NCBI GenBank assembly: GCA_025558095.1
Contig: JAIVFI010000027.1
Coordinates: forward strand, 372,001-436,000
Direction: 5' to 3'
Source: Hyaloraphidium curvatum SAG 235-1
Lineage: Eukaryota; Fungi; Monoblepharomycota
DNA: 64,000 bases
The notes beneath the pieces are model-generated. The model was not told the DNA's origin. It worked only from the letters and a program-made list of their open reading frames with translations, and did no database searches. Numbering within the stretch: the first letter of the stretch is position 1; every line of letters starts with the position of its first letter. This document shows, piece by piece, positions 1-64,000 of this stretch. The translations under genes and the position numbers were made by a program.

Positions 1-200
1 GAAATCGGCCCCGTTTCCTCGTAAAAGTAGTCCATCTGCCGCGTGAAGGTTGCCGGGAGCTCCCAGTTGGGAAAGTCACGCGCGAAAGGCTCCTGAATCT
101 GCTTCAGCATGAGCAGCGCGGGAATCGGGATCGCACCCTTCCGGGGGGTAAAGAGCGACGTCGAGAAGTCCTTTTGCTTGGCCGGCGCGCACGCAACGCG
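1..200 (-). CDS. Partial hypothetical protein running off the left edge
   Basis: Open minus-strand frame ...KQKDFSTSLFTPRKGAIPIPALLMLKQIQEPFARDFPNWELPATFTRQMDYFYEETGPIS; no family recognised; start not fixed. Confidence 0.35.
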
Positions 201-584
201 ATGAGGGCCTTCCAACGCCGTGGAAGCGGCGAACGCAAAGGCGGCACCGGCTGCGAAGGGGGCCCAACGCGGGCCCCGTGGAGCCCAGGCAACTCCTCCT
301 GCCCTGGGGCGAGCATTGAAGCCGATCGCTCTTCGCGATGGCGCAAGCTTGCGCGCCCTGAGGTGCCCGAAAGGCCGGGAAAACGTGTTCATTTGGCGAC
401 GTTCGACGGACAACAAGCGACACGGACGTGTTTCACGGCACAGCAGGCTTTATGGGGAAACACACCGGGCCAGAGATTTCTATCTTCGTGTCTCGTCCAC
501 GAACCACCGCCCGGCTCGCTTGGCAGCAACTGAGCCGACAGACCGACGATTGGGACGCCTCCTGCCCAGAGCTCCCCATCTCGC

Positions 585-2178
<1,594 letters not shown>

Positions 2179-2508
2179 GGCGACGCGTCCGCCGCGGCGC
2201 CGCCGATGCTCCGCCTCGCGCCGGCTCGCAGATCTCTGCGCGACACTGCTCGGTGGTGTGCGCGGGACTCGGTCGAGCTGGGTGATCGAGCGCGCCCCCG
2301 CAGAAGCACCCGCCGTCCCCTTCCTCCGAAGCTCAGGATCTCTCCCTCGGGCGCGGCCTGGAAAACACGCGTGTCACAGGCGCCCTTTTCATTGCTATCC
2401 CCGCCGTTTCTCGCGTCGTTTACCGCGGGCACCGCCGCCGACTCGGTCACCTGCCACCACCGGCCCTCGCACCGTGGACCCATCAGAACGCAAGCCACCA
2501 GCGCCATA

Positions 2509-3214
2509 ATGTCTATCGCCCGCGCTCTTTCGAACAGGACGCTCCTCTCGCTCGGGGCCGCGAGGGGCGTGGTTGCCAGCCGCGGGTACGCTGACGGGCT
2601 GCCGAGGTGGGAGCTCCGTGCGCGTTCACACAGACGGAAGCGCTGAACACCAAGTGATCAGCATCAACAAGGTCCATCTCACCGCCGGTGAGCCAGCGGC
2701 TTCCTGCGTTGGCGCCCGACGGACTCGCTGATGCATTCCGCGACCGGGGTCCCAGAGGTCTACGCCGACCCGCAAATCCGCAAGTTCCAGAGCAAGGACG
2801 GCACCGACCGGACGGTCAGCAACCTCTTTGTTTCCAACAACGAGGAGCGGATGACCAAGGACGGCAAGCCCTACGTGCACCGGACGTTCTTCAAGGTTGG
2901 CTATTCCCGTCGATTCCGGTCCCGCTTCGAAGACGTTTCGCCGCCACGCACAGGTCCGGAGCTTCAACCCCAAGATCAACGAGCTCATCGACCAGCAGGT
3001 CAGCAAGGGGACCTACGTGATGATTGAGGGCAAGATCGTCCGCGACTCGTGGGAGAACAAGGTAGGCAGTTCCCTAGCCGGCACCCGCTGTTGCGCGTGC
3101 AAACATTCCGCACATATGCTGCAGGAGGGTGCCAAGGTCTACGAAACGTCGATCGAGATCCCCGAGAAGGGTAACCTGCAGATCATCTCGCAGCCCCAGG
3201 GTAACGCGAGGTAG
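2509..3214 (+). CDS. Mitochondrial single-stranded DNA-binding protein (SSB/Rim1-like), multi-exon
   Basis: Arg-rich presequence MSIARALSNRTLL; SINKVHL...DPQIR; VSKGTYVMIEGKIVRDSWENK-EGAKVYETSI (SSB OB-fold pattern). Confidence 0.85.
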
Positions 3215-3467
3215 ACAAAGGACGTACGACGAAGCTGTATCTTGGCAGTTGTTTGCTGGCATTGGTTCATATATGCCGTTGCACGACGTTCCTCGCGTTC
3301 TTCTTCCGTGGTGTGTGGGGGCGGCGGTCCCAACGCGGCTGGGTTAGGTGACATGCAAACTCCCGGGCACCGCATCGGTCGCTTGGTGCCCTCTGAAGCA
3401 CAAGGTCCTACGCTGTAGTGTCGCGGACTTTCGCGCTTCGGGCGCCGAACGGCCGGACGCTGCCGCG

Positions 3468-6400
3468 ATGGACGCTGAGGAGGCACCCGATGCGCGGGTC
3501 GCCAAAACCTACACCGTCGACCTTGCGGGCCGAACTCCCTTCAAGAGATTCGTCGAGCTCGTAGAGTCCATTGCGAGGCTCTCCAAGAGGGGTGGGAGCG
3601 CGGGGAGCAGCCCGGGGAACCTTCATGAACCCCTCCCTCCGGCGCAGACAAGAAGATTGCCAGATTGAGCAAGTTCATCGCTGAATGGAGGCATGTCGGT
3701 GGCGACTTCCACCCTGTCATGCGGCTGCTGCTGCCTGCGGTAAGTCGGACAGAGGGGTGCACAGTTGAGAGTCTCACGCCCCTTGTCCCGGTTCTGCAGC
3801 TGGACCGCGAGAGATCGGTCTACCAGCTGAAGGAACCGTCGCTGGCCAAAGTCTACGTCGAGGTTATTGGCATTTCGAAGGAGTCCGCCGACGCCAGTGC
3901 TCTGTTCAAGTTCAAGGACCCGGGGCGCAACAGAAAGGTCGGTCGAGACCTTGCTGCGGCGATTCGCGAGTTGTTGTAACATCCGGCCGCAGAAAAGCGC
4001 TGGCGATTTTGCGGAGGTCCTCGAAATCTTTCTCAACGATCGATCCACGGTTTCGGAAGGGACGCTCACAATTCGAGACGTCAACGAGAAGCTGGACAAG
4101 CTCTCGAGCACGGAAAACCCCAAGTGCGTTTCGGCGTTGCTTTCTCTTTCCTTGCTCTAACGCCCGTGTGATCGCCTTCTAGAGAAACGCAGAGGAACTT
4201 CGTCCGGGAGATCTTTGCGCAATGCACCGCCAGGGAGCAGAAATGGATAGCGCGCATTATCCTCAAAGGCGAGTGATGCATTCTCGGACGACGGTTGACA
4301 CCGTTCTCATTGTGTTGCACCTCCAGATCTCAAGATAGGCATGACCGAAAGGACTCTCTTTTCGGTGTGGCATCCGATGGCCATGGAGATGTGGTCCGTG
4401 ACGAGCAGCCTGCGCGCCATCTGCGACGACCTGTATGACGAGAACGCTATGCCGCAGGACCAGGTGCGCCGGAACGAGCCGAGTCCGGTCGAGTGCTTGC
4501 CTGAACTGTTGCCGTTTCACAGGAGGTGCAGCTCATGCACCCTTTCAAACCCATGCTGTCCGAGAGATTCACGGATTTCAAGCACATTCCCAAGATCATG
4601 GATGACAAGGACTTTTGGGTGGAGCTCAAGCTTGATGGTGGGCACCTACAGGAATCATCCCCAGCGGATGATTTGATGGCGCGTCCGCAGGGGAAAGGAT
4701 GCAGATTCACAAAGACGGTGACGAATATCGGTACTTTTCTCGGTAGGTGGTCGCCAGGTGGTCGCTTTGTTGCATCCCGGGGTTTGGGCTGAGCGCTGCG
4801 AAGGAACGGCAAGGACTACACCTACCTGTACGGCAAAGATCAGCATTCCGGAACCCTGACTCCCTTTCTGCACACGCTGATTCACCCGAACGTTGAGAGG
4901 TAACTGGATTTTGGCAATCTTTGGCGACGCTTGTGTTGATCTGCAATCCCAGTGCCATTTTCGACGGCGAGATCATTGTTTTTGATCCGGTGACGAACCA
5001 GTTCGACCGCAATTTCGGCCACTTGAAGACGGCGGCTTTAGGTTAGTTTGCGTCTGAGCTCCAAGCTTCGAGTGATGTTCACGCCTTCGTCCCAGATGCC
5101 CTGAGCGTTTCCGATTCCACGGCTAAGCGCCCGTGCCTCCGCATCTTCGACGTCGTCTACGTGAACGGAACTTCGCTGGAGAAATCGACCCTTCGGAAGC
5201 GCCGCGAGATCCTCCAGACGTTGTTGCAGGAGGACAAGGGGCGCGTCGAGTGGCACCCCTACAAGGTGTGCAGGACGGAAGCCGAGGTCATTGCCGAGCT
5301 CGATGATGCCATCATGAACAACGAGGAGGGGATCGTCATCAAGAACCCGCTCAGCGCGTACGTCCCAGGGCTGCGCTCCAAGGCCTGGATCAAGATCAAG
5401 CCCGACTACATCGAGGGCTTGAGCGAGCAGCCGGACCTTCTGATCGTCGGCGGATGGTACGGCTCCGGCCGCCGATCCAAGAAGGTGTCGCACTACTTGT
5501 GTGCCATCCGCGCAAGCGAGCCCTCCGCTGCTTCCGGCTCCAGCCAGGAATCACCCCAATACTTGACCATCTGCAAGATCGGCTCGGGATTCAAGTTCGC
5601 GGAATTGGATGCGATATCAGCGCTGCCGTGGAAACGCTTCAACAGGGACAAGCCGCCGAGCTGGTTGAAGATGGGCAGGAGTGCGAAGGTCACGCCAGAC
5701 GTCATTCTTGAGCCAAACAAGGACATGATCATCACGGTCCGCGCGGAGAAGCTTGTCGAGTCCGCAGAGTACACCGCGGGCTACACGCTGCGTTTCCCCC
5801 GTCTGGAGAAGTTCCGCGACGACTTCGGGCTTGAGGACATCTGGAGCCAGGACGACGTTCGAAAAGTGCTCGTGAGCCTTTGGGGCAGCCTTTGCTTGTT
5901 GCCGCTCACGTTTGTCTGCAGGACCGTGGCACGGAAGGCAGGTTGAACAAGAGGCTTGATGAGGACTCCGCCGGCTTGAGAAAGAGCAAGAAGCGGAAGG
6001 TCGGGCGAGGCGCGGCGATCGGCGTTATATCGTCCCACGCACTGCCCCGTCAAGGCGAAGGTTTTACCCCCGAAGGAGGCACGTTCAAAGGGAAGACCTT
6101 CTATGTCCTTCCCGCCATTGGTCCCGACGGTTCCGACGCCGACCTGCGGAAACTCACGGAAGTCATTCAAGAAAACGGCGGCGTGCTTCGCAACACCCCA
6201 AACGGCACGGATTACATCGTCGCGGACCTAGCCAAGAGTGAGTGTTGTTGCGGGTCGCATGGATGCGAATGCTCTTGACACGGTTGTTTGCACAGAGGCC
6301 AAAGTTGCCAACCTTATCAAGGCCAATCTACGTGACATTCACAAGTCGGACTGGGTGCACGCGAGCATTGCAGCGCAGCGGCTCTTGGACGATTCGCCGA

Positions 6401-7101
6401 GACTTTTGCTGCACGCGACGGCTGCGACGTCCAAGAGGCTCGCAGAAACTCACGACGGGTACGGCGACTCGTACGTCGAAGAAATAGGCAGCGTGGAGGA
6501 CCTGAAGAACTTGTTCGATCGCGTTGACGTCACGGTACTGCTCCGGAAGTACCAGGCGGAAGATGACGCTCTCGCAAAGAGGCAAAGGAAGGCTTCCGCC
6601 ATTCGGTTCAAGTGGCCTACGCTTTCCTTCCTGAAAAACGATGCGGAGATTCGCTACTTCGAAGATGAGAGGCCTCCCGGGAGCATTTTTCGCGGGAAGG
6701 TTGTATACCTGGACCTTCCTTCACTTCAAGACGAGGCGTCGTCGACCGGAGTGAAGAACGAAGGAAAGGACGACGGGAGCTCAATGTGAGGGGTTCAGTC
6801 GGTTATGTGGGTCCGATCGGCACTGACAACCGCGGACCGTAGCCTCCGCCTTGCACGAGAGCAGCTTTTGTTCTACGGGGCCGAAGTCGTGGAACGCCGC
6901 TTTCCTTCCGTTACGCACGTGGTAGTGGATCCGCAGAGGCCCGATCGGTGGACGACGTTTCTGCAAAAGACGGCGGACGCGGCTTTCGGCCATTGGCGGG
7001 TGGTGACACACGCCTGGGTCCAGGAAAGCATTTCTGTTGGGTACACCTTGGACGAAACGTCGTTTGCGCCGGCGTACAAGAAGGGTCAGCTGCTACGCTA
7101 G
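3468..7101 (+). CDS. LIG4: DNA ligase IV (NHEJ), multi-exon, with C-terminal BRCT domains
   Basis: ELKLDG-ERMQIHK adenylation motif, EEGIVIK, WIKIKPDY, TLRFPR; BRCT-like regions (FKGKTFYV, HVVVDP...VVTHAWVQESI). Confidence 0.95.
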
Positions 7102-8526
7102 CGGATCCTCGCCTAGAAGTTCGATCTTTGGAGGCGACTTCTTCAGTTGCTCGCGAGCTGCACCGGCAAGAGCCAGCTCCTCTTTCAATTGCATTCTTTC
7201 TCGACGCTCATGCTTCACAGCGTGGTCAAGATCCGACGCAAGCGCGCGTAGAATCGGGTAGGGGTCGCCTGTAGCGTCTCCCGCGAGAGTTTTGTCGCTG
7301 ATCCAGCACGCAAACCACCAGCACTTCCGTTCCGTCCCCGAGACGGCCCTGAGGAACTTGGGTCGGCCGTTTCCCGGGGCAGACGCCTCGGTGCTGTGTG
7401 CTCCGAGTCGCGGATCCTCCACCGCGGCTTGCAGGACGGAGCGCATGTCGCTTAAGGCCGAAAGGACACGATGTTTGTCGCGGAGAATAGCAAGTGCATC
7501 GTGTGCCACAAGTTCGAGAACGTCCCCAGATATTTGGGCGTCTGTGTCATCGACACGCTTGGTCCGGAAAACTGCCAGCGTTTCCGTCACCGACTCGAAC
7601 CGCGCAGAGGGGTTGGAAGCAGTTTCGCTAATGCGCAGCAGATCCCTGGTGACGTCAACCGGGGTGTCGTGGATGGATCCGTCGTATCGACGACAGACGA
7701 AAGCATACACCAGGAGCAGATCCAGGATGTTGAAAGCCGCCGCGGGGTTCGGAGGGCCCTTGGAAACCTTGTGGAACGGAACCAGATCCCCTGCTATTGG
7801 AGGTAGATGATCGTTCCAGATCTTCGTCCTTCCTTTGCTTTGATCGTCGTGCGATGGGTCCAGTTCCTCGACGAGGACTTTATCTGCTTCCGAGTCATGC
7901 TCTTGCTGTTCCCACCACGGTGTCCAGGGCAGTACATTCTCAAGGAGGACGTTGTTTGCCTTGGCCGAGTCTCCGATGTGCTCGAGGAACTGTTGCTGCT
8001 CGGAAGGAGTCAATCTTGACCAAAGATCCTGCGCATCGGCGTTGTCTGCAGCAAATCGGACAGGTTGGAGAACGAATGGTTGGGCCCGTCCGCGACTTCC
8101 TGCTGTCAGCTCACCTATGTCCAGATCTCCGAACCGATAAGCGAGATCGTCCGCCTGACCAGTATCTCCGAAAGCTTCGACACTCTCATCGTCAGCGCGA
8201 GTTGACGCAGCGCGTTCCAGGATCTCGGCTATCTTCTTCCGGTCCTCGTCGTCTGCCCGTTCCCCGCGCAAGGCGGACGCGAAACTCGCGGCGTGGAACG
8301 CATTTTGGCAGGCACTGTGGGACTGCAAGGGTACCTTTTAATGCTCGCAAACGGTGCAGTTTGGTGCCGCCAGCTCACCGCGTCCTTGTAGCACGCCAGG
8401 GAGCAGTAGGGCAGGTTGCAGCGGGGGCAAGTGTACTTGCTCTCTCGTTCACGGCATCTTCGGGAGATCGTCAGCAAGGGCAAGACTCTCTTCCGAGACG
8501 CCGACGGACATTCCACAGCTCGGCAT
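7093..8526 (-). CDS. Zinc finger HIT-domain protein (ZNHIT2-like), multi-exon
   Basis: Spliced N-terminus MPSCGICRERESKYTCPRCNLPYCSLACYK...HSACQNAF; LWSRLTPSEQQQF and PWTPWW motifs. Confidence 0.85.
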
Positions 8527-8655
8527 TCAGTGTGCGCAGTTCTGCACTAATAGCACGAGCCCGGCGATCGCCGGAGTGAGACGACTCAGTAGACGGATCG
8601 AGCGCCGGACAAAGGTAGATGCAATGCATTGTATTGTACAAGCCTCCACGATCAA

Positions 8656-9583
8656 TCAGCGGTTCAGGACGATGCCTGAAAGAGCACCAGGTCAGCGGGC
8701 ATAATCAGACACCGGGCAAAGCCCCTCACCGTCGAACTTCTTCTTGAACCACGCGACCGTCTCGTCCTTCGTCACACGGTGCGGGTGCCCAACGCGGCCC
8801 CGAGCGTGTTTCCTCCGCGCAACACGGTATCCGGCCCGGCCCATGACGACGTAGAAGTCCATGCCGTAGATGCCTGGGAGGAGGCGTCAGCACGGTCCCG
8901 CCAGGGCAGACTCCCGTCTGAACCGACCGATCGTGGGGTCGTACTTGATGCCCAGATCGATGTGCTCCTGGATGCCAAAGCCAAAGTTGCCCGTGGCCGA
9001 GAAGTTGCTCTGCTTCAGCTCAAACTCCTTGACCTTCAGGCCCTGCTCCAGAATCTGCAGCGCCTTCTCGCCCCGGACGGTGCAGTGCACGGCAATCTTC
9101 TCGTTTCTCCGGATGCTGAAGGTCCTGACGGTGTACCGGGCCTTGGAGTAGACGGGCGTCTGCCCCGTGAGCTGCTCCAGCACCTTGGCCGCCCGCGTCA
9201 GCCTGTCGCCAGACTCTCCCACGCAGATGTTCAGGCAGAGCTTCTCCAGCTTCAGGTCCCGCATGACATTGTCCTTCTTGGACTTTGCCTCCTCAGCCTG
9301 CGGGCGCGATGCGCGAGTGGGCGGTCGGAGTGGTTAGCAGGTGCCTCCACAGAAAAGACCGAACCAAGGCGACTGCCGCGCGACGCCACCGAGCAAGTGC
9401 CCGGCCAAGGCGGCCGACACACAGCCGACCGCAAACTGTCCCGCGTCGGCCGGAGACAGCCCAACGTGTGTCCCGCCGACACGGTGCTCCGTCCCCACTG
9501 CGTGGCCCGGAGGGGTACGGGGCCTACAGAAGCCCAACATCCGAGCGACAAAGATGCGCCAACGCCAATCGATACGCTACCAT
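8656..9583 (-). CDS. RPL11: 60S ribosomal protein L11 (uL5), multi-exon; first coding exon is the ATG only
   Basis: [65 protein letters not shown]; ends GIVLNR*. Confidence 0.97.
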
Positions 9584-9823
9584 TTTGGGTGCGGAGGTGG
9601 GGGAAGAGCGGGTGAGGAGTAAAGCGGTGAGGGGGACCGCGCGCGCGATTCCACCGGTAATTCTGGGTTAGGTCAGACCCACGACATCTCATGTTTTCTC
9701 GCGGCCCAAAACCTCCAACTCCGCATTCTCCCCTAGTTTGACGCCGGATCACACCACTGAAACATTTGGTGGCCAGCGTGGCGTGCCTCCCCTTCTTCTC
9801 GAGTGAATTTCACATTGCTGGAG

Positions 9824-10294
9824 CTACTTCACTATTGCCAGGACCTCCCCTCCCACGCTCTTCAACAGCGCTTCGTTCATATCCAGCACGCCGTAGGCCG
9901 TGTCCAGGATGGTGATCTGCCCCACGTCCGCCGGCTTCATGAGCGCGTGGGCGTTGCGCCTGCCAGCCGCGACGGCCTTGAGCTCGTCCACGGTGGCGTA
10001 AACGCGCCGGCTAGGCAAGCTGACGGCCTTCATGAGCCTAAGCACGGGCTCGTTGTCCCGGTACTTGAGCTCCAGCCAGAGTCGCCTGTGCGCGACGTTG
10101 TCCGGAGTGACGGGCACCTCGAACCCGCTCGCGTCAGGGCCGTGCACGTCCCCCTGGAGGACGGCCGAAACGAATCCTTCCCGGTACAGGATACCGCAGA
10201 CGGATCGGTTCTGTTTCGTGGCCGGGACCGCGGTGCGCCGCAATCCGGCGCGGAAGGAGTTGGTGATGTGCACGCACAGGTCCGGGATCGGCAT
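9824..10294 (-). CDS. MRPS8: Mitochondrial ribosomal protein S8 (uS8m), single exon
   Basis: DLCVHITNS, ILYREGFVS, RRLWLELKYRDNEPVL, SLPSRRVY, GGEVL. Confidence 0.88.
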   Translation of the reverse strand: MPIPDLCVHITNSFRAGLRRTAVPATKQNRSVCGILYREGFVSAVLQGDVHGPDASGFEVPVTPDNVAHRRLWLELKYRDNEPVLRLMKAVSLPSRRVYATVDELKAVAAGRRNAHALMKPADVGQITILDTAYGVLDMNEALLKSVGGEVLAIVK

Positions 10295-10643
10295 CGCGTC
10301 GCGCTCGAGGCAGTTTCCGATGAGCGATGAATCAGCAGAATGTCCCGTGGAGCAAGAAAGACTGATTTCGACGTGCGATTGCCGGTGCTGGGGAGGCTAC
10401 ACCTCGATGGGCCGGCTCCCCTCCCAGGCTTGTCGGACACAGTTCCAGGGTCCTAGCTGTGCGCGAATTACAACTTCAAGCCAACTCAGAGATAGCAACA
10501 GTTCGTCCTGCGCTCCACAGCGTAGAGGTTCGCGAGTACTGGTCAGTCAGTCCGGCCCGCCGCCGCGCGCCGCGAGCATCAAACGCCTTCGTGCACCCTT
10601 TTCCTGCCTCCACTCGACCCCCCGCGGGCGTACCGGCAGCAAA

Positions 10644-11720
10644 ATGGTACGCTTCACCACCTGCCGGCAGTGTTTTGGCCGGATGGGATTCCTGTCCGCG
10701 ATGCGCCGTGCTCACCGCGTCGTTTCTGCGCAGTCAATCTCGAGGACGTCCAAAATGCTCCAGTTTCTGAACTTCCGTCTGAGGTGGACATCATGAGTCG
10801 CTAAGGTGGCGGAGAATGTCTGACGCCCCGGGGCCGCGTCAGGGTCACCATCCACGACGGGAGGACGTTCATCGGCCAGATGATTGCGTTTGACAAGCAC
10901 ATGAACCTCGTTCTGGCCGAATGCGAGGAGTTTCGGAAGGTCAAGAACAAGGCAAAGACCGCTTCGGGGCCCGCAGAACGCGAGGAACGGCGGCTGTTGG
11001 GATTGGTTGTGCTGCGCGGCGAGATTGTCGTGAGCATGAGCGTGGAGGCACCGCCGCCGCCGAGCGACGAACAGAAAGCCAAGGCGGCTGCGGGTTTGGG
11101 CGGACCTGGCGTTGGGCGGCCTGCTGGAAGGGGTCTTCCCATCGGCGCTCCCATGGGTGTGCCCATGCCGGGTGGTGAGTTGCACAGGGCCGCCACTTCG
11201 ATCATGGCGTGACTTTTCGGGACAACAGCTTTGGGAGGACCGATCAGGGGTGTTGGAGGACCTGCCCCGGGGATGATGGCGCCCATGGGCGGGATGCGGC
11301 CACCCGTGTCGTACGGACGGCCTCCGATGCCCCCGCCTGGAATGGTTCGTGCCTGACGTTCTCAGGCTGCCGTCTCGTCTCACAGCTGTTCTCTCGGAAA
11401 GATGCCGCCTGCCAACTTCCGCCCCATGCCCGGTATGCCTCCCATGATGCCGCCTGCGATGCCCGGCGCCCCGCCGCCGGGCTTCCCCGGTGCTCCGCCC
11501 ATGCCGCCTGTGAGTGTTGGCCGGGAGAGACGGTCGCCAGGGGATGCACGGTTTATTTGCTACTTCGGACGCCTTCGGGCGAATGAGACCAACCAATCAC
11601 CATTTGTTTCTGATGGCGCGATCTGGTGGCGGGGACCCCGTGCCGAAGCTGGAGCTGACCTCTCCTCTGACTCAGGGCTTCCGACCTCCCTTCCCGCCGG
11701 GTCAGCAACCAGGCCGATGA
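10644..11720 (+). CDS. SMB1: snRNP core protein SmB, multi-exon, Pro/Gly/Met-rich tail
   Basis: [46 protein letters not shown]...[22 protein letters not shown]. Confidence 0.95.
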
Positions 11721-11788
11721 GGTATTGAACGACACAGAAACATGGGTATACTGCTACTTGTAAATACGATCAATGCACCAAGCAAATC

Positions 11789-13979
11789 TCATCTTCTCCC
11801 CGGTGACCACCGTGCCACCGCCTCCGCCATGTCAGCCAAGAATCTGGACGGAGAGAATGCTGTTAGCCGAGCTTGAGGAGCATGGAGCCAGAGCTGCATC
11901 CACGCACGATCTGGAGTTGTGAACTGTCGTTCCACCGAGCAAGAGCTTCAGTCCCGGATTCGACGCGTTCAACCGCGTCACCTCCCGCGCTTCCGCGTAC
12001 GTCGCGCCCCCGACGAAGAACACAATGACGTCCTGCGGTCTGCGATCGGGTGATGAGCTGGAAAGTACTTGGGACGCTAGGCCAGCTTACCGTTCCCTGT
12101 AAGCGGCGTCCACGAACGGATAGTTTTGCTCCTTCAGCTTTCCCTTCACCAGCTGATCGATGATGGTGAAGAGGTGCGGCCGGTGCTGCGTGTAGACGTT
12201 CTCTACGCCCTGCGGATGGCCAGTTGGAAGCCGTTGACGAGTTCCCGGTGCGGAAACCGACCTTCAAGCCCTTGAAGAGGTTCTTCGACTTCGCCAAGAA
12301 GTTCTCGTTCTCGAAAATGTCCTCCTGACGCTGGTCGGACCCCGCAAACTTGATCAGAGATGCTATCAGCTGTGCAGAGAAACCTCCATGAGCAAGGGCT
12401 GGATCCGGCAATTGCGAGCCCCAACCGCAATCTTCTTCTCGTTGACCCCGGCCTTGAACAACTTGTCGATCAGCTGGGGCGTCGAGTTGCCCGGCATCTT
12501 CTCGTAGCGGAGCGCGTACAGCATCGTCAGCCGCACTTTTGAATCCTCCGACACTTTGGGATTGTCAAGGAGAGTCATTAGAGCCTGGAGCGGCGAATCA
12601 GTAGCGCCCAATAGGGACCCGTACTCGACGCACTCTAAGGTCCTGTGAGTGGTTCTCCGCCACCGCAAGGTTCTGCTCGAGCTCGCCCACTTCCAGCAGG
12701 CAACCCTGACCGACGAGCCTACTCAGCTCCGAAACCAAGGTGACGTGCTTGCTGACGTTGCCGCCAAGCTTTTTGAATTCCGGGTATTCTTCGACGAAGC
12801 GCTTCATGTCCCCGATCGACTCCAGCTTGGTGGACGACTTGTGCTTCGCCTGGAACTCGTCCACGTAGACCTTTATGTTGTTGCCGAGCTCCCCCAAGTC
12901 GAGAAACATGTTCTTCTTGTAGAACGGATCGTGTTCGGGGTTGAGAACCACTTCCTGTTCCGCGGACCAGTGAGCCTCCGCGCAGATCTCGGACCGCGTG
13001 CCCGATTCACCTTGAGCTCGGGCTTGACGTCGGGTACCTTGGACAGGTCGACCCTGCCGTTGTTGATACCCAGCAGCTCGTGGACCATGGCTTGGTAAGT
13101 CCACTGGTTCAGCAGTGGAGACACGGGATCGGAGCGACGGTCCAGGATGAGGAGTATCGGCGGCACCTCGGTACGTCGAAAGTCGAAGAGGCTGCTTTCC
13201 TGCTGCATCTGTGCCTGCCAATCACGCCATATCAGAACGGCGCGATGGAGACCATTGGTTACAAAGACCGACGTGCAGCTCGTCCGCGAGGCGCTTCGCA
13301 AGACCCGACTGCTTGTCGTAACGTATGAGCGGTCGTTTCTTGAGCGAGAGTAGAACGGAGAGGACGCATTGGGTTGTCCTTTGCAGAGCACTGGGATTCC
13401 ATGATCTGGGGTTGTCTCCGTACACCGGCGGAGGGGGTTGAGGCCAGCCACAGGAGAAGAGCTCGGAGCTCAGCGCGAGGTAGTCGGCAAAATACTCCTG
13501 GGGCGGCCAGTACCCCCGGTCAAATCTCCCCAAATCACGTCGCGGTCGGCCGACAAAAACCTGGACCTCTTTGACGACCTCGTACTCGTCCGCTTCCGCG
13601 AGTCGTTCGATGCTCGCCTTGAGGACGGTGTTGGAAAAGAAGACGTAGTACTCGCCGTATCGCGGGCTATGGAGCTCTTGCACCAGAGCTTGGATAGATT
13701 CCGCGGTGGGTCTCAGGAAGCAGACGCACTTCAGGTGCTTCAGAGCATCCCGCGGCGACCGGATGTTGTCTATCAGGTAGACCTCGTGGGCAAGGAGGTA
13801 CGACTGGGTGACGACGACCGAAATGACGGGCGTCTGGAGTCGTCCTGCGGTTCAGCCGAGATCCAGAGAAGCTAGAGAGATGCCCGCACCGTCTCGTCAT
13901 CGAGGAGGAGAACCTTCATCCCCGGCACATCCTGGACCAGCTTGTCCACGTAGAACCGGACGGCTTTGACCAGGTCCAT
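11789..13979 (-). CDS. VPS45: Sec1/Munc18 family protein Vps45, multi-exon
   Basis: [38 protein letters not shown]-type motif, [48 protein letters not shown]. Confidence 0.95.
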
Positions 13980-14113
13980 CGCGCCCTCCCCTCGCGCCCC
14001 GCAAGCAGACGCGAGGTTCCAGGGGAGAGTCGCGTTCCAGTGTCATACGCGCAGTCGTCAGTTGGTCCAAACCCTTCCTCGCACCGAACTCGTTCGCTCG
14101 CCGGGCTGCCGAG

Positions 14114-14703
14114 ATGGCAACGCATCGGGATGCCATCTTCGTGAACCGCGTCTATGTCGAGAAGGCGCCGCTGCCGGACGACGTGCCGCACGTCTCCGAG
14201 GTCGGCGCGACCTCGGCGGCGCTCGAGACCGCCGCGTTCTTCATCGGGGCGCACTGCAAGGAGCTGAACGAGGACTTCATGCTGTGCAAGAGGGAGAGCC
14301 CGGACCCGCGGCATTGCCTCAAGGAAGGCCGGAGAGTGACGCGGTGCGCCCAGGACGTGTGGGTGCTGCCCGGGCGCCGCGAGCAGCGGTCCGTAGGGCG
14401 CCGGCTGACGGTGTGTCTTTGCGACAGCATCCGCAAGATCAAGGCCAGCTGCGATGAGGAATGGAAGGCGTACTACGAGGCCTTTGACTGGCAGAACCAC
14501 ATGTACCAGTCGGTGCGGAAGGAGGAGCGGGCCTTCAACGACTGCGTGCTGAAGAAGCTGGTACGTGTCACGCTCCACGCTCTAGTTCGCGAGAGAGATG
14601 TCGACTGACGCTGTGTTGTCTTTAGGGGCTCGAGAAGCAGATTCCCGGCACGCCGGAGAATGTCGTGCCGATCCACTTGCGAGAAAAGCACATGCTGCAC
14701 TGA
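14114..14703 (+). CDS. NDUFA8: NADH:ubiquinone oxidoreductase 20.8-kDa subunit (NDUFA8), 3 exons
   Basis: VGATSAALETAAFFIGAHCKELNEDFMLCK...PRHCLKEGRRVTRCA, CX9C motifs. Confidence 0.9.
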
Positions 14704-14847
14704 ACGATGTACAGATTGGATTAATGGACTATCGCAATTGAGATGCGGCGCAGACATCGCTCCCCTGGGGATGGATGGTCTGGACCGATAGGATGACACC
14801 TTCCCCCCACGTTTCCCTAGCACATCGAATCGCGTCGTTCATCGACC

Positions 14848-15237
14848 ATGGACCGCGTCTGTTGCGTCCGGCGGCATCGCACGATCTTCTTTGTCGAGTT
14901 TCGACCATCGGACACGGTCTCGACGATCAAGGGGAAGCTGTCCCGCTTGGTCGACGGGGAACGCGAGCCCAAGGACATGCGGTTGCAGCTGCAGAAGAAC
15001 GACAGCTACGTCACGCTCGATGACCTGATGAGCGCCGACGCGGCCGGCATCGTCGACGACGCCGTGGTCTTCGTGACGTTCCGCAAAGACTCAGGGGGTG
15101 AGAGCTCCAGACGCGACGCCGGGACCAACGTCACTGACACGCCTTAAGGTTGGGAGCCGGTCGAGGTTCCCGAGATGGAGTCTCTTGCGGACGATGTCGA
15201 AGAAGAGGTGGACGTGAAGGGAAAGGGACGGGGCTGA
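14848..15237 (+). CDS. Small ubiquitin-like protein, Elongin-B-like, 2 exons
   Basis: VRRHRTIFFVEFRPSDTVSTIKGKL...DMRL...LDD...VFVTFRKD-GWEPVEV resembles Elongin B (IRRHKTTIF...QRL...LLDD...VGLAFR); by-eye similarity only. Confidence 0.6.
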
Positions 15238-15263
15238 ACTTAGGCTCGGTAGCAAGATCTTTC

Positions 15264-16275
15264 TCATGGCAAGACACGGAGGCCAACGGCTAGCTTTTGT
15301 TCCATCCAAGCCGCCAGGAGTTTGCCGTAGGCGTTGGTGTCGGAGGCGGTTCCGAATCCTCGGCAAACGTCGACCTCCATTTGGCGCTGAACGTGTCCTC
15401 GCCACGGCTCCGCCCGTCCGGGTTCTCCGGCGCGGGTTCCGTGTTGATGCGGCGCAAGCTGCCTCTCTTCTTTGCAATCTCTGCCATCATTTTCTCCATG
15501 TCGATGCCTGGCACTGGGGATCTTGTGGTGGTCACCTGCGAGGTACGGGGTGAGCCCGGGGTCTGCTACTGGCGCCTGCAACCACCAACCGTCGACTTTG
15601 CAAAATTGACGCTGACAAAAGATGCCCCAATATTCATCAGACGAGAGCGCAGACCACGGCGACCGGCACCCACGTTCCAACCGCATCCGTGGCAGACGTG
15701 TGGGCCTGGCGATCGTGGCGGTACCCCGGCATGGACACAAAGAGCGGTGGCAGAGGCGGAGGCGGAGGTGGCGCGCTGTTTGGCAGGGCCACCATGTCCT
15801 CGTCCGCTTCTTCGGAGCTTGTTTGGGTCCGCAAAGGGGGCGCCGACGCGGCAGCCGCCTTCAAGCTCTCCATTTGCCCTGTTATCTCCGACCGGAGCTT
15901 GTGCAGGATCTCATGCTTCAAAGTCTCCTTCCACTGCTCGATATCGGCGGGAGAAGGCGACGCCGGAGCCTCCGGGGCCAGTGTTTCGTCCGTCCCAACC
16001 GCGTCCTCTTCGGAACCACGGTCCGCAGTTGCGCCCTTCACGGGCGTACCGTATCGCGATCCGGCCCGCGAGTACAGGTGATACTTTGTGTGCCGCTCGT
16101 GCTTCGCGCGCTTGATAATGCCCCGCGTGGTCGTGGGACGCGGCGCGACGGTTTGGCGCCGCTTCCCGCGGAACCGAGCCCAGAGGAAGGAAAAAGTGTC
16201 CCACAACCAGCTCGTCCACGTCCGTCGGTGCTCGGCGACTGCCAGCTGCTTCGCAGGGCCCACGGGTCGGCCCAT
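15264..16275 (-). CDS. Hypothetical proline-rich protein with coiled segment and WH2-like motif; exon structure and end uncertain
   Basis: MGRPVGPAKQ start, WKETLKHEILHKLRSEI helix, poly-Pro, then DMEKMMAEIAKKRGSLRRI (helix plus LRRI). Confidence 0.5.
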
Positions 16276-16625
16276 TCCGTTGAGTTTCGAATATGAGTCT
16301 GATCCCTTGCGTCTCCGCGCACCGCCGGAGCACCACTTGAGCTCGTTTCGAGGAGCGGGCCCGCAAAGGTCCAGCCTCGCCGAAAGCGTACATATCGTAG
16401 TCTGCGAACGACTCCCTCGCACGCAGCTGCCACGGCCTGCGAGTACGTAGACCGTACCGAATCGGAGGAGGGAGGTTCGGCGTGCCCACGGATCACCAGG
16501 GCCCGAACTGCTTGCTGGAGATTTGGATCACGTCCAACGGCTACAAAGCTTTGAACCTTGAGAGTCTGTTCTCGGCCAAATTTGATCGTAGGCGGCGCTG
16601 AAGGTGCGGCCGTGCGGCGAGTCCA

Positions 16626-17046
16626 ATGGTCTGCAAAACTTGTGAATCCAAGTTGTCTGCCGTAGCCGCACCGGTGAGATCGCCGTTTCCACCCGCGATC
16701 GGCATCGCTCACACTTGTCGGCCACCCCCTGTCTCCCAGGATCCATGGAAGACCGGCAGTAAGAACAGCGCCGCCGGGTCCTCGGGCAGGCCGATCGGGC
16801 AGAACAAGCTGCTCACGAAGAAGGCCAGGAACCCTATAATGGACTATTCCAATCATTGCCGGACATGGTGAGATCTGGCTCGTTTAAGCCCCGATCGATA
16901 CTGACGCGGCGTTCGGTGACAGCAAGACGCGGGTGTCACAAGCGGGAGCACATTTTTGTCAAAGCTGCGCCTACAAGGCAGGCATCTGCAGCATGTGTGG
17001 GAAGAAGGTGCTCGACACGACCGGTTACAAGATGTCGGCCAAATGA
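16626..17046 (+). CDS. CRIPT: Cysteine-rich PDZ-binding protein CRIPT, 3 exons
   Basis: MVCKTCESKL...DPWK...IGQNKLL...HFCQSCAYKAGICSMCGKKVLDTTGYKMS. Confidence 0.92.
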
Positions 17047-17488
17047 GGAATGGACAAGACCCGGGGACTTCAGACCGCTTGGGCTCGTAGGACGCTCAGT
17101 CGTGCCTTTCGACTCCGTACCACTTGGGCTCGCGGACACTTCAGTGGTGCCGTCTGATGCGGTTGGCGTTCCATTCGCTGTCGTCTCGGGATAGTGCTTG
17201 CCGGTCCCGGCTCGGCAGCGGTTCGGCTGCTGAAGCTATCCCCGCTTCTGCTCCGTTGAAGCCACACTTGCGGCGTGCTTCGACGCCTTTGTAGCGGAAC
17301 GTCAAACCGTCGTCTGCTCCAGGATGGACTGGGAAAGTGTTGGGGAGGGCTCCCTGCCGTCTGCGGAATATTCGTGTCTGTGCATGGAGGGTGCTGTGGC
17401 AATTGCAACCCACAAGAAAACGTACATATCAATGATCCTCAATGTTCTTCGTCACGTCATAGCCTAGCCGGTGGTCACCGCGTAGAAA

Positions 17489-18408
17489 TCAAGCCACCTC
17501 CACCGCCTTCCTCTTCACGCCCGAGTTCACGACCTTGTTCTCCACCTTTTCGCCGCTTGCAGAAGAGTGTCCGTTGTCCGACTCGTCCTCGCTGTCATCC
17601 CCATCGTCGTCCCTTGATGAGCAACAGGGTAAGCATGGCGAACATATCTACCACCCCGCCAGCACCCACCAAATCGCGCGCGCTGGTTTCACCGTCGCTG
17701 GAGCGGTCTTCGGCTTTGCATTTGCGGCAGACGTGGCTTTCTTGAGACCTGCAGGTCGATGAGCTTTGCCAACGTGCGACGCGCGAAGCACCCACCCTTC
17801 GCCACGGCATCTTTGACGTCCTCCCTGGCCTTTTCGTGGTCCGCAAAGAACTGCGAATCGTCGAAGCGAATCTTTTTCGCCTCCGGCTCCTTCAATCCCT
17901 CTGCGATCTTCTTCTCGATGCGCTCCTTCTCTTTCCGCTTTCGCTCCTCTTCCTGTTCAGCGTACTCTGCCATTTTCTTGGCTTCGTTCACGGTCTTCAT
18001 CCGCCGGCCCTGGAGATCCCTGCATGCGTCCTTGTTGTCCGTCTTTTGCGACGACATGCGGCCGCCTAGGGCGCGCAGGTTGCTTCCGAAGCCGCCCTTG
18101 CCGCCCCGCAGGCGGAAGGCCAAGCTCAGAAGCAGAGGGGAACCCGCATCGCCAGAAGCCGGGCCCGGCAAGGCAACGCAAGCCGATTGCCCAGCAAGAA
18201 GGTCCTCGTCCGCCAAATCCCAGCCGCTGGCTGTCACTATGCGCTGCTCCGCGGTAGGCACATCGATCTGGCCGGCCAACCACTCCTTCAAGTCCAGTAC
18301 GGTCGCCGCCCCCGCTGCGCGCTCGCCAGCGCAATAATGGAGCCGAGCAGCAAGTCCAGGAACCCTCACGTAAACCCCGAGAGGGGCATCGCTCGGTGGG
18401 CAGCCCAT
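17489..18408 (-). CDS. SDE2: Sde2 (ubiquitin-fold splicing/replication-stress regulator), multi-exon
   Basis: [46 protein letters not shown] (GG/KGG cleavage signature). Confidence 0.9.
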
Positions 18409-18557
18409 GTCTGTGCGGTTGCTGCGCGACCACGGCGGGTGACTGCGGGTGATCAGCAGCGACGGTCGCGTACCCGCGCAGGACATCTCCGCAGAGGACA
18501 TCTCCGCAGGACGTCCGCGGAGGCCATGGTCCGGCGCGGCCGGCGCAGTGCTTCACC

Positions 18558-21075
18558 ATGACGCGGACTGCTGACGGCGATGGCGGGGCGGGCCCGGACC
18601 TGGCCGCGCTGCTCGCGCGGGCCCCCCTCGGGCAGGGAGACTTCCGCGTCACGTACGACCCCGCGCTCGCCTTCAAGAAGGGCCGCACCGAGGTGGAAAA
18701 GTCGACGAGTGGCCAGGTGCTTGCCGGGAAGGTGCGTCGAGCGGTGCCCGTCCGCGCGAGGAACGGGACTAGAGGCCCGGTCACCGCAGGGTGTGAAGCC
18801 TGGCGTGGATCCGCGGAGGAAGGCAAATCCCCGGGATCAGTCGCGCCGGAGCGTGGCTGAAAGGCTCCTTCCGGTTGCCTTCATGGTAGGACGCGTCGGT
18901 CCGCCGTGGACGAGGTTCCCGACGCCAACCGTTTTCGTGTCAGCCTGGGAAGGCCGGACCAGTACCGAACGGTGCATCGCATGGAGCTGCAACGCTTGGA
19001 CGGATACCTGGAGCTCCTAGGGATGTGCAGTCGAACGGTCGGCCGGCATTTGGTGCCATGGGACCCCCGTTGCCACCGTCAATGCACCCCGCAGGCAACT
19101 GGAAAGGAAACCCAGGGCCACTAGTCAACGGAGGCGCCTCGACACTGGCCCCGCTCGCTCCTTTGTCGACCGAGGCGGCCCAAGGGCGCGTCCGAGTGTC
19201 GAAGAAGCGGTTGCTGGAGGAAGCCGAGAAACTTGTTGTCGACGACCTGCTGACCGCCGTGACCCGGGACATCAAGAGCAAAGTCGTGGGCGGCATCGTC
19301 AAGGAGACTCTCGGCATTGGTGCGGGACGCGGACTGAGCGAGAACTACCGTCCGGATCCGAACAATCCCCTGGACGCACGGAGCCCCGCACCGTTACCGA
19401 ACGGCCCTTCGAAGAAGCTGCCGGCTTTCCGCAAATTGAACCCAAAAAAGACCGCACCTCCCGTCGTGAATGGACACAAGCTTGCTTCCCCTCATGCCGC
19501 GGGTTACAATGACCTCGTGCCTCTGGTGCCCGGGGGGAAGCGGCACCCTCAGAACGCTCTGAAAAGGAAGCGCCCTGCAAAGGCTGGCCCGGCGGACATC
19601 GCGTTTGCAAAAGGCGGCATTGTTTTTGACGGAGCGATCGGACCTCCGCCAAAGAAGAAATCTGCAAGCAAGCCTCGGGCTACCTTGTCCGAGGAGCAGA
19701 GGGTTGAGCCGGAGCCGAAGCCCGTGAAAGTGAAGGACAATTTGCGGGACGCCTTGGATATTTTGGCGGACGATGACTCGGACGTGGAGCTGGAGGGGAG
19801 GTTGTATGCTGCCGTCGCTGGGTATCGGTCCCGTTCGAGGGCACATGCGCGGAAGCAGGCGGTTGTGGCGCTGTGGAAAACGGCGATGAACGTCAGCACT
19901 CATGATGCCCTAGCGGGGAAGGAGCCGATCTGCACGGAGCTGGCTCTGTTTCCGGATATGGACGGCGATGAAGAGGACACGGCGTTTGCGCGCCACCTGT
20001 TGCAGACTTGGGTCGAAGCTCATGAAAGAGGTCAACCTTCACCGCTGAGTGAGTTACAGCGTTCCATCCGGTTGATGTGAGACTCATTAAGCCTCATGCG
20101 CGTTCAGCCAAGGTCGCGGGAGCTGGACAAGACGTCGCGGAGGACGAATTCGGCTTCCAAAATGGTCTTCGCCAGCACCTGACGGGATCCGCGAGGACGG
20201 AGGGCTATTACCAGATCCCGCCGCACATCAAGGCCATCTACCTGCCCAAGCAGGAGCCAGAAATCAAGCCTGCCGCGTCTACGACCGCGACAAAGAGCAC
20301 CAGCCGGACCCAGCGGAACGATTACCGCATCCTAGCCCGTGGAATGGATCCTTTGCGCATGGCATCAGGCGCCGCAGTCGAATCTTCGGATGCCTTCAAG
20401 TTCAACCAGCTCAAGACGAGGAAGAAACGTCTCAAGTTCGGGAAGTCTGCCATCCACGACTGGGGTCTGTTTGCCATGGAGAAGATCGAAGCCAATGGTG
20501 AGCCCAATTTGCGACTTCGCCTACGTGAACCTCATGTGACGCGTGCCCGACCTTTCAGACATCGTTATCGAGTACATCGGCGAAACAATCCGGCAAAAGG
20601 TGGCAGACCACCGCGAAAAGTACTACGAGCGCATGGGCATTGGAAGCAGTTACATGTTCAGGATTGACGACGAGTTTGTGGTGGATGCCACTCGGATGGG
20701 AAACCTCGCCCGATTCATCAACCATTGCTGTGACGTTGGTGCACTGTTGCAAAACCCCATGTGCTGTTTCTTACTTCTGCACCCCAGCCCAACTGCAATG
20801 CCAAGATCATCACTGTTGAGGGGCAGAAGAAGATCGTCATTTATGCGCGGGTTGATATCAACGAGGGTGAGGAGATAACCTATGACTACAGTGAGCTGAA
20901 GGCTGAGTGATCGAGCTGTCCTCTCTTCTCACCACCACCTAACCCCAGAGTTCCCCATCGAGCCCGATAAGATACCCTGCCTGTGTGGCTCTGCAAACTG
21001 CCGTGGCACCCTGTGGGACTCATGCCATTCTGGCTTGCAATTTTTGCTGACATATCTCCCGTCCTCAGGAATTGA
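18558..21075 (+). CDS. SET1: Histone H3K4 methyltransferase Set1, multi-exon
   Basis: [14 protein letters not shown]; [25 protein letters not shown]; [11 protein letters not shown]; ARFINHCC; EEITYDY; post-[16 protein letters not shown] via a final intron (21013-21068). Confidence 0.95.
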
Positions 21076-21259
21076 TTGCAGCCCACCAATCTGCAAACCC
21101 ATCATCAGTGATTCCGCATCATACCTATACCCAGTTATTGTAGTAGTGAGACCCAATGCACTGATTCGATTGACTGCATGGCGAGACCTTTCTTGTGCTG
21201 CCTCACATCGCTCGAGGGCTTGAACTTCATGCCCGGCACCCAAAGCTACACGGCCCAGA

Positions 21260-22047
21260 GTTTCCAATCTGGTCTGCAGCTTCTGGCATCGCTCTGCATT
21301 TGCTGAACAGTAAAACTGAGAATGTTGTTCGTCTCATGTGCTCAGGGTTATGTTTTGCAGGTCCTTGGTGCCTGCCTGTCTCCACCTCCAGATCGTGAGT
21401 AGAGCAGAGCAGCTTCTGGACGTCCCTCCGGTGCTTCTCCACCCGGATCAGGGACGGTGCAATGTGACCAAAGGTCATGTCACACATCCTCCAGAAGTGC
21501 AGCTTATCGTTGTCCTTGAGCTTCTGGGCATTGATCTCCCTGAACTTGCCCTTCACAAGATTCTCCACAGTCTCCTTGGCCCATGAAAAAGTGTCCTTCT
21601 CCCACATCTCCCTCCCCTCATCTCCACCATAGAACACAAGTAGTTCCCTCAGGAAGGCAGCCCAGTTCCAGCACCCCTTCAGTGCCTCGATCTTGAGCTC
21701 CTTGTAGAGCAGGTACAATGCAGGGTCAGCTGTTTTGATGCGCATGAGGAACTTGAGAGCCGACTCATGGTCATGAACTGCAAGAGGGTACTGGCCAGTG
21801 ATCGCGTACAGACAAGCCAGGGAGGTAGACTTGGGCTGATGAGTGACAGCACGAAGGGCCATGCATGTCACTTTGTCCCTGGTGCTTTCCCCGGCAAGGT
21901 ACTCCTCCTTGCTTTGGCATCTCCACAATGAACGGGTTCCCATATTGGCCCACTGCCTTGACCTTCGTGTTGTAGAGCTTGAGCTGGAGGTCAGGACCCA
22001 TCCCAGGCTGCTCCCTGATGTTGCGGAGCCAGAGCCCATAAGCAGCG
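21260..22047 (-). mobile_element. Defective non-LTR retrotransposon (LINE) fragment, 3' part of ORF2
   Basis: Near-identical to 37415-38007 (inverted) and similar to 27540-28345; HDLEVETGRH and DEQHFLFHC-type C-terminal region. Confidence 0.85.
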
Positions 22048-22637
22048 TCTTAAAAAGAAGGAATCACAGTTGTTCGCGCGGACATGGTTGATGTATGCCC
22101 GAGCGTGTTGAGCTTGAACCATGCCGCCGTCGATGTCCTCCCCCGAAACGGCGTTGGCCATCACGGTCGGCATCACAGCGGCCTCCCCGCCGCTATGTAG
22201 TTAGTAGTCGAAGCCGTCGCCGTAGGTTGCTGCCTCGCCGGGCTCGTGGTCGTAGCCGACATAGCTGAGATCGGCTCCCTCACTGTCACCATGCATCGAG
22301 CCGTATCCCAGGAAGCCGAAGGCTGTCAGGCAAGGCTGCGATGAAGATCGATCTGGGTGCGGGGCGGGTGAGTTGCCTTCGGCAGCGGCGTCGCCTTACC
22401 GAGATGAACAGAGAGGATACGAATCGAATCAAAATGAGATAGCGGGATAAGGAACGGAAAATCAAGTCAGTATCAGTCGCGGATGTTGTGAGATCCGAGG
22501 GGAGGTTTTCCGGGTTGAGGTGCGGTCAACCCGGGAAAACATATATATAGCGACTCCCGTCCCAACCTCCGTCACGCGGCACACAGTCACGCGCCAGGCC
22601 CGCGGCCCCTCCTGGTGCGAGGCAAACGCTGACGTCG

Positions 22638-22962
22638 AGCACCACGGCCCCTTCGCAACGCCGGGCCCACGGCCCATACTCTAGCGCCGGGCCCACGGCC
22701 CCTTCGCGGCGCCGGGCCCGCGGCCCACATTCCACTCGCGGGGCCCGCGGCCCCTTCACGGCGCTGGGCACCGCGGCCCTCTTCTTTAAGCGTCTGGCAC
22801 CTCGGCCCCTCGCGATGCGGGGCACCGCGGCCCTTCCCCTAGCCGCCGGGCACCGCGGCCCCTTCAGGGCACCGCGGCCCTTCGCGACGCTGGGCACCGC
22901 GGCCCTTATCAACGAAGCGCCGGGCACCGCGGCCCCTTCGCGGCGCGGGCACCTCGGCCCAG
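22638..22962. repeat. Array of ~13 GC-rich units with core GGGC(A)CC(G/A/T)CGGCCC and variable 5-16 nt spacers
   Basis: Direct reading, e.g. gggcaccgcggcccCTTCGCGACGCT, gggcaccgcggcccTTATCAACGAAGCGCC, gggcaccgcggcccTTCCCCTAGCCGCC. Confidence 0.9.
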
Positions 22963-24237
22963 GATCCCCCCCCGATTCTCACCCCCGCTGTGTTCCATCT
23001 GGGCATCTGCCAGCATGGCGTACGGCTGCTGGGGCAGTGACGGGCACTCGCGCTGTACGTGCCCCTTGCCATTGCAATTGTGGCACTTCTTGTCGGGGCA
23101 CGCCGATGCCACGTGCCCCGGCTTGCCGCATTCGTGGCAGGTGATCTCACTGGTCACCGGAGCCGGCCTCCAAACGGCAGCACCAGCCGGGCGGTAGCTT
23201 GGGCCGCCCATCGGCCTCAGTGTCTGCACGGGGTAGTAGCCGCGGCCTCCGCGCATGCCGCCACGTGCCAACCCGCGGCCGCGCATCCGAGTATCATGGC
23301 CCTGGCCTTGGATAGGAGCCATGCCGCTCGGTCTGTAGCTGGGGTACGGAGCGTAGCGACCGTGCTCGTACCAGGGGCGCTGCGGAGGCCGACTGAGGAT
23401 GCCACCACCACGGAGGGCTTGTTGGGGCGGCTGATAGGCAGTGAAGCCGGGTCCGAATCCAGCAGGGGGCAGGAGCGTCGGGAGTGTCGCCGGAGCTGTC
23501 ATCTTGACAGGTGCATGCGACATCTTGTTTCCTTGGGCTGTGTTAGCCGCATCCCGCATGCCATTGAACGAGAATGTTATACTCTCGCTCTTGCCGTCGT
23601 CGTTGAAGTGCCCGTCGTCGTCAATGACTCGGCCCCAGAATCCTTGGAGTTCTGCGAACGGGAAGCCTTCGGTGAACGTCACCATCAAAGCCACGTCGTA
23701 GTCTGAGAGTGGTTTCTTGTGCGCAAGTCTCTCTGACTTGATACTCAGCAGCTCATTGAAGTTTTGGTCCACAGTCTTTGAAGCGTCCCACTGCCACTTG
23801 TTTATGCGGACTTGGGACGCGTGTACCAAGCGCGCCTTTCCAACTTTGAACTTCTTGTGAATCGCGATCCAGAGGTCGTAGGCCGTCTTGGGCTCGTCGA
23901 ACGCTTCCTGGAGGACGTCGTCGAGCATCAACATGAGCTCGCCGTAGGCCTTTTCGGCCGTCGTCCTGAACTTGTGTTCCGTGAGGATCGAGTGCGCGGC
24001 CTTCTCTTCCTCGGCAAGGATGGTCTGCCTCTGCCGGTCTGTGGTCTCTGGAGCGGCGCTGCGCTCAGCAGCCCTCTTGCGGGCCTGCTCGAGCTGCCAG
24101 TCGATGCTGAGGACGTTGTTGACGACGTACTCGTACACCCCGAGCTTGTTGAGGTAGATGGGGGCCTTGCGGTCCCACTGGACCATGTTTTCACCGGTGT
24201 TGAGCAGGATAGGCTTGTCGGCATCGTTGGCTGTCAT
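22909..24237 (-). CDS. Copia-type Gag with two CCHC zinc knuckles and no pol (truncated LTR element)
   Basis: KAYGELMLML...KTAYDLWIAIHKKF (Copia gag pattern), RGG-rich region, CHECGKPGHVASAC and CHNCNGKGHVQREC. Confidence 0.85.
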   Translation of the reverse strand: MTANDADKPILLNTGENMVQWDRKAPIYLNKLGVYEYVVNNVLSIDWQLEQARKRAAERSAAPETTDRQRQTILAEEEKAAHSILTEHKFRTTAEKAYGELMLMLDDVLQEAFDEPKTAYDLWIAIHKKFKVGKARLVHASQVRINKWQWDASKTVDQNFNELLSIKSERLAHKKPLSDYDVALMVTFTEGFPFAELQGFWGRVIDDDGHFNDDGKSESITFSFNGMRDAANTAQGNKMSHAPVKMTAPATLPTLLPPAGFGPGFTAYQPPQQALRGGGILSRPPQRPWYEHGRYAPYPSYRPSGMAPIQGQGHDTRMRGRGLARGGMRGGRGYYPVQTLRPMGGPSYRPAGAAVWRPAPVTSEITCHECGKPGHVASACPDKKCHNCNGKGHVQRECPSLPQQPYAMLADAQMEHSGGENRGGILGRGARAAKGPRCPALR

Positions 24238-24302
24238 CCTGTCGCGGGCGGGCTTCCAGGGGTAGCAGGCACGTGTCAGAGCAGTTGAGACTCTTAATCC
24301 TT

Positions 24303-24542
24303 TGTTCCCCTGGTCGCAGGCGCCCAGAGACAGGTGCAGATGAGGCAGGTGGCGTTCCTGGTGTTTGTTGTGTTATTCCCCTCTCCCTAGAGCCGCCCTC
24401 CTAGGTTATTGTCTAGCCAAGATCCACCCATCCATCCAAGTCCAACATCCAACTCCAGGACCAACTCCAACTCGATCCGACGGCTCCAAACACATCCATC
24501 CATCCCCAGCAACACTTGTTCCCCGACTTCCAGGCGCTAACA
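24303..24542 (-). mobile_element. Probable 5' LTR of the gag-only element
   Basis: 240-bp segment bounded by TGTT...AACA, followed on the minus strand by a weakly PBS-like aaggattaagagtc and the gag ATG; no second copy in the window. Confidence 0.45.
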
Positions 24543-25254
24543 ATCAGGCTGACGGCTCAGCCTGGAGATATCTGGAGCTCCTGGAGAGCGAACTGCGACG
24601 TGGCGTGCGCGTGGTGAGGGTTTTGGCCTTGGGATGGAGGGGAGCCACCCTGGAACCCGCCGTGGGGTATCACACGACAAAGCTTGGGGGAGGACGCTGG
24701 GGCAACCCAGGGGTTGGACCACCAAGCCGTTGCCGGTGCCATGGACGGATAAAGGCGCCGTGGATGTCTCGCAGACAAGCGGGCGCCGAGAAAGATCCCG
24801 CGCCGCGCAGGTGCATGCAGGTGCAGGGCTTTGGTGCGGTGTGTCACCGTTCCTGAACAATGTGCCTTTGTGCCAGGCATGGGCTTGCCGAGGCGACGCT
24901 GCAGGTTAGCACGCGGATGCTTGCAGAGGTCGGCGGATCGGAAATCGTCACTCGATCATCCGCAGATTGGCCTCACGTCCCAGCATACTGTTGTCAGTGA
25001 ACCTGCGAAGCCAAAGATGGGCAAAGATAATGAACATTGGATCTTTCTTTTCTTTGCCCTCCCATGATTCGTTCCTGGGATTCTGCCCTGCCAACCTCGC
25101 TGGGAACAAGTACTCTGTCCATGACTACGATGAAGGTACAGTATGTTGCAAGCGGCTGCATATTTGTGCTCTGCCCTTGCACTGACATCATGAAGCATGT
25201 ACCAGCATCGCATTTGCTAGGTATCGCGTGAGGCATTTGACCTGAAGCACAAGA

Positions 25255-25461
25255 TGTAGAAGTTCGAGCCCATGATCAAAGTGAGGCGGCAGAAGGAGAA
25301 GGCCCTAAACTCCATTGCCAGCTTCATCTCAAAGTCCATGAAGGACAGAAAACGGGGAAATGAAAAAGATGCACGACGACAAACTGCAAACTAGCAGCAA
25401 ACTGATGGCGTAACAGCGGCCAAGCCAGGGGCAGGTCCGGGTCACCAATACTGTTCTATTC
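25255..25461 (+). mobile_element. 5'-truncated LINE 3' end with TATTC-type tail
   Basis: Matches 25875-26082 and the reverse complement of 27280-27490; ends ggtcaccaatactgttctattct. Confidence 0.85.
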
Positions 25462-25464
25462 TGT

Positions 25465-27240
25465 TCAGGTCACAGAAATGGCAAAAGGCACTGTGCAGCA
25501 AGAAGCTTGCTTCTTGCCCCATGCACTCATTTTTATACAGGCCATGCAGGTTGTGGTGGTCAGAGTACACAATCGTCCTGTGCTTTTCTCCTTCCAGGTA
25601 TAGTGTCTCCATTCTGCAAATCCTTCCTTGATTGCAAGCATCTCCTGGTCAAGCATGTCGTATATAGACCCCTTCGGTTTTGACATTGCCCTTGAGAAGT
25701 AGCACACCGGGTGCAGCTGTTCATCCTCCCTTTGTTGCAACAGAATTCACTGATCGCAAAAGCAGAACTGTCCGTCTCCATCACGAACTGCTCGTTAAAG
25801 TCAGGGTGGAGCAACACTGGTGGTGTGAATGCGCGTTTCAAGTCATGGAGACCTGGCTCTGGGCTCTCAGCATCAAGGAGTTTGAGCCCACGATCAAAGT
25901 GAGGCGGCAAAAGGAGAAGGCCCTCAACTCCATTGCCAGCTTCATCTCAAAGTCCATGAAGGACAGAAAACAGGGAAAATGAAAAAAGATGCACGACGAC
26001 AAACTTCAAATTAGCAGCAAACTGATGGTGTAACAGCGGCCAAGCCAGGGGCAGGTCCGGGTCACCAATACTATTCTATTCTAATGCACGTTTCAAGTCC
26101 TCACAACGCCTTCCTGCATTCCTTTGTCCACTCCCAAGCTTGCTCTTTCTTCAACAACTTGTAGAGGGGCATTGCTTTCCTTCAAACCCTTCCACATATC
26201 TTCGCAGGTAGCTGGCAAAAAAGCCAAGAAACGTCCTCAGTTCCTTTGCATTCCTGGGTTCTGCCCAATCCAGGATGGCTTGACTTCTTTCGGATGTGGC
26301 TGGTACCCTTTCTCCGTGATCAGGAAACCTGCGTAGATGACTTCCGTTGGATCCCAGACGCACTTGTGTGGCCTGACCTGCAAGTTGTTGTCCTTCAACA
26401 CCTGGTGCACCTGCTTCACGTGCTCTGCGTGCTTGTTTGGGTCCTTGTCGTAAAGTAGCAACGTAGAGCTCAAGGGAAGCAAGCTTCCCCCGCTGGTCCC
26501 TTTTGACAACTAGATGGGCGCAATGTGTCGGATCAATGGAGGGAAAAGTAAACTGATTATATATATGCATAGAGCATCGCAGCACAATTTACAAGTCCTC
26601 AAACGCCTTCCTGCATTCCTTTATTTGTTTACTGCAAGTCATCCAAGTAGATCACCAACCAATCGCCGTGTATTGATAGATTGAGTTGCGTTTGGGATAG
26701 ATCTTGCAACTGCATTATTCAGGTCAAGCAACTGAAAAACAACGTCAAGCAGGTAGACTGGATAGATCATGCAGCTGGAGGTGACATCGTGCAAATGCAC
26801 TTGCAAGATCTCACCCACTGACTTGCTTGATCTATACTTTGCAAAGTTGACCTCACCTTATAAAACCAAATCTCGCCATGTTATTGGCAAAATGTCGCCC
26901 CAATTACACGATATCACCGCTTGAAGAACATGATCAATACGGCATGCATCAATCGTCCGGGAACTCGATGAAAATCGTTTTCATGTAGCACTGAAAAGCA
27001 CTGGGTGCGTTCCTGAGCCGAAATGGCATCACCAAGTACTCGTAAATTTCGTGCCAAGTTTTGAATGCAGTTTTCCAGTTGTGGCCTTCAGGCTGCTGCA
27101 AGATTGTGAATTTTGGTGAAGATCTTTGCTCCTGCAACTCTGTCCAACAGTCCGTCAGCAACGGCAAGCTGTAGTTGTCAGGAACCATGATTGCACTGAG
27201 GCCTTGATAGTTTATCACAGGCCTGGGACCGACCCCTGCC
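25465..27240 (-). pseudogene. Decayed Ty3/Gypsy pol (RT-RNaseH), interrupted by insertions
   Basis: KTAFKTWHEIYEYLVMPFRLRNAPSAFQ; HAEHVKQVHQVLKDNNL; PRNAKELRTFLGF; PVLLHPDFNEQFVMETDSSAFAI; PVCYFSR...QEMLAIKEGFAEWRHY; many frameshifts. Confidence 0.88.
25845..26082 (+). mobile_element. 5'-truncated LINE insertion with 17-bp target-site duplication
   Basis: TSD aatgcGcgtttcaagtc (25828-25844) and aatgcAcgtttcaagtc (26083-26099); tail aatactattctattct. Confidence 0.9.
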
Positions 27241-27279
27241 CTTGCTTTCTGCGTAGAAAAAGGGAGCTCCAGCAGGACT

Positions 27280-28971
27280 GAATAGAATAGTATTGGTGAC
27301 CCGGACCTGCCCCTGGCTTGGCCGCTGTTACACCATGAGTTTGCTGCTAATTGCAAAGTTCATCGTCGTCGTGTGTCTTTTTCATTTTCCCAGTTTTCCT
27401 GTCCTTCATGGACTTTGAGATGAAGCTGGCAATGGAGTTGAGGGCCTTCTCCTTCTGCCGCCTCGCTTTGATCGTGGGCTCGAACTCCTTGATGCTAAGA
27501 GCCCAGAGCCAGGTCTCCATGTTCCACTCGCGGCCTAGTGCTTCCAATCTAGTCTGCAGCTTCTGGCGACGCTCCGCATTTGCTGAACAGTGAAACAGAA
27601 AGTGTTGTTCGTCTCCAATGTGCTCAGGGTCATGCTTGCACGTTCTCTGCTGCACCTCAAGTCCTTGGTGCCTGCCTGTCTCCACCTCCAGGTCGTGGGT
27701 AGAGCACAGCAACTTTTGGACATCCCTCCGGTGCTTCTCCACCCGGATCAGGGATGGTCTGATGTGGCCAAAGGTCATGTCACACATCCTCCAAAAGTGC
27801 AGTTTGTCGTTGTCCTTGAGCCTCTGGGCATTGACCTCCTGAACTTGCCCTTCACAAGATTCTCCACAGTCTCCTTGGGCCATGAGAAAGTGTCCTTCTC
27901 CCACATCTCCTTCCCATCTTCGCCGCCATAGTATACAAGTAGTTCCCTCAGGAAGGCAGCCCAGTTCCAGGACCCCTTCAGTGCCTCGATCTTGAGCTCT
28001 TTGTAAAGTAGGTACAGCGCAGGATCCGCTGTTTTGATGCGCATGAGGAACTTGAGTGCCGACTCGTGGTCATGAACTGCAAGGGGGTACTGGCCAGTGA
28101 TCGCATACAGACAGGCCAGGGAGGTAGACTTGGGCAGATGAGTGACGGCACGAAGAGCCATGCATGTCACTTTGTCCCTGGTGATTTCCCCGGCAAGGTA
28201 CTCCTCCTTGCTTTGGCATCTCCACAATGAACGGGTTCCCATATTGGCCCACTGCCTTGACCTTCGTGTTGTAGAGCTTGAGCTGGAGGTCAGGACCCAT
28301 CCCAGGCTGCTCCCTGATGTTGCGGAGCCAGAGCCCATAAGCAGCGTTCATCTTGGCCTCCCTGCCATGCACATGGTCCTTGCTCCGCCCAGTTGACGTG
28401 AGCTGGTACCCCAGAAGCTTGAAACTGTCGACCCTCTTTAGCTCCTGGCCCCTCTCCTGATCCTCTTCCTCCTCAGACACCATGCCCAGATCCATCCCTT
28501 TTGCACCATTGGCCTCCATGAAAGCAGTGATGTCGTTGATGAATAAGATGAAGAACAGCGACGAGAGAGGGTCCCCCTGCTTCACTCCGGTCAGGAACTT
28601 GATGAAGTCCGACTTGGTCCCATCTTCATCCCGGAGCCGTCCCCACACGCGCCCAAACGCCATCTCGAACATGTCAACAGCCTGTTTGGGCACTCCCATC
28701 TCCTCTAGCTTCTGCCATAACCTGGGGCGCTCCACCGTGTCAAAAGCCTTTGTGAAGTCTACAAACACCATGATCAGCTTCTCCTTGCGTGGTACTCCTC
28801 CTTCGGCATCTCACCAATGAACGGGTTCCCATATTGGCCCACTGCCTTGACCTTTGTGTTGTAGAGCTTGAGCTGGAGGTCAGGACTCATCCCAGGCTGC
28901 TCCCTGATGTCACGGAGCCAGAGCCCATAAGCAGCGTTCATCTTGGCCTCTCTGCCATGCACATGGTCCTT
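27280..28971 (-). mobile_element. Defective LINE ORF2 (RT) copy plus an adjacent short divergent fragment (28789-28971)
   Basis: FVDFTKAFDTVER, GVKQGDPLSSLFFILFIND, FKLLG; catalytic YADD region absent; TATTC tail at the left end. Confidence 0.9.
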
Positions 28972-29013
28972 GACCAATACTATTCTAACGATGCACGCCT
29001 CCTGGGAACCTGC

Positions 29014-29237
29014 TGTTGGAGTGGCTATGGGGCGTGGGGAAGACGTAGCCCCAGTGGTCTGAACCGGGTCAGAACTCAGATGGACGGGATGGGGAGAGGG
29101 ACAGTTTCACGTTGACCCGTTGTCCATTCCCTTGTGATGACAAGTCCCTAGATGACCCCTCCGATCGTACCCAAGTATCCCCACACGCCAATAGACTCCC
29201 TATTGATACAGAATCGTAGCAACGATCCATTCCAACA
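29014..29237 (-). repeat. Copia 3' LTR (224 bp)
   Basis: tgttggagtgg...ccattccaaca; identical by eye to 36328-36551; PPT adjacent. Confidence 0.97.
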
Positions 29238-29285
29238 CTCCCCCTCGTTGCAAGATTCCCAAGAAGTGTCCAGAAATCCCCAAAG

Positions 29286-32200
29286 CTAGTCACGAATCTC
29301 TACAATTCCCATAAGTGCCCTGAAACGTTGAAACTTCTCCCTTGGTAGCTGTTTGGTGAGCAGATCCGCAAGCTGGTCCTCTGTGTTGATGTACTCCAGC
29401 TGTATCTCTCCACTATCAATTTTCTCCCTCACAAAATGGTACTGCACTCCAATGTGCTTGGTACGTTCATGAAAGACAGGATTCTGCGCCAGCTTGATAG
29501 CCCCCTCATTGTCCTCCTTGATGACTGTTGGCCCTTGCTGAGGAAATCCCAATTCCTCCAATAAACTCCTTAGCCACGCAACTTGACGTCCAGCATAAGA
29601 TAGAGCCATGTACTCGGCCTCTGTTGTTGAAAGAGCCACCACTGGTTGCAGTTGCGACTTGTAGATGATAAGACCGTTCCCCATCATCACTACAACCCCA
29701 GTTGTTGACTTCCCAGTGTCAAGATCCCCAGCAAAACTGGCGTCTGCATATCCATGCAATGCTTTGGTCATGTCCAGATTCGGATCCCTCTTGTAAACCA
29801 AGCCAAAGTCAGCTGTTCCCTTCAAGTATCTGGTTGTCTTCTTGACTTGCTCCACTGCTTCACGAGTAGGTGCCATCCCATGACGGCTCTCCGTGATAAT
29901 AGGTAAGGCAATGTCCGGCCTGGTGAAGTTCATGGCATACATCCAGCTTCCCACCATTGATCTGAACGGAAAACGTCCGATTTCCTGCTCCTCAGCAGCA
30001 GACAACTCCGTCTTCCGTTTCCTGAGCTTCACCCCAACGTCCACAGGTACAGAAACTGCGTTGCAAGTGTCCATTCCGAAATCCTCCAAAGCCTTATTGA
30101 TGTATTTGGACTGCTTGATTGTGATTGTTCCAGCCTTCTCGTCCTGCTTGATTTCCAAAGCCAGGAACTTTTTCATGCGACCCATGTAACGTATCTTAAT
30201 CTGCTTTCCCAGCTCCTCAAGAAATGCAATCGTCCGTTTTTCGTCCGTTGAGCTACATCCAAAGTCGTCCACATGAATAATCATCAAAAGAAACCAATCA
30301 TCTTGCCGCAGAAAGTAGATGCAGTACTCCTTTGAGCAACGTATAAGCCCCATCTCCGTGAGTATCTCGTGCAGGTGTCTGTGCCAAGCACGTGCAGCTT
30401 GCACAAGTCCATAAACCGCGACTCCAGGTCGAATTACAGTAGGTCTTCCATCAGTAAACTCAGGTAAATCCATCCCTTGAGCTGGATACAAGTAAACTTC
30501 CTCGTTCTCCTGGAGCTTAGCCTGTAGGAATGCCGCGTTTGCATCTGCCTGATGTACAATCATGTTGTTCTGAGCAGAAAGCCAAAAGAAAAGCCGTACA
30601 GCAGCAGCAGAAGGTACAGGTGCAAAGGATTGACCAAAAGAAGATGGATCCTGCCAATCACCCCTTGCCACCCATCGAGCCTTGTAGTTTTCCTCCCCCA
30701 CAATGCTGCCATCAGCTCCAGGTTTGAGGTCAAATACAAATTGGCTTCCAACCGCGAATTTTTCCTTGCCCTCAGGCAAGCCCATGATGTTGTACGCATC
30801 TCTGCTCTTGAAGTTGCCAATCTCACGTTCCATTGCCTTGGCCCACATCTCACGATCCTCTGAACGCATTGCCTCTGCATAGTTCCGTGGTACACGTGCT
30901 CCAGTGCTTGCAGCAAAGATTCCATCCATGTGTGCCATGTCCTCCCAAGTCGGTAGGTGTCCCTGCCAGTCCAGGTGGTCCTGGACCTCCTCCATCAGGA
31001 AATTGATCGATTCCAGCGTGATCACGTTGATCTCCTTCTCGTTGCTCGTGTTGGGGGCTTTCCACCACTCCCCAGGAGGTCTTGGAGCTCTGCTGGATGA
31101 CCTTGTAGGTAAAGGTATCTTAGAGCCCGTTCCAGCCGCCCCAGCGCCTCCCTGAGCTCCGCTGCTTGATGAAGATGCTCCTCCAGGCTCCCCACGTTGG
31201 TCTGTGGCTTCCCTAGCCGCACGATCACCAGAAAGTTGCGATCCACCAACTGCCTTTCCTCCCCCTGGATCGCCACTTCCACTGTTCCCAGAGCCTCTTC
31301 CACGAGTCACCAGCTCGTCCTCACTTTCGCTCTGAGCTCGTTGATCGCGTGACAGACGTAAATCCGTTCCCTGGCTGCCAGAACTTGAAGATTGATGTTG
31401 AGTACCTCCAACTTCCAGTCTTTGACCTCCTCCCCCGGCCTCCTGGCGCTCAGGTTGACGCTGCACACGGTCTCCCTGTGTCCCACGATGCTCCTGGTTG
31501 CCGTCGTCGATTGGATCTGCGGAACGGACCCGCCGTGGCGTCTCCGATGACGCCTCCAATTCCTCAGGCTGCGCCGACTCCTCCACGGCAAGTCGACGGT
31601 TCAATACAGCGCTCGGGTCCGCGTCCTCAGGTAGTTTTTCGACCAAAACTCTGCTTTCCAGAACCCGCATGTAGCTCTTGAGCGTCTTGTTTGACCAGCG
31701 TTCCTCGAAAACGACATCACGTGAGTCAAAAATCCGCCCGGTCTCAAGATTCTGGACCGTAAATGCCTTCGATCGCGAGCTCATTCCCAGGTAGCGGCAT
31801 TGTACCGCCTTAGCATCCCATTTGCCGCGCTTATCCTTGTCGACGATCGCGTAACACGTTTCTCCGAAACGTCGGATGTGGCTAATGTTCGCCCGTCTCC
31901 CAGTCAGCAGTTGAAACGGCGTAGACCCTTTCTGCCACGTCTTTGTATTCGGCAAACGATTGCGCGTATTGATATGATGCTTCAATGCGTATCCCCAAAG
32001 CGGCTTCGGCGATTTCGAGTCGATCAGGATGGTCCGGGTCCCTTCCTCAGCCGTCCGGTTCCGCCGCTCAATGACTCCGTTCTGCGCAGGCCGATTCGTT
32101 ACCGACGATTCCAACTTGATTCCCTCGTTCTTGCAGTACGCTTCGAGCCGTTTTGACGAGAATTCACCTCCGGGATCGACCCGCATGCATCCGACCTTTA

Positions 32201-32399
32201 GGCTGAACTGGTTCTTCACCCACTCGGCAAAGTGCATCATCCAGTCCTCCGCCTCCGATTTGTGCTTCAATAGGAACGCAAACTCCGCAGAAGTGTACTC
32301 GTCGACTGCATGCAATGCCCAGCGTTCTCCATGCACCGTTGCAACGTCCGATTGTGTCAGGTCCCAGTGAGTCAGCTCAAAAAGCGCGAAGGGAGCACG
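29286..32399 (-). CDS. Copia pol 3' part: integrase core, reverse transcriptase, RNase H
   Basis: ELTHWDL, RVDPGGEF, QNGVIERRNRT, YKARWVARG, DANAAFLQ, YGLVQAARAW, IHVDD, GYADASFAGD, STTEAEYMAL, RTKHI; no internal stops. Confidence 0.95.
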   Translation of the reverse strand, partial: RAPFALFELTHWDLTQSDVATVHGERWALHAVDEYTSAEFAFLLKHKSEAEDWMMHFAEWVKNQFSLKVGCMRVDPGGEFSSKRLEAYCKNEGIKLESSVTNRPAQNGVIERRNRTAEEGTRTILIDSKSPKPLWGYALKHHINTRNRLPNTKTWQKGSTPFQLLTGRRANISHIRRFGETCYAIVDKDKRGKWDAKAVQCRYLGMSSRSKAFTVQNLETGRIFDSRDVVFEERWSNKTLKSYMRVLESRVLVEKLPEDADPSAVLNRRLAVEESAQPEELEASSETPRRVRSADPIDDGNQEHRGTQGDRVQRQPERQEAGGGGQRLEVGGTQHQSSSSGSQGTDLRLSRDQRAQSESEDELVTRGRGSGNSGSGDPGGGKAVGGSQLSGDRAAREATDQRGEPGGASSSSSGAQGGAGAAGTGSKIPLPTRSSSRAPRPPGEWWKAPNTSNEKEINVITLESINFLMEEVQDHLDWQGHLPTWEDMAHMDGIFAASTGARVPRNYAEAMRSEDREMWAKAMEREIGNFKSRDAYNIMGLPEGKEKFAVGSQFVFDLKPGADGSIVGEENYKARWVARGDWQDPSSFGQSFAPVPSAAAVRLFFWLSAQNNMIVHQADANAAFLQAKLQENEEVYLYPAQGMDLPEFTDGRPTVIRPGVAVYGLVQAARAWHRHLHEILTEMGLIRCSKEYCIYFLRQDDWFLLMIIHVDDFGCSSTDEKRTIAFLEELGKQIKIRYMGRMKKFLALEIKQDEKAGTITIKQSKYINKALEDFGMDTCNAVSVPVDVGVKLRKRKTELSAAEEQEIGRFPFRSMVGSWMYAMNFTRPDIALPIITESRHGMAPTREAVEQVKKTTRYLKGTADFGLVYKRDPNLDMTKALHGYADASFAGDLDTGKSTTGVVVMMGNGLIIYKSQLQPVVALSTTEAEYMALSYAGRQVAWLRSLLEELGFPQQGPTVIKEDNEGAIKLAQNPVFHERTKHIGVQYHFVREKIDSGEIQLEYINTEDQLADLLTKQLPREKFQRFRALMGIVEIRD

Positions 32400-33258
32400 A
32401 CCCGTACTCCTTCCTCACTTATTAGGCTCTCAGAATATAGGAAGCCCTGAGTGCTACGGGTCGGAATACAAAGCAGCCTTCCAGAATCAGACGAGGAGGA
32501 TCAGGATGTATTCTTGGTGTTTCTCCTCTTAGTTCTATAGACTATCGTAATGCTCCATAGATTATCTTATAACCTCCTTAAATCTATGGCTCATTACTCC
32601 AGTCTAAACGCAAACCAACGTCTTATTATAGTACTGTTTAGCTTAATTTATTTCTATCTTATCTATTAGGTCTCTCTTTTTAGTACTGGGTAGTAGGTTG
32701 GTTATGTCAATAGAAGATTTGGTAACTCGTAATAGTTCAAGTAGAGAGAGGTTGTATAGTGGACAGGAGGTCTCTCTAAAGATCAGATGGAGGAAACTAG
32801 GGTTACTCTCAGGATTAGTCATGATACTAAAGCCCTACTTATGCTTTATGCGACTAGGAGACATAAAGCTCTACTCACTCGTAACTAGAGTAAGCAGGGC
32901 TTTAGTGTAGTTGCAGCCTCATAACTCATGAGTAGAGCTTTATAGCTACATTAAACTCCTATTCAATACGAGCTTTTGAGGCATCCCCTGCCTCACCTCT
33001 CACTACTTGTAGGGGTTTATGTGTCAGGTAGTATCAAACCTAAGTAGAACTTCAACAATAATTAATTGATGGTAGCTTTTATTAGCCTACTACTGCTTGT
33101 CGTAGTACTTCTGGTAGCCAGCCTCTACGAGTAATAGTGAGAGTAGGTACTCAATAGAAACATTTGAGAGAGGATTGTGCGTAGCCAGGGAGCTTAATCT
33201 CTTAGGGCTAAGTAAAAGGGGATACTAGCTTAAGCTCAGAGAGTAGAGCTTTACTTGG

Positions 33259-33522
33259 TTAGTAAATTTGAATAGATCCTCGAATTCGGTGAAAGGCTAC
33301 CAGTAGCGAGAGAGCTACGGCGCTTTCAGCTCCAGCGAGAACGAGAAGATAGAGACTAAAGTGGGCTCCCATCAAGTCATCGAACAGAAAACCAAAGTAA
33401 ACTAAGCGGAAAGCAGCTACAAATACCATAATCTCAATGGCTAGAAGCATCAGGATCAGTTGTCGAGAGGAGAAAACGAATCCCAGCATAGCCACAATAA
33501 AGAGAGCCAGTAGGGTGATCAT
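33259..33522 (-). pseudogene. nad4L: Mitochondrial nad4L copy (intact ORF) within the NUMT
   Basis: LILMLLAIEIM...FDDLMG...LVLAGAESAVALSLLVAFHRIRGSI. Confidence 0.93.
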
Positions 33523-33788
33523 CGATGAGTCATACTTAGATTAAAGTTCTATTGAGGCTCTAAGCTAGCTAGATCATAAACCTCTAAAGTCCTACTTATG
33601 CTTTAGTGCAGTTACAGTCTCATAACTCCCTGAGAGTAACCCTAGTTTCCTCTGAGTTTAACCTATTAGGGTTAGGAACAGGGGGACTAGCTTAAGCTCA
33701 GAGAGTAGAGCTTTACTCATTTATTGCTAACTAAGTAGGAGATTGATGTAGCTCTAGCTAGCTTAAACTCAGAGAGTAGAGCTTTAAA

Positions 33789-34183
33789 TTACAAGAAGTC
33801 TTTGATGGTAATCATGCAGATGAAGGTATAGATGTAGGCTTGCAGATAAGCGATTAGTACTTCCAAGACGAGGAAAACAGTGAGGAGTACCATAGGAAGG
33901 ATGAGGATCAGAATGTTGGTTCCTCCCTCAAAGGCTTCCCACAGAAATCCACCGATTACTTTTACTAGAGTGTGTCCAGTAATCATGTTGACACTAATAC
34001 GGATACCAAGGGCAATAATACGAGTAACGTAAGCCAGCATTTCTACCACAACGAGCATAGGAATGAGGGGCAGGGGAGTTCCAGATGGAATGAAGAGTCC
34101 CATCATGGCGTATCCGTAGCGACGGAATCCATTGGCAATGGCAGTGACCAGAAGGAATACAGCCAGGTTAAAGGTAATGATGC
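33789..34183 (-). pseudogene. atp6: Mitochondrial atp6, 3' half only, within the NUMT
   Basis: FIPSGTPLPLIPMLVVVEMLAYVTRIIALGIRISVNMITGHTL...LEVLIAYLQAYIYT; 5' half missing. Confidence 0.93.
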
Positions 34184-34306
34184 TTATTTTGTGTTGGTTA
34201 GTTGGTTATTATGAGGGGGTGTTGGTGTTGTTGTTTTATGTGTATGCGTTATAGTAGGGCTGCAGGTTTTGGCTGAAAGATCTAGTGCTAGTAATATAAA
34301 GGGTAT

Positions 34307-34359
34307 TGAGGCGGGTAGGAATCGAACCTACTTTAGTACAGGACCTCAGAGTTACAGTC
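34307..34359 (-). tRNA. trnY: 3' portion of mitochondrial tRNA-Tyr(GTA), truncated at the anticodon stem
   Basis: gaCTGTAACtctga anticodon loop, long variable region, T-arm gtagg-TTCGATT-cctac, acceptor 3' strand ccgcctc-A. Confidence 0.8.
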
Positions 34360-36153
34360 ACGCTCCGACTCCGGATAGGGCAACTGATGCATCTTGCCCA
34401 TCACGCACTCCTTACAGAAGTTGTTGAGGTTTCCAGCAAACACGTACTCCTCCAATCCATCCACAATCCCAGCCTGTTGAACCTTCCTGAGTGCCGCGAT
34501 CGGGTAGTGCCCGCAGCGCCCATGCGCAATCTCCGCGCTCAAATCCCCTTCCTGAGCACTCAGCATGATCTGTTCGTCATGCTCGTTGAGGATTTCCGCG
34601 TTGAGATAGTAAACGTGACGATCTATGCGGCAAGTGCCCCGCACGTCGCCGCCCTTGGTGATGGCCCCTCCATCCGGACCCAGAAGCGTGTAGTATCCCA
34701 TCTGCCCTAGTCTCCCAATCGAAATGAGCGTTGCAGGAAGATCTTTGATGAAAAGCACATCTTCCAGGGTGACGATGTCGCCAGAATTGGTGAGCTTGAT
34801 CTTGAGCTTTCCGACTTCGATCGCACGCGCGATCCCTTTTCCCATTCGAACATCAACTGCATCGCACGGCTTGATGCCGTAGAGCAGTTCCCTGATTCCC
34901 GTCGCGTGCACGGACGCGCCGCTATCCCCCATCAGCCTGCCGCGCATCTCCTGGCCCGTCTTCGCCGCGTGCACGACGTGTTCCGGGGTTTTTTCGTATC
35001 CACCGTCCCCCGTCGTCTCCCCATCGTTTCCCTCGATTCCGCCCTCCATCATGAACAGGAACGCGCCGAATCGATCTTCCAGATCGGGGAGATCGCCCAG
35101 GGTGAGCGTGTTCTGCTGCTCTCGTGCCGTTTTCCCATCGTCCTTCCTCCAGCACACGGCCTCGAGATGACCGTCCTTTCCGCACTTGTTGCAGGTTTTG
35201 TCACGATGGGTGCAGTCCTTCTTGACGTGTCCACCCTTCCCGCAGCAGAGGCACGTGATTCCCGAGCCGTTTTCGCCCTCCGCCGTGGCCTGCCGACCCC
35301 CGCGATTTCCGAATCCTCGCCCGCGACCCCTTGAACCCCCGCGGTCACCTCCATGGCCACCCCGTGATCCTCCGCGACCCCTGCCACGGTTTAGAGCGTA
35401 CATCAACGTGTTTGGAGCGGGATTCACGGTTATGTTGGCTGCCCCAGGTGAGTACGTATCACCATTTTGCTCAGCTCGCTTGATCATAGTCTCCTCTTCC
35501 ATCTCCATCCTCTTCTGAAGGTATGCAACGTTCAAGATAGGGTGTTTCTTCACTCCATTTTCAGTCTTCCACTCGTGTTTGGTCTGTGCTCCCAGCCAAA
35601 TGCCGTCAATCTCGGCCCGGACTTGATCAAACTCAGGTAGGTCCTTCAGGACTTTCCTCCAGATGCTCATATCATCGTCATCTCCCTTCAGCTTTCCCAG
35701 TGCTTCAACTTCCATCTTTTTCTGCATGAAGCGGGTAAAATTCGGAGCCACCCGGTCGGTTTTGATGAACTCAAAGCTGTAGTACTGGACCTCGGCGTTC
35801 CCTTGCTGCGCCACATTTTCCGTCACGAAACGCTCCTCTAGGTAGTCCCAGATGTCCTTAGCAGTGTCCATCCTGCTGCAGATCCTTTTGAGACCAATAG
35901 AGAGTGATCCTACCAGGATCCCTTGAGCTTTCTGGTCCTTCGTGTTCCAGGCTGACAAATCATCTTCCGTCTTTCCTCCCTGCCCTACCACGGGCTTTGC
36001 CACCTTTCCAGTCACAATTTGCCAGTCACTCTCCCTCTGGAGCTTGGCCTTGATGTCAATTAACCAATCCTGGTAATTGGTTTGTGATCCGGTTTCCTCG
36101 AGCTTGGCCCCCCCAAACAATGCCACACGGGTTCCTCCGACCGAAATCTCCAT
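34360..36153 (-). CDS. Copia gag-protease-integrase zinc-binding part
   Basis: NYQDW, TAKDIWDYLEERF, two CCHC knuckles, DSGASVH protease, HGRCGH...CKEC (HHCC). Confidence 0.95.
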
Positions 36154-36327
36154 CCCGGCCGCCGCAGCACCTCTAGTGCTTCACGCGCTCTTTCTAGCGC
36201 CCACTGAGTCCACCCAGGCGGTCCTGGAGACCAGACTCAGCTGGATGCGGTCCCCTCGGCTGGTTGCGCCACACGCAACTTCAAAGCCGCGCAAAAGTGT
36301 TCTGGACACCCTTTGGGCTCATAGACC

Positions 36328-36551
36328 TGTTGGAGTGGCTATGGGGCGTGGGGAAGACGTAGCCCCAGTGGTCTGAACCGGGTCAGAACTCAGATGGACG
36401 GGATGGGGAGAGGGACAGTTTCACGTTGACCCGTTGTCCATTCCCTTGTGATGACAAGTCCCTAGATGACCCCTCCGATCGTACCCAAGTATCCCCACAC
36501 GCCAATAGACTCCCTATTGATACAGAATCGTAGCAACGATCCATTCCAACA
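36328..36551 (-). repeat. Copia 5' LTR (224 bp)
   Basis: Identical to 29014-29237; followed on the minus strand by PBS-like ggtctatgagccc. Confidence 0.97.
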
Positions 36552-38049
36552 CCTGCTGCGCCCCATCACCCTCAAGGAGCTCGAGAAGGTCCTGAAGAAG
36601 GCTCCTAACGGCAGGGCAGCGGATGAGGATGGGATCAGGCTCGAGTCCGTCAAGTACGGGACCACTGTGCTGAAGCAAGCTGTTGTCGATCTGCTCAATG
36701 ACGTGCTCAATGGGGTCGACATGCAAGACTGGGGCCAGACACTCCTGGTGATGCTGCACAAGAAGGGGCCCAAGAACGTGGCTGGCAACTACCGGGGCAT
36801 CAGCATAGAGAGGACACTGGAGAAGGTCTTCTCCCTGGTCTGGAACGCTCGGCTAGCTCCCTGGGCTGAGTGCAACAAGTTGCTGGAAGGCTCGCAGTTT
36901 GGATTCCGGGCACGGAGGTCCACCCTTCATGCAGTGTTCCTTGCTGTGGCGCTCTTCTCCTTGGCCAAGGCACGCAAGGAGAAGCTGATCATGGTGTTTG
37001 TAGATTTCACAAAGGCTTTTGACACGGTGGAGCGCCCGAGGTTGTGGAGGAAGCTGGAGGAGATGGGTGTACCCAAACAGGTTGTTGATATGTTCCAGAT
37101 GGCGTTTGGGCGGGTGTGGGGAAGGCTCCGAGATGAGGACGGCACCAAGTCGGACTTCATCAAGTTCCTAACTGGAGTGAAGCAGGGGGACCCCCTCTCA
37201 TCGCTGTTCTTCATCTTGTTCATCAACGACATCACTGCTTTCATGGAGGCCAATGGTGCAAAAGGGATGGATCTGGGCATGGTGTCTGAGGAGGAAGAGG
37301 ATCAGGAGAGGGGCCAGGAGCTAAAGAGGGTCGACAGTTTCAAGCTTCTGGGGTACCAGCTCACGTCAACTGGGCGGAGCAAGGACCATGTGCATGGCAG
37401 GGAGGCCAAGATGAACGCTGCTTATGGGCTCTGGCTCCGCAACATCAGGGAGCAGCCTGGGATGGGTCCTGACCTCCAGCTCAAGCTCTACAACACGAAG
37501 GTCAAGGCAGTGGGGCAATATGGGAACCCGTTCATTGTGGAGATGCCAAAGCAAGGAGGAGTACCTTGCCGGGGAAAGCACCAGGGACAAAGTGACATGC
37601 ATGGCCCTTCGTGCTGTCACTCATCAGCCCAAGTCTACCTCCCTGGCTTGTCTGTACGCGATCACTGGCCAGTACCCTCTTGCAGTTCATGACCATGAGT
37701 CGGCTCTCAAGTTCCTCATGCGCATCAAAACAGCTGACCCTGCATTGTACCTGCTCTACAAGGAGCTCAAGATCGAGGCACTGAAGGGGTGCTGGAACTG
37801 GGCTGCCTTCCTGAGGGAACTACTTGTGTTCTATGGTGGAGATGAGGGGAGGGAGATGTGGGAGAAGGACACTTTTTCATGGGCCAAGGAGACTGTGGAG
37901 AATCTTGTGAAGGGCAAGTTCAGGGAGATCAATGCCCAGAAGCTCAAGAACAATGATAAGCTGCACTTCTGGAGGATGTGTGACATGACCTTTGGTCACA
38001 TTGCACCGTCACTCAAGCCGCCCGGGGCAGGTCTGGGTGATACTATTCT
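36552..38049 (+). mobile_element. Defective LINE ORF2 (RT) copy; probable target of the Copia insertion
   Basis: PITLKEL, NYRGISI, QFGFRARRST, FVDFTKAFDTV, GVKQGDPLS; YADD deleted; ends ggggcaggtctgggtgatactattct. Confidence 0.92.
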
Positions 38050-38217
38050 TTCACGTTTTTTGCATCATTCCGGAAACCTCTCTGGGTCACTCTGGAAACA
38101 CCCTCCACATGCAACTGATGGCACTTGCATTTTCTCCACAGAAAGAAGCGAGTACAACAGTACAACCAGCATGGTATCATCGGTATACGATTGCAGTCCC
38201 TTTCACGTACAATGCCA

Positions 38218-39660
38218 CTAAAAGTCATCATCATCGACTCCATCAGGAGCAAAATCATCGTATGCAACAAACCGCTCAATAACGGACAGAAGGGGATTCT
38301 TTCCTTGGCCCAACTAGAGGCATGGTGAGCAGTGGGCAACCTGAGCCGTATATGCCCTCCTACCGAACCAGCAACGGCATCACAGCATGCTGCAAAGTCG
38401 TCCTCTGATCGGCACACGAAACCAACGACTAGACTAGGATCCAATCTTGCTATTGGTATTGTCTGGAGCCCTTGGAAATGGTATGTTGCAAAGTCCTGGT
38501 GAAAGTGCGTCAAGAAAAGACACATCGAGGTCTACGTGCCTGTCGAACCTGTGGCAAAGAACCTCCAGCCCTCATCTCGACAGCTTCGAGAAGGGCAAAT
38601 GGATCAGTGAAACGCGGCCACCGGTCCCTGGTCGAAGTCAGACCTTGCTGGGCCGTGTGGGGATCAAGCAGGATACCATGGTCGGCAATAGTCCCCAACA
38701 AGAAGAGTGATGAGTTGGGTTTGCCTCTGCCCAATCATCGCGGTTAGCAGATAACCAACAATCCAGTCAAAGGCAACTCACCCAGCAATGCCCACACAGT
38801 ACGGAATGCGGAAGCACGCCTGCAATGGCGTCAATCATCAACGGCAGTTACCCATCTGCTCGTCGCGCACCTTGATGCCCTGGTAGTAAACTGGATTGAT
38901 CGAATCGATACCAAGTCTCAGTGGAACGAGGATAAGGAGTGGCGTCCACCCAGCCACAGCATCCTTTGCCACAGCCAGAGCATCCGCCTTGCACAACGTC
39001 CCATCCATAGCCACGTAGGTACGCATTGCCAAAGGTCCATCGCAATGATTCAAGATAGCTCTGGCAGAGAACCAACATTGGTACACCTCAAGTCGAGCAG
39101 AACGAGCTCACGTACTTGACAGCTTGTGAGACAGTGGAAGGTCCGAACCAGTTCCCGATGGAGATTCCCAACTGATCAGCGCCTTGCTTAGCAATGTTGT
39201 GTAGAGACAGGGGAGAGGAGGGCCCGTCGCAGTCCAAGAACAACGACAGAATCTGAAACCTCGTAGATCAGGGCCGGCCACGTCCAGGTGGTCCGGAGGT
39301 TGAGCTCACTCGACAATACGAATCGCGCGCCCGTTCATCTCGGTCGTTGTCTTCCAACCTCCATTCCCGGCCGAGGAAACATTGCACCATGGCGTTCGCC
39401 ACCATCATCTGCCCGGAGCGGACCATGCAGCCCCAGCCCACATCGGAAGTGTAGTTTGACGGGGCAAGGGCCTCAAAGCCCGTCCGATAGCTAACCCATA
39501 TCCGGCTCCGGAGGTCCCGGCGGAAAGCAGCGTCGCGGTGTGAGGCGTAATGGAGTCCCAGGAGCCACGCTTCCAGCGGCGGACCCGCTTCGCTCAAGTC
39601 CAGCCCCGAAAACCTGATTCCGTCCATCATTGCCCTCCAAAGCCGCTCAACAAGGTCCAT
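38218..39660 (-). CDS. ATG4: Autophagy cysteine protease Atg4, multi-exon
   Basis: IWVSYRTGF, YTSDVGWGCMVRSGQMM (catalytic Cys), GNWFGPS, LVPLRLG, LDPH, LDPSLVVGF; ends DDDDF*. Confidence 0.93.
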
Positions 39661-39788
39661 TCCCGGGGCCACGGGCCTCTAAAGATCCCAGACGGGCTCG
39701 TCCGGTTCGCCCGTGGAGACAGGTGACTACTGACGCGACGACGCGCGCGTCCTGCACCCGACTACCTTGATCAGTCGCCGTGGGGAGA

Positions 39789-40275
39789 ATGTCAGTCAAC
39801 CAGAGCCTGCTTGAGGGTCTGACGGAGGCGGATCAGGTAAAATTCGTCGCCTGAACGCTTTGGTTCCGGGCTGAAGAGGGCCACTAGCGGGATCTGGCCA
39901 AGTTCCTTCAGGACGAGCAGCGTCGGGCGGACTTCCAACAACAGGTGCAGGAGCTGATGCTCGGCGATGCCTTTGCTCTTACTCAGATCGGTTCCACGTC
40001 TTCCTTCTGGTGATCGCCCACGTTTCGGGCTGCGGATGCCTCCCATCTTCCTGGGCACATGGCGGATGCCTCCCCACCTTCCTTCCCACGCCTTGCGGCC
40101 GGGGCGTCTCCCCCTGAAGGTTCATTCATACACGGACGTTTGCTTCGAAAAATGCGTGAAGGGAGTGAAGGCGAAAGGACTGGACAAGTCCGAGGAGGCC
40201 TGCGTTGCAAATTGCGTCGAGCGTTTCCTGGACTTGAGTGCAGTGATTCAAACGCGGCTTCAAGAACCGAAATGA
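39789..40275 (+). CDS. TIM8: Small Tim chaperone Tim8, 3 exons
   Basis: FLQDEQRRADFQQQVHSYTDVCFEKC...EEACVANCVERFLD (twin CX3C). Confidence 0.9.
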
Positions 40276-40322
40276 ACCCGACGAAGTACCATGTTCCACG
40301 AGTCACTACACGATCAATCGCT

Positions 40323-43300
40323 CTAGAAGGTGCCGTACACGCCGTTGGGCACAGAGGGGTTCGGCGCGCCCTGTCCGCCGAACGTCAGCATCAGAGGGGC
40401 CGCCACAGCGCTCTCTGCGAACGCCAACGATCAGACGGTGGCGCGGAGCTCAGGCAACGCAGTGCACCCACCTTGCTTCTCCTTTTGCTCGTCCCTTTGT
40501 AGTCGTTCGTTGTGGGCCTTCTCCAGCATGTCCAGTTTAGCGAGCGAATCCCGCACGACCTGGATCAAATAAGGATAGACATAGTCCTGGATCCCGCTGC
40601 GCCACGCCATTTCCAGAACCACGTCTGGTCGGATGAGGTCCTGCGGCGTAAACCGGTGTCAACGGCAGAGCCTCGCAGAACAATGAGCCACGCACGTAGC
40701 AGGTCAACAGGCAAGCCGCAAAGCCCTCGTGGTTCCCCGAGTCCAGGAAGAAACGCAACATCTCCTCCGCGACTTCGGTGTCCTTCGATTCGGCGGCGGT
40801 CTCCATGGCATCCCGGTAAAGCTTGTCCTGCTTCGAGAGAGCGAGTGATTGCTTCCACTTCTTGTTCCTCTGTCGCGGTTCAAGCAGTTAGAAATCTTTA
40901 CAGGCATGTCGCCGCGTCTCCAACCTTGTAAAGGACGGCGGCGATTCGCCGGAACTCGAGGAGCTCGTGCTTCTCGAGCCGTTGTGCAAGGGCAATGTTG
41001 TCGAAGTTGTCAAAGTGGTCTATCGAGTCCCGCAACGACTGGTAATCTTGCTCCTCAATGAGCAGATCGTTGTAGGCCGTGTTCACGGAAGCGTTGTTGG
41101 TCTGCGCTTTCATCAGCTTCGGTCGCCTGGACAAGCTTTTCTACCCACCTTCTGGACCGCGATGAGGTAAGGCTTGATCAAGGGAAGGTGGCCGTTCTTC
41201 TGGAACATTTGTACCACTCGGGTGTGGTCGATACGAGAAGACAGGGCACTCAGAAGGTCCGTTAGGAGGAGAGGTTGTTCGTTGACGTAGAATTGCAAGG
41301 CCTGGGACCGCATCAGCCAGCTCACTGGGCAACGCGCACGCACGACGATACCTTGTAGAAGATCTCCTGGTTCGCCACCTTGACAACAACATCCTTGAAC
41401 GGGTTGTGCTCCCATGCGTCGGCCGAATGCGTCATCATCGTCAGAGCGGCGTTGTCGTACTCGTCGTAGTGGGTATAGAGGAACACGAGCTCGGGCCAGA
41501 GGTGCGCCTGCTCGCACGTGCGAATGACCTTGGGAATGTTGACGCGCGACCAGTACAGCTTGAGGTGGTCCATCAGGCGTTCCGGCCTGTATTTGGCGTA
41601 GAGGATGGCGAGCTCCGTGAACATGCCCATGTGGGCCCTTTCTAAGCCAAGTCCGGATTCGAGAAGCTGGATCAGCTCCTCAGTGTATCCACGGCTCTCG
41701 TAAGCCCGGATCAGCTCCTACAAAGGGTGCATGCATGAGGCCGGCACGTAAGACATCCACCGCGAAGCAACGTACCACCAGCTCGTCCGCATGCACAATG
41801 AGGTTCAGGCCACAGATCTGGGCAAGCCTGAACTCCTTGTTCTCGATGCATGCCGCGTTGACTTCCTTCCAGACTCTGCCAGAGTTGAGGGCTGGTGAGC
41901 ACACCGCCGCATAAGCGCTTCGCGCTCACGCACTTGGTCGAGCTGGCCTTGCGCGCGCAATCCACCGCGTTCTGGTGTTCACCAAGGTACACGAGGGTGG
42001 TAGCGAGGCGGGCCCAGTTGTTGACGTTGCTGAAAAGAATCTTGGCCGCTTGGTACATCCTCTCTTCGAAGCAGCGCTCGCCCACGACTTGGATTTGGGC
42101 AATGTTGGGCGTCGAGATGAACTCCTCGAGCTCGGCGAGCTGCCCAGTCTTTGCGTAGGCAAAGAGAAGCTCGCTTTCAATGACGGGTTCGCGCGCCTTC
42201 TTGCGGGCGGCGAGCAGGTAGCGGATGAGGTCCTCGTAGTTACGCTCCTTCTCTGCGATGCGTATAACTTCCGCGTAGTTGCTCGGATCGTCGGCCTTGA
42301 TGTACGAGTCTGAGGGCGGCATCGCGCACCGACTTAGGCCCTTGCAAACCCGGAACCGACGAACCACCCACTGATGGCATCCTTCACTCGGGAGAGCTCC
42401 AGCTGGGCCTTCCCCAGCCTGCTCCAAACTTCGGGAACATCGACCCGTTCCGCATACTCGAAAGCGCGGTCCACGTCCTTGATGTTCTCGATCAAAACGC
42501 GGGCGGCGTTCGCGTGCTGGTCGTACTTCTTGTATATCGTGAACGCCTCCTCGAAGAGACCGGCACCGATCGCGATGTTGGCGATGTCGGGAGCGTCGAA
42601 ATTGCCGAGGCGCGTCACGTAGTCCATGACGCGGCCCTTGTCCGCCTGGCCAAATGACAACGTAAGTTCGGCCTGCTCCACAAACCAGCGAGACGGGTGC
42701 CATCGCACCTTGATGGCGGTAAGGATCAGCAGGTTCTGCAGGTTGCGATTCTCCGCAAAAGCAGTGTTCTCCAAGACGAGCTTCTCCAGGAGCTCAATGA
42801 GCTCACTGGCGTCAGCCGCCATGAAGGCCTTGACCGTGACCGAAACGTCCTCGGGGTCCTGCGTCTCCGGCAAAGCGGTGGCAATGACCTGGAAAGCCCG
42901 ATCAGCGGCAACACAAGCACAACGGTCTCTGCGCCACGCACCTGGTCAATAAGCTGTCGCCTGTAGGGATTCGACTGGTTGAGGACTTCGCCCCACAAGT
43001 CCAGGTTCCGCTTCTTGACCAAGTACCGGGCCTGCTGCTTGAACATGGAGTTTTCATTCGTGATCCTGATGAGCTCCGCATCGCAGCCGCCGCGCTCGTA
43101 CGCGATGAAGGCGAGGTACGGGTCACGCTTTTCGCAGTAGTGTCCGACGACCCTGGAATCATAGACCTGCGGCAACACAAGGGGGTCAAGGAAAGTCGGA
43201 TACATGGGCAGCGATACGCACCGTGTTCGTCTTCAAGAACTGTTCCGGGTTGTTGTTCGTGTCGATGTAGATCTTGGCGATGGCGTTGAAGACGTTGACG

Positions 43301-46300
43301 TCTCCCGATCCTTCGCGGATCTTGTTCTCGAGCCACGGCAGCAGTAGCTTGAGCCTGTTGCGCTGCTCCACCTCCGCAACGAGGGCATCGACAGCGACAC
43401 TCCCGCGCGCAGAAGATAGCAGGTCCTTGATGACCTGCTCGGGACAATCGACGTCCAGCAGCGCACCAATGACCTGAGGCGTGCGGCTCGGGTTCATGTT
43501 CTGAACGTAGATCTCGATGTACTTGAAGAGGTCGTTCTGGTAGAGGTACAGCACCAGGTCGTGCACGAAGTCGAAGCGGTCGCAGACAGTGATGAGAGGA
43601 ATCTGGTCCGTCAGCTTGGCCTCCTGCCATTTGACGGTTGAGCAAGGTAACTTGTCTCGGCACGAAGGTTGCCCAAACCTTGAGGAAGTTTTTGACCTTC
43701 TCCGGGTCATAGTACTTGCTCTCGCGCGCGATGCGCTCGACCTCCTTCAGCTGGCCCGTCCGCACCGCCGCTTCGATGTACTTGAAGTGCACATCGGGGT
43801 CCGTGCTGTAGTTGACGATGGATCCCAGGTAGTAGTACAGGCCTTCGAATGTCTTAAAAGACTCAAAGAGCTGGATGAGGGTGCCGGGCCCGAGCTGCTC
43901 CGAGTACTTTGTGGCGATCTGGACCACGATTTGGAGGTTTTGGCGCAAGTTGCTGTTGAGTAGCTCCCTTAGACAGTCCAGGGACTGGTCAACGGAAAGG
44001 TGACCAAAGTAGCTGACGATCCACTGCGGATGAACGGCCTCATCACCTTCGGGGACGCACCGCTCGGCGGCCCATAACCTACGTCCGGGTTGAGCAGTTG
44101 CGTCTGAACGATCACACGCTTGATGTCGGCGATGTCCGTATAGTGCTCGAGGGCCTGCCGAGCGCGTGCGTGGCAACATGAGCTGGCGGATTCAACCCAC
44201 GAGATTCCGCGGAGCACCCACCCTCTGGTACAGTCCCGCCTTCTCGCACAGCTGCGCAATGTACGACCGATCGTAATGTGAAAACATGTTGTTCCCCAGT
44301 ATGGCATCCGCCACCTGGGGCGCGTGCATGAGATTCATCTCCAAAAGCTTCGTCTGGAGCGGTCCTTGATCGGGCTTGTTGTCCTTGAGGGCATCAAGCA
44401 AGAAGGCCGTGCACTGTTGCACCAGGTTCATCTGCATGAAGATGTTGACGACCTGCTCCAAGTCGACCAGTGGCTCCTGATTGTCGCCAACGAGCTTCTG
44501 CGCGAACTCCAGGCCCTTGTCGGGATCGAGGCGCAGAATGTACTGGAGCAGGTAGAGGTAGTCGGGCTGGTAGCCGACCTTCCGGGCATAGAGCACGATC
44601 TTGTCGTACTGGCCCGTCTCCGCAAAGCAAGCGACGACCTGCAGGCGGGCAAATCATTCCGTAAACTGTTGGCAGGACGACATTCGAACCGCGTCACCTT
44701 GCTAGGGATGTTGGCACGCAGGTAGACAGAAAGGGCAAGAGTAGCATCGTAACTCTTGACGATGTCGCCGAGCTCTTCGCTGCACTCGAGCTTTCGGACT
44801 CAAGCGTCAACCACTGTCGATGGTCGCCCCGACGGCCCGTACCTTGTCCTCCTTCAGCCATTTCTCCAGCAGCTGCTTGCGGCCCTGCAGCAGCACGGGC
44901 CGCGCGAGCTCGAGCGACTCGTGCTTGTTCAGCTGTCCCTTCTCAAGCAGGATGCCAAAGTACTGAAGGATCGGTGACATCTGTCCTGGCTGAACCGGAA
45001 CCTGCTTGAAGCGTTCGATGGTCTCGGGCGTGCGGAGGATCCCCTAAACGCAGGTGAGCGAGACGAACCATGCCACAACGTGTATATCACCTTGGGCGAC
45101 GTGGCCGCGACTTTCGCGGCTTCGTTGTACTGAGCAGTAGCGAACAGCTCCTGGAACCGCTGGATGAACAGCTGGTCGGCCCCAGGCAGGTTCGTCCGCG
45201 CCGCCAGGCGGAAAGCCAGGTCGCGATCGTTGAGATTGCTGATGATGTAGGGGATGATCGTGCTCTCATCGATGCTAACCGACAAGACCTGCAAGACCAG
45301 TGGTGAATGGCGGACGCCTTTTGGGCGGGGCTCAAGCCCACCTGGCCTTTCCGATTGACGCCGATGATGCCGCTCGTGGCCTCCAGCTCCGCCGTCACAA
45401 AGATGGTGTCGCCGCTGATCCGGTTCATGTAGATGCAAGTGCCGGTTTCCAGGTCGTAGACGTGTATGAATCCGTACTTGGTGACCAGGAAGATGACGTC
45501 GTATTTCTTGCTGACCTGCATGGCGACGGGGAAGTCGTTGACGGCCTCCGGAGGGAAGAACACGTCCACCGCGCGCTTCTGAAAGACGGGATTCTGATCG
45601 TTGTGATCGATTTCCACGATGTGAAGCTGGGCAACGACGGCCGTGAGACGCTTTCCGGCTGTGCCGGTTGCAGGTGTCTGCCTACCTTGGCAGCGCCGCT
45701 GGCCGTCCGAACCGCGAAGGTAAAGAGCTTTGTCGGAAACGGGGCCCCGTCCATCCGCATTTCGGCAAAGGCGGCCGCGTGGCCCTCGAGGGGCTGGCTC
45801 CGGTCCTTCGAGAAAAGCTGCATGTTCCCGACCACTCGACCTTGCTGCGTTGCGGATAGGGTGGTCGTTACTTTCAGAACCGCTTCCACGCGGCTGCAAG
45901 GCCTCCAACCTGAGCAGAGATACCAATGAGAAGCAGCCACTTTCCATCGGAATTGACGCGGTAGTTGATGATCTGCGAGCCCACGAGACTCGCGTGCCGG
46001 TCAAACATTTTGGTCGGCTGACTCTCCCCTTCGATCGACCAGTGGTACACCGCGGTCTCGGTTACGATGCCGACGACTGTCGGGCTGATCCATTTCCAGA
46101 AGACCACGTCGTCGTTCATCGTGTGCGATTTGATCTTGGACTTGAGCTCGATGTTGAAAATCTGCAGCTGGTGTCCCGCTGGGAACCACTTGGCGTCAGA
46201 AGGAGAACTGACGAGGCCCCGAACCCCTGAGTACCTTTGAGCGCGATGATCTTGCTGACCGGGTTCATTATGGCCGAGTCTGCGGTAATGGGGCGACGAA

Positions 46301-46678
46301 TGACGTTGTTGGGATCGTTCATGTCGATTATGACGACCTGGCTCTGTTCTCCGACTTTCTCGCGAACGCAGATGAAGCGGTCGGACTCCATCGTGAGGGT
46401 GTTGAACCTGACGGGAGGAAACGCCGAGGAGGCAGATCGATGAGATGCGTCCATTCGTCCAATGTCGTGCGACGACGTACCCAATGTTGGCGGCATTAAT
46501 GCCCAGAGCTTGGAGCTAGTTGTCGGCGCGTCCAGGAGCGCGAGTGCGGTCGAACAGAAGCCAGGAGCGAGCAAGACGCGTGCGGAACATTGAATGAGCT
46601 CCCTGCGCCCAAGAAGAGACTGAGTACACCCAGTCCCACCTGGAGATGCTCCTGGAACTGGATCGGGATTGAAGCCAT
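40323..46678 (-). CDS. CHC1: Clathrin heavy chain, many exons
   Basis: [100 protein letters not shown]. Confidence 0.98.
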
Positions 46679-47160
46679 GGTGTCGGTCTTCAACGGAACG
46701 CGCCAACAGGCCTAGTCCAAGATGCGTCCCAAAGGGTGCCCACGCCGAAACACGCGACTCTAGTGGCCCGGTCCACGACTCTCACGATGTCCGCCGAGCC
46801 AAGAGTTTGCCGCGCTCCGACCGCGCTGGCGAACCAGTTCGTACCTCGCCGACGGCGAGACCGCAGCGCCCCGGCGCCGGCGCAACAGACGCAGCGTCCG
46901 CGGAACTTCCGACAGCAACGTGCCACCGCGGGCCGTTCCGTGGGGGAATGAAAACCCGCGCGGGGCGAAGAAGGTTGTCGTGAAGACGGCAGCGCGGCTC
47001 AAGACCCAACCTGCTCAAGACCCCAGCTGGCGCCCTCGCACCGCCCCAATCATTTCGGCAAAGAGTGTAATGAAATTACGTAACACAATTCAGACTACCG
47101 CTAATCCAGGAGCGATCCTTGAGGCGGTCTCTGAGGCGGCGGGTCTGCCGGGGGGGTCCG

Positions 47161-48168
47161 TTAGCGGCCGATCTCTTCCAGTACACAGATCGCCAACCTA
47201 CCGCCAGGATTGAGCGGAGCAGCAATATCCCCCGCGCTAGCTTCGCTGGTCTGCGATGGATGTTGAGCGGCCGGCGTGTTGCTGGGTGTTCGTCTCCGTT
47301 CTGCGCTAACGTGAGACTTTGGCCACGACACAAGCGGGTTCCACCCACCCAAGGGGGCTTCCTCCTCGTGCTCATCGGAAAGAACGCTATACCCAGCGCT
47401 ACCCGGGGCGCTACCGGTCGCCGGCTTCACTTCCTTCTTCTTGAAGAGACCGCCGAGACCGGCACCGATCTTGTTCAGGACATTCCCACCAGAGGGCCCT
47501 GACGTCTGCTTGGCCGCCTGTTGCTGCTGTGCCTGCTGTTGCGCCAGAAATGCCTGCTGCTGTCTGTAGGCGATCTCCCGAGCTTGAGCATCCTCCTCCG
47601 CCTGCGTGACAAGGTTCCGCGTCAACAACAGCCCTCCAGTCGGTACAACACAACAGACTTGCAACTGTCGGGCAAACTCCTCATCTTGCATATCTAGCGC
47701 CATCTTCCTGGCAGTCTCCTCGTCGTCGACTGTTGCTGGTGGCCCGTTACGAGGCGATTTGAACAGTGAGGAACTGCACGGGCTCCTGGCCTGCTGACTA
47801 CGAACCCAGAACTTGCTGTTGCTCGTTATCTGCTCCAGCAAAAGGGTCTGCGACAGGAGTGCCGCCCCCGGGATCCGCCATGGCCAAGAGCACATTGGTT
47901 GCCCGTTCGACGTTGCCGCCTTCCTGCTGGAGGATGAGGCTGCGGCCGGACCATCAAAACACGGATAAAATGGCCACGAAGACCCCAATGTGGCGGTTTC
48001 CGCGCCGTCCCCGACCAACAGCGCCCTAGTCGGCCTGTCGCCGGCTTCCTCCCGCGTGCCGTGCTTCGAGCCGCGCTCATCGTGGCCTCTTGGTCGGCTC
48101 ACGAACCTTAGTGTGTCCTCCGGGATGTCGCTGAAAACCTCCTTCAGCACTGCCACGCCTGGGTCCAT
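47161..48168 (-). CDS. CUE-domain ubiquitin-binding protein, multi-exon; 3' end uncertain
   Basis: VAVLKEVFSDIPEDTLR...ILQQEGGNVERATNVLLAM (CUE-like), QDEEFARQLQAEE. Confidence 0.65.
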   Translation of the reverse strand: MDPGVAVLKEVFSDIPEDTLRFVSRPRGHDERGSKHGTREEAGDRPTRALLVGDGAETATLGSSWPFYPCFDGPAAASSSSRKAATSNGQPMCSWPWRIPGAALLSQTLLLEQITSNSKFWVRSQQARSPCSSSLFKSPRNGPPATVDDEETARKMALDMQDEEFARQLQVCCVVPTGGLLLTRNLVTQAEEDAQAREIAYRQQQAFLAQQQAQQQQAAKQTSGPSGGNVLNKIGAGLGGLFKKKEVKPATGSAPGSAGYSVLSDEHEEEAPLGGWNPLVSWPKSHVSAERRRTPSNTPAAQHPSQTSEASAGDIAAPLNPGGRLAICVLEEIGR

Positions 48169-48250
48169 TTCTCGCGGTTGGTGTGCTGGATGAGCGCGGC
48201 GCCGAACAGCAACGCGATCGGTTCGCGATCGACTTCGAGCACGTCGCTAT

Positions 48251-49221
48251 CTATCTGTTCGGCCGAAGCGATACAGGAACCATCTTCGGCCCCACGGAAC
48301 ACATAATTGTGTCTACAGGGAACGTGCACGACGCCAAGTCGTCACGAAATCGGTCCCGCAGGCGTTCCAGCAGGCCTCGGTCCAAGTCCTGGTCTCCGCA
48401 GTCCAGAAAGGCGAAGCTGACGTGAAATCTGGGTTCCTCGTAGTACTTGGGTTGTCTAAAGTGCTCCAGGATGTCGTCCATGGCCTTGACAAGGCCCGTG
48501 AGCTGCGGGAGAATCGATGATTGTCGATGAACACAGATAAGCGGCCCGATCAGACCAACCTGAGCCGAACCGGGCCCTATATTTGCGCTGAGAAAAGTCC
48601 GTTCTCCTGTTTCGCTGACATAGCGGCCCGGATCGGAAAATCCGACGTTGAAGCTGAATGGAGGGGGAGTTGCAGCGGACCTCCGCCAAACCGAGAGGAA
48701 TCCCGACCGTTTGACTCTCTTCATCTTGTCCTCTACCATGCGCAGGAACCCGTCCCATTGAAAGGACCTCAGAAACGCGGTCCTTGTCAGGCTGATGTGC
48801 AGGCCCTTGCTGGACGCCGTGGCCTCCTCACCCCCCACGGCGCGGATGCGGTCGTCCGATTGCTTGGCGAACTCGAACATCTCCTCCAGCAGGTCGTGCG
48901 GCCTGGATCCACGAGGCACGGGGACGAAGACGAACGACGGCCTGTGGGAAGCTGGAGTTCGTAATCCTCCGTGGAAATCGGAGACCAGCTGGTACCATGT
49001 CCGTTCCTCCGTGGCTTTTACGACAGCTCTGCCGGGTACAGGCCTAGGATGTACTCTCGATAAGCCGGCGTCGCCGGTCGGCTGTCGAAAAGTACGCGCC
49101 TCTTGTCCTCTGTCCGGGGAGTCACGTCCTCCGTCCGCCGCCGTTTCCGCCGCGCCGCATGTTCCGCGGAACTTGCGTCCTCGTCATCCGAAGATGATCC
49201 ATAGCTTCGCAGCAGCTCCAT
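48251..49221 (-). CDS. USB1: U6 snRNA phosphodiesterase Usb1/Mpn1, multi-exon
   Basis: N-terminal LLRSYGSSSDDE; two 2H motifs LHISLTR and YYEEPRFHVSFA. Confidence 0.88.
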
Positions 49222-49296
49222 GGAAACGCAACCGAGGGGCGGCCGGAGTTTGAATTGAGACGACTCAGCACGCGCACTCGCGTCCGGGTGGTCGCG

Positions 49297-51748
49297 ATGA
49301 GGGGGAGATTGCCATTGCTCCTTCTTGTCGCGTTGGTTGCTTGCGCCAGCGGCTGCGATGCCTTTCGGTCCTCGGCGGAAAACTCCGTGGCGGTGGATCT
49401 CGGGACCTTCGAAGGGCCCCCTGGACAGCTCCCGCATAGCAACGAGGAGGATTGCAGCAACATCGGATCTCACGACGATCCTTGCGCGTTCTTCCGCGAG
49501 CACTGCGGGAACCTGGATGCCGCGAAGCCCTTCCTGAACATGTACTATTGCTCCCTGGCGGGGCACAGCTTCGTGGCAATCTCCCTGCTCGTGGGGCACC
49601 GGCTGGGCGTGCCGCTTCCGCGCTGACCCGGCCTTCGCATCAGACCGTAGCCATGGTGGTGCTCTTTGCCGTTTTCGCGACGACCGCGTCGCAGTTCTTT
49701 GTTCCCAACATCAACGGGATCACCACGACTTTGGGGATCTCGGAGACCGTTGCAGGTGCGTAGGTCACTTGCTCCATGTCCAAGACCGTAACCTTGGACG
49801 CAGGTGTAACCTTCGCCGCGTTTGGCAACGGAGCGCCAGACATCTTCTCTTCGCTGGCGGCCTTCGCCAACAGCGAGTCCGGGGGACTTGCCTTCGGAGA
49901 GCTGCTGGGTGCCGCAATGTTCATTCTGACGGTCGTCATGGGAGCTGTGGCCTTCATATGCCCAGTGGGTGGAGCGTTGTTGCGAAGGCGGTCTCGTTCT
50001 CAGCTTCGTCGGTCGTCCAGTTCAGCGTGTCCAGGTTTCCGCTTTTCAGAGACGTCGCATTCTTTGTGGGAGCGCTGGTCATTATCCTTGCGATGCTTGC
50101 GGACAAGTCTGTAACTCTTGCAGAGAGCATCGTCCTGGTGAGCATACTCGTCACCGCGAGCCACCTTGTTGATGACCACGGGACACAGGTTGTCTATTAC
50201 TTCATCTACGTTTCTGTCGTGGTCTTCTCCCATGCTTTGCCCAACGTTTTCAAGCGCTTCGAGAGCCGCGTCCACCTCGTCGGTAAGCACGCTGCAGCAG
50301 TTGGCATCTTCCCGGAGCTGAACCTGCGGTGCAGAGAACCCCATTCTCGGGGAGACAGGGCTGGCGTCGCCCACGGAAGGGCCAAGACTGGGTCATTCCG
50401 GAACCTGGTGGAGCAGCCCGCAGATCCTTGCGGATGGCGCCAATGAGCCGGTCCCGCCGGCTACCGCGGAAATGAGCACCGCTATGGATCTTCAGAGGTC
50501 GCTCATCCGACCTTCGCTCGGCATGGCAGGATACGTTTCATCACTGCCGATTGTGGCGGACAGTGTTGCCTTGGCCGAGGATGGCGACACGAGCGAGTAC
50601 CCGTCCCTCGGCGTGTCGCACAAAACGGTGGACCTGTTGTTCCCGTGGGCGAGGAACTTTGCATCACTGAGCCTCTTCCGGAAAGCCATCGGCATTGTTT
50701 CGTCGCCGGTGTGGGTCGCACTGCGACTCACAGTGCCTGTTGTGGACCAGGCCACCATGGACTCGGCAGGGCTTGCGGACCCCTGGTCAGACGGCGGCCA
50801 TCTCGCCGTGAATGAGGATCAACATCCGATTGCGGAGGACGATGACGTGGCAGCACTGCCGTCTTCACCATCAGACGGCCGACCCCTGGTATGGCGGATG
50901 GTCACGCGGGGACCGCTCCGGTGGCATCGTTGGTTATCGGCGATCAACGTCCTTCTCTTCCCGAGCATCGTCACTTTCGGCATTTCTGGTCTGGGTGCCT
51001 CGGTTGGCAGCTCGAACCTGCCAGCAGGCGTTCTGTCTGCTTTGCTCGGACTGTTAGCGTCCGCAGCATTCGTAGCGGTCACGCGGAACGACCGACCGCC
51101 GCGGTGGTACGGTTTATTGGCCTTTGTTGGCTTCTCAGCGGGTATTCTGTGGATCTACCTCATTGCCAACCAGCTTGTGGGGCTCCTCCAGGTCTGTGTC
51201 CTTCCATGCTCCATAGCGTCGTGCGCCTAAATGCCGTTTCCAGACGATGGGCCTCATATTTGGAGTGAGCGAGGCCTTGATGGGGTTGACGATATTTGCG
51301 TGGGGCAACAGCATGGGCGATCTGATGGTACGTTGCGCCGACAACGTGCCCGTGGCGCTAGCCAACCAGAGAACCGCGCCAGACGGACATCTCCCTGGCA
51401 AAGATGGGGTATGCCGAACTAGCCATGGGCGCCTGCTATGGAAGTCCAATGCTAAGTCCGTTCGCGTGCGTCTTTCGACTGTATCTGGCCTTCTGACGCT
51501 CCTCTTCGGCAGATATCGTCCTCGGAGTCGGCCTCGGTGGGCTCGTTTCGACGTTCAAGACCGGCTCCCGCCAGATAGAAGTCGGCGCTTCCCTCTGGGC
51601 ATCCGCTCTGGGACTGCTGGCCGCACTGCTGACATTGCTGACCATGATACCTCTGCAAGGATACCGTACTACCCGTGCCACTGGCATCGTCTTGATCTGC
51701 GTCTACGCGGTGTACCTCGTCATCCAGCTTTCTCTCTCCAAACTGTAG
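49297..51748 (+). CDS. Cation/Ca2+ exchanger (CCX/NCLX family), multi-exon
   Basis: Signal peptide; alpha-1 GVTFAAFGNGAPDIFS and alpha-2 GLTIFAWGNSMGDL repeats; LRLTVPVV; GACYGSP. Confidence 0.92.
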
Positions 51749-51797
51749 GACAAAATGTAGCACCCGGCAATGGAGCAATGGAACCGAGCGAACCGGC

Positions 51798-52451
51798 TCA
51801 GCTCCGTTTCCCCCCCGACCGTTTCGGTGACGCCCAGTGACCACGTGCGAAGCCGTTGCCGACCGAGTTCTCCCCGATGCGATAACCCCAGCCGTACTGC
51901 CTCAAGTCCCGGATCCCGAGCACGAACGTGGCCAGGAACAGCCCACAGCACACGTAGCCGAAAGCCATGCAGAGGTTCCACGACAAGCAGCCCGAGCTCT
52001 TCTGCGGCGGGTGGGCGGTGTCGCGGGGGCATTCCCCGAACCAGGCGACGACCGACGATGCGCCGACCCAGAACCCGAGGAAAAGCACGTCGATGACGAC
52101 CTCCACGCGGGAGAAGCGCTTGTGCCTGGAGGGAGGCACCCCGAGCAGCACCGGCGCCGAGTAGAGGAACATGCAGGAGAAGGACTGCATCATCGAGGCG
52201 ATGCACACCGTAGTCATGAACACGATCCCGGAAGAGGCGATGACGGCGCTGTTGTAGTTGACCTCGAACGAGGAGACCATCAGGGCGGCGAAGCACGTCG
52301 CCGCCGCCAGGAACTGCAGCAAGCGTGCGAGGAACCGCCGCTCGCGCCAGGTCTCCAGGAGGGGTGGCGGCGGGACGGGCTTGGTGTAGAGCAGCAGTCC
52401 GTCAATATCGCCGCCGAGACGCGCCGGAGCGCCCTCGGCTTTGGGCTCCAT
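51798..52451 (-). CDS. Four-TM MARVEL-like membrane protein
   Basis: ARLLQFL, four hydrophobic helices, DVLFLGFWVGAS, C...C...AFGY pattern. Confidence 0.65.
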   Translation of the reverse strand: MEPKAEGAPARLGGDIDGLLLYTKPVPPPPLLETWRERRFLARLLQFLAAATCFAALMVSSFEVNYNSAVIASSGIVFMTTVCIASMMQSFSCMFLYSAPVLLGVPPSRHKRFSRVEVVIDVLFLGFWVGASSVVAWFGECPRDTAHPPQKSSGCLSWNLCMAFGYVCCGLFLATFVLGIRDLRQYGWGYRIGENSVGNGFARGHWASPKRSGGKRS

Positions 52452-52540
52452 GGCATTCTCCGTGATCCAAACGGAGGCTGTAGGGGGCGGGGGGCCGGTT
52501 CGATCGTCACGCAGGCCGCGCGAACCGTGCTCAACTCGCG

Positions 52541-54228
52541 ATGCTCCCGATAACTCCGGCCGAGTTCGCGGCCGTTTTCAGGCGGCTAGCAGTTCCTCAT
52601 AACCCTGCGGCGCGAATCGGTGCGCTTCCCGCCGCGTCTGCTCGTGTCGGCGTGCCTTTGACGCGTGGAACGAGCCCTCCGCCTCGCCGCGAACCCGGAG
52701 AGCGTCCTGCTCCTCCACCTCGTGCGGCAGACCGTGGATCCGAAGAAAATCGTCGCGTTTACTCCGAATCCGGAGGGGTTGGGGAACGATGACCTCCGGA
52801 AGGTCGTCCGCTTCCTCGCGGACTCTGGTTGGATGTCCCGTCGCGTTCGGCTGGCCGATCCTGACTCTCGGATCCCGATCACAGGTGTGGAGCACCGTAT
52901 AACGGATTCCACGCCGCCAGGCCGGCCGCCGGACGCGTCCGGAGGCGGCAGGATGCCGGGCGGCGAGGCCGCGGCGGACAACCTGGACATCCCTTCGCTC
53001 GCGCAGCAGGCGCGCGCGGCATCGGCGCGGTTCGTGGTGCTGCCCACTACGCTGACGGAGCAAGCGGAGAACGTTGTGTACAGGCTGGCCCGGCACAGCG
53101 GGATCGACGGCCTGGGAGGGTACAGGGACGCGGAGGACGTGGTGTTGGACAGGCTCGGGGAGACGCGGATGAAGGTCATGAGGCCGTTGCTGGGGTTTTC
53201 CAAGGTTGGACCGCGGGCGTGGTCGGCCCCGATCGCGTCACGCTCGTTCTGACGGGACGCTCAGGCGCGCGTGGTCGCGACCTGCGAAGAGGCAGGCTTG
53301 CCCCAGATCCCGGACCGCAACGGCGCCCACGCCTCCGAGGTAGCGTTACCCGAGGAGGAAATCCAGGCTTTTGCGACGCGCATGCAGGTCCACGCGGCGA
53401 AGATCCGGGAGAAGAGTGAGTCCTGCGCAACGGTTGGGGCCTCAACCAATCTCTTGCGCAGCGCTGGCAACGGTGAAGAAGCACACGCGACAGGATACCC
53501 GCACCGGCGCCAGCGCCATCTTTCTCAACGTCGACCCCGACTCTCACTCGGACCACTGGTTCGCCGACCCCGTCGTCGCCCTGCGCGTCCTCCGCGAGCT
53601 GGTGCTCTATTCCTCGGCGCTCCAGACCAAGCCGCACCTCGCGGCCCTGCGGAAACTCCACGGCCACATCCTGGACCAGCTCGCCAGGCCGCCCGCGATG
53701 AGGACCAACGTCACGGTCGGCGGGACGATGTTTGCACCCCACCCGCGGAGCGACCTCTGGTTCGCCCTGCGGCAGCCGCCGTCGCGCACGGAGCTGCCGC
53801 AACTCTCGGTCCCGGTCCGTTTCGGCGACCTGACCATGTGGGACAACCGATTCCTGGTGCAGATCCGCAAGGCGCCCGGCGGCTTTGGCGGCGACGTCAA
53901 GGGCGGGCTGAGCTTCCTCATCCGGCCTGCGGAGCTGGAGGACTACCGGGCCATCCAGAGGAAGCTCCGGGGGAGGAAGGACCCGAAGCAGACGGATTTC
54001 GCGCAGCTGCGGGCCATGACGCAGGTCCTGGTGCACCTGCCGCAGCACGCGCGCAACCTTGTGCCGGCCGTCGTGCTGGTGATCGACGGCAAGGCGGCGA
54101 ACCGCGCGTTCGCGCTGCCCAGCCTCGACGTCAACGTGCTGCCCTCGATCTGCGAGGTCGCGGCGGCGTTCGTGAACCGCCGCATGTTCGACGGGCCGCG
54201 CGAGGCCGGCGAGGCCCTCAGGAAATAG
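52541..54228 (+). CDS. TilS/MesJ (PP-loop) family-like protein with degenerate active-site motifs, multi-exon
   Basis: PITPAEF N-terminus, EQAENVVYRLARHSGIDGLGG, MRPLLGFSK-ARVVATC, WDNRFLV. Confidence 0.7.
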
Positions 54229-54982
54229 ACGACAGGGTTTCAAAGAGCGCGGCCTCTTCCGCCAGCCGGCGCCGCTCCTCGGCCTCGAGCCGCTCTCGCT
54301 CCAACCTCTCCCGGCGTTCAGCCTCTTCCACCCTGCCGCGGAGCATGGCCGACTCGGCGAGGAGCAGCGCCCGGGTGCGCGCCTCGGCCCGCAGCGAGTC
54401 GGGCGTCACGGGCTCCACGGCGCACTCCACGATCCCGGCGCCAGCGGAGTCCGTGCTCCCCGTAGCGTTCAACGAGACGATGCAGGCCAGCACCACTGGC
54501 TGATTTCGCGGAAACGAGGCCGCCCGGTCGGCGATCCTGGCCAGGAAGACGGTACGGTCCGCGGGAGGCGTTTCAGGGTCCCACGCCACCTGGGCCTCGA
54601 GGTACGTCCCGCTTCCGGCAGCATTCGCGTCCTGCCGCGTGCCAAAGAGTACGATGCAGCCCGCGGCCACGTCCTCGCCCGCCACGGTCAGCTGCGCGGC
54701 GGCCGAGGTGCTGACGCGTCCGGAATCCTCAAGCGCGCCCTCGATCTCTGCAGCCGCGTCCGCGATGCGCGACAGCAGCAGCCGCGGCGACGCCGGCGAT
54801 CCGGGCAGCGCGGACGTGTCCCGAGTCGGGGCATCGGGCCGGAGCAGGCCGCGAATGCGATCCAGCGCGGCGAGCGCCTCGCCGACAACGTCCTCGAGCT
54901 CCTCGGCGCGCCGCTCGGCGGCCTTCAGCCCAGCCAGCGTGGCCCGGCGCTCGTCCTCCGCCTCCTGCGACCGGCCAAACAT
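54218..54982 (-). CDS. Hypothetical coiled-coil protein with possible ATG11/FIP200 claw-like domain
   Basis: ORF from MFGRSQEAED; coiled ends; central VAAGCIVLFGTRQ...TVFL...PVVLACIV; by-eye similarity only. Confidence 0.5.
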   Translation of the reverse strand: MFGRSQEAEDERRATLAGLKAAERRAEELEDVVGEALAALDRIRGLLRPDAPTRDTSALPGSPASPRLLLSRIADAAAEIEGALEDSGRVSTSAAAQLTVAGEDVAAGCIVLFGTRQDANAAGSGTYLEAQVAWDPETPPADRTVFLARIADRAASFPRNQPVVLACIVSLNATGSTDSAGAGIVECAVEPVTPDSLRAEARTRALLLAESAMLRGRVEEAERRERLERERLEAEERRRLAEEAALFETLSSIS

Positions 54983-55114
54983 CGCTGCCGGGCCTGGACA
55001 GGCGAGGCCCTCTCCCGCTCCGGCGAGAATCCCAGCCCGTTGGGAATCCCTTGCACCCCGAACAGGCAAACATCTGCTCGGGCCTTCGTTGTTGTCGGGG
55101 CCACGGATCCCGCG

Positions 55115-57036
55115 ATGCCGTCGCCGGGCGCAGCACCGCCGGCGTCGGCGGCCGACCGGTCGGATTCGTCGACGGCGAACGAGTCCGAGACGGACAACGC
55201 GAGCCAGTCCACCGCCAACTCGCGCGGGCTCTACGCGGACGGCGACTCGCCCAACGCCGACCCGGGCCTGCCGCGGCCGCTCGACCGCTGGGGCACGCAG
55301 GCGACGATGCTGGACGGCAGGGGCGCCGCGGCCCCCGCCCCGACGGGCAGCCCCGCAAAGGCCAGCCCCAGCAAGGGCAGCCCCGCGCAGGCCAGCCCCA
55401 GCCCGCACGGCAGCTTCATGGACGAGGGCGACGCGATCATGCTGGCGTCGTTGCGGCCGCCGGACCTCGAGGGCCAGGACGCCAAGGCGGCCGGTGACGC
55501 AAAGCCACCCCTCGTGACCGTCCCGACGCTCGAGGAAAGCGTGCCGCGGGACTCGACCTCGCCCGTCATCACGAATCCCGCCAAGAAGAAGAAGCTGCTG
55601 TATCTCGAGGGTATCCGGGGCGTCGCCGCGCTCGTCGTCGCCGTGCACCACTACAAGCAGGCCACCTTCCGCGACGTCGGCTTCTGGTGGGCCGAGGAGT
55701 CGTTCCACCGCTACCTGTGGCACCTGTTCTGGGACGGCACCTTCTCCGTCACCGTGTTTTACGTGCTCTCGGGCCGCGTGCTCACCGCGGCCTTCTTCGC
55801 CAAGAAGGGGCCCATGAAGGCGCTCTCGTCGGCCGTCATCCGCCGGCCGTTCCGCCTGGGTGTGCCCATCGCCATGATGATGGCCGTGAACCTGATACTC
55901 GGCGCCATGGGCGCATACAACATGACCGACCAGGCCGGGCGCGTGATGCACTCGGAGATGTGGCTGGACAACGCAAACAACTGGAACCTGATCAAGAACG
56001 CGGGCGACTACTTCATCATGCTCGTCAACATGGTGGGTTCTTCGCCGTCCGTGGCTTGCTAGAACCGCTGACGTTGGTCCCGATCAGTTCCAAATGCCGT
56101 TCAAGGTCCTGCCGGTGCCGTCGGTGTACCCGTGCGGGGTCATCTGGACCATCCCCGTCGAGTACCTGGGATCCATGTTCGTCTACCTGGTCTCGTTCAT
56201 GATGGTGCACATCCCGCAAAACCGGTACTGGATCTACTTCGTGCTGTGGTTCTGCCTGTGGTGGCAGATGGACTGGAACGGCGTCTTCCTGCTCGGCCTC
56301 GTCATCACGGACCTGTCCACGGAGGGGTACCTCGAGAAGTGGCGCAACTGGAAGTACATCTGGATCGTGCAGATCCTCCTCTTTGCCATCTTCCTGCTTA
56401 TGCTGACGGTGGAGCCCGTCAACGCGGCCATCGACCGGTGGACCCTGTCGTGGCAGATCCAGTACGGCCAGCTGGGGGGCGAGGCGCCGTGGAACGAGCC
56501 CAAGACGACCCTCATCGTCGCGGCCCTGTGCGAGATCCTGCTCATCGAGCTGAGCACCTCGCTGCAGTGGTTCTTTTCCACGTGGCCGTTCGTGATGCTG
56601 GGCAAGTACTCGTTCGGGATCTACCTCGTCCACGGGCTCGTGCTGTTTGCCGTCAACACGTGGATATGGGTCGGCCTGTTCAACGCCGGTCTGACCTACT
56701 GTGGGTCCGCCGCAGCACGTGCACGCTGTCGGCCGTTCTCTGACCCACCGCCGTCCTGCAGGGGGAATCGTCGTCGTCGGCTTCATCCCCTACATCCTCC
56801 TCGTCTTTTTCGCCTCGTGGCTCTTCTACTACGCCTTCGACAAGCCCGCGATCGCGCTGGGGCAGGCGGTCTACCGCTGGGGCTTCGTCGAGGAGCTCAC
56901 GTGGCCCAACGTCAAGAAGGGCCTGGGCGAGTACGCCGAGGGGTGGCGCGCGTGGGGCCGGGAACGCGCGGAAGAGTGGCACAGCTTCTGGGCGTGGCTG
57001 GGGTCGTGCGGGAAGAAGAAGGAGCAGACGCTTTGA
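55115..57036 (+). CDS. Acyltransferase-3 (OafA-like) membrane O-acyltransferase, 3 exons
   Basis: YLEGIRGVAALVVAVHH, VFYVLSG, RRPFRL, WTIPVEYLGS, LGKYSFGIYLVH. Confidence 0.9.
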
Positions 57037-57136
57037 ATCGGGCGGCGGGAAGCCTCTCTTTATGGGACTGTCGTAATTTGCATGGTGTTTATTGCTGCTG
57101 CGAGCACGATCATAGAACATCGAAAGACAAAGGGAA

Positions 57137-58655
57137 TCATGCCAAGAGTTTCCGCGTCGCCTCGTAGAAGAGGTAAGCCAGGCTGTTCGAAGGAAGAACC
57201 TGGAAACGGCAATCAGCTTGATCCAGGATCCAGATCCGCAAGGGCACGGCCCACCTTCATCAGAGAAACGCCGAGACCCTGGTAGAAGCCGCGGATCCCC
57301 AACCGCTGGTACGTCTGCGCCACGCAGTGCAGGAATCCCTCGTAGGCGTGCGGATGCAGAGTCGTGTTGGAGGCCTGTAGACGAGTGCGTGTAGCATTCA
57401 AAGGGAACGTCACGCTGGCAGCGAAGCCGCCTGCGACCGATCCGATAGCCATGGTCTCCCACGAGGTGAGAGACTCCTTCCCCCGCAGCCTCAGGAGACG
57501 GAGCTTCAACGTCTCAAAGGCACTGAGGTTCAGTCCCGAGTAGGGGAAGATGCCGAGCGTAGCTGGAAGCCACCCGCGGAAGAAGGCCGGAAGACCGGCT
57601 GATGAAAGCTCCCTGAAGCTGCGCACGAACTCGCCCCGTATCGTGGCTTCCCCCGGGCCGACGTGCGATAGGTTGGCCATCATCCGGCACCGGAGCGAGT
57701 CCACGGGGTACATCACCGTCTGGCTCACCACACCAGATAGTCCGCCCGCGAGAAACTTGCCGAAGGGTGTCAGCTTCGCGGGATCGTCCACGCCTTGGCC
57801 TTTCGCGATCATCTTCTTTGATGTTTCGAAGAGGCCAAAGAGTAGCGCGGTTTCCGGTATGATTTTTGCCACGTTGAGTCCGTTGCCCTTGAAGAAAGCC
57901 ATCGCGCCGGCTTCCTCGTAGACCTGCTTGACCGCGCTCGCGATCGTGCTGCCTGTTGCTTTGGGCGACGACACCTGCAGCACGATCCGGATGCGGTCGA
58001 TCGGCGCCGTGGCCGTCCGTGACAGGGCCCCGGACACGCCTCCGGCCACGAAGTTGCGCCAATCGAAGGCCGAATGCCGAGGGACGGGGTCCAAGTGGAA
58101 GTTGGGCTCCCAAAGCTCGATGACGAACCCCGAGAGGTCCGTCAGCGTCGAAGCCCCCGGTATCAGGAGTGCAAAGCGCAGCAGTTCATCCAGCTGGATC
58201 TTCCGGTCGTGGTTCTCGTCCAAGTGATCGATAAAGGCCTTCACGAACTCGTCCCGCGCCCGAAACCCTTCGGTTGCGAGCCGGGTCCGGAGCTCTTTCG
58301 CGTCCACGGAGTTGTCGTGGTCCAGGTCCATCGATTTAAACAGCTCCGAGAGCTCCGACACCCGCCGGGTGACGATTTCGTCGAACCGCTCAAATGGGAC
58401 AACGTCCCCAGAGAGGGCCCCGCGTCCCCTGTCCTCCGACATCTCCCGCATCACCCGCTCGGCCGCCGACTTGAGCACCGCGTCGTCGGCCTTCACCTGC
58501 CCGCGCTCCCGAACCGTTGCGCGGATCCACCGCTCCAGGTCCGACCTCGAGATGCCTTCGGACTCCCCGCTACGGATCGCGTCGAACAGCTTCCGCGTGT
58601 CCGGTGCCGCGCGGGAGGACCCCGGAGGGGGCTCATCGGACGCGCTGCCGTCCAT
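57137..58655 (-). CDS. Ca2+-binding mitochondrial ATP-Mg/Pi carrier (SCaMC/Sal1-like), 2 exons
   Basis: EF-hands DLDHDNSVDAKE and DENHDRKIQLDE; carrier repeats AGGVSGALSRTATAPIDR, YPVDSLR, FPLNATRTRLQ. Confidence 0.92.
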
Positions 58656-58900
58656 GGACGCGACGGCTATGCCCTCAACAGCCCTCAACGCGGGTTTGGG
58701 CGATCAGCAACCTGCTCGACGCGTGTCGATCGTTCAGGGTGCAGGGTCCACTTCTCAAACTTACTTCCCGCCGCGGCCCGCCTACACAAGGCTGAAAGTC
58801 GATCGTGGGCAAGCGAGACATGCAGCATCGTTCATGGAATCCATTCCGAACTCAGAAGGGATCGCGATGACTGCTGGTGCACTTCGTATAGGCGGCCCAA

Positions 58901-60333
58901 CTACATCGGATCTGTCGCGCACAAGAGTAAGCGCAAGATTTCCACCAGGTCATTCCTGTTCCAGTCAATACAGGTTTTGCCGTGTACCGACTGCAAATTC
59001 ATCACGCGGAACGGAGCTTGTCTAACGGCACAAGACCTTCTTTGCCGTCGGTCTTTCGCACCGCGATCCCGTAACCATCTGCGCGCACGGGTGAGCCGCG
59101 ACGACCACCGTCCTGCGCAAGGGACACCCACCTGATCTTGCCTCTTTGAGGACGACGACATCGCCGGCCTTGAGGTCCAGATCGTCGTCGAACTCAGCCT
59201 CCAGATCGTCGACCGCGAAGCACTCCCTGCCCACTAGATCCTTGGCGCTTTCTTCCACCTTGGGCGGCCGCGCTATCGTCTGCGGAAGGTCGGGGACCTC
59301 GGGGAGCGAGGCAAAGGGGACCGTCTGCGGCTCGGGCGGTTCCGGGGCGGGCGCAACCGGGCCCGGCGGCGGCGCGGCGCCGTAGAACCCGGTCCCGGCT
59401 TTGCCATCCGGTACCATCGCCGCATTTGCCATCTCGGTGTCCTTGGCATCCGCCGCTGCAGCCGCTGCCGCCCGCTCGCGCTTCTTTTTCTTGTCGACGG
59501 CGTAGTAGGTCCCGCCCCCGACCGCGGCCAGCGCCACCACGCCGCCGACGACGCCCCCGGCGATGGCTGCGACGTTGGTGGTCGACGGCATAGGGGGGAT
59601 GGGGCAGGGTGCTTGGAGGGAGCTGTAGTAGACCTGTCGGGCGGCGATGGGGCACCACCACTCGCCTTGCGGCCAGGGCGCGATCCATCAGGGGTGGCGA
59701 CGATAGGGCCCACGAAAGGCCTACCGGTAAAGTTGACAGGCGCGCATCCTGCGCCGACGGAGCCGTTGGAGGAGGGGATGGAAAGAGGGGCGAGGACGGT
59801 GCAGTCGGCCGAACGGTACTGGGGGCCGAATCCACGTCAGCGTCCCGCGGCAGACAAGTGATGGGCAAAACAATGCCCACCCATGTGCAGATGGTGCTGT
59901 TGGGCCCCTGGCACACGACGTTGGACGCCGGAGTCCCGAACGTGCCCGTCCCGAGGATCTTGACAAAGTCGCCCCCGTTGTTCCCGCAGCTCTGCATGCA
60001 CACCCATTCGGTGCTGGGCTGGCAGTTCGGACTCGCGGTGAGGCCGTTGAAAAAGTAGTTGTAGCCGGCCTGGCAGAGGGGCGAGTCCGTGGGGGCTGCG
60101 CACGGCACGGAGATGTTCGTGCCCGGGGCCGGCGAGCCGGGGGCGAGGACGGTGCAGTTGCCCGAGGTAAATCGGGAGCACGCCCCGCCGGCGCCGCGAC
60201 AGCCGTACGCCTGGCCGGAGGTGATCACGTCCCCGTAGAAGGGCGAGCCGCAGTCGCGCAGGCAGGCCGCCGAGGCCCCGGCGGCGAAGATTAGGGGCAG
60301 GAGGAGGGCGAGCAGCATTTTTGGAGCCGGCAT
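58901..60333 (-). CDS. Single-pass membrane protein: signal peptide, Cys-rich repeats, TM helix, Pro-rich linker, C-terminal SH3-like domain; 3' end uncertain
   Basis: MLLALLLPLIFAAGASA; two similar Cys-rich modules; AAIAGGVVGGVVALAAVGGG then KKKK; CFAVDDLEAEFDDDLDLKAGDVVVL. Confidence 0.7.
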
Positions 60334-60508
60334 CTCGCTGCTCCGGGCGGGGATGGCCGCGGGAAGCCAGTCCCCCAAGGCGTGCCTGAGACCGAACCGC
60401 GCGCGCGGCGTCACGGGGGTCAGCGCCAACTGCGACACCGTCTGCTCGCATGCAGCGGCACCGCGGGGCCGGCCGCTCCCCGCGATCGATCGGCGGCGCT
60501 CGGCGCCC

Positions 60509-62189
60509 ATGAGCGCGGGGCCGGAGATGCCGGCGGGGGCGGCGCCCAGCGCGGCCGAGCTGGATGCGCTCGAGGCGCAGCTGCAGGCGGCCGAGGACGC
60601 CGTCGAGGCGCTCGAGGCGCGCTATGCGGCCGAGGCGGTGCCCGCGCTGCGGCGGCTGGAGGCCGTGCGTCACCGCGAGCGCGTGGCGCGCGACGAGGCG
60701 GCCGCGCTCGCGGCAAAGGCCGCGCAGACCGCCGCCGAGCTGTCGCGCGTGGCCGCCCGCGTGGCGGCGCTGGAGGAGCTGGCCGCGCAGGCCGCGAGGC
60801 TGAGGACGCTGGTGGCCGCGCAGCGCCGCGCGATCGTCGCCGCGTGGGTCAAGCTCGAGTACAACCGCAAGGCGCGCGCACACGCGGAGCACAAGATCGC
60901 GCAGACGGACGGCCGCGTGGAGCAGCTGCTCCAGATCATCGAGTTCGTGGGCCAGGACCTCGAGGGCCTGGTCGCGAACCAGCGGGCCGCGCGGGCCGCA
61001 CACGCCGCCCAGCTCGCGGCGCTGGGCAAGGCCAACGAGCAGGCCGCCGAGGATCTCGAGGCGCACTTTGCCGAGCTGGAGGAGGCCGAGCGCATCGCGG
61101 AGCTGGAGAAGGTCGCGGCCCAGAAGCGGCTCGAGGAGATCCTGCGCGAGACCGAGGAAGTGAGGGGCATGGAGGAGGAGTTCAGGAAGCTCAAGGCGGA
61201 ACAGGAGGAGCGGTACGTCAAGCTCGCGGACGCGCTCATCCGCGGCCACGTCAACGACATCATGTTCGAGTGCGAGGAGGCCGTCAAGGACTTTGACCGG
61301 ATCAAGTCGGACGACTGGGCGCCCCCGGTCTTTGTCAACCGGACCCAGTTCATCTCGGTCGAATGGACCGACTTTGACAGCCCCATGCGCAGGATCTCCA
61401 AGGAGAGCTCCAACGTCCCCCTGTACCTCCTCCCCAAGCCCTTCAACAAGGGCACATTCCGCGTGGCGCACTACGCCAAGGACAACGAGCGCGAGTACGT
61501 GGCCAAGAAGTTCCACGCCTCGTGGCGCAAGGAGCTCCTGGACCTGCTCCCCGGCGACCGCACCGACGAAGCCGGCAGGCGCAAGGACAAGGAGTCGGTG
61601 GAGAAGGTGATCCAGATGAACAGGCTGTGCCAGCGGGCGCTGGAGGCCTTCGATGCGGCGCTCAGGAAGGCCGGGCACGAGTACGAGCTGAGCTTCGTCG
61701 ACATCTGGCTCGCCGAGTGGGTTCCCCGCACCGCGACTCATCCCGCCCGGGCGCTCACCGTTCCTTGGCCCGCGCGGAAGGGAGAACGCGTCGGGCACGA
61801 TCTGGTTCCTCGAGGAGCCTCTGCCGTCCTTCGAACGCTTCACCAACAACGGCGACTACGGCGGCGACGAGAACACGGTCGCCGGCCGGCTCATGGGCTG
61901 CTTCGAGCACCATTCGTTCGAGCACTACGGCCGCAAGTTCATCGTCACGGACCTGCAGGGCCACCACGACGGCGCCAAGGTGTTCCGGCTGTCGGACCCG
62001 GCCCTGCACATCCTCGCCGAGAACAGGATGCTGGCGGACCTGCGGCACTTCATGGACGGGAACCGCGGGCTGGACGGGCTGGTCGACTTCCTGGGGAAGC
62101 ACAGGTGCAACGAGTTCTGCGCGGACCTGGGGCTGCCCGCGCTGCCGGCCGTTGACGAGCTCGTGGGACGGTACTCGGGACGGAAGTGA
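60509..62189 (+). CDS. Alpha-kinase (eEF2K/MHCK family) with long N-terminal coiled coil, 2 exons
   Basis: PFNKGTFRVAH, YVAKKF, WFLEE, FERFTNN, FEHHSFE, IVTDLQG, LSDPALH, GNRGLDG, HRCNEFCADLGL. Confidence 0.92.
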
Positions 62190-62232
62190 TCGCCGTGGAT
62201 GTACTGCTCCTTGCAACAATGCCATCGTGGTG

Positions 62233-63647
62233 TTAGAACCCCGCGCTGCGCATGGACGACCGCGTCGCCGTCATGATCTTTTCCAGGAACTCGGCCTTGT
62301 CGTCCGAATCCAGCGAGAGCACGTCGAACCTGCACGAGGGAAAGTGCCGCCGGAAGATGTTGTCGCGGACCTCCTTCTCGAACATCTCGGTGCACGGGTG
62401 GCACTGTGTGTGGGGCGTGTTGCGGCCTGCGGTGAGGCGTCCCGGTGCCCCGGCCAGCGCCCGGCTGCCACCCACCCGCAGGAAATAAACGTCGATCTGC
62501 TTGTTGACGATCTGGCGCACCACACCCTCCCAATCCTCGGGCCTGCGCCCGTTGGGATCCGCCTTGTCCGCGAACCGGTCCGTGTACTTCCCCCCGTGGA
62601 ACCTCCTCCCGTGCGGCGGCGCGTCCGCGATGACCAGCATCACCCTGGCCCTGGCCTGCCAATCCAGCCCCGGCACCCTGCACAGCCCCCCCAGCATGTC
62701 CTCCGCGACGTCGTCCCCGCCGGACGCCCTGACGGAGAGGATGCGCTCGCGCAGGTACTCGGGCGCCATGAACTCGACCACCTCGTACGAGGACTGGTCG
62801 GCGTCCTTGGGCTCGAAGTCGCGGTAGCCCACGAAGGCGGTGCGGAGCTGCGTGTCGGGGTAGAGCGCGCGGATGCGGTCGAGGATCTCGGTGACGGTCT
62901 CCTTGACCCTGTCAACTTGGGGGTGGCAGGGGATCAGCACGGGAGGTAGGGGCGGGTGTGGGGGGGACGCACTCCAGTGCTGCATGGAGCCGGTGCAGTC
63001 GATCACGAAGCAGATGTCGACGCTCTGCACGCGCTTGCGGGCCTGCTCGATGCCGGACATGTTGCCGCGGACTGCCCGGAGCAAATCGTTGGCGCGGTTG
63101 CTTTTCCTGGCGGTCAGCACGGGCGAGCGGGGGCGGGAAAAAGAGCCCACTTGATCTCTGCGGGCTTCTCGGGCATGGCGTACGCGGGGGCGGCCGGATG
63201 GACGTTGCCGTAGGCGGCTCCGGCGGGGAAGGCCGGCACGGCGACGTCGCGGTACTGCGGGGCGGGCTGGTATGCCGCGGCCGGGGCCGGGTTGAACGAC
63301 GGCGGGAGGGGGGCAGCGGGAGCGTAGGCGGCCGGCGACGGCACGGGTGCGGGCTGGGGTGCCGGGCGGGCGTAGGCGTCGGGCGGGGGGACCGCGGTGT
63401 TTGCGGGGTAGCTCGTCGGGTAGGCCGCGGTGTACTCGTACGACGGCGGCGGTGAGATGGGCGGCTGTGGGTCGGCAGCGGGGCTGCGTCCGCGGGGCAC
63501 GTCCATCGTGGGGAAGGCGAGCGTGGCGGCCGAGTCGGGCATCGCGGGCGGCGTCGCGGCGATGTCGCCCGTCGCCGATCGCTGTGCGGCGCGCGCCTTG
63601 AGCGCGGCCAGCTTGGCGGCGAGGGCGTCGGACGGCTGCCGCTCCAT
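62233..63647 (-). CDS. von Willebrand factor A domain protein (VwkA-type VWA) with Pro/Tyr-rich N-terminus, multi-exon
   Basis: VDICFVIDCTGSM (MIDAS), AFVGYRDF, GGDDVAEDMLGGL, LDW, VIADAPPHG, DPNG. Confidence 0.9.
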
Positions 63648-63742
63648 CGCGGGAGGGGGTTGCGTTGAGAGGGGTGTCGCAGAGCGGGTGCCTGGTGGCG
63701 GCTGGAGCGCGTGATGACTGCGACGCCCCCGTTGCGGCCTTG

Positions 63743-64000
63743 ATGGCCAGCTGTGCGTTCTGCGCGGGCGGGCGGTCGGCCGCGCGGTACCTGGAGGATC
63801 GGCGCGCGGCGCTGGGCGCGGCGGGGCGCGCGGTGGCCGCGCCGGGCGGGCGGGAGGCCGACGCCGACGGCCCCACGCTGCTGCCCTTCGGGAACGCGGA
63901 CGACCGCGGCGCGTTCGCGGCGGCGCTCTCTCAGCTGCTGCCGGCGGGGGCGGCTGGGGCGGGCCCGCCCGACGCGGGGTCCGCCGTCGACGCGGCCCTG
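63743..64000 (+). CDS. Possible start of a hypothetical protein running off the right edge
   Basis: ATG divergent from the VWA gene; open frame MASCAFCAGGRSAARYLED... to the window end. Confidence 0.35.
   Translation, partial: MASCAFCAGGRSAARYLEDRRAALGAAGRAVAAPGGREADADGPTLLPFGNADDRGAFAAALSQLLPAGAAGAGPPDAGSAVDAAL

Follow-up and report, generated by a model that had tools for sequence, protein, structure and literature searches.

A young Copia retrotransposon of Hyaloraphidium curvatum with a multi-fragment mitochondrial insert in its integrase region

The window analysed here, a stretch of 64,000 nucleotides (positions 372,001 to 436,000 of contig JAIVFI010000027.1, or C27) from the early-diverging, chytrid-like fungus Hyaloraphidium curvatum SAG 235-1, contains at 29014-36551, as assembled on a nuclear contig, a young and structurally complete 7.5-kb Copia retrotransposon with a nuclear mitochondrial insert (NUMT) in its integrase region. 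As judged from sequence comparison, the insert derives from the mitochondrial DNA (mtDNA) of the organism itself and is a complex, multi-fragment NUMT, in which two pieces that are contiguous in the mtDNA (Xl and Xr) are split by a piece carrying atp6 and nad4L. The insert is a mosaic found at a single locus, and 16 bp of the element have been lost in its place. The Copia element had probably been integrated recently into a LINE copy, and a later break within it was then patched by end joining with mtDNA fragments; both the repair pathway and the later date of the break are what we infer.

The element lies on the minus strand. The reading frame at 34336-36153 contains gag (Retrotran_gag_2), Pol_BBD and gag_pre-integrase (gag_pre-integrs) domains, and that at 29286-32396 the rve, SH3 (SH3_retrovirus) and RVT_2 domains, all identified with Pfam. 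The direct LTRs with TG..CA ends, the 5-bp target site duplication (TSD), the gag-PR-IN-RT order with the integrase ahead of a Copia-type reverse transcriptase, and the RVT_2, rve and gag_pre-integrase domains are those of Ty1/Copia (Pseudoviridae), whereas the present copy is unlike that family in being interrupted within its integrase, past the zinc finger but ahead of the catalytic core. The features of the element and its insert are as follows (coordinates in the window, strand, description, basis).

29009-29013, unstranded: left copy of the TSD CCTGC (single CCTGC at the empty site of the LINE paralogues)
29014-29237, minus: 3' LTR, 224 bp, TG..CA ends, 100% identical to 36328-36551
29238-29252, minus: putative polypurine tract, a purine run adjoining the 3' LTR, ..GAGGGGGAG on the element strand (by eye)
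29286-32381, minus: downstream pol with the integrase core, SH3-like domain and RVT_2 (Pfam, translation, sister copies)
32382-32382, unstranded: orphan A of the left outer junction, where Copia has C and the mitochondrial source T
32383-32706, minus: mitochondrial piece Xl, a non-coding spacer (run contigs, older NUMT at C32)
32706-33127, plus: mitochondrial piece S, a spacer rich in hairpins and probably in inverted orientation to the atp6/nad4L piece next to it (run contigs)
33127-34182, minus: mitochondrial piece B with nad4L (33262-33522), the 3' two thirds of atp6 (33792-34182) and repeat-rich spacers (Pfam, run contigs)
34180-34359, minus: mitochondrial piece Xr, a G/T-rich spacer and the 3' part of tRNA-Tyr(GTA) (~34309-34359) (run contigs, tRNA comparison)
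34360-34360, unstranded: orphan A of the right outer junction (comparison with sisters and run contigs)
34361-36153, minus: gag, protease region and zinc-finger part of the integrase (Pfam, translation)
36310-36327, minus: putative primer-binding site adjoining the 5' LTR, where the plus strand has GGGCTCATA, resembling the anticodon arm of the initiator tRNA (tRNA-iMet) (by eye)
36328-36551, minus: 5' LTR, 224 bp, 100% identical to 29014-29237
36552-36556, unstranded: right copy of the TSD CCTGC (empty-site LINE paralogues)

Several points of a sequence-only reading of this DNA are borne out by this anatomy, namely the identity of the LTRs, the intact CCTGC on both sides (the unoccupied site in paralogous LINE copies has it once), the position of the block, which the flanking translations place after the integrase zinc finger (..FCKEC..) and ahead of the first catalytic Asp (..THWDL..), and the retention of gag-PR, both LTRs and the LTR-adjacent sequences, of which the primer-binding site and polypurine tract are putative. 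The downstream pol frame (29286-32381) is open and 98.2-98.8% identical to six full-length sister copies, but the insert separates it from its start, while the upstream frame (34361-36153) enters the insert for 8 codons and meets a stop at 34333-34335.

The outer junctions can be read against the sequence before insertion, as the search of the own genome returned at least six full-length sister copies, 98-100% identical and all without the insert. At the site the sisters have CTCAAA, the 16 bp CGGCCGCGAGACTTTC and CGCTCC, and are open across it with the native peptide ER-KVSRPF-ELTH (translated from an intact sister); the present copy has instead 1979 bp (32382-34360), and 16 bp of the integrase have therefore been lost. 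An uninterrupted Copia site is also found in the contigs of public sequencing runs (below, run contigs). Both outer junctions have 0 nt of microhomology and one non-templated A each. The earlier reading had delimited an mtDNA block of 1959 bp, flanked by a CACG duplication and removable in frame without base loss, and had suggested a 4-nt staggered break with fill-in. Its mitochondrial origin stands, but the length and the single colinear piece do not. The left CACG (32396-32399) is itself mtDNA, and both the run contigs and an independent NUMT (contig C32) show it contiguous with a mitochondrial flank, while the right one is composed of the final mitochondrial base, the orphan A and the CG of Copia; CACG was accordingly rejected both as a staggered-cut duplication and as junction microhomology, the resemblance being due to chance. 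It follows that the 17 nt taken for Copia codons (APFALF) are mitochondrial and the rejoined peptide ER-APFALF-ELTH is an artefact. Removal of a net 1963 nt would indeed restore the frame, but this is arithmetic only, and such a frame-restoring 'clean excision' can mislead, since any deletion of that net length has the same effect. Nothing of the element is duplicated, 16 bp are deleted and non-templated A's are present, so that the staggered break is unsupported. A cluster of 12 differences at 31947-32012, considered as a repair-associated tract, was also rejected, the same block being present in the sister on C35.

The insert contains nad4L at 33262-33522 (Pfam, 3.5e-10), whose exact protein is present in NCBI nr/UniRef and whose closest named relative is that of Harpochytrium sp. 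JEL105 (74%), and the C-terminal part of atp6 (Pfam, 9.5e-22, profile positions 89-214 of 217), beginning at about codon 108. Of tRNA-Tyr(GTA) the 3' part is present; the cut falls in the anticodon stem, on its 5' strand, and the 3' end runs into the genomic trailer with no CCA, as in the unprocessed form. No tRNA was found by ARAGORN or Rfam in the window alone; the tRNA-Tyr became recognisable once it had been extended by 30 letters of source sequence taken from the run contigs, and a homologous one is present in the mtDNA of a relative. All three genes lie on the element's sense strand, as had been claimed along with the junction at a tRNA anticodon stem, and both claims agree with the Pfam and tRNA-Tyr comparisons. 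Spacers are kept in the insert and introns are absent from it.

The source of the insert is represented by the run contigs, which are 99-100% identical to it and extend into further mitochondrial genes, with a depth of about 3x that of the multi-copy Copia contig, while the 24-kb mitochondrial contigs of relatives are only about 80% identical. The own genome assembly returned no mitochondrial contig, as neither a further full match to the block nor COX1 turned up in it, and the matching run contigs are therefore taken as organellar; their mtDNA is not identical to the insert.

Comparison with the run contigs resolves the insert into the four pieces listed. Xl, over 32383-32703, is directly continuous with Xr (34180-34359) in the real mtDNA, where a run contig (X1, record 2) 'skips 1476', and the older NUMT at C32 has the same arrangement of flank plus Xl. 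The mitochondrial flank of Xl, present in that independent NUMT, and the remainder of the tRNA-Tyr are both absent from the insert. From the run contigs Xl differs at 5 positions in 321 nt, S at none in 437 nt, B at 3 in 915 nt compared (with a patch at 33160-33223 unlike the runs), and Xr by two indels. Three of the four checkable differences of Xl are common to the older NUMT and would therefore be mitochondrial or strain-side changes rather than a sign of its greater age. Piece S is probably inverted relative to the atp6/nad4L piece, as suggested by an adjacency of 16-25 nt in a repeat-rich region: two reverse complements directly precede 32706/32708 in the run contigs, that of 33129-33144 in X1 (16 loose letters) and that of 33127-33151 in X4 (25 letters), and a 3.1-kb run contig diverges from the window sequence past 33127. 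Past 34182 the run contigs continue into upstream atp6, the ATG at 34180-34182 being common to Xr and the atp6 piece, and the inner junctions overlap by 1-3 nt. Alternative mitochondrial joints (33685 to 33224 and 33159 to 33600) are also found in the run contigs. Exact-pattern scans of metagenome contigs for the Xl-Xr joint and for nad4L gave no hit.

Capture of mtDNA at chromosomal double-strand breaks, giving rise to NUMTs, was reportedly obtained in the yeast experiments of Ricchetti (1999) and of Yu and Gabriel (1999). The present locus would be a natural event of this kind, in which Copia recently integrated into a LINE copy within a transposon island and a double-strand break later occurred in the integrase-coding region of the chromosomal copy. 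A mtDNA stretch of about 6 kb may have been shattered and its neighbouring fragments religated at random; the shattering of one stretch is suggested by the breakpoints that are shared pairwise, Xr with Xl and B with S. End joining would then have captured four fragments whose order and orientation were shuffled (Xr, B, inverted S, Xl), with the loss of 16 bp of the element and the addition of one non-templated A per outer joint. The net gain of 1963 nt shifts the frame, with translation ending after 8 codons of the insert, and the copy is therefore regarded as a non-autonomous, single-locus dead end.

The 16-bp target deletion, the 1-nt fillers and the inner overlaps of 1-3 nt are as in NUMTs captured by end joining, for which blunt joins, fillers of 1-3 nt and small deletions have been reported in a primate survey (PMC2567098). 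With the NUMTs captured at breaks this one shares the joints that are blunt or have 0-3 nt of microhomology, the single-nucleotide non-templated additions and the small target deletion; it differs from them in its target, coding sequence of an LTR retrotransposon that is very young and otherwise intact, and in its host, an early-diverging fungus with very few other NUMTs. Insertions of 2-4 mtDNA fragments at one break occur in stationary-phase yeast by Pol4-dependent NHEJ (PMC11372161), and mosaic organelle inserts are described in rice/Oryza (PMC12129026). In a chromothripsis-like way, these complex NUMTs/NORGs and the present insert alike unite at a single site several non-contiguous fragments whose order and orientation are mixed; the present insert differs from them in the pairing of fragments by shared breakpoints (Xr with Xl, B with S) and in containing mtDNA only. 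By the rule of the rice work, a target deletion of more than 10 bp belongs to a replicative route (FoSTeS/MMBIR) and not to classical NHEJ, and the 16-bp deletion, exceeding it, counts against end joining (PMC12129026).

DNA-level routes other than the one-step ligation of shattered fragments are, taken jointly, rather unlikely. The donor may have been an already rearranged substoichiometric mitochondrial molecule captured as a single fragment; the insertions may have been two and successive, Xr and Xl coming first and the atp6/nad4L piece being placed into them later; or FoSTeS/MMBIR template switching may have passed over mtDNA fragments and then back to the original template. The exact adjacency of Xl and Xr in the mtDNA and the resumption of the element 16 bp on have a 'leave and return' character in keeping with copy-choice or nested insertion, and a target deletion of this size is assigned to FoSTeS/MMBIR under the same rule (PMC12129026). 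Structural variants of the mtDNA do exist, as seen from the alternative joints in the run contigs, but the Xl-S and B-Xr joints occur in no contig of the mitochondrial pool of the runs. A second hit in a 500-bp target is improbable given the very few NUMTs of this genome, and the microhomologies are just 0-3 nt. The divergence from the run mtDNA is greater in Xl (5 in 321) than in the core (3 in ~1350), which would suit separate events; however, the differences shared with the older NUMT place it on the mitochondrial or strain side. An RNA-level origin, proposed earlier as template switching, is improbable to a still greater degree: within a virus-like particle the Copia reverse transcriptase would have left its Copia RNA template for mitochondrial transcripts and then returned to it, and the chimeric cDNA would have been integrated (LTR-mediated retroposition). 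The sense orientation of the three genes between intact LTRs and TSD, and a non-autonomous element that could in principle be mobilised in trans, are common to this locus and to such retroposition or retroviral transduction, for which multi-switch chimeras are documented and maize Bs1 and Ty1 pseudogenes are cited as examples (PMC5131818). The identical LTRs and perfect TSD would allow the chimera to date from the same cycle as the integration, reverse transcriptases can add single non-templated A's as at both outer joints, and the mosaic haplotype blocks of the Copia family are expected under frequent template switching. Microsimilarity, however, is absent from the outer junctions, as against 86% of junctions with a median of 6 bp, and 16 bp of the element are replaced as against a large internal part in the known cases (PMC5131818). 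The tRNA-Tyr with its genomic trailer, no CCA and a cut in the middle of the anticodon stem has no marks of a processed RNA, S is seemingly antisense to the direction of mitochondrial transcription, the pieces share breakpoints pairwise like fragments of shattered DNA, and mitochondrial RNA would need access to cytoplasmic particles. Mobilisation in trans with the spread of organellar DNA through the nuclear genome, also suggested before and just as doubtful, is unsupported by the own-genome search, in which the full insert occurs at one locus only (C27:404400-406358) with no secondary copies of the chimera, and the full-length sisters lack it. The sense orientation of all gene-bearing pieces, which also suits the RNA route, has chance odds of about 1 in 2 to 1 in 4.

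An assembly or library artefact, in which the insert would be absent from the chromosome of the organism, is the least probable of these explanations and very unlikely. The contigs of X1-X3, the three runs from this organism, cover all 'parental' arrangements but bridge none of the five new junctions, and for two junction-spanning ORF products exact look-ups gave no match in public collections. The junctions are thus read from the assembly alone. However, Logan contigs drop rare variants, the low-coverage links between high-coverage repeats being removed, and their silence is therefore expected; the depths in the bin 32296-32394 are fully accounted for without a junction-bridging contig, and the silence is uninformative, not a refutation. 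Against a random chimera, the element resumes colinearly 16 bp past the point at which it breaks off, the joints resemble the products of biological end joining, and the copy carries private variants and unique flanks.

A chimera made by reverse transcriptase or mobilisable in trans would, if true, be a new RNA-level or transposon-driven route of mitochondrion-to-nucleus transfer; no new transfer mechanism is demonstrated by this locus. With end-joining capture as the probable origin, the locus is a well-resolved natural complex NUMT of an early-diverging fungus, for which the intact sisters supply the exact sequence before insertion, and its joints, readable to the base, make it a useful case in which to study the repair of breaks with organelle DNA and the disabling of a young retrotransposon copy.

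The Copia element (29014-36551, minus strand) is bounded by the one pair of long direct repeats that a repeat search returned (29013-29238 and 36327-36552, 100% identical), and it encloses a mitochondrial (mt) insert at 32382-34360, within the integrase region, with the following features:

29014-29237 and 36328-36551, minus strand: 3' LTR and 5' LTR, respectively, 224 bp each after trimming to TG..CA
36153 down to the stop at 34333-34335, minus strand: upstream ORF of 606 aa, with Copia gag, Pol beta-barrel domain and pre-integrase domain
32396 down to 29286, minus strand: downstream open frame, with integrase core, SH3-like domain and RVT_2
33262-33522, minus strand: complete nad4L, encoded in the insert

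The identical LTRs and intact target-site duplication noticed in the sequence-only reading are borne out. The LTRs show 0 differences over 224 nt and the element is therefore young, its age being bounded only loosely without a known mutation rate, while CCTGC flanks both LTR ends and is present once in the paralogous copies of the host LINE (GGGAACCTGC followed by TGCGCCCC), which makes it a true duplication. The Copia family, as compared between the window copy (29014-32381 and 34361-36551) and its sisters, shows mosaicism: blocks of variants are shared between copies, including 12 sites within 31947-32012 common to the window copy and the C35 copy only, and the blocks 30081-30096, 30528-30581 and 31367-31372, a pattern that recombination between RNAs packaged together would be expected to give in recent bursts. 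In the window at 21200-38050, and likewise on contigs C3, C5, C10, C12, C15, C20, C21, C22, C25, C32, C35 and C37, copies of Copia and of the LINE are found together with a 182-bp repeat (28791-28972 in the window; at 98-99% in at least 40 copies), which looks like a single transposon island per contig; regular arrays of the 182-bp repeat occur in places, with a spacing of ~2011 bp on C37 and 1239 bp on C36.

At least six full-length sister elements, 98.2-99.8% identical, were found in the organism's own 31.9-Mb assembly (on C3, C15, C21, C22, C32 and C35), and none of them carries the insert. Every sister, older copies at 88-94% among them, has CTCAAA, CGGCCGCGAGACTTTC and CGCTCC at the site, where the window has CTCAAA (last base 32381), 1979 foreign bases (32382-34360) and CGCTCC (from 34361); in contigs from three public runs of the organism, Copia likewise occurs in the uninterrupted form only. 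The element has thus lost 16 bp for a net gain of 1963 nt, which is a frameshift, and the proposed clean capture without base loss does not hold. The rejoined protein ER-APFALF-ELTH relied on 17-18 nt not of Copia origin, the intact sister reading PYPESERKVSRPFELTHWDL across the site, and the restoration of the frame by excision, correct for the removal of 1963 nt, is pure arithmetic, true wherever the boundaries are drawn. Nor can the CACG flanks be kept as a signature of capture. The left copy lies within 32383-32399, which is mitochondrial because the same nucleotides directly follow 27 nt more of mt flank in an older independent nuclear mitochondrial segment (NUMT) at C32:36430-36605, and are likewise preceded by mt flank in the run contigs; the right copy is composed of 34359 (the final mt base), 34360 (an orphan A) and the CG of Copia. 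Base 32382 is A, versus C in Copia and T in the mt source.

The own assembly lacks an mt contig (no second full match to the block and no COX1), and hence Logan contigs of the three runs and of an aquatic metagenome, placed on 31900-34860, were used as the mt reference. The block between the two Copia frames, at ~40-45% G+C versus ~55% around it, encodes, besides nad4L, the C-terminal two thirds of atp6 (minus strand). The closest named nad4L is that of Harpochytrium sp. JEL105 (74%), and the exact protein of the insert is present in NCBI nr/UniRef, which makes the host a chytrid- or monoblepharid-like fungus with a published mt genome. Sequence beyond 34359 in a run contig supplies the missing 5' letters that complete tRNA-Tyr(GTA). 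In the source tRNA, made up of 34309-34359 and 30 further letters of the source, the first acceptor pair is an A-C mismatch, a type that 5' tRNA editing repairs in the mitochondria of chytrids.

The outer pieces of the insert, Xl (32383-32706) and Xr (34180-34359), are one continuous mt segment split in the window by the core, since a 734-nt contig of one run (X1, record 2) joins 32383-32703 directly to 34180-34359, both its ends extending into sequence absent from Copia and the nuclear assembly. The core contigs are ~3x as deep as either that contig or the Copia contig. Piece B (33127-34182, nad4L and atp6) starts mid-gene, at about codon 108 against a relative's mtDNA, as the atp6 contig continues beyond 34182 into upstream coding sequence; the ATG at 34180-34182, common to atp6 and Xr, gives 3 nt of microhomology. 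Just before 32706/32708, where piece S (32706-33127) begins, the contigs carry the reverse complement of 33129-33144 (X1) or of 33127-33151 (metagenome), and a 3.1-kb contig departs from the window after 33127. Read most economically, the mt gene-strand order is probably, not certainly, atp6, nad4L, spacer, S and further genes, with S flipped in the window; this adjacency spans 16-25 nt within spacers rich in short repeats, both direct and inverted. Along the sense strand of the element, the insert consists of four fragments in the order Xr, B, S (probably inverted) and Xl, with source breakpoints shared pairwise, one for Xr and Xl and one for B and S. All pieces may come from one ~6-kb stretch, for a relative's mt genome encodes tRNA-Tyr on the strand of nad4L and ~2.8 kb downstream of it.

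The mt spacers at 32780-33790 are crowded with short units, repeated and palindromic, among them AGAGAGTAGAGCTTTA, which occurs in both orientations, and two 24-nt stretches that form a perfect inverted pair (32790-32813 and 33629-33652), and alternative joints through them in the run contigs (33685 to 33224; 33159 to 33600) suggest structural variants of the mtDNA. Metagenome mt contigs of a relative (24.4 kb) have the same two ends in three independent assemblies, and their gene order finishes with tRNA-Tyr at 458 bp from one of these ends, which suggests a linear mt genome in that relative.

Compared with the run mtDNA, the core shows 3 differences in ~1350 nt, Xl 5 in 321 nt, and Xr two indels within a run rich in G and T; the patch 33160-33223 diverges too far to be aligned. 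At three of the four checkable differing sites in Xl an older NUMT on C35 shares the state of the window, so that these are mt- or strain-side changes; the sequenced runs probably represent a lineage other than the exact donor. The C35 NUMT (429564-429812, versus window 32423-32701, 81% identity) ends at the equivalent of 32701, 2-5 nt from the end of Xl (32703-32706), where a recurrent mtDNA breakage point may exist beside the G/T-rich, length-variable run 34183-34250. Other NUMTs matching the block in this genome are few and short (C32:36430-36605, 149 nt at 91-94%; C19:51813-51866, 54 nt at 100%; C5:63232-63282, 51 nt at 88%) and sit in nuclear DNA of very high G+C content (60-80%); by far the largest NUMT found with this query is the 1979-bp insert.

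The insert probably arose by end-joining capture of shattered mtDNA: the chromosomal Copia copy would have been broken, and fragments of one shattered mt molecule, including the adjacent pairs Xr-Xl and B-S, would have been ligated into the break. A shattered single molecule is favoured because two exactly adjacent segments flank a third piece, which is not expected from random unrelated fragments, and the B-S pair repeats the pattern. End joining is favoured by this adjacency together with the joints, which are blunt with 1-nt additions outside and overlap by 1-3 nt inside, by the loss of 16 bp from the target and by the mixed orientation of the pieces, features that match those reported in surveys of NUMT junctions and in experiments (PMC2567098, PMC11372161, PMC12129026). 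In stationary-phase yeast, ~12% of captured insertions (nearly 4000 of ~33,000) hold 2-4 joined fragments, mostly mtDNA (PMC11372161). Other DNA-level routes, in which the donor molecule was already rearranged, the insertion took two nested steps, or replication switched templates, are rather unlikely.

Template switching by the Copia reverse transcriptase on mt RNA, to which the three sense-oriented genes and the non-templated A's would be congenial, is highly improbable: judged by the criteria of PMC5131818, it fails all the testable ones, as microsimilarity is absent at the switch points, hardly any element sequence is replaced, the tRNA is unprocessed and without CCA, one piece is probably antisense, and the chimera has no secondary copies. 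Least likely is an assembly artefact, since the element picks up again in colinear order after a gap of just 16 bp. No run contig contains any of the new joints, and by depth arithmetic the junction bin has no room for a further contig; however, Logan contigs drop low-coverage links between high-coverage repeats, so that their silence is not negative evidence, the joints being known from the assembly.

Translation from the gag start halts 8 codons inside the insert, and the integrase core, RT and RNase H are beyond in-frame reach. Both LTRs, the LTR-adjacent sequences and gag-PR are retained, as first read, and intact sisters are open across the site, so that these could in principle mobilise this copy; the suggested spread is without support, as the insert occurs once only in the own genome. 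Accordingly, of the original observation the mt DNA within a young Copia stands, while clean capture and mobilisation are unsupported. With its joints read from the assembly, the insert is a real complex NUMT that can be neatly resolved and sits within a young Copia, a phenomenon of an already known kind.
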